A stretch of 64,000 bases of DNA from an uncultured Planctomycetota bacterium (GTDB lineage Bacteria > Planctomycetota > Planctomycetia > Isosphaerales > Isosphaeraceae): assembly GCA_963823665.1 (NCBI GenBank), contig CAWGMQ010000007.1, positions 480,001 through 544,000 of the forward strand. The letters run 5' to 3'. Below the pieces are notes generated by a model. It was not told the origin of the DNA. It ran no database searches and saw only the letters and a program-made list of their open reading frames with translations. The translations under genes were made by a program, and so were the position numbers. Positions 1-64,000 of the stretch are shown piece after piece; within the stretch, counting starts at the first letter, position 1; every line of letters starts with the position of its first letter.

Positions 1-148
1 CGGCTTCAAGCTCCGTCAGCCGGTTCATCATCCGGTCAAACTCGCGGTCGCTGATCTCGGGCGCCGCCTCGACGTAGTAAAGGTAGTTATGGTGATTCAG
101 CTCCTCGCGCAGATGGGCAACCTCTTGCTCGATTTGCTCACTTGCCAT
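1..148 (-). CDS. ligA: NAD-dependent DNA ligase, N-terminus (runs off the window edge)
   Basis: Manual translation [49 protein letters not shown] matches the LigA domain Ia motif (HxxxYYxxxxPxISDxEFD). Confidence 0.93.
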
Positions 149-156
149 CGCCAGCC

Positions 157-456
157 TCACCTGGGTGCCTTCGGTTTCGCGCGCGCCGAAAACCACGGAT
201 CGAACACCATCGCCAGCACGCCCGTCGCGAGCATCACGACGAACTCGCCACCCAGCAACAAGGGCGCATTACGATCGAGCCACTCGGCGACAGCAATTGA
301 TCGAGCGCTTTGTGGCGGACCACCCGGCTTCGGATCGAGGATCCACGCGCTCGAGAGATAACCCAGCACCGTGAACACGAACACCACGCTCGCCAGCAGC
401 AGTATGGCGAAAAATGGATTGGCGAAGATCTCGCGCTTCCTCCGCGGTGCAGTCAT
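157..456 (-). CDS. Small membrane protein, two TM helices
   Basis: 99-aa ORF with two hydrophobic segments, co-oriented between ndk and ligA. Confidence 0.75.
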
Positions 457-517
457 GCGACGGCCATTTCTCTTCGACCCGCGTAGCTTCGGCTCACCCC
501 AGGGCGCGCCGCCAGGC

Positions 518-976
518 TCACGATTCCCCCCGAACCCACTCGCTCCCGGCCAGCTCGTATTCGACTAACTCGGCGGGCTCGAACCACATCCCGATCTCAC
601 GCTCGGCCGAAGCCGCACTGTCGCTGCCGTGTACCAGGTTGTTCTGCTTGGAAATCGCGTGATCGCCCCGGATCGTCCCCGGCGCCGCCGCGGCGCCATT
701 GGTCGCTCCCAGCATCCCGCGTACAACCGAGATCGCCTCGTTTCCCTCGAGCACCCCCACGACTACCGGCGCACTCGTGATGAATTCGATCAATCCCTCG
801 AAGAACGGCTTTCCCTGATGCTCTCCATAGTGCTTTTCCGCCAGCGCGCGTTTGACTCGAATCATCTTGAGCGCGGCGATTCGCAACCCCTTCGCCTCGA
901 ACCGCGCCAGAATCGAGCCGATCAGCCGGCGATGTACGCAATCGGGTTTGAAAATGATCAAGGTGCGTTGCATCAA
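518..976 (-). CDS. ndk: Nucleoside-diphosphate kinase
   Basis: QRTLIIFKPD, PGTIRGD and NLVHGSDS motifs. Confidence 0.97.
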   Translation of the reverse strand: MMQRTLIIFKPDCVHRRLIGSILARFEAKGLRIAALKMIRVKRALAEKHYGEHQGKPFFEGLIEFITSAPVVVGVLEGNEAISVVRGMLGATNGAAAAPGTIRGDHAISKQNNLVHGSDSAASAEREIGMWFEPAELVEYELAGSEWVRGES

Positions 977-1052
977 ACGATCAACCGTTGAACGAGAAAA
1001 GGGTAATTCTCAATGGATAGAGTCTAATATGCCCAAAGACAACCTTGCAACC

Positions 1053-1502
1053 TCAACGATCGCTGCTGCAAGCCTCCGGCTCCACGATCCGCCACTCCAG
1101 CTCCCGGAATGAATCCGGCTCGAGTTCCCACACTCGCACCTCCGGCGACATCCCGCACAACGAGATGATGATTCGCGGAACCAGCCCATAATGGTTCTCG
1201 GCTAGATCGGTCTTCGACGGCACAGCTTCCCACCGCGGATGCGAGTGGTAAATCGCCAGAATCTCGGCGTCGCGCTGCCTCAGCGCAATGTGGGCTTCGA
1301 TCAGGTCCCGACCATCAGCGTTGTAACGCGTTTCACTCGCCAGATCGTTGCGCAAACGATGAAGCGACGAAACCCGCGGTGCGATGCCTCCCAGGATCCC
1401 GCAACACTCAAGCGGCGACTCGCGCACGCAATGGGCAACCATCGCGTCATGAAGATCGCGGGGAATCTCAAGTGGCTCCGGCTTCGAGCTGTCGGACGTC
1501 AT
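1053..1502 (-). CDS. JAB/MPN (M67) metallopeptidase, Mec/CysO-cysteine peptidase-like
   Basis: PLECCGIL...IYHSHP...PSKTD JAMM motif; directly downstream of cysK; start placed at MTSDSS. Confidence 0.88.
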   Translation of the reverse strand: MTSDSSKPEPLEIPRDLHDAMVAHCVRESPLECCGILGGIAPRVSSLHRLRNDLASETRYNADGRDLIEAHIALRQRDAEILAIYHSHPRWEAVPSKTDLAENHYGLVPRIIISLCGMSPEVRVWELEPDSFRELEWRIVEPEACSSDR

Positions 1503-1521
1503 GCCTCTCTTCCGCCAATTC

Positions 1522-2511
1522 CTACTCCGGGAAGAGCGGCGTGGATAAATACCGCTCACCCAGATCCGGTAGCACGACGACCACCAGCTTGCCGGCGTTC
1601 ACAGGCTTGCTCGCCACCTGCACCGCCGCCACCATCGCCGCCCCGCACGAGATCCCGCACAGCATCCCTTCCTCACGTGCCAGCCGCCGCGACATCTCGA
1701 AGGCATCCTCGTCTCGCACTAACACCACGTCGTCGATGATCGATGTGTTCAGCACGTCCGGAATGAACCCGGCTCCAATCCCCTGAATCTTGTGCGGCCC
1801 CGGCCGTAGCGATTCCTTGCGGCGCAACTGCGTGAGTACCGGCGAATTGACCGGCTCGACAGCAATCATCTGCACCGACGGCTTCCGGCTTTTGAGCACC
1901 TCACCGCATCCCGTGATCGTGCCACCCGTGCCGACACCGCTCACCACAATGTCGACCTTCCCGTCCGTGTCGCGCCAGATCTCCTCGGCCGTCGTCCGCC
2001 GATGAACCTCGGGATTGGCCAGGTTCTTGAACTGTTGCGGCATGAACGCGTTCAGCGTGCTCTTCACCAGCTCCTCCGCCTTGCGCACCGCTCCGGGCAT
2101 CCCCTCGTTCGCCGGAGTGAGCACAATCTCCGCCCCGAATGCCTTGAGCAGCCGCCGGCGCTCAAGACTCATGCTCTCGGGCATCGTCACGACCAGTCGA
2201 TAACCCCGGGCTGCACAGGTGAACGCCAGCCCGATCCCCGTGTTGCCGCTCGTCGGCTCGATGATCACCGCGTTCTCGCCCAGCCGGCCCTCTGCCTCCG
2301 CGGCATCAATCATCGCCACGCCGATCCGGTCCTTCACCGACCAGAGCGGATTGAAACTCTCCAGCTTCGCCACGACCGTCGCATGGCACCCGCTAGTCAC
2401 TCGCCTCACACGCACAAGCGGCGTATTCCCAACCGTCTGCGTGATGTCGTCATAAATCCGCCCACGCCCCACGCTCGCTTCGGCTGTCGACACGGTTCGC
2501 TCCCCCCACAA
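1522..2511 (-). CDS. cysK: Cysteine synthase A
   Basis: GNTPLV, SVKDRIG (PLP lysine), [13 protein letters not shown] and [10 protein letters not shown] motifs. Confidence 0.96.
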
Positions 2512-3962
2512 GAAACAATCATCCTGATCCCGATGGCTCCGTCCCCGATCCGCCGCTCATCAAACCCTTTCAGACATTTCCCGATCATGATAGTCGAGAA
2601 GAATTCGACCGACAACCCGGCAATCCGCGACCCCCGTGTGGCGTCAGAAACGACGGCGTCTCCCGGCGCCTTTCCCGGCCCCGGAACACTTGCGCTCACC
2701 TTCGTGTCCCAATCGAGGGAACAGCTCCCGCAGACCCCCAAAACATGGTCATCAGCGTCATCTCCTTTCCACAACAGGAGTTACGAATGACGATGTTTTC
2801 GAAGCCGAAAAACCCTCGAAGCAACTCTCGAGCCCATCGACACTTACGAATGACGATACTTTTTGCCCGCTGCGCCCAACTCGTCCCGATGCTCCGCGTT
2901 GGAACGTCCCCGTGCCGCTCCGCGGCGCGCTCGACGATGGCATCCGCGCTTCGTCCGCCGCCCTCCGTCCTCATTCCGGCCCCGAATCGCCCCGCGCGGC
3001 CCGCGACGCGCTCCACCCCCCGAATCCGAGCCGTCTGCCCTCCGCAAGTGCACATGTGAAAACGGCTTCGGTCGATCCATCAGCTCCTGTCCCCCTGGAT
3101 CAAAATGATATCTTTTGATAGCAAAACAAAGTTCTCTCCCGATCCCCCACTCGCCGTTCTCAGCCTGGCGGCACACCGCCCGGCGGCGCCCCTCGTGGAG
3201 AGGTGAATGACGCAATCGAGTCCTGACGTCAAGGGATCCAATGACGGTAATCGGGAATGACAACTGTTCGGCGGGTCTCTGGCACCCGGAGGGTCGCCGC
3301 CGCCATCGCGACCGGAGGTCGCCAACTACTTTTCCTCCCGCCTACGATGTTCAACCGTCTACCCCGATGGACCAGTTCGTTTTGTACATTCGTCGCGCGT
3401 CCTTACGCCACAAGGACTACGGGAACGCAGTCGGTCGGTCGAGTTGAATCTCACCGCTGTTCTCAGGATGAGTGGAGATCGACGAGGAGGGAGGAAAGGA
3501 AAGGGGAGCCGCCCATCGCGCCAGCATCGCGCGGTCGCAGACTCCGCCCTATGGATAATATGCGACCGGTTTCAGCGATCGGCAATAAAAGCGTCCAAAA
3601 AAACTGCAATCACTGAATCGATGCGGCTGCAACGTCAGGAGCTGCGGTTTTGCGCGATTTCTTTGTTAATTGTGAACACGCGGTCGAATCAAAACGATCA
3701 CGCGGTCGTCCGACCGGCAATCGAGGGCCGTGCTGAAAGACAAGAAGCTCACCCCAGAGAACGCGAGAAAGTTTCCGAGTTCCAGCGATCAGATCGATTA
3801 ACGAACAGAATTCATGCTGTCTGCGCGCGCCGGCGCTCAGTATTCGTCTTCCACCGCAGCGTGGTGCCGCCTTCGGCGGCGGCGAGGCATCGCGCAGACG
3901 CGACGTACCGCCTCCAGCGCGCCCTCCGCCCTCCGCCCTGTACCGAGATCCTCCGCCCTTCC

Positions 3963-5075
3963 CTAACGCAACGCCACCGGCCGCAACGCAAACCCCGCAG
4001 CCGCCCCTTTGATTTTATTAACCGCAGCCACGTAACAAAACGTGTACGCCTTCGCCTGGCTCAAACCTTCCAGGTAATGAAACTCCCCAATATGGACCCC
4101 CTGATCAACCAGCAGGTATCGATGCACCGGGATCCCCGTCCCGGGCGAATCAGGCGCCGGGTTCACCTCCAATCCCGACGTGTCCGAGCCGACCATGATC
4201 GCACCTTGGTCCTCCACCAGCCATTTCGTGCCCGCTAGGTCAACTCCGGCCGAATCGTGCTCGCCGATCTTGGCGTGTTCCGCACCATCTTCACCCCAGA
4301 ATCGCCCGGTCCCCGTCCGCACGAGTACCACGTCGCCGGGGGAAAGCGTCACGCCTTCCCACGCCAGTGTGTCCTGCAGGTCTTTCCTGGTAATTCGAGT
4401 GTGACCCGGCAGAGCGTCGAGTTTCTTGAACGCGGCCACGTCAATCAGCACACCACGGGCAATAATCGGCGGGATCGTCGCCGCATCGCACTTGCGCGGG
4501 CCCCAATCCCCGCCCCATTCCCCTTCTTTGAAGCCGTTGTACCAGTGATAATCCGGCCCCGCCGTGATGTGCGCCAGCCCGTCGATCTGCGTCGCCACGT
4601 TATCCGAGATGAACATCGCCGCCGAATGCCAGAAAACCAGGTCCGGATTGCTTTCTAGCGGGGGTGCATCCGCGTCTTTCATCCTGTGCACTCCGTCCGG
4701 GCTCCGGAACGAGATTATTTCACCCGGGCTATGACCGGGCCACTTGTAACTCCGCCGGCTGTAAGTCATACCCAGGTCAAAGACTTGCCCGGTCTTGGCA
4801 ATGGAAAGCGCCGCCGCCCGCGATTGATCCGACAGCGCATTGAGCGCACCGACCTCGTCATCCTTCCCCCAGATCCATCCCCATCCTTTGCCTTTGGTGA
4901 ATCCCTTGATCGAGCTCGGCTCGGCAGCTTGCTGCTCTACCAGCGACCGCTCCGACTCACGCCCGAGCACTGCCCCCGCTTCATGGCGAGCACCCCAGCC
5001 CGCCACAATTGTCCCCCCCGCGATCGCCCCCACGCCGACGAGCACAAGGCTCCGCATGCTTCGACCAATATTCAT
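3963..5075 (-). CDS. Cyclase family (kynurenine formamidase-like) protein with signal peptide
   Basis: WGKDDEVGALN, TQIDGLAH, RGVLID and GDVVLVRTG motifs. Confidence 0.88.
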   Translation of the reverse strand: MNIGRSMRSLVLVGVGAIAGGTIVAGWGARHEAGAVLGRESERSLVEQQAAEPSSIKGFTKGKGWGWIWGKDDEVGALNALSDQSRAAALSIAKTGQVFDLGMTYSRRSYKWPGHSPGEIISFRSPDGVHRMKDADAPPLESNPDLVFWHSAAMFISDNVATQIDGLAHITAGPDYHWYNGFKEGEWGGDWGPRKCDAATIPPIIARGVLIDVAAFKKLDALPGHTRITRKDLQDTLAWEGVTLSPGDVVLVRTGTGRFWGEDGAEHAKIGEHDSAGVDLAGTKWLVEDQGAIMVGSDTSGLEVNPAPDSPGTGIPVHRYLLVDQGVHIGEFHYLEGLSQAKAYTFCYVAAVNKIKGAAAGFALRPVALR

Positions 5076-5445
5076 CGTGCCGCTCCCCTTTCATTGAATT
5101 CCACGGCTGCTGCTCGCGACTCAATCAGGCCCACTTTTAATCAGCCCACCCACTTGCGAACGGCATTCTAGGCGGCGCCGCCGTCACCTGCAATTAGTCC
5201 ACTTCCCCCGCAGCCCCGGTCCGTGACCCTTCCTGATCGTCCAGCCGCAGACTCAACTTGCTTGTCGCGCCCCATTGTCTGATCGTACAATAGATCTTTT
5301 GTGCCGCTCCCTGTCCGACTCAATTCGGAGAGGCTGGGGCACTTGCGACGATTTCCGGTCGGTATCCTCCGGATTCGACCCTCGTCCGGGTCTGATGCAT
5401 GACCGGTGTCGCGGGCGCGGCAGATCCGCAACAGGAGCGAAGGCG

Positions 5446-6381
5446 ATGTCACACGATCCTTCCGGATCCACCGGGACTGCCCCGGACGCAGACTCAAGTT
5501 CGACCGCCCGCTCCACCACGCGCACGTTTCCGATGCAGCACGGCCACCGCCCTGCTGCATCTGCGGAGATCCCCGCCACGCTCGTCCCGGAACAGGGTTG
5601 GCACTGTTTGCACGTCTTCTACCAGGTGGATCGCGCGCGTCTCGCTTCGATTTCGACGGAACACCGTCGGCAGGGCCGCATCGACCTCCTCCAAGCCCTC
5701 CAGCCGAAGTCGCCAACCGCTCCCAATCAGCTTCAATGCTTCGCCGTTCCCGGACACAAGGCCGATTTCGGCGTCGTGATGGCCGGCCCCGACCTCCGCG
5801 CCCTTCACGGCATTCAAATGGCGATCCAGGCCTCGGCCCTGGGACCTGCCCTTATTCCCACATATTCATTCTATTCATTGAGCGAGGTCTCCGAATACGT
5901 CCCCAATGAGGATCAGTATGCCAAGATCCTCACCGACCGCGAACACCTCGACCCCGCCAGCCCGATGTTCAAGGCCAAGGTTTTGGCATACAGCGAACGG
6001 CTCGGCCCGATGAATCGCCAGCGCCTTTATCCCGAATTCCCGTCGTGGCCCTGTCTCTGTTTCTACCCGATGAGCAAGATGCGGACCGAGGGGCAGAACT
6101 GGTACGTGCTCCCATTCGACGATCGCGCCGATTTGATGTCGCAGCACGGCCGCAGCGGCATGAAGTTCGCCGGCCGCGTATCCCAGCTCATTACCGCTTC
6201 GACCGGCCTGGACAACTGGGAATGGGGTGTGACCCTTTGGGCCCGCAATCCGGCTTATTTGAAGGAAATCGTCTATACGATGCGCTTCGACGAAAGCTCG
6301 GCGAAGTACGCGCTCTTCGGTGACTTCTACTTCGGATACATTCTCCCGCCTGACGAATTGCTCGAAACAATCCGTTTGTGA
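5446..6381 (+). CDS. Chlorite dismutase family / coproheme decarboxylase (ChdC/HemQ)
   Basis: GHKADF, FYPMSK, NWY, GLDNWEWGV and MRFDESSAKY motifs; AGGAG upstream of ATG 5446. Confidence 0.88.
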   Translation: MSHDPSGSTGTAPDADSSSTARSTTRTFPMQHGHRPAASAEIPATLVPEQGWHCLHVFYQVDRARLASISTEHRRQGRIDLLQALQPKSPTAPNQLQCFAVPGHKADFGVVMAGPDLRALHGIQMAIQASALGPALIPTYSFYSLSEVSEYVPNEDQYAKILTDREHLDPASPMFKAKVLAYSERLGPMNRQRLYPEFPSWPCLCFYPMSKMRTEGQNWYVLPFDDRADLMSQHGRSGMKFAGRVSQLITASTGLDNWEWGVTLWARNPAYLKEIVYTMRFDESSAKYALFGDFYFGYILPPDELLETIRL

Positions 6382-6479
6382 AACTTCAAGCACGACCCAG
6401 AATCGTTCCCGCCGTGCAGCCGTGACCCTTCGGGTACCACGTGGTGTTGTTGGTCTTTCTTACGAGGTGAATCAGTCAG

Positions 6480-7040
6480 ATGATGACCAAACCATCGAAA
6501 ACGAAAACGAAAACGACTACGAACACGACTACGAACACGAAGACGAAGCGGACCTCGAAACGGTCTTCCTGGCAGGAGAAGCTCGACCAGGATAAGGATT
6601 TACCGAAGGTGGTGCCGATCGGCCCGACCATGAGCAAGCAGTGGGGTGAGGGAACAGTCGTGGTCCCTGCACCGCGAGAAGTCGACGGCATCATGAAGGC
6701 GGTGCCTGAAGGCAAGCTGATCACCATTCAGGAAATCCGCGCGGTCCTGGCCAAACGCCACGGCGCGACAATCGGCTGTCCCTTGACCACCGGCATCTTC
6801 GCCTGGATCGCCGCCCATGCCGCTCAGGAGGAGCTCGATTCCAACAGCGACGATGACGTGACCCCCTACTGGCGCACGCTCAAGGCCGGCGGCTTCTTGA
6901 ACGAGAAGTATCCCGGCGGCATCGATGCGCACAAAGAAAAGCTTGAGGCCGAGGGTCATGAAGTGGTCGCACGCGGCAAGCGCTTCGCCGTGGCCGATTA
7001 CGAGCGCGCGATCGCCATCCCGAAAACCGGTCGTCGATGA
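6480..7040 (+). CDS. MGMT-family DNA-binding (alkyltransferase-like) protein
   Basis: VPEGKLITI, CPLTTGIF, PYWRTLK and LEAEGH motifs. Confidence 0.8.
   Translation: MMTKPSKTKTKTTTNTTTNTKTKRTSKRSSWQEKLDQDKDLPKVVPIGPTMSKQWGEGTVVVPAPREVDGIMKAVPEGKLITIQEIRAVLAKRHGATIGCPLTTGIFAWIAAHAAQEELDSNSDDDVTPYWRTLKAGGFLNEKYPGGIDAHKEKLEAEGHEVVARGKRFAVADYERAIAIPKTGRR
6497..6549 (+). repeat. Hexamer tandem repeat (ACGAnn)n in the 5' part of the MGMT-like gene
   Basis: gaaaacgaaaacgaaaacgactacgaacacgactacgaacacgaagacgaag, encoding KTKTKTTTNTTTNTKTK. Confidence 0.7.
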
Positions 7041-7657
7041 GCGCCGCGAGCAGCTCGCAGGACCAGGCTTCCTCCGCCCGGTTCGACTTGGTCCTTGCGA
7101 GCACGTCGTCGTACAGGCGGGTATTGCTGGAACGATTGGGTCTGTCCTTCCGATCAAAAGCGCCGATCTGTGACGAAAGATCGCTCGCGGCCGAGGAATC
7201 AGACCCGATCCGCCTTGCCGGGAAACTCGCCCACGCCAAGGCCGCCAGCCTGGCGCCCGAGGAACCCGGCGCAACGCTCATCGGCTGCGACCAGGTTCTG
7301 TCGTGCAACGGCCAGGTCTTCGGCAAGCCGGGAACACTCGAGCGCGCAGTGGACCAGCTCGTGTCTCTCTCCGGCAAAGAACACGCGTTGATCACGGCCT
7401 TGGTCGTGCTGAGCGGGACCAAGACATTCCGTCACACGGATGTGACAAAGCTCCGGATGCGCCCGCTCTCTCGCGCCGCGATCGAGCGCTACGTGCTCGC
7501 CGACCAACCGCTCGACTGCGCCGGCAGCTACAAGATCGAGTCCCGCGGCATCACTCTGTTTGAGCGGATCGAATCCAACGATCAAACCGCAATCACAGGC
7601 CTTCCCCTGATCGCGCTGACATCCATCCTGACCGAGCTAGGATTTCAACTCCCCTAG
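7037..7657 (+). CDS. maf: Maf family nucleoside triphosphate pyrophosphatase
   Basis: LVLASTSSYRRVLL, IGCDQV, GKP, DCAGSYKIE and ITGLPL motifs. Confidence 0.93.
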   Translation: MSAASSSQDQASSARFDLVLASTSSYRRVLLERLGLSFRSKAPICDERSLAAEESDPIRLAGKLAHAKAASLAPEEPGATLIGCDQVLSCNGQVFGKPGTLERAVDQLVSLSGKEHALITALVVLSGTKTFRHTDVTKLRMRPLSRAAIERYVLADQPLDCAGSYKIESRGITLFERIESNDQTAITGLPLIALTSILTELGFQLP

Positions 7658-7663
7658 CCCAAA

Positions 7664-7925
7664 GTTGGGCGCAGGTCTCCCGACCGCGCCCCAGAGTCGC
7701 CTTTCGCTCCGCGAAAGTGCGTCCTCGTTGGGCGCGGGTCTCCCGACCCCGCCCCCCGTTTGACCGTAGGTCTCCAACCTTCCGGACCGCCATCGCCCAA
7801 GCCCGATGTTGGGCGCGGGTCTCCCGACCCCGCCCCCGCGTCCGACCGTAGGTCTCCGAGCGTCCGGACCGTCAGTTCAACGCCCGACCATAGGCCGCCA
7901 AACGTCCAGACCGCCGATCGACAGC
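7664..7925. repeat. Cluster of planctomycete-type REP-like palindromic repeats
   Basis: Three copies of GTTGGGCGC(G/A)GGTCTCCCGACC(C/G)CGCCCC, plus GACCGTAGGTCTCC and a CCTTTCGCTCCGCGAAAG hairpin. Confidence 0.8.
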
Positions 7926-7972
7926 CGCCCTCGCGCTCGCAGAGCCCAACAACAACGCGCGCGTTCACAGGC

Positions 7973-8001
7973 TTGACAAAGTCGTCCCAGCGGAGTGGAA
8001 T
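7973..8001 (+). promoter_or_regulatory. Putative sigma70 promoter of the tRNA
   Basis: TTGACA (7973-7978), 17-bp spacer, TGGAAT (7996-8001), 12 bp before the tRNA. Confidence 0.6.
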
Positions 8002-8013
8002 CAAGTACAGCAC

Positions 8014-8087
8014 GTGCCCGTAGCTCAATTGGATAGAGCGTTAGCCTCCGGAGCTAAAGGTTACAGGTTCAACTCCTGTCGGGCATA
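8014..8087 (+). tRNA. tRNA-Arg(CCG)
   Basis: Cloverleaf: GTGCCCG/CGGGCAT acceptor, GCTC/GAGC D-stem, TTAGC-CTCCGGA-GCTAA anticodon arm, ACAGG-TTCAACT-CCTGT T-arm. Confidence 0.97.
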
Positions 8088-8130
8088 TTGGAAGCAACGC
8101 CTCCCCGCCTATCGTAAGGCGATAGACGCC

Positions 8131-8825
8131 ATGACATTGCAATTGTTTGAAACTGCAAGATGCGAACTGCCTTGTTACGCGCTGCGGTTGAACGCGTCGC
8201 ATGGACCTGTCAATCGCATCAAGCGATTCAAGACGAAGCGCAACCGATTTCTTCTGAGATTCGGTCCGAGGCGGCGGGTTCGCCTTCGGAAAGAAACCGA
8301 GAAGCTGCGATTAAAGTATGAATCGCTCATCATCGAAGGTAACCTGATTTTCGAAAGCCTGCGCCTCGCAGAGTTGCTATGGCGCAAATCGGTTCTGCAT
8401 GGCGAGTGCGTCTTTGATATCCGGCACGAGCGCGAATTCACGGACTATTACGGGCAATGGGTGCACCCGCGCATGGGGCACTAGAGACGATCGCGAAGTT
8501 CGAGGCATGCGGTCAATTTATCCGGGGATCAAAAGAGTTTCGCGAGCACTACCAAGAGGTGTCCAAGATTCTCGCTGGCGATGATCCGTTTTTCGCCGAT
8601 GCGGTCACTGCATCGAGATGGCAGCGAGCGACAGAGTTCATGCGGCCGAGCCCACAACCAGTGGAAGTTGATAGTTCGGGACGCATCTTTGATGAAACCG
8701 GCAAACAGATTGTGATGCCTGGCCTCGAGCCTGCGAAGATTCTTGGCGCATTGGAAGACGAGCGCCTCGGAAGGATGTACTCGCTCGACGAAGTTGTCGC
8801 TTCACTTGAGCAACATGAGCTATGA
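8131..8825 (+). CDS. Hypothetical protein, probable antitoxin-like partner (two overlapping ORFs, apparent frameshift near 8470)
   Basis: ORFs 8131-8484 and 8457-8825 overlap; C-terminus GRMYSLDEVVASL resembles addiction-module antitoxin tails; overlaps the next gene. Confidence 0.45.
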
Positions 8826-9114
8826 ACTGAGGTTCTCAGGCACATTCGAGGAAGATCTGCGCCGCCTACCGGTGTGGCTTCGGCGACCGGTTCTCGATCA
8901 TGCACGACAACTTGCCGAACAGCCCGCGGCGATGAGTAAGCGGGTGGTATCCCCTCCGTACCCGCCGGGCGGCATGATGAGCACGTTCAGCATACCCAGC
9001 GGCGATATACTCCATCATGTCGTGCTTTTCTTTAAGTATACGACAGACGAGCGGGCCATTAGCGTCTATGCGATCGGGCATACGGCACTCCTTAACGATC
9101 ATGGCCGTGGATGA
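8815..9114 (+). CDS. RelE/ParE-like toxin candidate
   Basis: 99 aa; MSYELRFSGTFEEDLRRLP N-terminus and ISVYAIGH C-terminus fit the RelE fold pattern. Confidence 0.6.
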   Translation: MSYELRFSGTFEEDLRRLPVWLRRPVLDHARQLAEQPAAMSKRVVSPPYPPGGMMSTFSIPSGDILHHVVLFFKYTTDERAISVYAIGHTALLNDHGRG

Positions 9115-9177
9115 GCCAGGCGTTGGAGCGGAAAGAGCAGGCCGTATGACGGTATCATCTCCCCAAGGGCAGTTTAC

Positions 9178-9699
9178 ATGTTTCGACTTTCGATCGCCGG
9201 GATACTTTGGCTGATCGTCCTGGCCGCGCTGAACTTCGCGGCACTCCGCTATTTCGGGCACCTCGCCGACGCAAGTGGAGAGCCCATCGTCCTGTTAGTG
9301 GGCTTGATGCCGCTATTTGATGCTTTTCTCATAAGTTTCTATGCGGCCGCAACCAAACACTACAGTTTTTCGCTCGTGCGCCGGGCCGGTCGCGTTGGCT
9401 TCGCGAAACCCCTTGCCGTGACAACTGGTGTGATGTTGGCTCTGTGTATTTTCCTGTGCTTCGCGGCTCCTAAGGCGATTCTTACACTGATCGTTGATTC
9501 GTTTGATTTCCGTAAATGGTTGGGCATTTTCAGACAGCCGCTGACTTCTAACGAACCCCTGGTGGGAGCAATGCTTTGCGTCCTGATGTCTGGACCTCTG
9601 CTCGTGATTGCAACCGTGTTTTCCGTCATCATGAGCAGATACAGGCTGGTCATAACACGGCGATCGCTGGATACCCCGGCTGGCGACAACCGGCCATAG
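9178..9699 (+). CDS. Membrane protein with planctomycete FR(L/F)SI-type N-terminus
   Basis: 173 aa with four hydrophobic segments. Confidence 0.7.
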   Translation: MFRLSIAGILWLIVLAALNFAALRYFGHLADASGEPIVLLVGLMPLFDAFLISFYAAATKHYSFSLVRRAGRVGFAKPLAVTTGVMLALCIFLCFAAPKAILTLIVDSFDFRKWLGIFRQPLTSNEPLVGAMLCVLMSGPLLVIATVFSVIMSRYRLVITRRSLDTPAGDNRP

Positions 9700-9861
9700 T
9701 CCGGCATCGCCGAGGATCGCCGCTACGACGCCGTCGTCGTCGGCTTGGCGGATCGATCGACCCGACGACGACGATGCCCAGGCCGGCGCCCAGCGACTCG
9801 AAATCTCGCCCCGTTTTGAATTTTCCGAGCGGTTCCCGCGTCTAACGCTACGGAGGTCGAT

Positions 9862-10677
9862 ATGATTCGTCGACGAGAAAAGATCGCCGGAGCAATCGGG
9901 GTATTCATCGTGATCGCCGCCGCCGTCGGAATCTGGGAATTCCGGCGCCGGTCCTGGGCTCAGTCTCCGTTGCCAGCCGAGGCCGCCGCGACCGGGAACG
10001 GCCCCGTCATCGTCCTCTCTGACGAGGCTCGGCTGGCGATAGTCGCCGAGAAGAGAAAACATGACGCAATGCTCGCCGAGGCTCGGCTGGCGAGGGTCGC
10101 CGAGAACGATAAAGTGCGGGTCGCCCAGAAGAAAAAATATGACGCAATGCTCGCCGACTCCGCTCGTAAGTATCCTCTGCCGGAGAACTGGCCGCGGAAC
10201 GTGAGGAGGTGGAAATCCGTGATGGAGCCCAACGGCGACATGTATCTCGTCCCAGCCGATCCCGACCCGCCGCCCGATCGATTCTTCGTTTCGATCGCGA
10301 TTCCGAAGCGCGATACAGGGCCGTTCGAGCTTGCCGAGCCGTCCGAGCTGGCCAAGGCCGCCGCCGCCGTGCTGCGCGAAAATGAGCCGATCAACCCCGG
10401 TCGGATGCGATCGTTCGGCGAGGGCTTCGATCGATACGCGGGCGTCGAGTTTTTAGGATGGAGTCTAACCATCGTGTCAGTCGAGCCGATCGGTGAACAT
10501 GGCTGGCGAGCCGAGGTGAAAGTTTGCCCGCAACGGGCTTTCGCGCCTACGATGATGGTAATGGGGAATCTCCATCTCGAAGTCTATTCCTACGTCGACG
10601 GCAAGCTGACGCTCGAGAGCCAGCGGCCGGGGCCGAACAACGAGTCTCCCGTGCCTTCGCGGGCAGGGCGACCTTGA
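9862..10677 (+). CDS. Hypothetical membrane-anchored protein
   Basis: 271 aa, GGAGG RBS, N-terminal TM helix, short internal repeat (EARLAxVAE..KK(H/Y)DAMLA). Confidence 0.7.
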   Translation: MIRRREKIAGAIGVFIVIAAAVGIWEFRRRSWAQSPLPAEAAATGNGPVIVLSDEARLAIVAEKRKHDAMLAEARLARVAENDKVRVAQKKKYDAMLADSARKYPLPENWPRNVRRWKSVMEPNGDMYLVPADPDPPPDRFFVSIAIPKRDTGPFELAEPSELAKAAAAVLRENEPINPGRMRSFGEGFDRYAGVEFLGWSLTIVSVEPIGEHGWRAEVKVCPQRAFAPTMMVMGNLHLEVYSYVDGKLTLESQRPGPNNESPVPSRAGRP

Positions 10678-10834
10678 GCCGCCCATGCGTGCCAGTCAAG
10701 CGTTCAGTAGCGGTGGAGAACGGTCTTTGGGGGCGGGCCGAATCGCGCGACCGAACGACAACTTGTAGACGCTCTCACGACATGAGAGAATGCAAGTCAG
10801 ATCGGGGGGACTGCAACGCACTCGGAACTCCGCT

Positions 10835-11188
10835 ATGAAATACACCAAAGATGCCGCCTATTCACAGCATAGGGCTGGCAGTTTGACTGCACTCACTTTC
10901 GTGCGAGCGGCTTGCTTCGTTACCTTGCTGGTCGGTGCAACTTGGTCGTTCACGTTTCTCGCCATGGCCGTAGTCCTTGGCAACACCACCCCCATCTCGA
11001 TCGGTCTTGTCCTTCTTCTGTGTATGACGCTCGCCATTTGGATGATCGCTGCCGTTTTGGGGACCGCTCTTCTGGTCCCCAAGTGGATTTGGGCCAAGAC
11101 GCAGGACCAACTCCTGCGAACACCGTGCTGGACGGCTGCACGCTCAAGTGTGTGGGACGAGTCGCTCGACGGACCCATTCGAGCCTGA
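10835..11188 (+). CDS. Small membrane protein
   Basis: Two TM segments and a VWDESLDG tail. Confidence 0.6.
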   Translation: MKYTKDAAYSQHRAGSLTALTFVRAACFVTLLVGATWSFTFLAMAVVLGNTTPISIGLVLLLCMTLAIWMIAAVLGTALLVPKWIWAKTQDQLLRTPCWTAARSSVWDESLDGPIRA

Positions 11189-11470
11189 ACGAAAGCGAAA
11201 GTCCAAGGAGTTCAGCGCGGTTCTCGAGGACAAGAGCAAGCCCGCCAAGGAGCGACAGCGCGCGCTGCTATTCCTCATTCACTTCGTCGAGGACGTGCAC
11301 ATGCCGATGCACGTGGGTGATAACAGCGAGAGGGGTGGGACCGGGCCCAACTCCGTTTCTGCGACTTGGGAACGAATATGCACTCGCTCTGGGACGGCGG
11401 GTTGCTCTCGCAAGTGAGCAACAACGAAGATTACTGGCTCGAGGAACTGACTGTCCTAGCGTCAGCTCAG
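11186..11470 (+). pseudogene. S1/P1 nuclease internal fragment
   Basis: ALLFLIHFVEDVHMPMHVGDNSERGG and, in a shifted frame, NMHSLWD match S1/P1 zinc-ligand motifs; no start or end present. Confidence 0.75.
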
Positions 11471-12290
11471 AAAGTTTGTCGTATAGGCGAATGGCTTGGT
11501 CTATCTCGCCCCAGAGGCTTCGACCGGTCCGGGCGTCGTGATCCCACTTCCAGCAACGGATGCCAGCAGCTTGGAAGTCATTGTGAAGGCGAGTTGCGAA
11601 TTCTTCGTCGGCGGTGCTATAGCTAATGAAGCACGAATAGAACTGGATCGGCTGCATCGAGTTCAGAATCAAAGGCAGCGATTGAATCAGACTCTCGGGC
11701 AGTCCGCAGCCGCGGAGCAAGACTTTTGGGATGTTTTCCTTCAATAGCAAGAGAGTGTCTGTTCCGAGTGTGCTCGGTCCGATGTGGAGGACGGAGTCGA
11801 GACCGTGTGGCTCGGATAGATCGACGTTCGCAAATATTGTGAAGTAACAACTAACCTCGCTGAGGTTGGCGTCTCCGAGTTTGGCGCTGCAGAAGTAGGC
11901 GCCGCTGAGGTCCGCACCGGTGAGGTCGGCGCGGCAGAGGTCCGCAGCGCTCAAGTCGGCGGCGCCGAGATCAGCGCCGTTGAGATCGGCATCGCGGAGA
12001 GTGGCGTGCCTGAGGTTGACACGGCCGAGGTTGGCGCCGCTGAGGTTGGCGCGGCTAACGTCCGCGCGGCTGATGTCGGCCCACCTGACGTCAGCGTCGT
12101 TGAGGCTGGCTCCAGTGAGGTTGACGCCGCTGAGTTTGGCGCGGCCGAGGTTGGCGCCGCTGAGGTCGGTGTGCCTGAAGTCGAGGAAGCTGAGGTCAGG
12201 GATTTCGTCACCCCCGCCGCGACGGCGGTTCCATTCGGCGATGCCTTCCTTTCCACCCTTGAGCAGCTCGAGCGCTACATCGCGATCCAT
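11471..12290 (-). pseudogene. Pentapeptide-repeat plus TIR domain protein, TIR truncated at the C-terminus
   Basis: A(D/N)LxG repeats, then FYSCFISYS...FATRLHND...GIRCW...IDQAIRLYDKL; similarity stops abruptly near 11471 and the ORF reads on to 11268 through antisense nuclease sequence. Confidence 0.8.
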
Positions 12291-12336
12291 GTCGCTGACC
12301 TCCGTCACTCGCTTGCCTGATAGGTACGGCAAACTC

Positions 12337-12555
12337 TTATGCATCCCGCGGATCGGGCTCGAGGAAGACCGCCCCGTCGCGCCACTTGATCACGACACCC
12401 CAACGTCTTGAAGTATGACCACTCGGCCACGGGTCGGCGCTGATCTCGTCCACGTCGTATCTGCCGGCTTTCCAGTCGCGGATCGCAGGCTCGATATCGG
12501 CGAGGGTATCGACGTCGATGATGGGCTCTTGTCCGTTATGGGTGATTCGGTACAT
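12337..12555 (-). CDS. Small hypothetical protein, paralogue of 13435-13650
   Basis: Shares DVDT..IEP.IR...GRY..DEI.ADP.PS..TSRRWGV.IKW.DG.V..EPDP with the second copy. Confidence 0.75.
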   Translation of the reverse strand: MYRITHNGQEPIIDVDTLADIEPAIRDWKAGRYDVDEISADPWPSGHTSRRWGVVIKWRDGAVFLEPDPRDA

Positions 12556-12609
12556 CGTGCGTCGCCTGGAGAGAAATCCCGCGGCCGGCCGGAGGAGTGA
12601 CAGGCGAGG

Positions 12610-12804
12610 TTAGCCGCGAGTCCTCGTCGTCAAGAGTAGCCATACGGCCCCGAACAAGCACGAGATCCCAACGGCGCCTTGGATCGTCCACCAAGCCCAC
12701 CAACTGTCGCGAGGCATCTCTTTGGTCGCGAACGCGGAATAGACGCAGGCCGCGACGATCAAGAGCAGAACGACTGACAGTAAGGCTCGACCAATGCGCA
12801 ACAT
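12610..12804 (-). CDS. Small membrane protein
   Basis: 64 aa, two TM helices, GGAGG upstream. Confidence 0.55.
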   Translation of the reverse strand: MLRIGRALLSVVLLLIVAACVYSAFATKEMPRDSWWAWWTIQGAVGISCLFGAVWLLLTTRTRG

Positions 12805-13434
12805 GACAATCCCGCCTCCGTTAGATGCAACCCGTCGACCATGTGCGGCGGACGGGTTCGCGAAGCTCCGCCTATGATCCTACGTGAAGGACACGCGTGG
12901 ATTGAATGCCCGGGCCGTCCCAGTGAAGTAAGGAACGCCCGGACTGGCGGGGTTAACGATCGCGCCGAGCGCCATGAAATTGCCCAAGAGCGCGACGTCG
13001 CATCGATCCGGTCGAGCACCTCACTATCCGCCTGGCTTCGCGGGCCGAACAGTATCCAGTTTGACGGGGCAGAATAGGGATCGCAAGTGCTGCCGGGGGC
13101 GCTCACGTTCGCTACGGTAGCGCCGGGTCCACATTGCTGATCAACCTTACGCTCACGGGCTGGCTGATTGCCGTACTGATCTACTGTCCGTTGCGCCGGC
13201 GGTTCTATCGGTCGAAGGATGGTCCAGACGCCTCGCTGTGAAGCCCGCCCCTAGTCATCATACAAATTAGTGTCGATCAGAATCGCAACATCGTTCGTCA
13301 TGGAACCACCTTCGTTCGGAGTTCCGATTTAGCGCACCGCTCAGCGCGACCGCGTAGCACTCTCTCAGTCATCATCATGGCGCAAAGAACCGGCCGCAAG
13401 ATCCCAGTGGAGGCGAATGTGGCGGGCCGTTCGC

Positions 13435-13650
13435 TCATGGCCACGGATCGGGCTCGATCGCAACCGTGCCATCTGCCCATTTGATCCCGACACCCCAGCG
13501 GCGCGAAGTGCGGCGACTCGGCAGCGGATCAGCTCTGATCTCATCGATGTGATATCGGCCCGGCTGGTTCGAGCGGATCACGGGCTCGATTGCTTCCGCG
13601 GTATCGACGTCAACGAATTTATCCGACCGGGAGTTTTTGATTCGGAACAT
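13435..13650 (-). CDS. Small hypothetical protein, paralogue of 12337-12555
   Basis: Paralogy with 12337-12555. Confidence 0.72.
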   Translation of the reverse strand: MFRIKNSRSDKFVDVDTAEAIEPVIRSNQPGRYHIDEIRADPLPSRRTSRRWGVGIKWADGTVAIEPDPWP

Positions 13651-13697
13651 CGTCCTCTGCAAGAGCGTGCTCACCATCGTGAACCTCGCCGTTGCGG

Positions 13698-14186
13698 TCA
13701 TTGGCCCGCCAGGTCCCTGAATGCGGTGATTTCGATGGTCGAGTTCCCATCACGGACGTCCTTATGCGCCGTGAAAACGATCTTGGTTGGGTAACCGAGC
13801 TTCGGGTGATAAGTAGCCACGATCGTCGCGTAATTGGGGTTTTTGGAAACAGTGTGAATGCTCGCGAATAGCTCGTCGATGGTTAGGCGAGGTGGGTCAA
13901 TGTAGCTCAACGAAGTGACGGTTTTTACGACGCCCCCACGAACTTCGATCTGGCCAGCGTCCTGGCCGAAGCTGTGGGCCGAGAAGGGGTGGATCTCAAA
14001 GGAATAATCGTGGATGCCACTCCGTTTCCAGCGCTCCTCAGCCGCGGTCAATGCCGCGGTCTGATCGGTCGTCAGTGCAGACCGGGACGTCGGTGCAGGC
14101 CGGGAGCAGCCTACCACCATCAGCACGGCCCAGCAGCAGACCAAGATCCTGGATCGACGTGAGAGTTGCATAGGCGTAGGCAACAT
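13698..14186 (-). CDS. Putative lipoprotein (DUF6174-like)
   Basis: Lipobox VVGC; W...GIHDY, TIDELF and YHPKLGYP motifs. Confidence 0.72.
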   Translation of the reverse strand: MLPTPMQLSRRSRILVCCWAVLMVVGCSRPAPTSRSALTTDQTAALTAAEERWKRSGIHDYSFEIHPFSAHSFGQDAGQIEVRGGVVKTVTSLSYIDPPRLTIDELFASIHTVSKNPNYATIVATYHPKLGYPTKIVFTAHKDVRDGNSTIEITAFRDLAGQ

Positions 14187-14456
14187 AATGCGCTCCAGAT
14201 GAGGCCCAGCACCTTACAATCCGCCCGGCTCCGCTGGCCGGACGGTATCTAGCTTCGCTGAGCAGAAGGGGCATCGCAAGCAGCTAGGCATCACGCCCGT
14301 GGCCCCACGCGACGCAACGACGCGTCCAGTCGCCTCGCGGTGGAATCGATCGGCTCGAGGGGCGCACGCCTCGCACGGGGGCAGGGCAGGGGCTTGCGCG
14401 CTCGATTTTGGCCTCGGCGGAGCGATCGTTAACCGCCGGCGCTAACGGTCAAAACG

Positions 14457-14510
14457 CTTATCCGTTTCTTATCCGTTTGAGCCCAAATTATCCGCGTTCT
14501 GTGTCCGTTT
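14457..14510. repeat. Short direct repeats next to the att site
   Basis: CTTATCCGTTT x2, ATTATCCGCGT and GTGTCCGTTT. Confidence 0.6.
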
Positions 14511-14602
14511 GCGCGTGATTCTCGACATGGCGAATATTAGGACAAACGTGCTCAGCACACCGGTTACGACATTTATGCTGATATGCCCACTCTTACATCA
14601 GA

Positions 14603-14636
14603 AGCTAAAGGTTACAGGTTCAACTCCTGTCGGGCA
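14603..14636 (+). repeat. attR-like exact copy of the tRNA-Arg 3' end
   Basis: AGCTAAAGGTTACAGGTTCAACTCCTGTCGGGCA is identical to 8052-8085. Confidence 0.92.
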
Positions 14637-14728
14637 CACTAAACAGCGTAAAGACTCACGCAAACCTTCGGTGATGACTGCTACCGAATTTGGTACGGAA
14701 CGCCTCTTCGGAAGGAACCGTTCGACAC

Positions 14729-14962
14729 ATGCTATCGAAACCCGCCGAAGATCTCCTGCGTCGACGACTTGCAAACGAGTGGGTTGACGTTACGGATGAG
14801 ACGCGACCACTGTACCGTGAGTTGGCCGCGGCGGGATTGATGAGCACCCGACATTCGTTTGCAAGCGGAAGGGACGGGTCGTACCGGCTGACAGCGGCGG
14901 CTCTTGAATGGGCTAACGGCTCCGCCAGCCACTTGGCAAGCTACAGTAAGCAGCCAGGATAA
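14729..14962 (+). CDS. Small hypothetical protein, possibly winged-helix
   Basis: YRELAAAGLM...YRLT pattern; GGAAGG upstream. Confidence 0.5.
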   Translation: MLSKPAEDLLRRRLANEWVDVTDETRPLYRELAAAGLMSTRHSFASGRDGSYRLTAAALEWANGSASHLASYSKQPG

Positions 14963-15104
14963 ATTCCCTCTCCGTTCTGAACCAGTCCGACGTCTCGTCT
15001 CTGGTTGCGTGGCCTCCATCCCTCCCTTCTTCATTCGTGAGATTCGTGTTATTGGTGGTTAAGGGCATTCAAGGCCTCGCCGGCCCACCCGGGGCCTGAT
15101 CTTT

Positions 15105-15608
15105 ATGTGCGGTTACCTCTCAAAAATCGGGGTTTCCTTCGTTCCGCGTCTCAGAATCGGGCATTGGATGGCGGTCGTACTTTGTGTGGGGCTCGCCCTG
15201 CCCGCGCTCAGGAGGATTCTTACCGGAAGCCCCGAACTCGACATCCTCTCGTCGCGGTTTGCATTGATCGGCAAGATTGACGCAAATCGCGACGGCAAGG
15301 ACGACCGCGCCGCGTTCAAACGGGTCATCGAGGCAGCGGGTGGCAGTGTGGACTACGACCTCCCTGCGCCGGAAGTCGGCCAAGAAGTCGGCAAGCTGTC
15401 GCCCCGGATCGATTGGTACGTCGTCGATGATCGAACTTATTGCCCATCGCTATCCGCGCCGATTGACGTTGGCTGGCACCAGTTCGCCAAACGAGTGAGC
15501 GAGCGCATCAAAGAAGCGCGGCTCGACGGGATCAAGCCCATGCCGCTTTCACGCCTGGTGCCGATCGTGCGCACCGCCACGCGCCAAGGTCCGCTGCGCG
15601 GCCGCTGA
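15105..15608 (+). CDS. Hypothetical protein with TM helix and BRCT-like segment
   Basis: FALIGKID...KRVIEAAGGSV...IDWYVV...EARLDGI pattern. Confidence 0.6.
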   Translation: MCGYLSKIGVSFVPRLRIGHWMAVVLCVGLALPALRRILTGSPELDILSSRFALIGKIDANRDGKDDRAAFKRVIEAAGGSVDYDLPAPEVGQEVGKLSPRIDWYVVDDRTYCPSLSAPIDVGWHQFAKRVSERIKEARLDGIKPMPLSRLVPIVRTATRQGPLRGR

Positions 15609-16272
15609 CCTTCGGATCGTGGCCGCGGCGTCTCGCCACTCGGATCGGACATTTTGGCGAGCCGGGAGCCCGCCTCCTTTCTTCTGCGGGTCCACTTGGC
15701 GGTGGTCCGTCCGGTGTACGCACCGCTTTGGTCATGTAGGGCACTTCATACACTTGAGCGGGCCGGGCTGGTCACTGTCGCGAGACGGCCGGGCCGCCAT
15801 TCGGTCTTCACATTTCTTGATCCTTCCACGACGGCCGATTGACTGAGTGCGCAAACGATGCCAGCCATTCGCGTACGAACTCGGACGATCGCCCTCCCGG
15901 TCGCGGCGCCGCACCGGCGGTTCGATCGGGCGACCGACGACGTCCTCTCGGCGGTTGGCAGCAACGCTGAAACGCAGATGGCAGCCTCGCCGACGAGGCC
16001 CGAGGCGCTTCGGTCGAGGGACTGAACGGGTTTGGCTCGATTTCCTTGGGCGGCATGGTTTCCCCGAATCTTTGGGGTTCAAGTCACTTCGAGACGATCC
16101 CAGTTTCGCCGAACGACCGGCGGCGGGCAACTCTGGGCCCGCAGCGGACGAAAAAACCCCGGACCTGCGAGCGTCCGGGCCGGTGACTCAAATCCGTCCG
16201 TTGCGCGATATGATGAATGTGCTCAGCACACAGGCTACGGCATTTATGCTGATATGCGCAGTTTATCCTCCT

Positions 16273-16309
16273 GAGCCAAGGGTTAAAGGCTCAATTCCTG
16301 TCGGGCATA
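16273..16309 (+). repeat. Second, degenerate copy of the tRNA-Arg 3' end
   Basis: GAGCCAAGGGTTAAAGGCTCAATTCCTGTCGGGCATA; the upstream 16219-16260 also matches 14548-14589. Confidence 0.8.
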
Positions 16310-16444
16310 CCGGATGTTAATCGCGTCAATCGCGCGCCTCGCGAGCCTCTCCGTGCGGCGCGGCCGAAATCCTCCCACCTAGCCGTTGGTCTACCCGGAT
16401 TTCGAGGCTCGACCACGTTCGATCACACTCGAAAGACCCATTCA

Positions 16445-16668
16445 AACTGGTGCCCCCCGGCCTCCCGGCTCCCGGGGAAATCTCTTCAAGTTGCGTCGGT
16501 CTGTTGGCTCTTGGCGGGTTGGAACCGATCGGCCGAGTTCAAGCTGGCGTTGGACGATCGGGCCGAGGTCGGCCTCTCCCGGTTCTAGGCCTCCCAGGGT
16601 TTGGTTACACTGGAACGGGCCAGGTTGATCTCCGTCGCGAGACGGCCCGGCCGGTCTCCGACTCTTAA
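16445..16668 (+). pseudogene. Degenerate copy of the winged-HTH module gene (cf. 23847-24140)
   Basis: Nucleotide similarity including TCTGTTGGCTCTTGGCGGGTTGGAA.CGATCGGC.GAGTTC. Confidence 0.7.
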
Positions 16669-16714
16669 GGTACTGGACGCTCTAGCGGGACGCGGTTAGC
16701 TCGAGAGGCCGAGT

Positions 16715-16966
16715 ATGCGGCATTTTCAGTTTCGTATCGTGACGTTCATGCGGTTCGTTGGGTTCGCAGCCGTCGGTTTCGCGGTGGCGCGTCTATTTCT
16801 CACGAGCTTTGAGTCAGGCCTTTCCGCCTCACTTTTCGGCGTATTCGGCCCACTCATTGCGGTTCGGCGTCATCTGCCGAGTCGTTCGCGGTCGCCGGAG
16901 TTACCGTGTCCACCCACAACAACGTTGACGTTAAAACCTGAAAGCGGGGAAGCCGAGAGAGTGTAG
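16715..16966 (+). CDS. Small membrane protein (module cargo)
   Basis: MRHFQFRIVTFM N-terminus and hydrophobic segments. Confidence 0.6.
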   Translation: MRHFQFRIVTFMRFVGFAAVGFAVARLFLTSFESGLSASLFGVFGPLIAVRRHLPSRSRSPELPCPPTTTLTLKPESGEAERV

Positions 16967-16973
16967 GTTAATA

Positions 16974-17048
16974 ATGGGGTGGAAAACCATCAACGGTCGC
17001 CGCGATTACTACAAATCGGAGCGAGACGGAAACCGAGTAAAACCTTGA
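16974..17048 (+). pseudogene. 5' remnant of the 'GWKTINGRRYY' module gene
   Basis: MGWKTINGRRDYYKSERDGNRVK matches the start of 24450-24842. Confidence 0.7.
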
Positions 17049-17300
17049 GATTTGGTCTGCCCCCCGGTCGTTGGCGTCGGTCGTTGTCCTTGCCAGCAGC
17101 GGTGCGCAACAATCCCGAATCACCGAGATTCTCGCGCCAGGTACTGGGCTGACATCGCTGTCATCAACAAAGTCGAAGAGGTTCCGGACCCTCCGCGGCC
17201 GTGCTACACTCCGGTATATTCTCCGAGAAGACGCACTCGGGCGCGTTCCCCGGTTTCGGAAGCGCCGAAGAGACCGCGTCGTGGATGCGAGAGCCCGAAC

Positions 17301-18389
17301 ATGGACCAAATCAAAGCGGCCGCGGGCGTGCCGAGGAACGAGACCGCCTGGGCCAGTATGGGGCTGACATTCTTTGTGTCGCTGATCGAGCTTTGCCTCG
17401 TGAAACTCGCCTGGGCGGTTCTCGGCCTGCCCAGCTTCGACGCCGGCAAAGGCTTCCTCGACCTCTGGATCGGGAATATTATCGTCGCGCCGCTTCTTGG
17501 CACCCGCTTTTACAGGTCACGCGAAGTGGCTCGAAGCGCCCGCATCGCATCTCCGGGTGAGTTTTTGATCGTAACCACGGCGATCGCGTCGCTCCTCACT
17601 TTATCGGGGTCGACGCTATTGTCGCTCATTTTTGCCGCCGGAATCCGGGTCGACCCGCTTCCTGCGCAATTTGTGATAGGTTTCGTAGCTGGCGTGAGCC
17701 TGTTCGTCGCCTTTATTCTGGGCGACCGGTTCTTCCTCGCATGCGGCAAATCTTTGAGTGGAAGCTCCGTCGTGACATGGGATCGTTTGATCGCCGAGGA
17801 GGAACGCTTCGTCGCGCCGAGCTTGGCGGTCGAGTACGGGTACGATCGCCAGAGTCTCCTTGTCACATCGCTTCTCTGCCATCTCTTCTGTCTGGTCGTG
17901 ATGTTTCTTCTCTTTCTGGCTCGCCCGGGTATGTTCGGTTTTTTTCTGGCTGGCGCAATGATCGTCGCCTCCGAAATATCGGGTTTCTGGTGGTTGAGCC
18001 GCGAGGGAAGTATCATGCGCGTCGATCATGGAGGAGTGTTCGGTTATCCAACGGGACTCCCCTTCACCAGAAAGCTGGTTCCCTGGTCCGAAATCGCATC
18101 CTGCGACTTGATCACCCTCTATGACCCGTCCGGCCGCGTGGTCTGTTTCGTCCCGGTTTTCAAGAATCAGGCCAGCGAGGCACTCTTGAAATTGAACCTG
18201 GCCCAGGTGCCGCTGATCGACCAGGAGCGCATCGTGCGATACATCAAGATGAAGCTGCCCGTACCGCGGGCGGCCATCGATGACGCAGTCGGGATCGCCA
18301 AGAAAATCGCTACCAAAGACGCCGGGCTTGACCGCGGAGGCAGAGTTCTTCGCCGGTCCGAGAAGTCGGAGCTGTCTGTTGGCTCTTAA
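17301..18389 (+). CDS. Multi-pass membrane protein, possible C-terminal PH-like domain
   Basis: Six hydrophobic segments followed by a RVDHGGV...VPWSEI motif. Confidence 0.65.
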   Translation: MDQIKAAAGVPRNETAWASMGLTFFVSLIELCLVKLAWAVLGLPSFDAGKGFLDLWIGNIIVAPLLGTRFYRSREVARSARIASPGEFLIVTTAIASLLTLSGSTLLSLIFAAGIRVDPLPAQFVIGFVAGVSLFVAFILGDRFFLACGKSLSGSSVVTWDRLIAEEERFVAPSLAVEYGYDRQSLLVTSLLCHLFCLVVMFLLFLARPGMFGFFLAGAMIVASEISGFWWLSREGSIMRVDHGGVFGYPTGLPFTRKLVPWSEIASCDLITLYDPSGRVVCFVPVFKNQASEALLKLNLAQVPLIDQERIVRYIKMKLPVPRAAIDDAVGIAKKIATKDAGLDRGGRVLRRSEKSELSVGS

Positions 18390-18575
18390 CGGGTTGGAGC
18401 CGATCGGCCGAGTTCGAGCCGGCGCTGGACGATTGAACGGAGTTCGGCCCCTCCCGGTTCTCGGCCTCCCGTGGGTCGGATACATTGGAGCGGGCCGGGT
18501 TGGTTTCTGTTGTGAGACGGCCGGGGCGGCCTCCGGTCGTCAGAATCCTTGACGCTTCGGCGAGAGCCGATTGAC
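18335..18575 (+). pseudogene. Degenerate copy of the winged-HTH module gene
   Basis: Nucleotide similarity to 23950-24140 and 16480-16660; internal stop. Confidence 0.7.
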
Positions 18576-18589
18576 TGAGTACGCAAACG

Positions 18590-19165
18590 ATGCCAGTCAT
18601 TCGCATACGAACCCGGATGATCATACTCGCGATCGCGTTGATTGTCGGTGCCACAGCCTGCTGTTACCTGGACCCCCACGAGGATCCGGTTTTCTTGAGC
18701 GTCATATGCGGCACATTGATCGCTTGCGCGCTCGTCCTGTCGGTGGTCTGTGGAGTTAGCTGCCTTGCCCTCGCCGCACCGTTTCTGAAGAAACTCCGAC
18801 GTTTACATCCGGAATCCAGCGTCGGACCGGGCCGCTTCCGGATTCGGACAATCATGCTCGTCATCGCTGTGATTGCCATTCTGATCGGGTTGCTCCGAGA
18901 CTCGATTGTTGCAACTCGCATCGCGCAGTGTTGGGTCGAGAACGATGGCTGGGATTTTTGGTTCGTAACTGACTCGGTCGAGACTGTCTCCCCTTCCCAC
19001 GTGCGTTCGTATACGGTTCACGATCTCCACAAAACTCACGTCCCCCTGCTCCAAATCGTTGCTACAGCGAGTGCGCTGATGGCTCTGGTGCGCTTCTATC
19101 ACAGAAAGCGAATGCGCCGAGCGCGGGAAGAAATCGAGTCGGAGGATGCGGCCGTGGCGGAATAG
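18590..19165 (+). CDS. Membrane protein (module cargo) with two R(F/I)RIRT motifs
   Basis: MPVIRIRTRMII and internal RFRIRTIML; TM helices. Confidence 0.65.
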   Translation: MPVIRIRTRMIILAIALIVGATACCYLDPHEDPVFLSVICGTLIACALVLSVVCGVSCLALAAPFLKKLRRLHPESSVGPGRFRIRTIMLVIAVIAILIGLLRDSIVATRIAQCWVENDGWDFWFVTDSVETVSPSHVRSYTVHDLHKTHVPLLQIVATASALMALVRFYHRKRMRRAREEIESEDAAVAE

Positions 19166-19370
19166 TTCGACGAGGTCCGGGCCCGCAGCCGCATGGCGAT
19201 CGCAAAGACGGACGACGCTCTAGCCGACTCGCGCACGCGGCCCCGTCTCCGGTCCGTCGTGTCGCCATCGACGCTTCATGGGCTGTTCAGCCCGTCCCCG
19301 GACCGAACCGAGCAGATAGATACTCATATCAGCCTTACCTTTGCGTCTTCTCGCCTTTGCGTGAGCCCCT
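19124..19370 (+). repeat. ~250-bp direct repeat, partner at 24621-24868
   Basis: CGGGAAGAAATCGAGTCGGAGGAT...GACGCTCTAGCCGACTCGCGCACGCGGCCCCGTCTCCGGTCCGTCG present in both copies. Confidence 0.88.
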
Positions 19371-19451
19371 CTCCGCCGTATCCCGTGCCGGTCTCCATAC
19401 GTTACGATCCTGGGTGCGACGGTGGGAAACCCTTGATGTCAGAGGCCGAAG

Positions 19452-19796
19452 ATGCCGCGAATTCAATTCCGAGTTCGGACGATCATGCTCGCCGCCTTGT
19501 TCGCGGCGTTCTTTATGGGGATCTTGATGGCTGTGCTGCGCTCACCACTTGGGGAGAACCCATTTCACGATACATACCCCGAGTTTTTAATGATATTGAT
19601 CCAAATTTTCTTTTTTCCGATCATCGCCTTTCTCGCTTTTCTCGCCACGGTGGCGTTGGTGTGGGCCGTTCAATTCGCGGTATCCCGGAACATATTCCGA
19701 TCGTTACGACGGCAAGGAAGCCGACGATCGAGAATGGCTGGCGGACCAGACCCCCGTGCCGACGTGGATCGAAGCGGGGATTTGAAGAAAGTGTAG
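19452..19796 (+). CDS. Small membrane protein (module cargo)
   Basis: MPRIQFRVRTIML N-terminus; two TM helices. Confidence 0.68.
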   Translation: MPRIQFRVRTIMLAALFAAFFMGILMAVLRSPLGENPFHDTYPEFLMILIQIFFFPIIAFLAFLATVALVWAVQFAVSRNIFRSLRRQGSRRSRMAGGPDPRADVDRSGDLKKV

Positions 19797-19887
19797 GTTA
19801 AGAATGGGATGATCGCTCCCATACTCCGGCCCTGAGTTGAGAGGCCATGCCTCGGCCGTTTCGCGAGGCGATTCGTGTCCCTCATCC

Positions 19888-20370
19888 TCAACCTCCCTTG
19901 GTTTGGGCCTTCTTCAAGATCGCGATCTGACCTGCGTGATACAGAGCATGTTGGGCGACGCCGTGGAGCATGGCATACACAGAATACCCCTTGCTCGGCA
20001 CCTCCTCCTCCAGCCGTTCGGGCGCGACCGTCGCCACCATTTCGAGCAACCGTTGATGAGTTCGTTTGAGCTGCTCCACGGCCTGAGTCCAGGCATCCGG
20101 CGTCGGCTCGGGTGCCGGGGGCCAGTCCTGGTCGGGAGGCAACTCCACGATCACCTCACCCAAGAGCCGGCGACGGACGACATCGTGATCGGTCCCGATA
20201 TGCAGCACGTTCTCCCAGATGCTATGGGCCCCCGGGACGGGTTTCGCAACGGCTTGCTCCGGCGCGACGCCGGCCAGGATTTCGAGAACCGATGGCCCCG
20301 ACCAGGCGTTGCCCTCGAAGGCCCTCCGAAGCTGATCGACGATCCGTTCGATTTCGTTCACTCTGGACAC
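19888..20370 (-). CDS. DinB family protein
   Basis: FEGNAWSGPS, HSIWENVLH and HALYHAGQI motifs. Confidence 0.88.
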   Translation of the reverse strand: MSRVNEIERIVDQLRRAFEGNAWSGPSVLEILAGVAPEQAVAKPVPGAHSIWENVLHIGTDHDVVRRRLLGEVIVELPPDQDWPPAPEPTPDAWTQAVEQLKRTHQRLLEMVATVAPERLEEEVPSKGYSVYAMLHGVAQHALYHAGQIAILKKAQTKGG

Positions 20371-20769
20371 TCCTCTCGCCCTCGGCAGGCGAAGTACGAC
20401 GAGTGCTGCATGAGGTGAATAGCGACACTCCGAATTCTCCGTCCGGCCACCATTCTTGCGCCGAGGATGCACTGATCCGCTTGATGATCGCATCATACAA
20501 AACCATAATCCCGATCGCGATGCCGAGGGCCAGCACCTAGCCTTAGACCGCAATCGGCCGTGCGCACGAGATTAGATACAAATTCCCGATGTTGCGGCTA
20601 CAACCTCGACGAACTCCCGACGTGATCGCCAAGCGGCCTGGAATCGCGCCTGTCGCATCGCCAGGCGTCGGGACGTGGGATCGATCGACCGTCCTTCGAC
20701 GAACCACGTGCGAGGCGTTATGATGAATCGAGCGAACAGGCATCGGCCCTCCGCGCGGAGGAGGCCAGC

Positions 20770-21726
20770 ATGAACGATCAAGCCAAACCCATCTCCCGTC
20801 CCTGGCGACGATTCCTGCGCTTCAGCGTCCGGGGGATGATTGTCCTTGTGCTTGTAATCGGGATCGGGTTGGGCTGGCTGGTTCGAACGATCCGAAGTGC
20901 ACGAATCCAGCGTGACGCGGTGGCGACGATCACGAGAGCCCGAGGCCGCGTCGAATATGACTGGCAATGGAGCAACGGGGCATACCTTCGAGGACGTAAT
21001 CCTTGGGCGCCATGGTGGCTCGTGGATCTCATCGGAGTCGACTATTTCGGTCACGTCACCGAAGTCAGGCTGCCTCCGTCCTTGAATGCTACTGATGCAA
21101 CGCTCGCAGCGGTCGGGCGTCTCACCCGACTCGAACAACTGGTCCTTACCGGATCGTCAATTGACGACGCCGGGCTGGACCATCTGAAGGGGCTGAGCAA
21201 ACTCTCCTCCCTCAACCTCGGCTTCACGCAGGTCACCGATGCGGGGGCGGCGCATCTGAAAGGGCTGGCCAACCTGTCGCAACTCTGGCTCAACGGCAAC
21301 GAGATCACCGATGCAGGACTGGCGCATCTGAAGGAGTTGAAAAACCTGAAAGACCTCTACCTCAACAACGCGCCCATCACCGACGCTGGGCTGGCGCATC
21401 TGACGGGACTCAGCAATTTGTCCGAACTCGGCCTTTACCGCACGCACCTCACCGACGCCGGGCTGGCTCATCTAACGGGTCTAACTAACCTTTCGATACT
21501 CGACCTCAACCGCACGCGGGTAAGCGATGCCGGACTGGCGCATCTGAAGGGCCTGACCAAGCTCAATACGCTTCGCCTCGACGGCACTCACGTGACCGAT
21601 GCCGGGCTGGAGAATCTGACCGGCCTGACGAGCCTCTCGGAACTGAATCTCGCAGACACTCGGGTGACCGAAACTGGAATGATGGACTTGAAGCAGGCTC
21701 TTCCGAGGCTGAGGATTGACCATTGA
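20770..21726 (+). CDS. Planctomycete leucine-rich repeat protein
   Basis: RFSVRGMI N-terminus; about eight 24-aa LxLxxTx(V/I)TDAGLxHLxGLxxL repeats. Confidence 0.92.
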   Translation: MNDQAKPISRPWRRFLRFSVRGMIVLVLVIGIGLGWLVRTIRSARIQRDAVATITRARGRVEYDWQWSNGAYLRGRNPWAPWWLVDLIGVDYFGHVTEVRLPPSLNATDATLAAVGRLTRLEQLVLTGSSIDDAGLDHLKGLSKLSSLNLGFTQVTDAGAAHLKGLANLSQLWLNGNEITDAGLAHLKELKNLKDLYLNNAPITDAGLAHLTGLSNLSELGLYRTHLTDAGLAHLTGLTNLSILDLNRTRVSDAGLAHLKGLTKLNTLRLDGTHVTDAGLENLTGLTSLSELNLADTRVTETGMMDLKQALPRLRIDH

Positions 21727-21822
21727 TTTCATGCCCATCCAACCGGCCTAGAATCCTCCCTGTCGCAACACCAGGGGGCGGGTGGAATCCAGAGCGCTCG
21801 ATTGATGTCTCCGGAGCGCCTC

Positions 21823-22194
21823 ATGCCGCGTGTTCGGTTGCATACTTGGATGATCATGGTCGTCAGCGCGGTGGTCGCCGTGTTGATGATCCTCGTGCGG
21901 ATCATGGTCTCCGTCGATCCCCGGCGGTTGGACGCTGCAGTCGACTTGGCGATCGGGATCGTTTTGTTCTCGATCGTGTATTTCACACCTTTCATTGGCT
22001 TGACGATTGCGCTCCGGTCGTCCACCGGGAGACCTGGAGTGGCCGCTCCCGTCGGCAACCGAGAGAAGACGCATGTCGTCAAGATGCGCCAACCGAATGA
22101 AAACCTGGCCCCCCATGCGTGTCTTCCCCTGGCCTTCTTTGGTAAACTGGAACGGCTGGTCGAGAAACGAGAATCTTCGGGCGATCCGAGCTGA
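21823..22194 (+). CDS. Small membrane protein
   Basis: MPRVRLHTWMIM N-terminus; two TM helices. Confidence 0.6.
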   Translation: MPRVRLHTWMIMVVSAVVAVLMILVRIMVSVDPRRLDAAVDLAIGIVLFSIVYFTPFIGLTIALRSSTGRPGVAAPVGNREKTHVVKMRQPNENLAPHACLPLAFFGKLERLVEKRESSGDPS

Positions 22195-22202
22195 GCCGCA
22201 CC

Positions 22203-23060
22203 ATGCGACGGCCGCGTCTCCGATTCACCATTGGTTCCCTGATGATCGGGACGGCAGTCTTGGGCGTCCTGTTCTGGGTCATCTTCGGCCTCTTGCGGGA
22301 TGGAAGGGAGTGGTTCAGAAACTTTCCCGTAACTCTGGTCTTCACCGAAGGGCGCGGCAAGGACCAGAAGTCACGGATGATCCTCGAGAAGCTCGAGGAG
22401 CCCGTCGCCATGTCCTTTGCGGAAGAAACTCCGCTCGAAGACCTTCTCAAATACGTCCATCAGGTGACCACGAGTCGCACGAATCAGGGCATCCCAATTT
22501 ACGTCGATCCCATCGGCCTGCAAGAAGCGGAGAAGTCGATGACCTCGACCGTGCGCAACATGGAACTCGACGGCGTGCCGCTGCGCCGGACCTTGCAACT
22601 GCTGTTGAAGCAGCTCGACCTGGCCTACTTTGTCGAGGACGGGGTCCTTTGCATCACTTCGCTAAAGTCGATGGGCCGTTTCGACCCGACAATGCATGAA
22701 CCATCGCCGACCATGGAAAGGGTCAAGAAGGCAGAACGAGGGGAACTCTCGCCTACCGAGATGAAAGACCTTATCGAGCTTCTCAAATCACAGGCGGAAG
22801 CCAGAAGGCTGGCCGTGGCCGCGGCAGAGGAACCCTTCGACCCAAGCGTGGGGGCCGACGCCCTCGTTTCGCCAGGCGCCGCGCGGGCGGAAAAGCCGCC
22901 GGAACGCAATCCGTCCGGTGAAAAGATAGAGCCCGAAGTGGCAAGGCCCGATCGCGAACAGATGAGCCTCCTCCTGAGTGAACTGCGGGAACTGATCAAG
23001 GTTTTGAGGTCCAAAGAGCAGCCGAAGAACGCGCCCGGCGAGAAGGAGCCGGTTCGTTAA
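22203..23060 (+). CDS. Membrane-anchored protein with secretin/TonB N-terminal (STN)-like domain
   Basis: RFTIGSLM N-terminus; FAEETPLEDLL...GVPLRRTLQLLLKQLDLAYFVEDGVLCIT. Confidence 0.78.
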   Translation: MRRPRLRFTIGSLMIGTAVLGVLFWVIFGLLRDGREWFRNFPVTLVFTEGRGKDQKSRMILEKLEEPVAMSFAEETPLEDLLKYVHQVTTSRTNQGIPIYVDPIGLQEAEKSMTSTVRNMELDGVPLRRTLQLLLKQLDLAYFVEDGVLCITSLKSMGRFDPTMHEPSPTMERVKKAERGELSPTEMKDLIELLKSQAEARRLAVAAAEEPFDPSVGADALVSPGAARAEKPPERNPSGEKIEPEVARPDREQMSLLLSELRELIKVLRSKEQPKNAPGEKEPVR

Positions 23061-23206
23061 CGACTCGCGCCCGCCGGTTGGATCACAACCCGTTTGCTCC
23101 ATCGCGCAACCACGAAGCGCCAAGAGACACCGAGCGTGAGAGTTGCACTCCGGCCTGACTGGTGGTCGAGCTGACCTGGTCTTCGGGCCGAGGATTAGAG
23201 AACGAC

Positions 23207-23749
23207 TCAAACTAACCACGTGATGGCTAACCACGCGACGGCTAACCACGCGAGCAGCGTCGGGATGAATCCGGTAACAGGGAGGATCACCGAGCGCTTT
23301 CGGCCGCGGTATGCGACTTTCACGCCAGCAGCACCCACAACTGTTCCGGCTATCAGTATTTCGAAAAACATCGACGAAGGAAGGATTGCCGTGCGCTGTT
23401 TCACCACGCGGTGTCCCCATGCATCTATTGCTTCAACGGCATATCTGTCGATGTCGTAAAGGCCCTGATATCCAAAACGTTCGCCCTTGCCCCAGGTCGC
23501 GAGAAGGAAGATCGCGCCCCAACCGATCAGATAAGCGATAACACCGCATGACCCAGCGATGGATCTGCGGTACTTGCGTACCCAAGAAACAAATATGCCT
23601 GCCTCGTTCTCGAGCCAGGACAGTGGTCGCTCCGACAGGGATGTCTGGGAGTTGTCCAGTTGAGCGTCAGGCCTTTTGTGAGCAAGCCGCATCGCTAACT
23701 CCTCGGACCGAAAAGCCTCCGTGGTTAGGTTCCCCTTATCGTCCATCAT
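23207..23749 (-). CDS. Hypothetical membrane protein
   Basis: 180 aa with three hydrophobic segments. Confidence 0.5.
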   Translation of the reverse strand: MMDDKGNLTTEAFRSEELAMRLAHKRPDAQLDNSQTSLSERPLSWLENEAGIFVSWVRKYRRSIAGSCGVIAYLIGWGAIFLLATWGKGERFGYQGLYDIDRYAVEAIDAWGHRVVKQRTAILPSSMFFEILIAGTVVGAAGVKVAYRGRKRSVILPVTGFIPTLLAWLAVAWLAITWLV

Positions 23750-23846
23750 CGGGCCCGTCGGTTCAAGCGGGGAGTTGAGGGCTCAAAAGTGACGGAGCGA
23801 GTCCGGCGAATCGATTTGTCGATAACCTTGATATGTCAGCCGAGTA

Positions 23847-24140
23847 GTGGCGGCCTCCGTCCTGGCTCACCCGAACCCGGTGGCCGGGCCGAAGCGCCGG
23901 CCGTTGTACGGGCCGATCTCTTGGAGTTGGTGGCTCCCGGCCTCTCGGCTCCCGGGGAAGATCCTCCAAGTCGGGGCCGTCTGTTGGCTCTTGGCGGGTT
24001 GGAATCGATCGGCGGAGTTCGAGCTGGCGTTGCATGATCGGGCCGAGTTCGGCTTCTCTCGGTTCTCGGCCTCCCGTCGCCTTGATACACTAGAGCGGGC
24101 CGGATTGGTCGTACCGTCCGACGGCAGGGCCGATGTCTGA
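23847..24140 (+). CDS. Small winged-HTH-like protein, most complete copy of the repeated module gene
   Basis: GPISWSWWLPASRLPGK...FGFSRFSASRRLDTLERAGLV; decayed copies near 15740, 16450 and 18340. Confidence 0.65.
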   Translation: MAASVLAHPNPVAGPKRRPLYGPISWSWWLPASRLPGKILQVGAVCWLLAGWNRSAEFELALHDRAEFGFSRFSASRRLDTLERAGLVVPSDGRADV

Positions 24141-24193
24141 TCGTGACGATTCTGGAAGTTACGGTAGGAATCGGTTGAACGGGGTGTCCGACG

Positions 24194-24394
24194 ATGCCAC
24201 GTATTCGCTTCCGAATCCAGACGGCAATGGCTGTGATCGCCGAATCTGGTGTACTCATGGGCCTTGTAGTATGGGCGTTTCGCGATGACCCCGGCGTAAT
24301 GACCCCCATTTTGATCTTCTTCCTTGCCGTTAGCACACACGTAGTGGTTCGTCTCCGCCGGTCGACACGACAGCGGAGGGACTTGATCGCCTGA
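24194..24394 (+). CDS. Small membrane protein (module cargo)
   Basis: MPRIRFRIQTAM N-terminus; two TM helices. Confidence 0.62.
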   Translation: MPRIRFRIQTAMAVIAESGVLMGLVVWAFRDDPGVMTPILIFFLAVSTHVVVRLRRSTRQRRDLIA

Positions 24395-24449
24395 TTGCGC
24401 GTGTGAGCGCCAGCGCGAAGCAGGGAGCCCTGGAGACTGTAGGTCAAAA

Positions 24450-24842
24450 ACGGGATGGAAAACCATCAACGGACGCCGCTATTACCACAAGTCGAAGCGT
24501 GAGGGAGCCCGAGTCAAAACCACCTACTTTGGGGCGGGAGAGTCGGGCCTGTTGATTTCGCTCTCGGATCGGGAGGATCGGGCCGAGCGAGAGGCCGAGC
24601 CGGTAAAACGTCGGGACGAGCGGGAAGAAATCGAGTCGGAGGATTCGGCCGTGGCGGAATGGTTCGACGACGTCCGGGCTCGTAGCCGCATGGCGACCGC
24701 CAGGACGGGCGACGCTCTAGCCGACTCGCGCACGCGGCCCCGTCTCCGGTCCGTCGCGTCGCCGTCGACACCTCATGGGCCGTTCAGCCCGACGCCGGAC
24801 CGACTCGAGCAGGATAGTTACCCATATCAGCCTTTCATTTGA
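24450..24842 (+). pseudogene. 'GWKTINGRRYY' hypothetical protein; start codon reads ACG
   Basis: Open frame GWKTINGRRYYHKSKREGARVKTTYFGAGESG...; the copy at 16974 has ATG at the same position. Confidence 0.62.
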
Positions 24843-25068
24843 GTCTTCGCGCCTTTGCATGAGCCTCTCTCTACTTGTTATCACTCACTCCAAACACAAA
24901 TCGCACTGAGTTCATCTCTCCCTTGGCGGCTTCACGTCTTTGCGTGAACCACTCGTGAACGTGGCCGGGAGCCAATCTTGAGCGAACAACAGACCGGTCT
25001 AACCGAGCCTTGCCCACAAACCTCCCCACAAACCCAAGGTCGGGGGTCTGCCCACAAAGCCGCGGGGA

Positions 25069-25356
25069 TCACCTCGGCTCCGGCGGGTCGGGTGCGACGG
25101 GTAGCCAGGGATAGCGGGCGGCGTGCTCGTACTTGCGGGCCATCGATTGGTGCCATTCAAAAAGACGCCAGACCTTGTCTTCCATCCCGATTGGCTTTAT
25201 CCGGGGCATAATCGGAACGTCGGCCCGATGATGCACCGCAATCCACCGAAAGCGCTCATGCCGCTCAATCGTGATCCCCAGCCCGCTGCCGATGATCGCC
25301 ACGGCGACCATCAGCCGCCACACGGTGAACCGGGGAGTGAGGCGAGATAGGTGCAT
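25069..25356 (-). CDS. Small planctomycete protein (RFTV N-terminus, RYPWLPVAPDPPEP tail)
   Basis: PRFTVWRLMVAVA signal-like start and KYEHAARYPWLPVAPDPPEP C-terminus. Confidence 0.72.
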   Translation of the reverse strand: MHLSRLTPRFTVWRLMVAVAIIGSGLGITIERHERFRWIAVHHRADVPIMPRIKPIGMEDKVWRLFEWHQSMARKYEHAARYPWLPVAPDPPEPR

Positions 25357-25687
25357 GTAGTCGTAGTGCTCCCGCACCCCACTCTACCCGGTCGATCCAG
25401 GATTCGCATCGGAATTGGCGTCGCATCACGAGTTGCGCAGCAAAAAGCTGAGCTGAAGCCGAAGGTCGTGAAAAAGAAGTAGAGAACTCGGAGTTCACGC
25501 CGCCTCGGTCATCTCGCCATCTCGCCAATCGTCAGCCACGACGAAGCCGCAATCAGTGTCAGCGCACAGATCGTCCTCGGCGGTCAGACGCACCCTGCCG
25601 TCAAACAGTGCGATCACAAGCTTGGTGTAGGCGAGGTGACCGCTCATAGCATTCGCCGCGCGGTTTACCCGTCGCTGAGTCTACCGC

Positions 25688-25933
25688 TCATTCGATTTCT
25701 TTGGGCGTTCTTGCTGTTTTTGGGTCCAAGTGCAGGTGGCGGATTTTTTTCTTGGACGCCCATTCGTCGCCCTTCATGAGATTTAACCACCGCGCACGCT
25801 CCGCCTCGGCCGTCCGCTCATTGCGCCGCATGATCGAAATCGTCTGAACAACGGCGTAAGCAACCACCGCTGCGATTACCACGATCACCAGCGCTCGCCC
25901 GAGCGTGATCTGCCGTCGTCGTGGATTCGTCAT
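25688..25933 (-). CDS. Small membrane-anchored protein
   Basis: RQITLGRAL followed by a TM helix. Confidence 0.55.
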   Translation of the reverse strand: MTNPRRRQITLGRALVIVVIAAVVAYAVVQTISIMRRNERTAEAERARWLNLMKGDEWASKKKIRHLHLDPKTARTPKEIE

Positions 25934-26042
25934 AGAACGAAACTCTCATCGCTGATGGCACTTCGCCTTCGATCGAGCGAGATCGTCTCACACAATCGCA
26001 CCTCTTTTCAAGTCGCGCAAACTCCATCTACGGATTCCCCCG

Positions 26043-26073
26043 TTGACATCTACGGAGGAATCCGTAGTATAGA
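26043..26073 (+). promoter_or_regulatory. Promoter with putative BlaI operator palindrome
   Basis: TTGACA at 26043 followed by CTACGGA-GGAA-TCCGTAG (26050-26067); an extra ATCTACGGA half-site at 26026. Confidence 0.7.
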
Positions 26074-26114
26074 GTCGTGTGGCACGTGATTCCCGTTTCC
26101 GAAGGTGGTTGATA

Positions 26115-26510
26115 ATGGCGAGGCGACCGCAAGAAACTCCAACCGAAGCCGAACTGGAGATTCTCAAAGTTCTCTGGGAACGTGGTCCCAGTACCGGACG
26201 GGATGTAATGGATGTCCTGGTCGCAGAGCGGAAACGTGCCTACACGTCGGTCATGAGCGTACTCAACATCATGGCGAACAAAGGGCACGTGACCAGAAAG
26301 CCGCATGGACGTGCATTCATCTACTCCGCCAAACGGCCGCGTGAAAAAACACTGGGCAAGATGGTCAATAGTCTTCTGGGGCGTGCCTTCGAAGGGTCCG
26401 CTGCATCCCTGGTGTCTCAGTTGCTCGACCAGTCTAAGCCGGCACCCGAAGAGCTCGACAAGATTCGGAAAGTCATCGAAGAATATGAAGCCAGGAGTAA
26501 CGGCCAATGA
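26115..26510 (+). CDS. BlaI/MecI/CopY family repressor
   Basis: TEAELEILKVLWERG, AYTSVMSVL and FEGSAASLV motifs. Confidence 0.93.
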   Translation: MARRPQETPTEAELEILKVLWERGPSTGRDVMDVLVAERKRAYTSVMSVLNIMANKGHVTRKPHGRAFIYSAKRPREKTLGKMVNSLLGRAFEGSAASLVSQLLDQSKPAPEELDKIRKVIEEYEARSNGQ

Positions 26511-28588
26511 ATCCGTTCTCGATGAACTTCGTGGCAGAGTTTGCCGAGCTTCTGACGTCGGTGCTGATTCACTTCCTTTGGCAGGGAGCTCTCCTTGCGC
26601 TCATTCTGCTCGTCACAGTGAAGCTTCTCGACGTGAGGTCAGTGCGCCTTAGATACCTCCTTTCAGTGGGCACGCTGCTGCTGATGGGAATGGCTCCAAT
26701 CGTCACGGCGATGTTGCACCGTCAGGGCAGCTCGCAACCACAACATCTCCCTGTCGCGAGGTCAGCTCAATCAAGTCCGATCATCGAGGAACACACCGCC
26801 ATCAATACGGCTGGTCGCATTGTAGCTGACGTGCAAAAAGGGCTGGCCGCTCCGTGGAATCTCACCATCGAAGTCTATGTCCTCTTTGCATGGCTCGTAG
26901 GAGTCTCGATTCTCAGCACACGGTTGGCGATTGGATTCGGTGTCACCGTGTGGAGCCGGGTGAATCTAAAGCCTCTTTCTGATGAATTCGAGCAGCGAGT
27001 TCGAATGCTCGGTGACAGACTGAGTGTGGATGCACGACAACGTGTTTTCGCATGTGTGAGAGTGGGTCAAGCGGTGGCCGTCGGATTCATTCGCCCGGTC
27101 GTCTTGATTCCAGCGTCCTGGCTGACCCAACTAACTCCGCAAATGATCGAAGCAATCATCGCCCACGAACTCGCTCATATCCGCAGACGGGATTTATGGG
27201 TCAATCTCCTGCAGCGCATTATCGAGACGCTCTTGTTCTACCACCCCGCAGTCTGGTGGCTCTCGAGTCGAATCCGTCTCGAGCGTGAGATGTGTTGCGA
27301 CGAGATTGCAGCCGGGTGTTTCGACCGGGTGTTGTATGCCCGGTCTTTGGAATCCGTTGCCAAGATCGGGCAGGGAAACCTGGTCATGGCGACCTTGATC
27401 AGTGGCGGACACAAAATGAAACTGTTGAATCGAATCCGGTATTTACTTGGGCGTGCACCTGCCGATGCAGCCGGCAACTGGTGGGCAGTTGGATTTGTGG
27501 CCCTGATCCTGCCCTTTGCAGCAGCGGTTGCGTTTTCATTATCAGCACTGGCCAGACCCGCCGTCACAACGGCCGGTAACGATTCTGCCAGGCCAAAGGC
27601 CATTGAAAAGATCGTGGTCAAGAGCGTTGAGGCAAAGGCCGTCACGGTCACCGAGCAATATGTCTGCCAGATCCAATCGGCGCGGCACATCAATGTCCGT
27701 TCGCAGGGGACCGGTTATTTGAAGGCCATCTCGATCAAGGAAGGCCAGACGGTGAAAGAGGGCGAGCTGATGTTCGAGATCGTGCCGGCTCTTTACAAGG
27801 CAAGGTTGGAAGGCGCGATGGCCGAGAAAGACCTCGCACAACTGGAGTTAAATAACACCCGGAGGATAGCCGAGAAACGAGGTGTCTCTCAGACGGAGGT
27901 GAAACTGTTCGAGGCCAAACTCGCAAAGGCCCAGGCCAACGCGGATCTGGCGGCAGCCGAACTGAACTTTACGAAGGTCAGACGCGCCTTCGACGGCATC
28001 GTCGACCGCCTGCAAGACGTGGGCAGCCTGGTCAAGGAGGGTGAGACTCTCGCGACCTTGTCCGATAACAGCCAGGTGCGGGTTTATTTCAACGTCCCCG
28101 AAACGCGTTACCTCGAATACATGACCGACCTGAGCGAGCGTAAGGAGAATCCAAAGATCGAGCTCATTCTGGCGAACGGCAAGAAGTTCGGCGAGGTCGG
28201 CAAGTTCGGTGCGATGAAGGCCGACTTCAACAACGAGACTGGCACGATCTCCTTCCGCGCCGACTTTCCGAATCCCGACCGCCTGCTGCGTCACGGTCAG
28301 AGAGGCACCGTGCTGATCAGTCGTGTGCTGAATAACGCCATCGTCATCCCTCAACGTGCGACCTTCGAAGTTGGCAGCGGGCGGTACGTTTTCGTCGTCG
28401 CCGAAGACGACGTGGCGCATCTGCGCGAGATCGTGATCCAGAATGAAGTGGAAGACCTCTTCGTCATCAAGAAGGGCATTGGCGTTGGCGACAAGATCAT
28501 TGTCGAGGGGATCAGACAGGTTCGCGTCGGTGAAAAGGTGGAATACATCGAACGCCAACCGAACAAAGTTGATGCAATCCTGCAATAA
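26507..28588 (+). CDS. BlaR1/M56 peptidase fused to an RND efflux periplasmic adaptor (MFP) domain
   Basis: HFLWQG, IIAHELAH, FYHPAVWW and EMCCD, then a lipoyl/hairpin MFP pattern (GQTVKEGELMF, FDGIV, ETGTISFRADFPNPD, IPQRA). Confidence 0.88.
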   Translation: MNPFSMNFVAEFAELLTSVLIHFLWQGALLALILLVTVKLLDVRSVRLRYLLSVGTLLLMGMAPIVTAMLHRQGSSQPQHLPVARSAQSSPIIEEHTAINTAGRIVADVQKGLAAPWNLTIEVYVLFAWLVGVSILSTRLAIGFGVTVWSRVNLKPLSDEFEQRVRMLGDRLSVDARQRVFACVRVGQAVAVGFIRPVVLIPASWLTQLTPQMIEAIIAHELAHIRRRDLWVNLLQRIIETLLFYHPAVWWLSSRIRLEREMCCDEIAAGCFDRVLYARSLESVAKIGQGNLVMATLISGGHKMKLLNRIRYLLGRAPADAAGNWWAVGFVALILPFAAAVAFSLSALARPAVTTAGNDSARPKAIEKIVVKSVEAKAVTVTEQYVCQIQSARHINVRSQGTGYLKAISIKEGQTVKEGELMFEIVPALYKARLEGAMAEKDLAQLELNNTRRIAEKRGVSQTEVKLFEAKLAKAQANADLAAAELNFTKVRRAFDGIVDRLQDVGSLVKEGETLATLSDNSQVRVYFNVPETRYLEYMTDLSERKENPKIELILANGKKFGEVGKFGAMKADFNNETGTISFRADFPNPDRLLRHGQRGTVLISRVLNNAIVIPQRATFEVGSGRYVFVVAEDDVAHLREIVIQNEVEDLFVIKKGIGVGDKIIVEGIRQVRVGEKVEYIERQPNKVDAILQ

Positions 28589-28626
28589 CAGGCGGATCCG
28601 ACTCGCTTCGGCCGCGTCCGAAAACA

Positions 28627-28680
28627 TTGTCGGCCTTCGCTCCGCGAAGGCACATTCCCTCGCGGAGCGAGGGCCGACAC
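28627..28680. repeat. REP-like palindrome / possible terminator
   Basis: TGTCGGCCTTCGCTCCGCGA...TCGCGGAGCGAGGGCCGACA inverted repeat, related to 7697-7718. Confidence 0.7.
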
Positions 28681-29059
28681 TTCGCGAGCGTTGATGGCAT
28701 CATCCCGCCAACACCCTACCTGCGGCGCGGTGCATTTCAATCGGCTGGTGCATGATCGCCGTCGCGATCATTGGGTATTTCTGTGCATTCCCCGAACTGG
28801 CCCCGGGTACAACTAACCATCGGAAGTCCCGACTGCCGGCGCAGTGACCGGCGGACTGCGCCAGCGTATACAGACGCCCTGAGGTCGTGTTATGGGAACG
28901 CCTCGCAAACTTCACTGCCCCAAGCTCATCTGAAGGGTTTTCCAACGCCCGCATGTTAAACTAGATCAATTGCTTTGGTCGGGGCATTCCCTGGGCGTTG
29001 GCCCCGCGACATCGATGGTTTACCCCGTCCCTTTGCGACGGGCATAGAGGGGGCGGACG

Positions 29060-30658
29060 GTGAAGATCACCTCTCGCAACGCGGCTTCGTTCGTTGTGCT
29101 CGTACTCATGGGCATGCTGACCTTTGGCCGGGCAGCGTCGAGCGAACGCGGCCGCCTTCCTCAGGGCGGTCAGCATGCGGCGGAGAAAGCTAATCTTACT
29201 CCGTACATCGCCGGGTCCCTTAACTGCAGAGGTTGCCACGAGCATCCCGAAAACTTCCCGAACCAGCAACTCATCTGCAGGATGACCGAGTACCCCGTCT
29301 GGAGCAATCGAGACCGCCATCAGATTGCCTACGAGGTCTTGGTCAAACCCGACGGCCGCGGCCAGGAGATTGCCAAGCGACTGAAAATCGACCTCGACGC
29401 TCGAGACAACGCGTGCGTGCGATGCCATGGCATCTCCGTCCCCGAGGGTGTCGAGCCATTCCAGTTCGCCGCGGAACGGGACGGTGTGACATGTGTGGCC
29501 TGCCACGGAGCGTACCAGGAATGGATCCTGGAACACCAAAACCCGAACAACAAGAAATGGCGCGACCTGTCGCGTGCCCAGAAGGAACGTCTCAAGGGAA
29601 TGCGCGACCTCTGGGATCCAAAAACCCGCGTCGAGACCTGCTTATCATGCCACGTCGGCAATCCCGCCGAACGGAAGATCCTCACCCACGACATGTACGC
29701 CGCCGGCCACCCGCCTCTTCCGAGCATCGAAGTGGCCACGTTCAGCGACCAACAGCCTCGACATTGGCAGATCTTGCGTGAGAAGGACAAGTCGATCAGG
29801 GACCGCCTCAGCTTCAAGGAAGGCCGGCTGGAGCAGGCGGAGCTGGTCGCGGTCGGAAGCTTGGTTGCACTGAGGAGGAGCCTCGAGTTACTGACGAGTC
29901 GGCCCGAAGGCAATGCCGCACCTCCGCCCATCCTCGATTTTGCTCGGTATGATTGCACCGCGTGCCACCACGACCTCGTGCGATCGGACGGTTCGTCGCG
30001 CCAGGTGCGCGGCCTAGGCAGCACGCCCGGACGACCCCTTCCCCCGATCTGGCCACAGGCGCTCGTGCGCGTCGGGCTCGAGGCGGCAGACCCAGCGCGT
30101 GCCGATGGCTGGTTCAAAGAGCTGCAGGGTAAGCTGCGCAACTTCGAGGCGGCGATGACCGAGAGGCCTTTCGGCAACGTCGAAAAAGCAGGCTCCATCG
30201 CGTGCGACATCATTTGCTGGCTCGACGAGCCGTTGGAGTTGCTCGACCAGATGGTCCAGAACCAATCCGGAAAGAGCGGTCGTATCGTGGACCAGGACAC
30301 CGTCCTGAAGATGCTTCACGCCCTCGGTGATCGTGCGGCCAAGCAAACGCCGGACTACGAATCAGCGCGACAGATGGCCTGGGCGTTCCGCACGATCTAC
30401 ATCGAGTGGTCCCGTAAAACCAATAAACCCGACAAGGAAATTCTGGATGTCCTGAATGGACTCGATCAGAGATTGGTACTCAATCTCGGCCCCGATCCTC
30501 TCGGTCAGAGGACTCCGATCATCGATTCTCTGAGCGCGCGTTTGAAAGCGGCGGGCGACTACAAACCCGCTGAATTCGCCCAGGACTTTCAAACGCTCAT
30601 CTCCAGGTTGCCCAAGGGCCCGCAAGTCCCAGCGCAAAAACCTTCTGGCGCCGACTGA
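29060..30658 (+). CDS. Multiheme c-type cytochrome (c554-like, five CxxCH)
   Basis: Signal peptide; CRGCH, CVRCH, CVACH, CLSCH, CTACH; MYAAGHP motif. Confidence 0.9.
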   Translation: MKITSRNAASFVVLVLMGMLTFGRAASSERGRLPQGGQHAAEKANLTPYIAGSLNCRGCHEHPENFPNQQLICRMTEYPVWSNRDRHQIAYEVLVKPDGRGQEIAKRLKIDLDARDNACVRCHGISVPEGVEPFQFAAERDGVTCVACHGAYQEWILEHQNPNNKKWRDLSRAQKERLKGMRDLWDPKTRVETCLSCHVGNPAERKILTHDMYAAGHPPLPSIEVATFSDQQPRHWQILREKDKSIRDRLSFKEGRLEQAELVAVGSLVALRRSLELLTSRPEGNAAPPPILDFARYDCTACHHDLVRSDGSSRQVRGLGSTPGRPLPPIWPQALVRVGLEAADPARADGWFKELQGKLRNFEAAMTERPFGNVEKAGSIACDIICWLDEPLELLDQMVQNQSGKSGRIVDQDTVLKMLHALGDRAAKQTPDYESARQMAWAFRTIYIEWSRKTNKPDKEILDVLNGLDQRLVLNLGPDPLGQRTPIIDSLSARLKAAGDYKPAEFAQDFQTLISRLPKGPQVPAQKPSGAD

Positions 30659-30924
30659 GCTGATTCAGGTTTCTCAGGATCAGAGAGTAGGGCCTGGCGG
30701 AAACTCACCGACATCGCCGCGCGATGCAAACCGTGTCGTGCGCCCCGTGGCTCCCGTCAGATCGAACTTGCGCTTGCGTGGATGGACGATTTGCCAGTAA
30801 AATGCGTCACAATCGGGGTGTCAGCCAAATCGATTGCAGACGAGTCCGGGTTTCGACCAATTCCGTTCGGGCCGATCGATCCACATTCACCTCGGCCGCA
30901 GCCAAGCACGGGGAGCCTTGGCCA

Positions 30925-32454
30925 ATGAGACAATCTCCCATCAAGCACAAGAGAGTGGTACGCCCAGCCTGCGTGTTGCTCGAATCCAGGGCCCTCTTGT
31001 CTGGTGGGCTCAGTCTCACGCCCAGCATCACGACCAATGCCGCGGTCTACCAGCCCGGCCAGCCGATCCAGATTCAGTTCACGGAAACGAACAACACGAG
31101 TCAACCGATCAAGTTCGTCTACGGCCCGAGCGCCGACGGTTTCGACTTCAGCGAAGGCGGTGCGGTCGTCTACAAGTCGAACGGCGGCATCAACCCGATG
31201 GTTCTCGTGCTCGACACGCTCCAGCCCGGCGAGTCCAAGACCTTCAATTTCACCTGGAACGGCGTTTCGGGTAATCCAATCGAAGGAACCACTCAAACCC
31301 TGACGCCGGGCACATTCATCGTCACCAACCAGCTCGACCCCAGCGTCTTGGCGACGTTCCAGATTGCCTCTCCGCTTTCTTATACTTTTACGCTTAATAA
31401 CCAGTCATACCAGGTCGGCCAGCCGATCGGGATCAACTTGACCGAAACGAATACCAGCAGCCAGCCTGTTACCGTCAACGTGAACCCAGCCGCATTCACG
31501 GTCACGAACGGCCTCGGTCAGACGCTCTGGCAGTACCAGGACAGCTCGGCCTCGCCAGCCACCCAAACGCTACAGCCCGGCCAGTCGATCACGCAAACCG
31601 CGACCTGGAATGACATCGCCAACGTGGGGCCCACCGCCGGCACCAATGTATGGGGCAATTTCACAGTGAGCAGCCCCAATGCGCCTGCCGGTCTTGCACC
31701 CACCGCCGGGATTAATGACCCGCTCTCGTTCAGCCTGAGCCCTCAAACCGGCTCCGTCGCCCCCGGCCAGCCGGTGGTGTTCAACTGGGTCGCGACAGAC
31801 ACGGCAGCCGTGCCCGTGACGATTCCTGAATCGACGGGCCAGCTCACCGTCACCAACTCAGTGACGGGCGTGCAAGTCTATAGCACCAGCGTCGCGGCCG
31901 CCGCGCCCACGATCACGCTGCAGCCCGGCCAATCCTGGACCCAGAACATCACCTGGCCCGGCAGCTCCACGGGTTCGGTGCCGGCGGCCATCTACGATGC
32001 GTACTTTGAAAACGGGCTCCAGGGCCTCGGCGCGCAAGTGGGAATCGGCGTCTCCAGCCCGAATCCGATCCCGATCTCGCCCCTGCCGATCTCGCCTGTT
32101 CCGCCATTTACGGGCATCGGCGCGAACGTTTCCACACAACAGGTCGGCAGCCGCGAGCTGTTCACCTTTACGCTAACGAACTACGAGAACCAGCCCGTGA
32201 GCATCATGGGCTCCTCGGGCGCCGCCAGATTCGTACTGAAGAAAAACGGCAAGGTGATCTGGCGTTCGACGGCAAAGGTGAAGCTCGCCACGCGCGCAGC
32301 CCAATCCCTCGCGCCCGGAGACGCCATCCAGCTCCACGCCAATTGGCCCGCCCCGGCCCGCCAGGCCAGCGTCAAGGGCGGCGGCAAGCCAGCTCTCTAC
32401 CAGTTGACCGCAACCTCCGGCGGCCACACCGCAACAACCGTATTCGAGCTTTAG
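30925..32454 (+). CDS. Secreted protein with repeated Ig-like (BsuPI-like) domains
   Basis: Planctomycete LESRALLS export motif; four YxxGQPI...TLxPGxS...W-type repeats. Confidence 0.8.
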   Translation: MRQSPIKHKRVVRPACVLLESRALLSGGLSLTPSITTNAAVYQPGQPIQIQFTETNNTSQPIKFVYGPSADGFDFSEGGAVVYKSNGGINPMVLVLDTLQPGESKTFNFTWNGVSGNPIEGTTQTLTPGTFIVTNQLDPSVLATFQIASPLSYTFTLNNQSYQVGQPIGINLTETNTSSQPVTVNVNPAAFTVTNGLGQTLWQYQDSSASPATQTLQPGQSITQTATWNDIANVGPTAGTNVWGNFTVSSPNAPAGLAPTAGINDPLSFSLSPQTGSVAPGQPVVFNWVATDTAAVPVTIPESTGQLTVTNSVTGVQVYSTSVAAAAPTITLQPGQSWTQNITWPGSSTGSVPAAIYDAYFENGLQGLGAQVGIGVSSPNPIPISPLPISPVPPFTGIGANVSTQQVGSRELFTFTLTNYENQPVSIMGSSGAARFVLKKNGKVIWRSTAKVKLATRAAQSLAPGDAIQLHANWPAPARQASVKGGGKPALYQLTATSGGHTATTVFEL

Positions 32455-32867
32455 CCCGCGGTTCCCAGTAGGTCAGGCTTCAGCCTGGGGTGCTTCGGGC
32501 ATCTGTTCAAGGCGACCCCTCCCGCCTCCTCCGGTCCGCCTCCGCGTTCATCTGCCTGCACATCTCATCCATTTCCTTCTGGTACCGCTCCATCCGCTCC
32601 TTCTGAGTTTGAACCCGAATCGGAGCCGCTGCAGTTTGACTACCGGCCCGCCGACTTGGGCCTCAGTTTCAGTCGCGCTCATGTCCACCTCCTGAGCTTC
32701 GCCGGCGAAAGGTAAGATTGCAGCCCGCCAACCTGAAGATCTCCAGACGCTATGACCGCCTCCATCGCGGAACTGACAGATGTCCTAGGATGATCGTAAC
32801 AAATACCGCTCGTCCCGCCAATGTGCGGCTCCGGCCCCCATTTCCAGTCGCACAGCCGCGCCCGGCC

Positions 32868-33722
32868 CTACTTCGGTCGTTCCTGCGACGGTTTCCTCTC
32901 GAGGGGCGGCCGCTCAAGTTTGAGTCCGCCGACAGTCACCCCGACGAGATCATTCGGATGAAACGGCTTGATTGCCGATCGGATCTGGGCGGCCGCCTCC
33001 TCAGCCTTGGATTCGTCGTCAAGCTGCACGACGATTTGCGTGAGCTGATACTCCTCGACCTCCTGCACACCTCCCCGCACGTTCACGATCCGTTCACCGA
33101 AACGTAGCCTGCAAGTATTGAGAGGGATATACACGTCCATATCCGATGCCGTCACGGCAGGCCGTTCTCCGTCGCCGGTCTTGCCCCCGCTTGGTTTGGT
33201 CACGCCCACGACCGTGTAATAATCGGTGCCGCACTTCACTGTCTCACCGAGCGGGTTTTGGTCCGGGAAGAGTGCTTGAGCCGCGCCTGCGCCCAGGACG
33301 GCATGGTTCTCATACTTTGCGTCGTCATCCGCAGTCAAGAATCTTCCGCGGTCGAGCTCGAGTCGTGCGAACGCGGCATACTCGTGCGTCGTCCCGACAA
33401 GATAGCCGTCCAGGGACTTGTCTTGGTGACGAATCTGCTTGGGCAACTCGCGAATCGGCAGTACCCGCTTGATCGCCGGAACGGCCGAGACCAGGCGATC
33501 AAAGTCGCCGTATTTCAGTCCGTAACGGACAACTCGACCGGGCTGGTTGCCATCCACGCTCGGCCTCTTCGACCAGACGGCAACGCAGCTTGATGGCCGC
33601 GGCGGCTTCTCACGCGTCGCCGAGGCCGCGCCGCCATCCTGTGCGGTTCCTGTGCTGACACCGCCGCCGACACTCGGGAAAATCACGAGCGCAGAAACGA
33701 GCAATGCGAATTTCCGTGTCAT
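32868..33722 (-). CDS. MacB-like ABC permease periplasmic domain protein, lacking the FtsX TM domain
   Basis: GRFLT, AVLG..AAQALF...NPLGE, YTVVGV and VYIPL motifs. Confidence 0.8.
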   Translation of the reverse strand: MTRKFALLVSALVIFPSVGGGVSTGTAQDGGAASATREKPPRPSSCVAVWSKRPSVDGNQPGRVVRYGLKYGDFDRLVSAVPAIKRVLPIRELPKQIRHQDKSLDGYLVGTTHEYAAFARLELDRGRFLTADDDAKYENHAVLGAGAAQALFPDQNPLGETVKCGTDYYTVVGVTKPSGGKTGDGERPAVTASDMDVYIPLNTCRLRFGERIVNVRGGVQEVEEYQLTQIVVQLDDESKAEEAAAQIRSAIKPFHPNDLVGVTVGGLKLERPPLERKPSQERPK

Positions 33723-33939
33723 CGGTTGGGCTCTTCGCGAGTCGGATTCGATCTTACCACATCCCGACGTGGAAGTGGCCGAAGACGCGCTCGCCAGGCC
33801 AGTGCCAAACCGATTGCCGCGGGACGTCCGCTACGCCACGCTGTTCGACCAGTCAACACTCCACTCCTGAAGCTGTGTGACGATGCGCACCACTATCCGG
33901 TAGAATGCACTGGTTCGCCTGATCTAGAGGAACACGACC

Positions 33940-34422
33940 ATGAAGAACGACGCCTCATTGCGCCAGCACGTCCTCGAGCTGCTCAAGGGCGGTCACGCCC
34001 ACCTCGATTTCGACAAGGCGATCGCCGGCTTACCTGTCAAGCTTCGAGGCAAAAAGCCCCCCGGCCTGCCTCACACGCCCTGGCGACTGCTCGAGCACAT
34101 GCGAATCGCCCAGTGGGATATTCTCCGCTACAGCGTCGACCCCAAGCACGTCTCCCCAGAGTTTCCCGCCGGCTACTGGCCAACGGGCGATGCACCACCC
34201 GACTCGGCGGCTTGGGACCAATCCGTCGCGGCCTTCCGCGCCGACCTGCAAGCGATGATGGACCTGGTTTCCAACCCCGCGACCGACCTGTTCAAACCGA
34301 TCGGCCAGGACCAGAACCACACGATCCTCCGCGAGGCCCTCCTCATTGCCGATCACAACGCCTACCACCTGGGCCAGCTCGTCACCGTCCGCCGTCTCCT
34401 CGGCGCCTGGCATGATGAGTAG
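33940..34422 (+). CDS. DinB family protein
   Basis: [18 protein letters not shown] and DHNAYHLGQ motifs. Confidence 0.9.
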
Positions 34423-34513
34423 GATCCGCCCCGACCGTCTTCACGACCTGTCCACACTTTGCTTTTACACCCGCTCTCTGTTGTTATGGATGGATACGGG
34501 AGGAAAGACCCCA

Positions 34514-35137
34514 ATGACGAATCCGCAAGCCGAAGACCCCCTCGGCAAGGTCGTCCTTGCCTCGCAGATGATCATCGGCGCGCTGATCACCGGCCCAATC
34601 CCCGTGCTGATCATCGCGTTCTTCATCGGGCCCGTACTCGGACAGCCGCCCCCTGGCGCAGTGCCACCCGGCGGTGCCGCCGCCGCGGGCCAGGCGTCGA
34701 ACGAGCCGCTCAACACGATCCTCTCCTATGCGGCGTTCGGCGCAGGCACGCTGGCATTACTCGTCTCGGCCATCGTGCCGCGATTCACGTCCTCGAGCGT
34801 AAGCAAGTCCGTCGCCCCGACCGCGCCCGCAGCGCAGCCCGGGAAGAGCGCCGGCAAAGGCAAGCGACCCGGGCCTCAAACAGCCGACGAGCTGCGGACC
34901 AAGCTGCTCCCGCAGTTTCAACAGCAGCTCATCGTCCGCGCCGCCATCCTCGAGGGCGCGGCCTTCTTCGGAGCGACTGCATACCTCCTGACGGGAAACC
35001 CGGTGCCCGCCTGCGTCACCGTCGCGCTCCTGGTCACAATGCTCGTCGATTTTCCCACCAGGACCCGCGTTGACTCCTGGCTCCAGCGGCAACAAGAAAA
35101 ACTCCGGGACGACGAATTCGCCCACTCGCCGGTTTGA
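34514..35137 (+). CDS. Membrane protein
   Basis: Four TM segments; AILEGAAFF and FPTR motifs. Confidence 0.75.
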   Translation: MTNPQAEDPLGKVVLASQMIIGALITGPIPVLIIAFFIGPVLGQPPPGAVPPGGAAAAGQASNEPLNTILSYAAFGAGTLALLVSAIVPRFTSSSVSKSVAPTAPAAQPGKSAGKGKRPGPQTADELRTKLLPQFQQQLIVRAAILEGAAFFGATAYLLTGNPVPACVTVALLVTMLVDFPTRTRVDSWLQRQQEKLRDDEFAHSPV

Positions 35138-35157
35138 TCGATTGGGAGGAAGATCAG

Positions 35158-38005
35158 TTGAAATGGTTTCTCGCACTCGCGCTCGTGAGCTTGCCGCACT
35201 TCTGCCCGGCGCTCGGCCACGCGCAGACAGGCTCGCCGCTGCCCGCCGCTGGCGGAGACGCCAAGAAGGCGACGGCGATCCTTACGAGGCAGTGTCTCAA
35301 GTGCCACGGCCCCGATCATCCCAAGGGCGGCCTCGACCTGAGCCGCCGCGCCGCCGCGCTCAAGGGTGGAAAAAGCGGCGTCGTGCTGGTGCCGGGCTCG
35401 CTGGACGAGAGTCTGCTCCTGGACAAGATCGCCGGCGGCGAGATGCCCCCGAATAATCCGCTCCCACCAGACCAGATCGAGACCCTGCGCACCTGGGTTC
35501 AATCTGGAGCACACTACGCCAGCGAGCCCCTCTCGCTCCCCCGCGCCGGGCCTGATTGGTGGTCGCTCCGGCCGATCCGAAAAGTGGTGGTTCCATCGCC
35601 ACGAAGAGCAGGCTCAGTCTGGGCCAAGAATCCCATCGACGCATTCATTCTTGCGAAGCTCGCCGCAAGCGGCCTCTCCCCCGCTCCCGAAGCTCCGCGC
35701 GCCGCTCTCATCCGCCGCCTCTCTTTCGACCTGACCAGTCTGCCGCCTTCGCCCGAAGCAGTCGACCAGTTCGTTGCCGACCCCGATCCCCGCGCTTATG
35801 AGTTGCTCGTCGACCGGCTGCTGGCGTCCCCGCATTACGGCGAGCGCTGGGGCCGCCACTGGCTCGACGTCGTCCGCTTCGGCGAGAGCGAAGGCTACGA
35901 AACCAACCTGCCGCGGCCGAATGCCTGGCCGTATCCGTGACTACGTCATCCGCGCCTTCAACCGCGACACGCCGTTTCCGCAGTTCGTGCTCGAGCAGCT
36001 CGCGGGCGATACGCTCGATGATGGTCATCCAGGACACGCCGTCGACTGGCTCACCCAGTCGGCCACCGGCTTCTTAGTCGGCGGATCGCACGACGTCGTC
36101 GGCAACCAGACCGTCGAAGGGATGCTCCAGCAGCGTGCCGACGATCTCGACGATATGATCACAGCCACCGGCACCACGTTTCTGGGCCTGACACTTCAAT
36201 GTGCCCGCTGCCACGACCACAAGTTCGATCCGATCACTCAAAAAGATTATTATGGAATGCAAACGATCCTGGCCGGAGTGACCCATGCCGAGCGCGCGAT
36301 CGCAGCGCCCGACGCCGACGCTCGCTTGCGTCAGGCAGGCATCGTTCGAGCCGAGCTCACCGCGATCGAAGCGGGGCTCGATGCCACGGAGCCCCTCGCG
36401 CATCCTGGCCAGGATCGCCCGGCGCGTCCGATGGTCAACTTCCGGCGCAACGTCGAGCGATTCGCACCCGTGAAAGCCCGGATGGTGCGGCTGACGATTC
36501 TGGCCACCAGCAACCAGATCGAGCCGTGCCTCGACGAAGTGGAGGTTTACTCGGCTCCGGGCAACGGAACTCATTCGCCGCGAAACGTCGCCCTGGCAAC
36601 TGCCGGCGGCCGGGCATCAGCCTCGTCGGAATATCCCAATGCCGCGATCCACAAGATCGCTCATCTCAATGACGGACGCACCGGCAACAGCCAGAGCTGG
36701 ATCTCCAATTCCTCGGGGAAGGGGAGTGTGACGCTGGTCTGGCCTGAGCCGGTCACCATCGATCGCATCGTCTGGGGCCGCGATCGCGAAGGAATGTTCA
36801 GCGACCGCCTTGCGACCGAATACTACGTCGAGGCCGCCGTCGAGGCGGATCACTGGGCGGTCGTTGCCTCGTCGATCGATCGCGTGCCGTTCGATCCCAG
36901 GGCAAAGCCCGAGCCCGCCGCGCCCTCGCAGGTTGCAAGCGGCGATCAGCTTGAGCGCGCCCGCCTGGTGCGTCGCCAGGCCGAGTTGCGCACGCTGCTC
37001 GCCGACCTGGGCGCGACGGCGAAAGTCTACGCCGGAACGTTCAGCCAGCCCGGCAAAGGCTATTTGCTGGTTCGCGGCGATCCCACGCGAAAAGGGCCGG
37101 AAGTGCAGCCTGCGGGGCTCGCCGTGCTCAGGCCCGCACTCGTGCTCGACAAGGAATCGCCGGAGGCGTCCCGGCGAGCAGCGCTCGCACGCTGGATCGC
37201 CGATCCGGTCAATCCCCTCCCCGCGCGAGTGATGGTCAATCGGTTGTGGCATTACCATTTCGGCCGGGGACTCGTGGCCACGCCCAGCGACTTCGGCTTC
37301 AACGGCGCGCCCCCCTCGCACCCCGAGCTGCTCGACTGGCTGGCAAGCGCTTATGTCGAAGGCGGCTGGCGGCTCAAGCCCTTGCATCGGCTGATCGTCA
37401 CCTCGGCGACGTATCGCCAGTCAAGCCGGCTCAATGAAAAAGCGCAAGCCATCGATCGCGACAACCGGCTGCTCTGGCGGATGACCCCACGCCGCCTCGA
37501 GGCCGAGCCGATTCGAGACGCGATCTTGGCGTCGAGCGGCAAGCTCGACTCGCGAATGGGCGGGCCCGGATACAACGTCTGGGAAAAAAACACGAATTAC
37601 GTCGCGATCTATAAACCACGAGCCGAGCTGAGCGGCGACGCATTTCGCCGCATGGTCTACCAGTTCAAGCCCCGCAGCCAGGGCGACCCGACATTCGCCG
37701 CCTTCGACTGCCCCGACGCCGCGCTCGCCGTCCCCAGGCGCAACGTCTCGACCACCGCACTCCAGGCTCTGAACCTGCTCAACAGCGAGTTCGTTATCCG
37801 CCAGGCCGCGTTTTTCGCCGAGCGCCTGGAGAAAGAAGTAGGGTCCGATCCCGCCCCGCAGGCGAAGCTCGCTTTTCGCCTGGCGTTCGGCCGCAGTCCA
37901 ACGCAGCCCGAGCTCACCGCCGCCGTGTCGCTGATCAAATCGCATGGAGCGACAGCCCTCTGCCGGGCGCTGTACAATGCGAATGAGTTCATTTACGTTC
38001 CCTGA
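35158..38005 (+). CDS. Planctomycete cytochrome C / DUF1549 / DUF1553 (PSD1) protein, frameshift near 35936
   Basis: CLKCH, NPIDAF, YGERWGRHWLD, NAWPY/RDYVI split across frames, CARCHDHKFDP, ARVMVNRLW, PSHPELLDWLA, NEFIY. Confidence 0.92.
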
Positions 38006-38017
38006 GCAGGATCTCGA

Positions 38018-38470
38018 ATGAGATCGAGGCGTCTGATGGAAACGAACACCATGGGGATCACTCTTGTCACCGCGTTAATCGAGAATCAAGAGGATATCAA
38101 GGCCGCCCAACTTGGCATAATTCCGGAAACGAGTATCCGGCGTTTCGAAGTTGATGACGCTCGAGTTGATACGGGCGCGACGTTCGTCGCCATGCCCAAG
38201 CGACTGATCGACCAATTGGGCCTCAAGAAGATCAAGACGGTCGAGGCCAAGACCGTGTCCGGACTCATGAAGTTTGGCATCTACGACCAGGTCAAACTCA
38301 CGATTCAAGGTCGCGACTGCGAAGTGCGAGTGTCGGAAGTTGCCGACAACCGTCCGGTCTTGATCGGGTACATCCCACTCGAGCTGCTCGATTTCGTTGT
38401 CGCCCCCAGGGAGCAGAAACTGATCGGCAATCCCGATCACGGGGGCCAATACATGATCGACATGTACTGA
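38018..38470 (+). CDS. Clan AA aspartic protease (retropepsin-like)
   Basis: VDTGAT catalytic motif; VLIGYIPLELLDFVV psi-loop. Confidence 0.9.
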   Translation: MRSRRLMETNTMGITLVTALIENQEDIKAAQLGIIPETSIRRFEVDDARVDTGATFVAMPKRLIDQLGLKKIKTVEAKTVSGLMKFGIYDQVKLTIQGRDCEVRVSEVADNRPVLIGYIPLELLDFVVAPREQKLIGNPDHGGQYMIDMY

Positions 38471-38527
38471 AATACGCCAGCTCTGGTAGAACTGGCACGC
38501 CCGCCGGACGCTTCCACCTGCTACGAG

Positions 38528-38782
38528 GTGCAATCCATGGAGTCAGCGAGTGTGGGAAGAGTGCTCGTTTCGGCGAAGATCGAGAACGTAATCTATGGGC
38601 CGGTCCGTTTGACGATCGCCGGACGGCAATGTTCGGTCGACGTCTCGGAAGTGGCGGACACCTGCCCGGTGATCATCGGCTACGTCCCGCTCGAGCTTCT
38701 GGACTTTGTGGTTGATCCTAAGGGCCAGCGACTGATCGGAAATCCCGATCACGGCGGCGAGTTCATGTTCGACATGTATTGA
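38528..38782 (+). pseudogene. Second aspartic protease copy with an in-frame internal deletion removing DTG
   Basis: GRVLVSAKIEN joined directly to YGPVRLTI...IGYVPLELLDFVV...GNPDHGG. Confidence 0.8.
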
Positions 38783-38803
38783 AGAACACTGGCGGTTGCC
38801 GGC

Positions 38804-38854
38804 ATGCTCGGAAATCCCGAGCACGGTGGCGATCCGATGCTCGATATGTTCTAA
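38804..38854 (+). pseudogene. Third aspartic protease remnant, C-terminal 16 codons only
   Basis: MLGNPEHGGDPMLDMF* versus LIGNPDHGGQYMIDMY* and LIGNPDHGGEFMFDMY*. Confidence 0.75.
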
Positions 38855-38863
38855 ATGAGAGGC

Positions 38864-39034
38864 AGTGGTGGCGGCGCTCCAAGCATGTGGAGAGGCCGTC
38901 TCTGGCGGTCTTCTCGACGCTCCGGGGTTACCCCGGGGGCGAAAGTTAGCGGTTCATTTCAGCGCGTGATGCTGGGTGCGCTCGTCGCGCACGACCCATC
39001 ACGCTGGACAAGACCGGTTGGAGCCGCCACCACT
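38864..39034 (+). ncRNA. Retron msr-msd-like non-coding RNA
   Basis: Terminal inverted repeat AGTGGTGGCGGCGCTCCAA (38864-82) / TTGGAGCCGCCACCACT (39018-34); G at 38883; short hairpins 38890-38915 and 38918-38941; long hairpin 38958-39008; directly upstream of the RT. Confidence 0.8.
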
Positions 39035-39060
39035 TCACCCCAACGCGGCGACGCCGCAAT

Positions 39061-39112
39061 GTTGGGCGCGGGTCTCCGACCCCGCCCCCTTCCGTGACCG
39101 CAGGTCTCCGAG
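39061..39112. repeat. REP-like repeat, same family as 7664-7925
   Basis: GTTGGGCGCGGGTCTCCGACCCCGCCCC...GACCGCAGGTCTCCGAG. Confidence 0.8.
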
Positions 39113-39127
39113 ACGCGCGCACAGCGC

Positions 39128-40498
39128 ATGGATACAGCAGACGAAGACCCTATGAAGGTAAAAACGTCTCGCGACTCGCTGATGGAATACCTGGCGCAGG
39201 CGTTCCTCGCCGGTCCCTTGTCGGTCGACGGCCTGGTTGAACGCGCTGGCTTGGTTCTGGGCCGTCGCTACCGTTGGCTGCCACCGCTCGCCGCGAGAAT
39301 TCAAGCTCACTTCGCCGGCAAAGAGCGAATCCCTCAATCGCAGCTCGTCGCCTTCCTGCGTGACGACAAAGGATTTCGGCGAGCGTGCGAAACGCGAAAT
39401 CTGAAGGTGCGTTTTGTGCACTGGTCTGATCCAGTGATGGCTCCGGCCCCGGGCTTGCCGCGTTCCTGGAAAGTCCCCGCCATCACCACCCCCGCCGAGC
39501 TGGCCGGCTTCCTCAACATCACGCCGAACGAGCTCGACTGGTTCGCAGACATCCAGGGTCGCGAGCGCATCTGCCGGGTCGAGCCGATGCGTCACTACCG
39601 GTATCGCTGGGTGGCCAAGCGCTCGGGCTCGTTCCGCCTGATCGAAGCACCCAAGCCGCGGTTGAAGGGATTCCAGCGCGTCGTGCTCGACGCGATCCTG
39701 GCGCACATTCCTCCGCACGAAAGCGCACACGGCTTTCGCCCCGGCCGCTCGATCAATTCGTTCGTCGCGCCTCATGTGGCCCGCCCGGTCGTGCTCAAGA
39801 TGGACCTCCGTGATTTCTTCGTGTCGATCACCAGCGCGCGGGTGACCGCGATTTTCCTGACCGCCGGATATCCCGAGCCCGTCGCCCGGCTCCTGGCGGG
39901 GCTATGCACCAACACCGTCCCGGCGGAGGTGTTGAACCAGGTTGGACGCCCGGATCCGAATTCGGTCCGGTCGACGATGTCATGGCAAGACCAGCGTCCC
40001 TACTGCCTTCCGCACCTGCCCCAGGGGTCGCCCACTTCGCCGGCTCTGGCCAACCTCGCTGCCTACCGCTTCGACACGCGGCTGGCTGCTCTTTCGGAAG
40101 CTGCGGGCGCCGACTACACCCGTTACGCCGACGACTTGTTGTTCTCAGGCGATTCATCCTTCGCCCGCTCGGTTCGCCGATTCACGGTTCAAGTCGCCGC
40201 GATCGCCCTCGAGGAGGGCTTTGCCATCGCTCACCGCAAGACACGCGTGATGCGACAAGGCGTCTGCCAGCGCGCCGCCGGAATCGTGATCAATCAGAAA
40301 ATCAACATGCCGCGCGATGACTACGACCGGCTGAAGGCCATATTGAACAACTGCATCAAGCACGGCCCAGCCGGGCAGAACCGAACTGCCGTCGCCGACT
40401 TCCGGGCCCACCTGTCGGGCCGTGTCGCGCATGCAATCCGGCTCAACCCACACCGGGGTGAGAAGCTGAGGGGGCTCCTCAGACAGATCGAATGGTGA
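39128..40498 (+). CDS. Retron-type reverse transcriptase with N-terminal extension
   Basis: KRSGSFRLIEAP, AHGFRPGRSI...H, KMDLRDFF, LPQGSPTSPALAN, YTRYADDLLFSG, and QRAAGIVIN at the VTG position. Confidence 0.92.
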   Translation: MDTADEDPMKVKTSRDSLMEYLAQAFLAGPLSVDGLVERAGLVLGRRYRWLPPLAARIQAHFAGKERIPQSQLVAFLRDDKGFRRACETRNLKVRFVHWSDPVMAPAPGLPRSWKVPAITTPAELAGFLNITPNELDWFADIQGRERICRVEPMRHYRYRWVAKRSGSFRLIEAPKPRLKGFQRVVLDAILAHIPPHESAHGFRPGRSINSFVAPHVARPVVLKMDLRDFFVSITSARVTAIFLTAGYPEPVARLLAGLCTNTVPAEVLNQVGRPDPNSVRSTMSWQDQRPYCLPHLPQGSPTSPALANLAAYRFDTRLAALSEAAGADYTRYADDLLFSGDSSFARSVRRFTVQVAAIALEEGFAIAHRKTRVMRQGVCQRAAGIVINQKINMPRDDYDRLKAILNNCIKHGPAGQNRTAVADFRAHLSGRVAHAIRLNPHRGEKLRGLLRQIEW

Positions 40499-40589
40499 GT
40501 CGCTCGCGGTGAAGCCTCCATCGCCGAACCTTGATTGCAACCGTAAACGGTAGTAAGATTAGAGACGCAATTCGATTCCGGGGCCTGGG

Positions 40590-40916
40590 ATGAGACTGCA
40601 TCATTCGTTCGAGTGGGACGAGGACAAGGCGGTCAAGAACCGGAAGAAACACAATGTGTCTTTCGACGATGCTGCACGAGTGCTCGCGGATAACGAGGGA
40701 GGCTTCTATCACATAGAAGAGTTCGACGATCTCCACAACGACGATGAGGACCGGTACATCACAACCGCGGCCCACCCGGACGACCGACTGATCGTTCTTC
40801 GCATCACATGGACCGACCGGTCCACTCGCTCTCAACCGATCACTCGAATTATCAGTGCCCGACTCGCGACGAGACTCGAGAGGAAGAATTATGCGCAAGA
40901 AATCAAAAACAAGTAG
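40590..40916 (+). CDS. BrnT family (DUF497) toxin
   Basis: FEWDEDKAVKNRKKHNVSF, EDRY and [16 protein letters not shown] motifs. Confidence 0.9.
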   Translation: MRLHHSFEWDEDKAVKNRKKHNVSFDDAARVLADNEGGFYHIEEFDDLHNDDEDRYITTAAHPDDRLIVLRITWTDRSTRSQPITRIISARLATRLERKNYAQEIKNK

Positions 40917-41373
40917 GGTCATCAAAAAGAACGCCGCCGATATATCACCAGCGACAAACGAAGATCTCGTTCGCCTTCGCAACGCGATGGTTGGACAAAT
41001 CGACACATCAGAAATCGCCGAGCGCAGGCGAACACCCGATCGGCTCCTGCGCGATTCAACAGGCCGACTCCCGTCTCGAAGGAGCATTGTGCGAGACGCG
41101 ATCGTGCGTGAGCTCAAGCATCTCAAGATGACGCCCTACCGCCTGTGGAAGGAGGCCAGGGTGCATTGCCCCACCCTTTCCCAGTCCGCAGTTCACGAGT
41201 TCATTAAGGGTCAAAGGCAACTCGAGCTTCCTTACGCAGAAGCCCTCATGATGGCGACGCACCTCGGAATCGTTCGCAAGCAAGCTGGTGGTGGGCTGAA
41301 AAAGGTGAGATTACGTCGCACTGCTCTTGCGAACGTGCAGTCAAAAGCCGGTCTGACCCGTCGCGAAGATTAA
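40891..41373 (+). CDS. Putative antitoxin with BrnA-like N-terminus and XRE-type HTH
   Basis: Overlaps brnT; IDTSEIAE resembles the BrnA IDxSDIPE motif; [10 protein letters not shown]...[15 protein letters not shown]. Confidence 0.7.
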
Positions 41374-41423
41374 AAACCTCCACCGACCGCCAGACCTTGA
41401 ATCTCTCAATGAGGCTAGCGCCG

Positions 41424-42911
41424 ATGCCCGCTCGACGAACCCTACTCCTGGCCCGCCACCTCCTCGACCGCCGCAATTTCCTCGCCCACATGGCAACCGG
41501 CATGGGCGGAATTGCCCTGGGCGCTTTACTCGCCGAGGATGGGCTCCTGGCAGCAGATGACACTTCCGAATCCAAAAAGAACACGGCCGCTCCGGGTAGT
41601 CCGCTCGCATCGAGACCGCCGCATTTCCCCGCCAAAGCCACTCGCGTCCTGCACATCTTCTGCACCGGCGCCGTCAGCCATCTCGACACCTGGGATTACA
41701 AGCCCGCCCTCTGGAAGCGCGACGGCCAGCCCATGCCCGGCGTCGAGAAATTGATCACATTTCAGGGCGAAAACGGCAACCTCGCGCGCAGCCCATGGAC
41801 ATTCCGCCAGCGCGGCCAGACCGGCAAATGGGTCTCCGACCTCCTGCCGCATCTCGCCGAACGTGTCGACGAGATGTGCTTCATCCATTCGCTGACATCG
41901 AAGACCAACACGCACGGCCCGGGCGAAATGTTCATGAGCACGGGCTTCACCCTCGAAGGCTTTCCCAGCGCCGGCGCGTGGGTCAGCTACGCGCTGGGCA
42001 CCGAGAACCAGGACTTGCCCGCCTACGTCGCGATTCCCGACCCGCGCGGCGACCCGCAACAAGGTCCCGCCAACTGGACGAATGGCTTCCTGCCGGCTGT
42101 CTATCAGGGCACCGCGTTCAACGCCGGCCGGCCAATCAGCCATCTGGCGCGGCCAAAACAAATCTCGCCCGGCGACGATGTCGCCGCCCGTGATTTCCTC
42201 AGCTTGCTCAACGATCTGCACCTGAAGCAGAACCCGGGCGACGCCGAGCTTTCAGCGAGGATCGCCGCCTACGAGCTCGCCGGCCGGATGCAGCAAAGCG
42301 CTCCCGAAGTCGGCAACCTCTCGCAAGTAAGCCCGGCGACGCAGGCGCTCTACGGGCTCAATTCCCCCAACCCGCTCACCGCCGCCTTCGGCCGGAACTG
42401 TTTGCTGGCGCGCCGTCTTCTCGAGCGCGGCGTGCGATTCGTCACGCTCTACAACGGTGCCTTTGCCATGGGCGAAGGCGTGCTCAACTGGGACGGCCAC
42501 CGCCGCATCCAGTCCGATTACAACCGTCACGCCCCGATCCTCGACCAACCCGCCGCAGCCCTCTTGATCGACATGAAGAGCCGCGGCCTGCTCGACGACA
42601 CCCTGGTCGTCTGGACCACCGAATTCGGCCGCATGCCGACATTCCAGAAGGGAACTCAAGGCCGCGACCATAACCCGAAAGGCTTCACCGCCTGGCTCGC
42701 CGGCGCAGGCGTCAAGCGCGGCTTCAGCTTCGGTGCAACCGACGAATTCGGCTATCAAGCCTTGGAAAACGTGGTCGACGTCCACGACTTCCACGCAACC
42801 ATCCTGCACCTGCTCGGCCTCGATCACACCAGGTTGACCTACAACCACAACGGCACATCCCGCCGACTCACCGACGTGCACGGTCACGTTATCAAGGACG
42901 TGCTGGCGTAG
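41424..42911 (+). CDS. DUF1501 domain protein (Tat signal)
   Basis: [34 protein letters not shown] and GRDHNP motifs. Confidence 0.93.
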
Positions 42912-42915
42912 CAGT

Positions 42916-45100
42916 TCAATTCCCAAACTCTTCCTGGACGGTCGACTTATCATCGACCAGCACGAACGACTCGAACTTGGCCGTGAATGTTCTCTTCGAC
43001 AAGTTCGAGGCGCACAGCCCGACTTTCACCTTGGACGGATAATCCAGCGTGAAGTCATGGAAAACCCCCAGGCTACGCCCGTCATCAAAGCTGAACAGAC
43101 ACGTGAACTTATCCCCATTTCGCACGACGAACAGGATCATCGGCGCTTTCGGATCGCCGGGCAGCGGGATATAAGCATATGCGATCTCCTGGCCGTGGCG
43201 CACCACCTCGACCAGAAGCTCGCGGTACTGCAATACCCCCTTCGCCCGGCAGGCTCGCTCCAGCCGCAGGAAGTTTTCTTTGTCTTGATAGATCAATATC
43301 CCGGCGGACTGGTGGCAGATCCCAAGGCTCCGCCCCCGCGGATCCTTGATCGCATCGAGCCCCGGATTGATATCGCCGCTCACCTCGACGAACGCCGCGA
43401 AATCGCCCACGACCTCCGCGAGTGTCCGAGGCGCGTTGTGCACCGGCTTCTTTTGCTGCGTCTGCACCTTCGGCGAAAGGCTGAAGGCCTGATTCGCCGG
43501 AATCGAGATCGTGACCAGATGCTTTCCGCGATCCTTCGTCAAGCTGCATTCGTTCTCTTCCTTCGAGCCGGCTTTCTCGACGAGCGGCCCGAGCTTCGCG
43601 AGGCTCTTGCCTTCAAGACGGTTCCGCAGCTCCTCGATTCGACCGCCGTCCGAGATCGGCCCTTTCTGAACTGGCAGAAGCCACGACCGCGGCGGCGAGA
43701 GAATCGTTTTGCCTCCTTGGTCCACGTGCGAAGTTTGGATCAGTACTTTGCGTGCATCGGGGCCATTCTGCCCCAACGAGACGTGAATCTGCCCCTTGGC
43801 CATCCCGTTCTCGACGCTGAGATCGGCCGACGCGGCTCCTTCGATCGCCGGCCAGCTTCCGTCGGCAAGCGGGGCAGATGTTCGCCCCTGTGCCGGTGCA
43901 ATCAACACCTTCACACTCTTGATGCGCCGGTTCGGGTCGACGAGTTGGACCTTCACTTGCAGCTCGGGCGTCGGCGAGTTGTCCGTCATGTTAAAAAGCC
44001 GCATCGCCCCCACTCGCCCCGCCAGCACCCCGCGCAAGTCAGCCGCCGGAATCGCAAAGCCGATGTTGGCACCTTCCAGCTTCGCAACGGCCACTCCCAG
44101 CAGCCGCCCCTGCTCATCAACCAGTGGTCCCCCGCTGTTTCCCGGATGCAGCGCTCCGTCCAGCTTGAGCGAGACAAGCTGCCCATGCTCGTCGTTCATC
44201 AGGCTCGATATCGTTCCCCCCGCAACCGAGATCGGCGGGTTCCCCTTGTTGAGGTTGAGCAGATCAGCGTACGGAAACCCATAAACCGAGTATTTCATCT
44301 GTAACGACGGAACGGTCGGAACCGCCGGATCAATCGGCTTGACCGCCTTCTTGAGCCCTCGCACCCGCAAGATGGCCAGGTCGTGGTTCAGCTCGCGCGA
44401 GTAGTCCATCGCCACGATCTCCGCCGGCAGCGACTCCTCAAACGCCGGTCCCTGCCCGCTGCGGAAAACCGCCGTGATGTCGGCTTTCCCGCCGTCATCC
44501 GTTTCCGCATCGGCAACGTGCCGGTTGGTCGCCAGCAGAACCGCGTCTTTCTCGGCCCTGATCACAAACCCGCTGCCGCCGCCGATGAGCATGCCGTGAC
44601 TCGAGAGCTTCAGGTAAACCGTGGCGTCTTCGAGCGCCTTCTTGCGCCGCGCCGCGGCGTCCGCGTGTTCTTGCTCGATCGTGACCGGCGGCGGCACCGG
44701 CGGTGGCACCGGAGTGCGGTCCGGCGGGGGGATGACCTCTTGTTTCACTTCAAGTTGCGGCTTGTCGCTTTGCCTGGATGGGATGCGCACGACCACGACT
44801 ACCAGAAGCAAAGCGCAAACCCCGCCGATTCCGATGGCCGCGTAAACCGCGGGCGAAGTTGCGCATCGGCTCGGGTTGTGCCGATCGTCGTGTGGAGGCC
44901 AGCGGCAGCGGCCGAACGGCGGCCGTGCGATCTTCTTCGAGCATCGCCGCGAGCGTCCCCGTCGACTGCGCCGCCCCGGATTTCGGGGCCGCCACGAGGA
45001 ATGGTTGATGACATCCCGCACACTTGACGCGCTGACCGCGCATCGCTTCAGGAAGCGTGCCGCGTTTCTCACAGAATGGACAGGTGACGGGAATGCGCAT
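42916..45100 (-). CDS. Zinc-ribbon/TM-anchored trypsin-like serine protease with C-terminal DUF1349-like beta-sandwich; frameshift near 44890
   Basis: CPFC...CAGC N-terminus in an adjacent frame; GSGF, TNRHV, DLAIL and PGNSGGP give an intact triad. Confidence 0.85.
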
Positions 45101-45349
45101 CACACACCTCCTCGATGATCCTCGGGCGACTCTTGGTCGAACCAACACGTGATATGGCTAGGTACGCACCGGTTCGAGATTCCTTTCGCCGTGATGTGCG
45201 GAAGTCGGAAAAAAAGCTGACGGTGACGTCAATGTCAGCGCGTGGCGACGGTAGCACAGCCGGAGCCTCGCACCGCCTTCCGATTTTCAGTAAGCTTTCG
45301 AGAGGTTTGACCTATCAGAAAGGAAAGCAGCTTTCGGAGGGCCAGCTCA

Positions 45350-46058
45350 ATGGCGGAACCAGAGCCCGCGACTTGCCCGCGCTGCGGCGCCCCACTCTCG
45401 GCCGACGGCCCGGCCGGACCCTGCCCGCGCTGCCTCGTGGCTGACACCCAGGCTGAGAAGGCAGAAATCCCACCCGTCAGTCCGTCATCCCCGAAACGGG
45501 CGCGCCGCAAGCCGATCCTGCTTTTTGCAGTCGCGGCCGCCGTGCTCGCCGCGGGTCTCTGGTTCGGTCTCAGGTGGGCGCGGCAGCAGCCTGACGGCGC
45601 CGGAGTCCTTCTCAACCGCGGCGCCGACTTGCGTCGCGAGGGGAAGCTGGACGAGGCGATCGCCGCGTACCGTGAAGCGATCCGCCTCAAGCCCGACTTC
45701 GCCTACCCGTACGACAACCTCGGCACCGCCCTACGAGCGCAGGGGAAGCTGGACGAGGCGATCGCCGCCTACCGTGAAGCGATTCGCCTCGATCCAAAGC
45801 GTGACTACGACGAAGCCCTGGTGCTTTCCCGCAAAAGGGCGTCGAGCTCAAGGCAGAGGAGGGAAGCGCCTACCGGACGCTGGCGCTGGTGCACCGGCAG
45901 CAAGGTGACAAGGACCAGGCCCGCAACTGGTTCGACAAGGCCGTCGCGTGGACCAAGGAGAACGCCCCGAGAACATCGGCCTGCGCCAGCTCTGGACCGA
46001 AGCGGCCCAGTTGCTGGGCCAGCCGGGGCCGGAGGCCGCCGCCGAGAAACCGCGTTGA
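45350..46058 (+). pseudogene. TPR protein resembling a Ser/Thr kinase-TPR gene with the kinase domain missing
   Basis: CPRCG...CPRCL N-terminus, TM helix, two GKLDEAIAAYREAIRL repeats, frameshifted C-terminal DQARNWFDKA...EAAQLLG. Confidence 0.65.
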
Positions 46059-46339
46059 GTGACGATCGACGGCTCGCCGAACGGCAAGGAGCATCACCGC
46101 ACCGAGCCGGCTCCGACGTGATCTGCTGTAGGAGGGAGCTCCGTCTCCCGACCCGATCACATGATCTGCCCTATATTCCGGCTATTACGCAACCGGGCGG
46201 GAAACCTTACAAGGCCACGCTGGTTTTTGCGGGGCATTGCGGTCGTGCAATGGCTGCCCCGCGATCCTAGTCGTCTTGATAATTACCTTTAACGGTACGA
46301 CCGTGGCCTGAGAAGCTGGCGAGGCAATAAGGAAACAAT

Positions 46340-46781
46340 ATGCCCAAGCAATCAAAGGCAGGTAAGATGATCCGGCAGATCCGCAGGCGATGGCCCTGCG
46401 ACGACGGCGCTGGACCTGGAACGCCTCAGGGAGACAATGCGCCGCGCTGTCCGAACGGACGATATACCGGAGTTGAAAGGAACTGAAGCTCCGGTCTGCC
46501 GCGACGCGTCGGGCAATCTACCCGTAAGACGGCTAGGACCGATGCGTCGGGCCATTTTGGAAGCGCTCGACGATCACAAAATGACGCGATACGAATTATG
46601 GAAGAAGGCCCGCGCCCATTGCGGCACGCTGTCGCGGTCGGCAGTCCATGAATATTTAAGGGGCGCCAGGGACATTGGGGTCGAATACGCCGAAGCCTTG
46701 ATGATGGCTGCAAATTTGAAAGTCGTTGGACAAAGCCGGGCCAGACCGAAGGGACCGAGCGCAGGTCGCCTGAAAGCGTAA
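46340..46781 (+). CDS. Orphan paralogue of the 40891 HTH antitoxin, frameshift near 46390
   Basis: MTRYELWKKARAHCGTLSRSAVHEYLRG...YAEALMMA closely matches 40891-41373. Confidence 0.72.
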
Positions 46782-46784
46782 CGC

Positions 46785-46865
46785 TATTTTCTCCGGGCAG
46801 AGGCCCTGCGCTGCATTGGCAGGTATTTCCTGCCCACAATCTGGACAGCGCTCATTCTCCGCCAT
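46785..46865 (-). pseudogene. N-terminal stub of a Ser/Thr kinase gene
   Basis: MAENERCPDCGQEIPANAAQGLCP resembles [15 protein letters not shown] at 52712; follows the ECF sigma gene. Confidence 0.6.
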
Positions 46866-46951
46866 CAGAAAGCCCCCTGCGCAGACTTCGGGTGGACCGC
46901 TTCCCCCCAGTACGCATCGTTGCGGAAAACCTTACAGCGCCATCACGGAAT

Positions 46952-47689
46952 TCATCGCCGCATTGCCGCGAACAGGTCGCGGATCTCGTCATCGATCTGC
47001 GCCGGGTCGTCAAGCGTGGCGGCGATCTGGTCCTTGAGGATCTCACGGTAACGCTTGCGGAGCTGATGGGTTGCGCCGTGCACGGCCCCCTCGGTCGTTC
47101 CCAGCCGTTCGGCCAGCGTTGCGGCCGAAACAGCTCCGTTGCCCTCGGTCAACACGACCTTGAGATGCGCGAATGCTTCGGCTCGGCCGGATTCGGCGTA
47201 TTCGCCAGCCAGCAGGTCGAGGACTCGGCCGAGCAGCGTGACGGCCCAGGCACGCTCGAACAGCCGGTCTGGCGTCATCGTGTCATCCGGCTCGAATCGG
47301 TAACGGCTTTCTGCGTCTTGCGCGTCGATCGAGATCAGGCCGATTTCGCCACCGCGCTGAATCGCCTTGGCGCGGCGGTGCTCGCTGATCAGGAAGTGTT
47401 CGCAGTCGGTTCAAATGAAAGAGCGAAAGCGTCCCTTGCGAGGGTCGGCCGCGGCGAGCACCGGCTTCTCCAGCAGCCGGGCGAAATAGCTCTGGGCCAA
47501 GTCCTGCGACTTCTCGGCGTCGTTTCCTTTCCGTCGGATGAACACATAGATGGGGTACCAGTACGCCGAGCACAACTCGGCCAGGGCCGACCGGGCTTCG
47601 GGCGTCGCCAGATCGGCCGCCGCGACGACTTTGCTCCATCGAGTTGATGGGAACTCCGATGGCGCACCGTTTGGACTGGGATTCACCAT
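46952..47689 (-). CDS. ECF sigma factor of the kinase-associated type, frameshift near 47410
   Basis: FPSTRWS, ALAELCSAYWYPIY, GRFRSF, then PDRLFERAWA and LRKRYRE...DDEIRDLF. Confidence 0.88.
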
Positions 47690-47961
47690 GAGCGTCTCCA
47701 CCATACTTGAATGCCGTACGGCGCACGAACGACGCCGGGACGGGATTTCTGAGATGGCGATCGGGTATTGTGCCGGCATCATTGCCCGTTCACGGTCATC
47801 GTTCAGCGTATCGCCTTCGATTCGCCCGAACAAGAAACTTATTCGGGCGGGCTAAGATACAGGAATCTCGCACGTTGATCATAGTGGCAAGACCGCATTT
47901 TCTGCGTGGATGGATGAGACGACGGACGGATTATCCTCGTTCCAAAGCAAGGAGCTGTCCG

Positions 47962-48330
47962 ATGAAGCTCACGGCCGAGTTCGACCCTGATTTCGTCGCC
48001 GTGCCCCGGCCCAAGTGCCGGCGGATTCGTATCTGGCGGCTGGTGATCCTTTCCGCGCCGCTGGCCGCTCTCGCGCTGGCATTCGCAAACACGAATCCAG
48101 CGCCCGGCTCGCCGATGATTGCGCAGGCCCTCGTCCCCGCACCAGCGCGCGTCGGCCTGTCCAATTTGCAGGCAGGATCGGACTCGTCGCTCCGGTTGAC
48201 GGCGGTGCCCGGAGACCATTTCATCTGGCTGGCCAGTCCGGCGATTGATCCTGAAATGGTTCATGTTGCACCGAAAGGGATCGACGAGGAGATGGTCATA
48301 CCGGCCAGCGATGGGCGGGCGCCGCGTTGA
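47962..48330 (+). CDS. Hypothetical protein
   Basis: AAGGAG RBS, TM helix, repeated IDPEMV/IDEEMV. Confidence 0.55.
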   Translation: MKLTAEFDPDFVAVPRPKCRRIRIWRLVILSAPLAALALAFANTNPAPGSPMIAQALVPAPARVGLSNLQAGSDSSLRLTAVPGDHFIWLASPAIDPEMVHVAPKGIDEEMVIPASDGRAPR

Positions 48331-48446
48331 GGTGAACTGTGACTTCCGTTCGCGCACCGATCGTCTTTTCCGTCCCGCTCTTGAGAGTGGATAACGCGGG
48401 GGCTGATCATAATCGGTTCAGGAGGCGGATCAGCGGCCTTCGCCAA

Positions 48447-48959
48447 TTACCCATTCTGACAGTAACGTGCCGCCGCTCCGGGTCGAACCACAAATCGAGA
48501 TTGTTGTTTAGAAATGCCGGAAGTCCCAGCAACGGCACGCGGGCCCGGCGAAACCCTTTCGTCCTTATAGACGGCAATTCCTTTGGCCATCCGCAGTTGG
48601 CACGGCGGCCGGTCGCTGGCCATGTCGAGTTGGCCGGGAATGTTCGGGTGTAGCCAGACTGTCGCACGCTGGAGGGTTGCGGCCTGCCTGTTGATCTCGA
48701 TCTCCCCAAGGACCACCAATAGTCTCGGGTCGACCCCTGCCCAATCACGAAGTTGCTGCTCGCGCAGAGAGAAGTCGAAGTTGTTCCCTGTGTCTAGCAG
48801 CGCGGGAAACCTCGGAGTCTTCTCGTCCGGCTCGTGGACCCCGGCCAGGCTTACACTCAGCCACACCAGAACCTGGTCCCGGTGGAGCGTGATGTATCGA
48901 TCTCCGAATCGTAGCGACGCGCGCTTCTCGGGAATCGGCAGTCGGTCGAGGATCTTCAT
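48447..48959 (-). CDS. Retropepsin-like aspartic protease
   Basis: FPALLDTGNN motif; the LLGL psi-loop appears in an adjacent frame (probable frameshift, true end near 48407). Confidence 0.7.
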   Translation of the reverse strand: MKILDRLPIPEKRASLRFGDRYITLHRDQVLVWLSVSLAGVHEPDEKTPRFPALLDTGNNFDFSLREQQLRDWAGVDPRLLVVLGEIEINRQAATLQRATVWLHPNIPGQLDMASDRPPCQLRMAKGIAVYKDERVSPGPRAVAGTSGISKQQSRFVVRPGAAARYCQNG

Positions 48960-49411
48960 GCGGGTTCGGCGGGAGTTTCATGCGTCGCTTCGTAAAGCGA
49001 CCAATCGGATTCGAACGTACCCCAGGGAGGAATCCCGTCCGGATCAGCTTCCAACTTGCCGACGTAGAACTCCTCGTGTTTGAGTCCCCGGCGGAAACAC
49101 TCCTGATAGGCGTCGACATCCGACCGAGTAATAGCCACTCGCTCGTCGCCGTGGTATGCCGCCCACTTCTTCCGATACCGTTTGATTTTCAGGAGCTCCG
49201 GCAGGTCTCGCCAGAACGCCTTCTGCGATTGAAGCACCAGCGGTGGAATCTCCGAACACGGCTCCCTCGCGGGTCGCTCCTGCACCGCCGCGAGGCGCGC
49301 GTACACGTCGGCCCGGACCAAGACATAGGAATCGTGTGTCAAGGGATCGATTATTCGCACTGGCTCGCCGTGCGCCACTGCCTGCCGCTGCTCGGGGTCG
49401 AGTTCGATCAT
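48956..49411 (-). CDS. DUF5678-like protein coupled to the protease
   Basis: AFWRDLPELL...KWAAYHGDERV; ATGA overlap with the protease. Confidence 0.7.
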   Translation of the reverse strand: MIELDPEQRQAVAHGEPVRIIDPLTHDSYVLVRADVYARLAAVQERPAREPCSEIPPLVLQSQKAFWRDLPELLKIKRYRKKWAAYHGDERVAITRSDVDAYQECFRRGLKHEEFYVGKLEADPDGIPPWGTFESDWSLYEATHETPAEPA

Positions 49412-49472
49412 CGACGTCCTCCACCATGATCGTATCGGAAAATCAGGAATGAAACCAGATAATACGACTCCT

Positions 49473-52400
49473 CTACTTAATCACATTTCCAAGCTTCGCC
49501 TCGATCATCGTCACATCGTCCAGCAACACAAAACCCTCGAACGTCGCGGTGAACGGCGTGGCCGAAATATTGGACGCTGAGAGGCCAATCTGTACCTTCG
49601 CGGGCAGGTCCATTTCCACGTGCATGCTTGGCGCAAGCGGAGCGGTCAGATCAACGCTCGCCGTACAGATTACGCGCCCCTGGCGCCGCATCACGATCAA
49701 ATACAGCGGGCCGCTTGGCGGCGCAGATATCCTTTGAGTCTCGGCCGGATTGCCGTTCTTCACGACTTCAAGCAAGACCTTATGACTCGGCTGGATCGAC
49801 CCGAGACTCACGCGTGCCGATCTCTCGAACCGGACGAAGTTGTCCTTGTCCTGGTACAAGAGCAAGCCTGCTCCTTGCACGGTCGCGGAGACGGTGTTGC
49901 CTTGCGAATCCTCCGGCGGAGTGAGGCTGGGACTCATCTCCCCAGTCACTTCGACAACGGCGGCGAAGTCGCCATCGACATCGGTCAAGATCATCGGGGC
50001 ATTCTGGAGCGGCTTCGTATTGTCCAGCGGCGAGACGATGTCGCGATCGAGGGTGTGCAACTTGTTGCCGGGGATCTCAATCGCGAACGTGTGGCTCGCT
50101 TCGTCCTTCTTGAGGACGCAATCTTTTTCGGGATCGATCATTTGTCCCAGCAGGGCAAAGCTCGCGTGTCGGCCGCCCTCTAGAATTCGCTCCAGAGACG
50201 CGCCGATCGGATAGAGCCGGCCAGGCTTGCGCCGCAGGTAGTACGCCTGGGGCTTCGAGCAAACAATCTGGCCGCTCTGGTACCGCTGCGCTGTCTGAAT
50301 CAGGCACTGCGCCGCGCGTGTGCTCTGTCCGCCCAGGATGAGCGGGACACGCCCCGATGCGGATGCCGTATTCGGGTCGTGCGCAAGCTCAATGCCTTCC
50401 GTATTGCGGAGCGACGGCCATGAACCATCGCTGTAAGGAGTGGCCGGCTCGCCATCGGCCGCGCCGGCAACATGCACCAACACAGCCTTCACCTGACCCT
50501 TGGGGTCGACGAGCTCGGCTTTCACGCGAAGTTCCGCTTTTCCTGGAGCCGCAGATTCAAGCGAGACGTCGAGAGCACCCACGCGCCCGGACAGCGCACG
50601 GCGGACCTCGTCGGCCGGAATCAAGAACCCGAGGGATTCGTTCGACCCGGCCTTGGTCAATGCCACACCGATCGATTCACCCGGCTTGCCCGCTTGGCTG
50701 ACCGCGACACCGATCAGCGTGCCGGTCCGTTCCTCGACGATCGGGCCGGCGCCATCACCCGCGGCGAGGCCCTCGTCGATTCGAATCGACGTGAGCCCAC
50801 CGCGCTCGCCGCGCAGCAGCTCCGTTATCGCCCCGCGGACGACCGCGATTGACGGATTGCCCTTGGCATCCGTCGCCGGCTTCCGCAGGCTGACCGACGC
50901 GCTGCCCGCGCCCAGGTAGGTCATGCCCACCGTTGGGTCAAGGCGATTGAGCACGTTGATCGGCAAGGGTGGGTGCTTCACGCCCTTGACGATCAAGAAG
51001 GCCAGTTGTGTGCCGAGGTCATCCGACCGATCAACGGCGATCAAACGCGCAGGCAGCGTTTGCTCCTGCGCAGGCCCCTGGCCGCTCAGGAAGAAGGCCT
51101 CGATCTCTGGCTTGCTGTCTGCTTGCGGACGCAGTTTGGCATTTGCCTCCGGATCGAGCGCCGCGACGCGCCGGCTCGTCACCAGCAGCACGGAATCTCC
51201 GGTGACCTCGATCACAAATCCCGTGCCGGCTGCGAGCGTCTTGCCCCCGACCTGGTTTCTCAGATAGACGGTCGCTTCCTTGATCCGGCGCACCTGGTCC
51301 GCGACTCGCTCAAGCTCGGCCCGTGCGACCTGCTCGGCCTTCTGTGCCCGCACGGTCTGCTCGTTCGCCAGTTTCTCGGCCTCGAGCGCCCGGTTTCGCT
51401 CGGCCTGGGCGGCGAGCTCGGCCCGCGTCGCGCGGAACGCCTGCCAAAGGCTGACCGCCGTCGCCACCACCAGCAGCGCGGCAAACGCCGCGGCGGCGAT
51501 GAGCCACGGCCGGTATTTCCGGGCGAACTTCCGCAGACGGTAAGTGGTCGACGGCGGCCCGGCCTCGACGGGATCACCCGCCAGGTAGCGCTGGATGTCG
51601 CGGGCCAGAGCGCTCGCGGTCTCGTAGCGGCGCACGCGGTCTTTCTCGAGCGCCCGCATCGCGATCCAGTCCAGCTCCCCGCGCACCAGATCGAGCCAGC
51701 TTCGCCGGCTCCATCTTCCGCTGCGCCGAGATGGTGGCAAGGGAGTCTTTCATCTCGCTCAAGCGTGTGCTCGGCCTGGGGGTGTCGTCATCGCGAATCC
51801 GCCGCAGGATCTCGATATAGGCGGCTTGCCGCAGCCGGGCTCGCTGAAGCGGCGTGCTGCCGGTCAGCAGCTCGTAAAGAACCACTCCCAGCGAGTAAAT
51901 GTCGCTGCGCGAGTCGATGTCGAGCGCGCCCATCTCGGCCTGCTCGGGGCTCATGTACTCCAGCGTGCCGACGATCTGGCCAAACTGGGTGAACATCGTC
52001 CGCTCGGTCAATCGCTGGTCGGTCGCCTTCGCCACACCGAAGTCGATCACCTTGGCCACCGGCTTGCCGTCGTAGAGCGTCACCAGCACGTTCGACGGTT
52101 TGATATCGCGGTGGATGATTCCCTTCTGATGCGCGTGCTGGATCGCGTTACAAACCGGGATGAAAAGCTCCAGCCGCTCTTTGGGAGTGAGTTGGTTGCG
52201 GTCGCAATACTCGGTGATCGGAACACCCCGCACCAGTTCCATCACGAAGTACGGGCGGCCAACCGCCCCCCCTTGGGAAGGGGGGGGGGGTGGCGCCGGC
52301 ATCCAGCACCTTGGCGATGTGCTGGTGGTCCATGAGCGCCAGCGCCTGGCGCTCGGCCTCGAATCGGGCGATCACCTGCGCCGTGTCCATACCGGGCTTG

Positions 52401-52712
52401 ATGATCTTGAGGGCGACCCGCCGTCGAACCGGCTTTTCCTGCTCGGCCATGTAGACGACGCCCATGCCGCCCTCGCCGATTTCCTGCAAGAGCTTGTACG
52501 GGCCGATGTGTGACCCGGGACCTTCGGTAATCGAGTGAGGCGCTGTTGAATCCCGATCGCCGCGCGGAACTGGCGGGCGCCCCATCGCCGTCTGACGGAC
52601 TCGCGGCTTCGCGTTCGGTCGGCAGCTCCAGCAAACCCGTGGGCGCATCAACCGGCCGGGCGCTCGGAGGTAGTTCCCGGCCGCAGGATGGGCAGCGCTC
52701 GTTGTCCGGCAT
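49473..52712 (-). CDS. Ser/Thr kinase fused to a degenerate trypsin-like domain and a DUF1349-like domain; three frameshifts
   Basis: [34 protein letters not shown] and SDIYSLG spread over ORFs 52148-52651, 51574-52302 and 49473-51740; C-terminal half paralogous to 42916-45100. Confidence 0.87.
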
Positions 52713-52866
52713 CAAAAACCCCCGTTTGATTCTCGCACGGACCGAAGCCGATGCCACTATCTGAGCATAACCCGGGAACAGCTTCACCGAAACCAATTTG
52801 CTTGGATCTTGCGATTCCGTGCCCACCGCGTGATAGTTGCGTCATTCGCACGAACAAAAACCGGAG

Positions 52867-53623
52867 ATGCCGATGCCAGAAGGTGATGGACCCCTCGCGT
52901 GGGATTTTCGAACGCTACTCTTATGGTGGAACCTCTTCGCCTTGCCGGCGTTGCTCGTCGTCACTACGGTGTTCGTTGTGGTCCGGAACCGGCGGCTCGA
53001 CCGAAACAACCCCGCCGCCATCGATCTCGACGGCCGCCGGCTGGTCAAGATCGCTGCGCTCATTCATCTGGGAATCAGCGTTCAAGCTCTGGTGCGGCTC
53101 ATACAAGAGCTGCTCACGATGCGCGAGATGGGAGTCACCGAGTCGTTTGAAAATCTGGTCGGGCAAACGTGTTCGGTTATCGTCAATCCGCTCCTTGCTC
53201 TGGGTTTCTGGCGCGGCTGCGCGCAGCACGATGGATTGCAATCGCCGTGGTATGTCGCTCCTGTCGGTGATCAGCGTGATCGTGACGGGTTTTAACTCCC
53301 GATTTCCCACCGCACTCGACCCCATCTGGTGGGCCGATTACTTCGCCGGCAGGTTGATGCCGTTCTTCCTGCTCTTCGTGATGTTCCTACCTCGGGTGAA
53401 GCGCGTCTTCGCCCAGCCGAAAGTCAAGCCGGCCGCTGCCGTCGAGCAAGCTTCAAACGAACCGGCACCGGCCAGGAACGTGCGCTGGTCGATCATCTCG
53501 ATTCTCGCACTGTTATGCTTGATCGTGGTCTTCTCAAACCTCGCCGTCGATACCGCCGACTGGATCGAACGGTCGATCGCAGTGCCCGACGATCTGCCTT
53601 CCGGCCCGGGTGAGATTGAATAA
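52867..53623 (+). CDS. Membrane protein, frameshift near 53215
   Basis: Hydrophobic ORFs 52867-53295 and the tail of 52751-53623 join into one multi-TM protein. Confidence 0.6.
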
Positions 53624-53685
53624 CTTCGCCCGCGCGACGAACGCTTTTAGATACCATCGTCGGGTTTCGGAACAAGGATTGAACC

Positions 53686-56432
53686 ATGCCAAAGTCATCC
53701 CGTCGCGGTTTGCTCGCGCTCTTCTTGTGTATCACGCTGCTCGCTCGAGCCACGCAGGCGCAGACGGCATCCCAATCCGCACCGTTTAACCCGCCGGACG
53801 ACATCCAATTCCGGGCGGCCAGCATCATCAGCGAGGGCACGCGCATCGCGGCCGAGGTGTATTCCCTCAAGTCGCTCGACGGCAAGCGGCTGCCGACGAT
53901 CGTGCTCTGCCACGGCTGGGGAGGGACGGCCAAAGACCTCCGCCCGGAAGGAATCGCCTTCGCCCGGGCAGGATATCTCGTGGTCGCAATCGACTACCGG
54001 GGCTGGGGAGAAAGCGACGCCCGGCTGGTGCTGACCGGTCCGTCACCCAAGGAAAAGCCCAACCATCGCTTCACGGCCGAAGTGCAGGAAGTGCGCGAGG
54101 TGGTCGACCCGATCGACCAGACGACCGACCTGTTGAATGCGATCCACTGGGTCGCCGGCGATCCGCAGTGCGACCCGGCGCACATCGGTCTCTGGGGCTC
54201 GAGCTATTCGGGCGGCCACGTCGTTTATGCCGCGGCTCGCGACGAACGCGTCAAGGCGACCGTGAGCCAGGTGCCCGCGCTGGATTCACGCTGGGTGGTC
54301 TCAAACCCCAGATCAAAGCCCAGACATTCCGCGAGGCGACCCGGCGAGCCCGAGGCGAGATCGGCTATCCCGAGCCCGGCGCACGGGTCATCCAGGGCCT
54401 GCGCGGCGCACCGATCAGCGAGCGAATGATCAATTATGCACCCGTGGACGACGTCGAGAAGGCCCCGAACTGCGCCATGCTCTTCATCCTCGCGGAGAAG
54501 GAGGAGTACTTCAACAACAAGGACCACGGGTTGAAGGCATTCGAGCGAGCCAAGGGGCCCAAGAAGGTGGTCACGATCCCAGGCATCACTCACTACGGAA
54601 TCTACCTTCAAGCCAGGCCGCAGGCCCAGAAGCTCGCGATCGCGTGGTTCGACGAGCATTTGAAGGGTCAGAACCAGCCGCAGCAGCAGGAGAGCGATCA
54701 CTCAGGCGACTGGACGTCCTACAACGGCGACGTGCTCGGCACGCGGCATAACCGAGGCGAGCACGGCGCTCGATGCGGAAAACGCCGCGCGGCTCGAGCT
54801 CAAGTGGCGGTTCCCGGCGGAAGGCTCCGATCTACAGCTTGGCACCATTCATGCGACGCCGATCGTCGTCGCCGGCTACGTCTATTTCGGCACGGCCACG
54901 GACCCAGCATTCTACAAGCTGACGCCCGACGGCAAGATCCGCTGGGTTTATCGCAACCCCGCATACAAGTCGAGCAAGCCCTCTTCCGACCTGCGAAAAG
55001 GTGTTGCCCAGGGAGGCGAGCGATTTCAGTCCTCCGAGAACGGCGTGCTCGGCTCGGCTCTGGTTGAGGGAGACACGGTCTACTTCGGCGACGTCGGCGG
55101 GTGGTTTTGTGCCCTCGACCGCGCCGACTGGCGTCGAGCGCTGGCGCATCAATGCGCGTGGCAAGGAATTTCCCGGATCACACCCGATCAACGTGTTCAT
55201 GGCGTCGCCGATCATGGCCGACGGAAAGCTCATTGCGGCCGGTGGCACGCTCGAGCAGCTCGTCGCGGCGACGCCGTTCTATCGCGGCAGCACCGGCCGC
55301 GGTTTCGTGCTGGCGCTGGAGCCAAAGACCGGCCGCATCATCTGGAAGTACGACCTGGGCGAAAAACCCGAGCCCCTCGACCCCCCGATCACGATCACGG
55401 ATAGCTGGGGGCCGCACAAGTTCTATTACGGGCCGGGCACCAGCTCGATCTGGAGCACGCCGTCATTCGACGCCGAAACCGGGACGATCTTCTTTGGCAC
55501 GGACGTGAACACGGCCCCGAGGCGCCCGACCTCCGAGGATCCGCGGTCGTCAACGGGTGTCTCGTGCGCGATCGTCGCGGTCGACGTGAAGGACGGAAAA
55601 GAGCGCTGGGTGACCCAGATCAACCCCGGCGATGTGTGGACCAACTCGATGCGGTCCTACGACCCGAAGGAAGGCCGCTACAAGGATCAGTCCATCGGTG
55701 ACACGCCCAAGATCTACACGATCAACGTCGACGGCAAGCCGGTCAAGGTCGTCGGCGCCGGTTGCAAGAACGGCGGGCTTTTACGTTCTTCGAGCCTCCG
55801 ACGGCAAGATGCTCGACCACACACCGATCTACACAGGGCCGCCCGCTTTTCCGCTTTCTCCCGAGCCGGACAGGCGCATGCTTGCCCTGCCGAGCTGCAT
55901 CGGCGGCCTGCAGACTGGCTGTGCTATCGATGGACAAACCATCTTCACCAACGGGATTGATGCTCTGCTGCTCGGCTCGCAGGAAAAAGCGATCGCCAGC
56001 GGTGTTCCCCCGACGGCGGGACGGGTCGTGGCGATCTCCCTCGACACCAGCACCGAGCGCTGGCGTCACGAGCGGCCGAGGGTCGCCAAGGTTGGCGGCC
56101 CTCCGCCGAGGTCGGTCTACACCGACGTCGGCGACCCCGTTGCCTCGGGCATCGCGGTTGCCAACGGCGTCGTTTATTTCACAACGGTGGCCAGTGGAAA
56201 GCTCGTGGCGTTGAACGCGGCGACCGGCAGTCTGATCAAGGAGATCGACATCGGCCCAGTCTGGTCCGGCCCCTCGGTGTCTCGCGGCCGCGTCTACGTG
56301 GGAACCGGCAACACGCTCTTCAACCCAGGCAACTACGAGGCATTCTTCCCCAAAAAATACAGCGGCGTGCTCTACTCCTTCGGGCTGCCAGGCGAGGACG
56401 AAGTTAGCCGAATGGGCGCCGGCAAAGAATGA
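53686..56432 (+). CDS. Alpha/beta hydrolase fused to a PQQ-type beta-propeller; about four frameshifts
   Basis: Signal peptide, HGWGG, DYRGWGES, GSSYSG, THY, then in the same frame DWTSYNGD; tryptophan-docking repeats (TGRIIWKY, DGKERW, SIWSTP, GRVYVGTG). Confidence 0.75.
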
Positions 56433-56884
56433 CCATATTCCAGAAGTGCGAGGCTCCCGCCAAGCGGGAAATGCGGGCGCAATTTGCAACGCGCATGATA
56501 AACCCCCGATTCCGAATAACAAACCAGGCGTCTCAGCACGAATTCCGCCTTCTCGAACCGAAGAAACCCATCAAAGCATACCGACAATCGCATCATACCG
56601 CGCCAGATGCTCCGCCGGCGCAAACAGCGGCTGCGTGAAACGAAAGAGCGACTTTTGATCAAGACTCCACCCGATCTCCCCTGCGTGGTCGACCGGCCAG
56701 TCATCCAGATGCTCGCGTCCCGGGCGAAGCGCCGACGACCTGGTCACGACGCCGTCATTCAATTCCCCTCGAATCCGGCCGATCGCCGACGCAAGCTTGA
56801 AAAGCAACAACTGGTTGCTCTCTCGAGAGGCATCGCCGGCCACTTCGAAGTACGCGCACACCGCTTGAATCCGGCGTCGAATCA

Positions 56885-57355
56885 TCAAACTGGCACGACG
56901 ACCACGGTGGTCAAATCTCGCAGGCCTCCCGCATTCGCCTCGAGCAAGGCGACAAGAGGCTTGGGAATATAGGCAAAAAGCGGATCCGTGTGGTTGGCAA
57001 CAGCGTCAGCCACCGGTGACCCCCGATGCGGTGTACCGATCGTCACAAGCGTCTTCACCCGCGCGGCGACATTCGCGACGTTGCAGAGCGCATATCTCGC
57101 GTCGAGCCCCCCCATACTGTGCGCGATCACGTGCAACGGATTGTCAGACGGCGACACAGCCAGGATCGCCGCGGCAAGCTGCTGACCGCGCTGGGCAACT
57201 GATCCGACTGGATTCACCTGCGGGGCGATCACCGTGTGGCCCTGCTTTGTAAGATGCGCAGCAACCCCGTTGAAATAATTGAGCAGCGACGACACGCCAG
57301 GGATCGTTCCATATCCCAGAATTCCATGCGCGAGAATGATCGTGTGTTGTGCCAT
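56885..57355 (-). pseudogene. Triacylglycerol lipase-like alpha/beta hydrolase, C-terminally truncated
   Basis: LAHGILG, AHSMGGLDARY and TPHRGS motifs; ends after DLTT without the catalytic Asp/His region. Confidence 0.75.
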
Positions 57356-57399
57356 GTCATGCCATGCCGTTGCACGCGCTGCTGAGGTTACGGTCGCGG

Positions 57400-58356
57400 T
57401 TACAAACCTTTCGTTCCCGCGACATTCACACCGCTGCCGATGATGAGGTTGTGATGAAACGCCCAGTTGTACAGATTCCCATTCTTGGCCGGCTCCAGCT
57501 CCACCAGGTTTTCAAAGCCTTCTTCGTGGAACCAGCCTTTGAGTTCGTCAATGGTGTGGTGCGACTGATATCGCGGCGCGTACCAGTCGAAATTGTCGCA
57601 GACGCGCAACGTCCAGTCTGGGTGGCTGGAGAAGTTGGCGATTTTGTTAAGCGTGCGGTTCAAGATCGGGATGCTCCCCAGGGCACCCATGCCGGCGGAA
57701 ATGGGTTCGAGAACCCGCGCGGGCAAGCGCGTCGTCAAACTTCGCAAGCCCGAATTCAACCATTCCTGAGCCAGCACGTTCCGGCGATAAAGCCATACGG
57801 CGAGGCGGCCGCCCTGCTTGACCTTGCGGGCGATCTGTGCGAACGCCCGGCGCGGGTCCGGCGTATGGTGCAGAACCCCGATCGAGTAAACCAGGTCGAA
57901 CGCGTCATCGGCCAGCGCAAGGTCAAGAAGATCGGCCTGGAGGATGGCCACATTCGGCAGGCCCTGGCACAGCCGCGACGCTCTCACGACGGCGGAGCTC
58001 AAGTCGACGCCGATGACCTTGGCGCCGTGAGACCCGACCAGGCGGGCATATCGCCCCCCGCCGCAGCCCGCATCGAGAACGAGGTGGCCGGCGAGGTCCG
58101 CCGACGTGACGCCCGTCTTGACCAGAAACGTTGCCTCGTCTTCTTCCGGCCGGACAACATCATAGCGATTCCACTGCCGGCCGAAGCTGGCGGAATAAGA
58201 TTCAAGCTCGCCAGCCAGACGAGGAATTCCATCGACGACCGGCACCACCGTACGACAATCGAGGCAGAGCATGCCGTCCCGTGATTCACTCGTGATCGTG
58301 AGTGAGCCTGTTCGGCACTTGGGACACCGCAAAAAGCGAAGCAGCTCAGATTCCAT
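57400..58356 (-). CDS. Class I SAM methyltransferase with Trm112-like Zn-binding N-terminus
   Basis: CPKC...CLDC...VDGIPR, SFGRQW, VLDAGCGGGR and GVLHHTP motifs. Confidence 0.9.
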   Translation of the reverse strand: MESELLRFLRCPKCRTGSLTITSESRDGMLCLDCRTVVPVVDGIPRLAGELESYSASFGRQWNRYDVVRPEEDEATFLVKTGVTSADLAGHLVLDAGCGGGRYARLVGSHGAKVIGVDLSSAVVRASRLCQGLPNVAILQADLLDLALADDAFDLVYSIGVLHHTPDPRRAFAQIARKVKQGGRLAVWLYRRNVLAQEWLNSGLRSLTTRLPARVLEPISAGMGALGSIPILNRTLNKIANFSSHPDWTLRVCDNFDWYAPRYQSHHTIDELKGWFHEEGFENLVELEPAKNGNLYNWAFHHNLIIGSGVNVAGTKGL

Positions 58357-58557
58357 GATCAGGTCGTACTCATCCTCGTTTCCGTCCGTCGTTCTGGTTA
58401 CTCTACGATAGCAGACAACTGGGCGGGTGGACGACCTTCGGCTGCGAGTCAGTCGCTGATCTCGACTCATGGACACGGGCCAAGCAAATGATGAAGCGTG
58501 TTTGCCTTGGCATCCTCACACTCGCGATCGTTGTTTTCCGCACAAGCGAGCTCGCCG

Positions 58558-59154
58558 ATGGATGACATCGACCACATCTTTGAGCGCCTTGGGCGTTCGC
58601 GCTTTCGAAGCCGGTTTCGCCTGCGAGCGAAGGAACGCGAGTACCTGGAGCGCAAGGGGCTCGACGTGATCCTCGATCACGGACGAGACTTCATTGAAAA
58701 GCGGCTCGCGCCGGCAGAACCGGAAAACGACGGCCGTCAAACGCCGATGAGGAACCATCCTGTGTTCGTCGCCCAGCACGCGACGGCTACCTGTTGCCGT
58801 GGGTGCCTCGAGAAATGGCACGGCATTCCCAAGGGCAGGCTATTGTCGACGCAAGAGAAAGCACACATATTGGCTGCGATCAGCCGCTGGTTGCGCACGG
58901 GCTCAGCGACTAAGGAGGTCACGATCGACGATGGCGAAATTGACTCACCGCACTACGCAGCATGCCGTTGCTCAACCCGCAGCAGGTCATGTACAGATTC
59001 GAAGTCAGCACGCCCTTCGCACAAAAACGCGTCGAAGTCGAGCTCCAACTCCGCCGGATGCACCCGGCTGGCCTCGATGTTCGCTCTGTGGTTGTCGAAA
59101 GCCCAGGACATCACCAAGATCGACGTGCAAGTCAGCAGAATGTTCAACAGATAG
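58558..59154 (+). CDS. DUF4186 family protein (C-terminal extension doubtful)
   Basis: SRFRSRFRL, NDGRQTPMRNHPVFVAQHATATCCRGCLEKWH; the conserved part ends near 58900. Confidence 0.85.
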   Translation: MDDIDHIFERLGRSRFRSRFRLRAKEREYLERKGLDVILDHGRDFIEKRLAPAEPENDGRQTPMRNHPVFVAQHATATCCRGCLEKWHGIPKGRLLSTQEKAHILAAISRWLRTGSATKEVTIDDGEIDSPHYAACRCSTRSRSCTDSKSARPSHKNASKSSSNSAGCTRLASMFALWLSKAQDITKIDVQVSRMFNR

Positions 59155-59160
59155 AACCCA

Positions 59161-60714
59161 GCCTCCTCAGCAGAATCTGTGGGTAAATTCTGGCTCAGGC
59201 AGGGCGCCAAGGCTGTGATACAAGGCGTTTTTCACTGCATCGAACGTCCGAAAACCGTACGCCTTTCTCGTCGTCAATTTCACCTTGTTGTTCAGGCCCT
59301 CTGCAATGCCTGCGGAAATCGTCCCACGGGCCTTGAACCAATTCAGGATCAATTCTTCATGGCTGCGAAGCCTTCGAGCCACTTTCTTCATTGGCTCGAT
59401 CTTTGATCGCATCGTCCTGGTGCACCACTCGTGCAGAAATCGACTCGCCCAGCCGTGATATTGGTAAGTCCAGAAACGCTGAAAATCCTCCCGCAAAAGA
59501 TAGCTTCTCACGGACTTTAGGTTGTACTGCACCAGTTCGGCCAATCTCACGGTCTGCTTCTTTGTTAGGTTCTCCGGCCGCTTCAGCAGGCACCATCGCG
59601 CCCGTTTCAGGACTGGCTCGTAGCCATCTCGCTTCAGCCGGCGCGCTTCCTCGGCACGTACTTCGTCGATCGCCTTATTCATCGCTTGCATGATGTGAAA
59701 GCGGTCGAGCACGTGGATCGCGCCAGAAACCTCTTGGGCCAGCACGTTGAGGTACGGTTTCCACATATCGCTGCATAGATAGCGGATCGAGTTCTTGGTC
59801 TCGTCGGTTATGGTTTGGAAAAAGCCACGCAGGCTTTCCTCCGTCCGGTCCAACCCAATCCAGAGCAACCGCCTGAACCCAGCGTCAATCTGGTAAACCA
59901 GCGTCAGGTAATGATGGCCCCTTTGCCACTGCACTTCGTCTACAGCGATGGCCTTGATTCCGGTCATCGTCCGTCTCGCCAAGCCCCATGCGACTGCATA
60001 CTCGACCGAGCGGTACACAGTTTCCCAGGTAGTATGGAATATCAAGGCGACTTCCAGCCACGAGAGCCGCTTGGCCCAACCGGCTAGAAACCATCGGTAG
60101 GCCGTAGTCACCGGGCTCTTGCCGTCACTCCACGGGACCTCTTCGACGATCACACCGCACTTCGGGCAGTCAACGCGCCTCATTGCGTAGACAAAGAACA
60201 CAGCGATCTGCCAGAGCGGCACGAACTCGAACCTTCGTACAGGTAGTTGATCATACCCGGCTCGCTTACGGTGGCACCCGGAGCAAACAGCTCGGCTGTT
60301 GCGGCGGGCTTCAATTTCTACCTCCAAGGCAAGTTGCTTTCCTTTCGAGACCAAACTTACCTTGCCGTACACGAAGGACTTTTGCGGTGCAATGCGATTG
60401 AGGATAGTCTTGAGGAGCATCGTGTGGGGCCTCTCGATTGGGATGGTCTTGGTAACCCTTCCCTAACCGACGGCCGCGCACGATGCACTACCCTACCTTC
60501 TTCAAAAAAACCTTTCTCAAGAACGAGTCCGCGAAGAGCTATTTAAAACTGAACCATCAAATGTGAACTTCGCCTACCCCTCCCGCCTTCACCTTCGCTT
60601 CGCCCTCAACCTAGCAGGGCGGACCGAATGTGAAGGTGGGAGGGAGAACCCTCCTGTCGAGCCCGAGCCGAGCCGCTGCATCGTTTTTCAACCCACAAAT
60701 TCTGCCGAAGACCC
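59161..60714 (-). mobile_element. ISL3 family insertion sequence
   Basis: Imperfect terminal IRs GCCTCCTCAGCAGAATCTGTGGGT / GGGTCTTCGGCAGAATTTGTGGGT; near-duplicated flanks GAACCCA / GAAACCA. Confidence 0.88.
59167..60420 (-). CDS. ISL3 transposase
   Basis: CSGC/CPKC zinc finger, AVDE, CSDMWKPY, DRFHI and EGLNNKVK...AYGFR motifs. Confidence 0.96.
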   Translation of the reverse strand: MLLKTILNRIAPQKSFVYGKVSLVSKGKQLALEVEIEARRNSRAVCSGCHRKRAGYDQLPVRRFEFVPLWQIAVFFVYAMRRVDCPKCGVIVEEVPWSDGKSPVTTAYRWFLAGWAKRLSWLEVALIFHTTWETVYRSVEYAVAWGLARRTMTGIKAIAVDEVQWQRGHHYLTLVYQIDAGFRRLLWIGLDRTEESLRGFFQTITDETKNSIRYLCSDMWKPYLNVLAQEVSGAIHVLDRFHIMQAMNKAIDEVRAEEARRLKRDGYEPVLKRARWCLLKRPENLTKKQTVRLAELVQYNLKSVRSYLLREDFQRFWTYQYHGWASRFLHEWCTRTMRSKIEPMKKVARRLRSHEELILNWFKARGTISAGIAEGLNNKVKLTTRKAYGFRTFDAVKNALYHSLGALPEPEFTHRFC

Positions 60715-60889
60715 GAAACCAAAGGTGCGAGCATCTGAGAAGCCTCCCCGCGAATTGGACCTCCGGCAGCCTACGGCGGATCCCCCTCTGGTGGGCATTT
60801 CAATCCGCTGAGCGTCGTCTGTCATGAATGATCCTACGCGGCGAAGTTAAGACCACGGTGAAGCGAACATAAAATCCTCTTCATCTCGC

Positions 60890-61111
60890 TTACGCAGCAC
60901 CACGCGTATCAACCCAAAGCACGTCATACACGGATTCGAAGTCTGACCGCCGGTCGCGCGGCATCAAGTCGCGGCCGAGTTGCAAATCCGCCGGACGAAA
61001 CGGGCCGGCCTCGATCGCCGCTTGGTGGGTCTCGTAGGCCCAAGAGATCAAATACATCCCCGTGCATGCGAGCAGTATGGTCAATAGACCGAATCCCAAC
61101 GGTGCGAGCAT
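60890..61111 (-). CDS. Small membrane-anchored protein, intact tandem copy
   Basis: 73 aa MLAPLGFGLLTILL...; GGAGG RBS; upstream region duplicated (60722-60885 versus 61099-61262). Confidence 0.7.
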   Translation of the reverse strand: MLAPLGFGLLTILLACTGMYLISWAYETHQAAIEAGPFRPADLQLGRDLMPRDRRSDFESVYDVLWVDTRGAA

Positions 61112-61564
61112 TTGAGAAGCCTCCCCGCGAGTTCGACTCCTGGCCGCCGGTGGCGGATCCGCCCGTGATGGGCATTTCAATCCGCTGGGCGTCGACTGTC
61201 ATGAATAACCATACGCGGTGAAGTTAAGAGCACGGTGAAGCGGAGATAAAATCCTCTTCATCATGCGTCCAAAACGCGCACCAGAAGGCTATCTCTGCCG
61301 CAAGTCGTTGCTGCCAGCTCAGTTGGGTTCTGGCCACGGCCGCGTTCATCCGGCGCGTGCGTGACACAGATGAAGCTCAAGATTTTGGAGAAACCTCATT
61401 TCGTCACGTCAAATCAACCGGAGCCGGACACGAGCGCCCGGGCAAGGAACTTTCCGGTATCCGTCGCGCCCGCCTCGGGCGATGCTCACCCATGACGTGC
61501 GTGCAGCCTTGACTCGGGTACCTGTTTGATGCACGCTTTGAATACGTACGCGGAGAATCTCGTC

Positions 61565-61840
61565 GTGCCTCGAGCACCCGTTGATGACGACCGAGTGGCT
61601 TTGCGGGTCAGGCCGGCCGACAAGGCCATGATCGTGCGCGCTGCCGCCCTGGCGCAAACGGACATGACCACGTTCATCCTACGCACCGTGCTGCGGGAAG
61701 CGGAGTCAGTGATCAAAGAACATGAGCGAATCAAGCTCTCAGTCCGTGACAGCAAGCTCGCGATGGACCTGCTGGAAAACCCCCCTCCACCCAATGCAAA
61801 GCTGCTAAAAGCCGCACGCGCGATGCTGCGACGCTCATGA
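61565..61840 (+). CDS. DUF1778 (TacA-like) RHH antitoxin
   Basis: RVALRV..DKAMIVRAAAL...TTFI...LSVRD...LLENPPPPNAKL. Confidence 0.9.
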   Translation: MPRAPVDDDRVALRVRPADKAMIVRAAALAQTDMTTFILRTVLREAESVIKEHERIKLSVRDSKLAMDLLENPPPPNAKLLKAARAMLRRS

Positions 61841-61863
61841 CTCTGCCCGCCTGGCATGAAGAG
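61837..61863 (+). pseudogene. 5' stub of the cognate GNAT toxin
   Basis: ATGA overlap, then MTLPAWHEE; no HDR..FDCG or later GNAT motifs follow. Confidence 0.6.
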
Positions 61864-61931
61864 AGACGCGATCGTTTGCCACTCCCCCGCCGGGCACCCG
61901 CAGCGTGCAGAGTGCGCCCGGCGGGTGAAGG

Positions 61932-62387
61932 TCAACCCTGACTGCCAGCTTGCTGTTTTTCCGTCGTCGCCTTCCATTCCTGGAATCGTTGGTCGAGCAC
62001 AGGCTTGATGCGCTCGAAGTTCTCCCAGGTATCGGCGACGTGGTAGAGATACGGGAGATCTGCGCCAAGGGTCTTCTCGTAATCGCCGAGAAACTGGCCT
62101 GTTTCGAGCTCGAAGTATTCCTGAGCGAACGCATTTCTCTCATCGTTCAGGTCGTCGTCAGTGAATTTGCCGTCACAGACATTGACGAAGAAGGCCCCGG
62201 GTGTCACCGTTCGAGACCGCAGTTGCTCGAGCTCGTCCGGCAAGTCAACCACATAATCTTCGCCCGCAAGTCCGGACAGCAGCGCCCAGGCAAGAAACAT
62301 TCCGGTATGCGTCCCGCCTGCCTCGATCGGCAAGTCCTTGGGAAAATCCCCACCGTAGTGCCATGATACATCGTCATATTTGGTCAT
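61932..62387 (-). CDS. Conserved hypothetical acidic protein, possibly immunity-like
   Basis: KYDDVSWHYGGDFP, THTGMFLAW and CDGKF..DDL motifs. Confidence 0.75.
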   Translation of the reverse strand: MTKYDDVSWHYGGDFPKDLPIEAGGTHTGMFLAWALLSGLAGEDYVVDLPDELEQLRSRTVTPGAFFVNVCDGKFTDDDLNDERNAFAQEYFELETGQFLGDYEKTLGADLPYLYHVADTWENFERIKPVLDQRFQEWKATTEKQQAGSQG

Positions 62388-62477
62388 CAGAATCACTTGG
62401 GATGATCTCGAGCTGGGTGCAGGAAGCCATTCACAATGCCCGGTCGAATCGCCGCCCCCGGAATCGAAAAAAGCCAT

Positions 62478-62782
62478 TCAGGCAGGCCTTGATCGCCGGG
62501 GAGCAGGTTTCTTCGTTTCCTTGACGCCCGGCACATCTTTCCAGAACTCGTCGCCAGGGATTCCGGTCCCGGCGCCTCAATCCGACGTCGGGCGGCCGCC
62601 AGGATTTCCTGGAGTCGCGGCGAATGGGCCATCAACAGGCGCTCCGGTTCATCATCATCGCTTACGGCCAGAAGCACCGCGGTGGGCTTGCCATCGCGGA
62701 TGACCATGACAGGCCCCCGCTTGGTAGCCCGGAGGTAAGCGCTGAAATGTGCCTTCACATCCGCCACCGAAGCGATTTTCAT
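62478..62782 (-). CDS. Phd/YefM antitoxin, frameshift near 62575
   Basis: MKIASVADVKAHFSAYL...GPVMVIRDGKPTAVL; the GIPGDEFW tail is in a shifted frame. Confidence 0.85.
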
Positions 62783-62829
62783 AGCTCCAACTCTTCTCCG
62801 CCCTTGATGAGACGATTCCTTGCCTTTAT
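62779..62829 (-). pseudogene. 3' stub of a RelE-like toxin
   Basis: IKARNRLIKGGEELEL* with ATGA overlap onto the Phd gene; the rest of the gene is absent. Confidence 0.55.
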
Positions 62830-62871
62830 CGTCGCGGGTGCAAGCTCGCGTCAATCGCGTAGACTTGCCGC

Positions 62872-63291
62872 TCAGATCGACCAGTCCTCGACGATCAGCC
62901 CAGGGATTCGGCCAAAGTCACGGCGGTTGCGCGTAACGACCACCGCTCCGTTCTCACGGGCGATCGCGCCGATGCGCAGATCCATAAGGCGGACATTGAG
63001 ATGGAGGGTCTTGAGTTGCGCTGTCCGCGCGATGGCGGATTCGGTGTAAGGGAGTACGCGCCACTTCGCCAAGCGCGGGACTGCCTCCCCGAGATGCGCG
63101 TAGGCTCGTGCGACCTGTTCCGGTCGGCGGGCTTGACGGGTCAGCGTGTACCATCCCGTGAGTTGCTCGTCGACGGTCATGATTGAAATCGCCAACTCAC
63201 CGGGCGGCCTGGCACCAATTCGCCGCACGACTGCGGCATCGCCATGGTAGAACAGAGTCAGATGGTCCGTATCGAGGACGAAGAGGCTCAC
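62872..63291 (-). CDS. VapC/PIN domain toxin
   Basis: FVLDTDHL, TVDEQ, MDLRIGAIA and VTRNRRDF..IPGL.VEDW motifs. Confidence 0.93.
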   Translation of the reverse strand: MSLFVLDTDHLTLFYHGDAAVVRRIGARPPGELAISIMTVDEQLTGWYTLTRQARRPEQVARAYAHLGEAVPRLAKWRVLPYTESAIARTAQLKTLHLNVRLMDLRIGAIARENGAVVVTRNRRDFGRIPGLIVEDWSI

Positions 63292-63593
63292 AACGCCTCG
63301 GGATCTTCATCCAGCTTGCGACGGTATTCTTCCATCGCTTCACGCCAGGGCTCGTACAGCGGTTCGTCACGCAGGTAGCCGGCATCCGGCATCCAGCTAG
63401 CAGAGCCAGGAGTCAAGTTCAGCTCAGTCAGCATCGCTCCCGCGGTCACACGCGCCCGTACTTGTTCGGCGAGGCGGTCGATGGCTTCCACTGCCGTCGC
63501 GCCCTCGGCTGTGAGGCCGACCGAAAGCCCGCCCGCCCCTGTGGCGCGATACCCGTTACCGGCGACCGTTTCGATGATGACAGGTATTTCCAT
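63288..63593 (-). CDS. Putative antitoxin for the PIN toxin
   Basis: 4-bp overlap with vapC; AEGATAVEAI (HicB-like) N-terminus and W..AMEEYRR tail. Confidence 0.75.
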   Translation of the reverse strand: MEIPVIIETVAGNGYRATGAGGLSVGLTAEGATAVEAIDRLAEQVRARVTAGAMLTELNLTPGSASWMPDAGYLRDEPLYEPWREAMEEYRRKLDEDPEAL

Positions 63594-63796
63594 GGAGGGC
63601 ACTCCGTCTGTAATCACCACGACTACGATATTCTAACCGGAAGTAAATGGGCCTGAAAGAGAACCGCGCTGGACGAACCGGACCTCATCCTGCTGGGTGG
63701 GCGGTCCACTCGAAGCCCTGATGACCGACCTCGACAATGCCGAAGGCACGGCCCACCGTACGAATTCGCGTTTGGGTTCGTGTTGTCCGGCTCCGC

Positions 63797-64000
63797 TCAA
63801 ACCGTCGTCACTTTCACCGACTCCCGAACAAACGCCGGGTCAACCACAATCCCAAACCCCGGCCCCGATGGCACCTTGACCACCCCATTCTCACACTTGA
63901 GCGACGATGTCTCACTGCTCACGGGAATCTCGGCATTCCCCTTGAATTCCGTGAACGGCACCGGATTCGGAATACACGACGCAAAGATCGCCGCATCCAG
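63797..64000 (-). CDS. Mandelate racemase/muconate lactonizing (enolase superfamily) enzyme, C-terminus
   Basis: Manual translation FASCIPNPVPFTEFKG...ENGVVKVPSGPGFGIVVD. Confidence 0.75.
   Translation of the reverse strand: MDAAIFASCIPNPVPFTEFKGNAEIPVSSETSSLKCENGVVKVPSGPGFGIVVDPAFVRESVKVTTV

Follow-up and report, generated by a model that had tools for sequence, protein, structure and literature searches.

The retron islet of this planctomycete appears to be a composite, at a probability we put at roughly 0.86, in which three independent modules meet where a DUF1549/DUF1553 gene borders its DUF1501 partner. The first would be a stand-alone clade-11 retron that draws its output from no adjacent gene. 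The second would be a tandem array of clan-AA proteases in decay, the tail of a DUF1553 operon, and the third a self-contained type II BrnT/antitoxin pair that carries a candidate promoter of its own and arrived later, 3' of the reverse transcriptase (RT). A sequence-only reading of the window, the whole 64,000-nucleotide stretch analyzed, had listed a protease, two protease remnants, a noncoding RNA (ncRNA), a YADD RT, a BrnT gene, and a gene overlapping it, and every one of these is present on the + strand at the position it had been given. That reading saw no canonical effector by the retron, which agrees with the content of the islet, and it suggested that a retropepsin or BrnT might serve as the effector of a new retron type, while warning that the linkage might be coincidental. 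The warning was right. Homologous RTs have no consistent association with either gene, neither gene is co-distributed with the RT at independent sites, and a comparison of the neighborhoods of those RTs found no recurring retropepsin or BrnT. Many of the compared genomes are incomplete MAGs, so an absence here and below means "not found." Two points speak against a composite. A full-length protease is not rare near this retron within the family. In addition, the islet genes all share one orientation, with no terminator-like site detected on the + strand in the protease-ncRNA or RT-BrnT gap, and cotranscription is therefore likely.

The retron opens with an msr/msd ncRNA (38864-39034, +), recognized by fold statistics, covariation, and inverted repeats. 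Its fold has a z score of -3.86, with none of 200 shuffles equally stable, and across 40 relatives compensatory changes occur in 18 of 26 pairs. Moreover, 97.8% of the alignment cells are paired, a level that none of 500 shuffles reached and that compares with 33-47% in slid controls. The terminal arms (38864-38882 and 39018-39034, +) pair over 17 bp with a 2-nt bulge. Inside the 5' arm, facing G39017, G38883 (+) occupies a highly conserved column of alignment A4, and from known retron chemistry we infer that it is the branch point. An msr hairpin of 8 bp with a 3-nt loop (38920-38938, +), conserved in the family by motif search and covariation, lies upstream of 70 of 80 RT loci with 99.7% of its cells paired and is probably the RT recognition stem. 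The long msd hairpin (38964-39004, +; inverted repeat I15), with compensatory changes in 10 of 13 pairs, is the predicted template for an msDNA of about 70 nt, and its complement folded as DNA gives a z of -2.0. An upstream ncRNA with a1/a2 inverted repeats, short msr hairpins, and a long msd stem is what is expected of a retron; an Rfam scan of the islet gave no match above chance, its one hit having an E value of 0.29. We propose that the RT would bind the conserved msr hairpin, prime from the 2'-OH of G38883, and copy the msd hairpin into a branched msDNA of about 70 nt that would remain bound in an RT-RNA-DNA particle. Some 105 nt of repeat DNA separate the ncRNA from the RT; this insertion (39043-39146), which lies outside the retron, carries a genome-wide REP-like repeat with 67 matches in the genome itself, and the same spot in a congener has no insertion.

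The RT (39152-40498, +) lies in an open reading frame that is open from 39128 and probably starts at ATG 39152. It consists of a five-helix N-terminal domain, a YADD core, and a helical thumb; its last residue, 456, lies just beyond the thumb helices, and RVT_1 is the sole Pfam domain detected. The YADD motif (residues 333 to 336) is invariant in 58 sequences, and the best Foldseek matches are retron RTs (Ec86, 7v9x; E value of 5.8e-20, TMt of 0.84), so both the (Y/F)xDD active site and the retron-type fold are in place. The retron motifs ascribed to the RT from sequence stand only in part: YADD is there, but region X has FVAPH in place of NAxxH, and region Y has AAG in place of VTG. Such divergence is common in the RT family (N in 8/58, VTG in 8/58), and H216 and G385 are invariant in it even as the window reads FVAPH and AAG. 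The equivalent residues are the most conserved of the region X and Y motifs according to PMC7736814.

Classification places the RT among retrons that are already cataloged and have no partner. PADLOC models rank it as RT_other (494 bits), then RT_outgroup (466 bits), then RT_XIII (298 bits, 196 below RT_other); four actinobacterial RTs give the identical ranking, and the order is reversed for the type XIII RT of the same genome. In the tree it groups with RTs of Arthrobacter and Nakamurella (UFBoot 90 and 98), on a branch separate from type XIII. Its assignment to the clade-11 stand-alone retrons of Mestre et al. 2020 is indirect, from the PADLOC ranking and the tree, and the equation of PADLOC "outgroup" with clade 11 is our own reading of a table in PMC13712802. 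We conclude that the islet holds a genuine retron of this partnerless kind, for which msDNA production is predicted. Consistent with that kind, there is no recurrent associated protein: the largest neighbor cluster within 2 kb of the RT covers 5 of 160 loci, and no recurrent effector family was found in the 150 of 232 nearest open reading frames that were scanned.

The clan-AA proteases belong to the site rather than to the retron. P0002 (38018-38470, +, with a start possibly at ATG 38036) has an intact DTG and scores above cutoff for Pfam gag-asp_proteas and Asp_protease_2 and below cutoff for TIGR03698. It is followed by a second copy (38528-38782, +) that has lost the DTG to an in-frame deletion of about 63 codons (P0002 residues 25 to 87) and by a 16-codon stub of a third (38804-38854, +; repeat family D2, 75% identity) that retains only the C terminus. 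One out-of-frame row (L008) of alignment A7 was ignored. Second and third copies stand intact and in tandem at the DUF1553 site in four other genomes (G100, G083, G087, and G117). The RT was considered as the maker of the remnants and rejected, as G117 carries tandem copies at the site without a nearby retron and G015 (L135) has a partial duplicate of a similar kind. The inherited order at the site is DUF1553, proteases, S9 peptidase, retron, and DUF1501. The protease array touches the ncRNA in the window because the S9 gene, the separator in relatives, is missing there.

Could the protease nonetheless be the effector of a lineage-specific tripartite retron? We consider this very unlikely. In the order, 7 of the 47 RT-bearing genomes have a full-length protease no more than 10 kb from the RT, a distance used because 1.5-kb flanks miss protease copies set apart by the S9 gene. 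It is directly adjacent to the retron in three (G000, G012, and G081), 7 of 10 judgeable retron-bearing copies of the site hold one, and the window copy is co-oriented with its DTG intact. All seven, however, are one inherited site, and the S9 gene stands between protease and retron in four of them. Moreover, no more than about 50 nt separate the protease start from the DUF1553 stop in 12 of 12 site copies with a full protease, and the protease stays by DUF1553 in G105, G117, and G066 though the retron of those genomes lies elsewhere. The two also come apart at the site itself: G085 and L001 have the retron and no protease, G001 has only a stub, and five genomes, among them G021, have the protease and no retron. 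No protease match was found in 16 of the 47 RT-bearing assemblies of the order, nor was a protease near the RT at any of 160 loci of the wider set, where a positive control works. A literature search that covered few subscription papers found no link between retrons, aspartic proteases, and msDNA. We conclude that P0002 belongs to the gene run behind DUF1553.

The BrnT gene is likewise better explained by its own partner. P0004 (40590-40916, +) is a BrnT-family RNase toxin (PF04365, 60.7 bits against a cutoff of 34.5; PDB 7vd7 toxin, E value of 2.6e-15). The gene that overlaps it, P0005 (40891-41373, +), had been called an HTH gene; the overlap holds, but the product also has an N-terminal half (residues 8 to 64) modeled as BrnT binding, and no library matches the HTH label. 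The C-terminal half may be HTH-like rather than RHH. The modeled BrnT-P0005 complex scores 0.88 against 0.01 for the best control, at a mark reached by 116 of 157 solved pairs and 2 of 215 mismatched pairs, with at least 95% of contacts shared among runs and a partner pLDDT of at least 78. P0005 and its relatives have no match in Pfam, BrnA included, or in PDB, and no relative was found in viral contigs. BrnT is directly upstream at 12 of 17 P0005-family loci, and an RT lies within 1.5 kb at only 2 of the 17. These loci and the model mark P0005 as the cognate BrnT antitoxin, and a BrnT toxin with an overlapping cognate antitoxin gene is the arrangement of a type II system. A candidate promoter for the pair (40531-40559, +), picked by eye with 8 of 12 consensus matches, has a 12-nt palindrome (40540-40551) in its spacer; a promoter scan that returned 1 site against 0.8 expected did not call it, and similar elements lie upstream at three homologous loci.

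That BrnT, with or without P0005, is the effector of the retron seems hardly credible. Its gene begins 91 nt past the RT stop and has the same orientation, and the congener G001 retains an antitoxin gene fragment at the same place. G001 has nevertheless kept its retron without BrnT. Of 39 family genomes, a single one has BrnT next to the RT, and 160 wider RT loci yielded one weak hit on the opposite strand. The pair, for its part, is found at 11 further loci whose 1.5-kb flanks hold no RT, and it has both a candidate promoter and a modeled protein antitoxin of its own. No link between retrons and BrnT appears in the literature searched, which takes in few subscription papers and some sources only in part. 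A new retron type armed with a retropepsin or BrnT would be important if true, and comparative genomics does not support it. Rather, the locus is a clear case of inherited synteny and loss of an intervening gene imitating a functional operon.

The N-terminal domain of the RT (residues 15 to 89), which the sequence-only reading had also named as a possible effector, occurs throughout the family and is already covered by the PADLOC RT_outgroup model. The retron might be a complete two-part defense in which this domain is a built-in effector or recruiter, restrained by msDNA and released by phage, a proposal compatible with the composite anatomy that we regard as unlikely. The domain is retained in at least six phyla, folds confidently when modeled alone (pLDDT of 89.6), and changes more quickly than the core (column conservation averaging 0.42 versus 0.64 to 0.70). 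Among the best 150 of 977 hits to its profile, 87 continue into an RT core and the other 63 mostly end or leave frame soon, with the two longest hits being full RTs. Types I-C, XI, and XII are known to have effectors fused to the RT (PMC7736814). No column of the domain is invariant, however, none of its conserved residues looks catalytic, and one planctomycete subclade has a different N terminus. Furthermore, 4 of 90 Pfam-named nearest open reading frames are toxin-like or TA-like, a raw count without a background rate, and the neighbors are otherwise unrelated metabolic and mostly housekeeping genes; viral contigs hold no close relative of the RT, only distant RTs of at best 37% identity. 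In a fold search of 48,161 chains the best match had a VIA Z of 5.2 (rmsd of 3.4, 76 aligned). There was no BFVD hit at an E value of ≤0.001, Pfam gave nothing beyond weak DUF1707 hits in 4 of 57, and the best Atlas score was 0.77; these results do not by themselves prove a new fold. A basic, noncatalytic helical domain would most likely grip nucleic acid or a partner encoded elsewhere. That it is an effector or a host-target docking site, such that the widespread two-part clade-11 cassettes represent a distinct mode of retron immunity, is improbable on present evidence.

Alternatively, the retron may have been domesticated for a nondefense job, such as an msDNA regulator or protein sink, or may be a near-neutral mobile cassette. 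Either fits the composite anatomy, and we hold this to be a doubtful but somewhat better prospect. Of 121 genomes in the order, 47 carry the retron, each at a single locus, and it sits at many different sites among housekeeping genes; domestication of clade 11 was raised by Mestre et al. (PMC7736814). Patchy presence and closely related RTs at different sites, however, suggest turnover more than a fixed core role, and the strong RNA covariation speaks against neutrality. Under the composite reading, the locus offers a planctomycete stand-alone retron whose RNA is mapped, whose branch point is predicted, and whose RT has a delimited, deletable N-terminal domain. It makes the role of partnerless retrons testable, although any clade-11 member would be equally suitable.

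Among the closest known systems, BrnT/BrnA of Brucella abortus (PMC11980606) has the toxin-first order, overlapping genes, and BrnT Pfam hit seen here, and the N-terminal half of P0005 is modeled on the toxin as in that system; HTH domains occur in 2 of the 33 BrnT-BrnA fusions described in that paper. P0005 differs in having no Pfam BrnA hit or PDB match, and the C terminus of the BrnA family is RHH. Type XI retrons, in which the RT is fused to a trypsin-like serine protease, share with the islet a protease near a retron. The islet protease is instead a separate, upstream aspartic enzyme, neither fused nor co-distributed; RT-Protease_XI models score about 187 bits on the islet RT, which is not of type XI. 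Type XIII (clade 10; Mx162, Mx65, Sa163, and Ne144) is the next-best model (298 bits), has a long N-terminal region, and is common in planctomycetes. The islet RT nevertheless sits on a separate branch of the tree and falls outside that type; no SWIM, WGR, or HEAT/ARM partner was found in the islet by open reading frame inspection and Pfam. We note that the same genome carries a type XIII retron elsewhere, with NAREH and VTG motifs and a SWIM-like gene. Finally, clade 11 is described by Mestre et al. 2020 (PMC7736814) as mainly actinobacterial, stand-alone (msr-msd)-RT cassettes, and the Khan et al. table lists Arthrobacter and Nakamurella under it. Clade11-A and -B have OutgroupA and OutgroupB RNA models, and Planctomycetota are already included in clade11-B (PMC13712802). 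The window differs in its planctomycete host and in the chance neighbors and repeat insertion particular to its genome. It shares with clade 11 an ncRNA directly upstream of a retron RT, no recurrent accessory gene, and RT_other and RT_outgroup as the best PADLOC models, spanning the N-terminal domain.

The islet in the window (G000:C7:480001-544000 of a 16.5-Mb assembly) is bordered on the left by a cytochrome c/DUF1549/DUF1553 gene ending at 38005 and on the right by a DUF1501 gene (41397-42911). Between them lie a clan-AA protease with its DTG present (38018-38470), a second protease copy missing about 63 codons, DTG included (38528-38782), a 16-codon protease stub (38804-38854), a structured RNA (arms 38864-38882 and 39018-39034), the RT open reading frame (39128-40498), BrnT (40590-40916) and the gene for P0005 (40891-41373), a 160-residue protein whose gene overlaps that of BrnT. 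All are on the plus strand, and the co-oriented cluster described by the sequence-only reading is confirmed. The left border gene (35134-38005) is broken by a frameshift near 35935 and is a single reading frame in relatives. The frameshift may be an assembly error; frameshifts of a similar kind occur in the RT genes of several relatives.

The RNA is strongly structured. Positions 38850-39050 fold at -99.6 kcal/mol (z -3.86; 0 of 200 shuffles as stable), and the arms enclose a pair of msr hairpins followed by the long msd hairpin (38964-39004). With up to 3 mismatches allowed, the motif of the second msr hairpin precedes 70 of 80 related RTs (raw count). Each of 65 non-redundant copies, cut to the predicted outer stem, scored z below -2 against 30 shuffles, with a median of -5.4; the set excludes near-duplicates and at least one copy (L059) that lacks the enclosing stem. 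Among 40 hand-picked copies, compensatory changes occur in 18 of the 26 consensus pairs and 97.8% of cells pair, a level reached by 0 of 500 shuffles and compared with 33-47% in slid controls; the structure was taken from the same alignment, which biases the test in its favor, and the outer stem is in register over only 5 bp. At one RT locus (L017), the upstream RNA copy has lost most of the msd hairpin and kept the arms and msr hairpins. About 105 nt between the RNA and the RT (39043-39146) contain a repeat for which the genome has 67 matches. Because this segment is missing from the congener, in which an ATG lies directly 3' of the RNA, the true RT start is probably 39152. The repeat is REP-like (39040-39125), its matches often stand in tandem clusters, and three more copies lie at 7660-7860.

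Whether the protease serves the retron can be judged from its distribution. Of 121 genomes in the order, 47 carry the RT, and by coordinates a full-length protease lies within 10 kb of it in 7 of the 47, the main result against treating the two as unlinked. All seven pairs, however, occupy one inherited site, which is a plain cause of the association, and the site genomes are kin that count as one ancestral site with no independent cases. The protease has no assembly match (E of 1e-15 or 1e-20) in 16 of the 47, several of them 95 to 100% complete. The site runs from DUF1553 through a tandem of up to three proteases (none in some genomes), an S9 peptidase gene and the RNA and RT to DUF1501. In four genomes (G100, G090, G083 and G087), S9 separates a run of one to three proteases from the retron; three, the window's included, lack S9, and the protease adjoins the retron (G000, G012 and G081). 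Others have S9 and the retron with the protease absent (G085 and L001), a protease stub and the retron (the congener, G001), or a contig end inside S9 (G075). In G021, the protease and S9 run into DUF1501 with the retron absent, and in G015, G117, G066 and G105, a protease stands behind DUF1553 with no retron in the following 4 to 8 kb; G105 has a retron before DUF1501 on another contig, and G117 and G066 have one elsewhere. The junction is empty in G033, G035, G013, G009 and G028 and holds a 1.2-kb insert with neither protease nor retron in G026. Wherever the site holds a full protease (12 copies), no more than about 50 nt separate the DUF1553 stop from the protease start; the protease thus goes with DUF1553. 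The protease adjoins the RNA in the window because the S9 gene is missing, and the two remnants look like the leftover of a tandem array. Site proteases with altered catalytic motifs, DPG and DTA (L150:9057-9485 in G015 and L109:6255-6596 in G012), would fit either relaxed selection or errors in sequencing. We consider it very unlikely that the protease is the retron effector.

BrnT seems to belong with P0005. Of 39 family genomes checked (36 loci plus 3 more), only that of the window has BrnT next to the RT. The P0005 family was compared at 17 loci, after removal of a duplicate half from 18; 12 of them have all or part of BrnT directly upstream, and the RT lies within 1.5 kb at only 2, the window and the congener. 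In the congener, the candidate promoter and BrnT are absent and 63 codons of P0005 are kept. That BrnT is the effector, one option in the sequence-only reading, is hardly credible. This candidate promoter, with a 12-nt palindrome, was read by eye and uncalled in a promoter scan; it sits in front of BrnT and resembles elements at three homologous loci. Modeled as a complex, BrnT and P0005 residues 1 to 130 scored 0.88 (best control, 0.01). The mark, which 116 of 157 solved pairs and 2 of 215 mismatched ones attained, applies roughly, as the alignments were custom-made. At least 95% of contacts agree between runs, the partner pLDDT is 78 or higher, and the modeled interface falls within P0005 residues 8 to 64. 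The model supports predicted binding. As BrnT-antitoxin complexes are textbook pairs, resemblance to a solved structure could account for the pass. The C-terminal half of P0005 is presumably HTH-like. The family has at least 66 proteins, without a Pfam or PDB match, its partner is a distinct 108-residue BrnT subfamily, and it is probably an unannotated antitoxin family. A P0005 paralogue at 46339-46781 (47% identical over 117 residues) is preceded by a comparable palindrome, lacks a BrnT gene ahead of it and seems to be frameshifted close to the start.

Neither neighbor recurs farther afield. Profile searches covered 160 RT loci weighted to distant relatives, 80 from genomes and 80 from metagenomes, of which 104 extend at least 1.5 kb to either side. 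No protease turned up among them; in a positive control, the protease profile recovered the known copies. The one other BrnT is a weak, opposite-strand match with a probable antitoxin, upstream of the RNA (L032:5350-5650), and the one P0005 fragment (L008) lies at a copy of the window's own site. The biggest neighbor cluster within 2 kb of the RT covers 5 of the 160 loci. Of 232 nearest reading frames, 150 were scanned, from 107 loci after removal of near-duplicates; 90 of these match a Pfam family and are almost all metabolic or housekeeping genes of unrelated kinds, 4 of the 90 are toxin- or TA-like, and none is an aspartyl protease or BrnT. The literature searched yielded no published link of retrons to either. 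In a planctomycete subclade with a different RT N terminus, a 255-residue hydrophobic protein lies directly 3' of the RT at 8 of 17 loci checked (L069:7139-7903; also L076, L080, L101, L103, L104, L268 and L269). Copies are 49 to 100% identical, have no Pfam match and are followed by topA at four loci; this may be synteny or a real partner in that subclade.

How the retron would act follows known chemistry. Retron RTs act on the msr, priming occurs at a G inside the 5' arm, and the msd is copied to branched DNA. PMC7736814 outlines this chemistry. Here, the RT would bind the msr and prime from G38883, just inside the 5' arm and opposite G39017, and the msd would be copied into branched DNA of about 70 nt. 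The complement of the predicted msDNA gives a hairpin fold with z -2.0, equaled by 8 of 200 shuffles. RT residues 15 to 89 form five helices with a net charge of +7 and no invariant column, and among the best 150 of 977 matches to a profile of this domain, 87 run on into an RT core and most others are short or lose the frame. Family and fold searches gave no clear match for the domain. This basic, noncatalytic domain most likely binds nucleic acid or a partner encoded elsewhere; that it is a built-in effector seems unlikely. A domesticated or near-neutral role for the retron is possible, if doubtful.

The evidence does not support the new retron type that the sequence-only reading raised as a possibility. 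The AlphaFold model of the RT has a pLDDT of 93.5 and retron RTs as top structural matches; region X reads FVAPH and region Y AAG, and all 58 sequences compared keep the key H and G. The closest relatives come from planctomycetes. When 61 query-anchored RT cores are placed in a tree, with a viral-contig RT as arbitrary root, the window RT falls in a six-member planctomycete group (UFBoot 100) nested with Arthrobacter and Nakamurella RTs (UFBoot 90; 98 with a sister planctomycete subclade) and apart from L082, a second retron of the same genome. The table of Khan et al. lists both genera under clade 11, with no subtype (PMC10849725), Mestre et al. place stand-alone msr-msd-RT cassettes in clade 11 (PMC7736814), and the SPIRE survey (PMC13712802) gives clade11-A and clade11-B, assigns OutgroupA/B models to them and lists no accessory module. 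The best PADLOC models, RT_other (494 bits) and RT_outgroup (466 bits), both cover the N-terminal domain and rank alike in four actinobacterial relatives. Together with the genera in the tree, this ranking indirectly places the retron as a stand-alone clade-11 type, a kind already catalogued. L082 (G000:C7:317620-318576) lies about 200 kb off, with RT motifs NAREH and VTG and an upstream gene with a SWIM-like CxC...CxH motif. The window RT ranks RT_other and RT_outgroup far above RT_XIII (298 bits), whereas L082 shows the reverse, type XIII ranking (RT_XIII, 476 bits).
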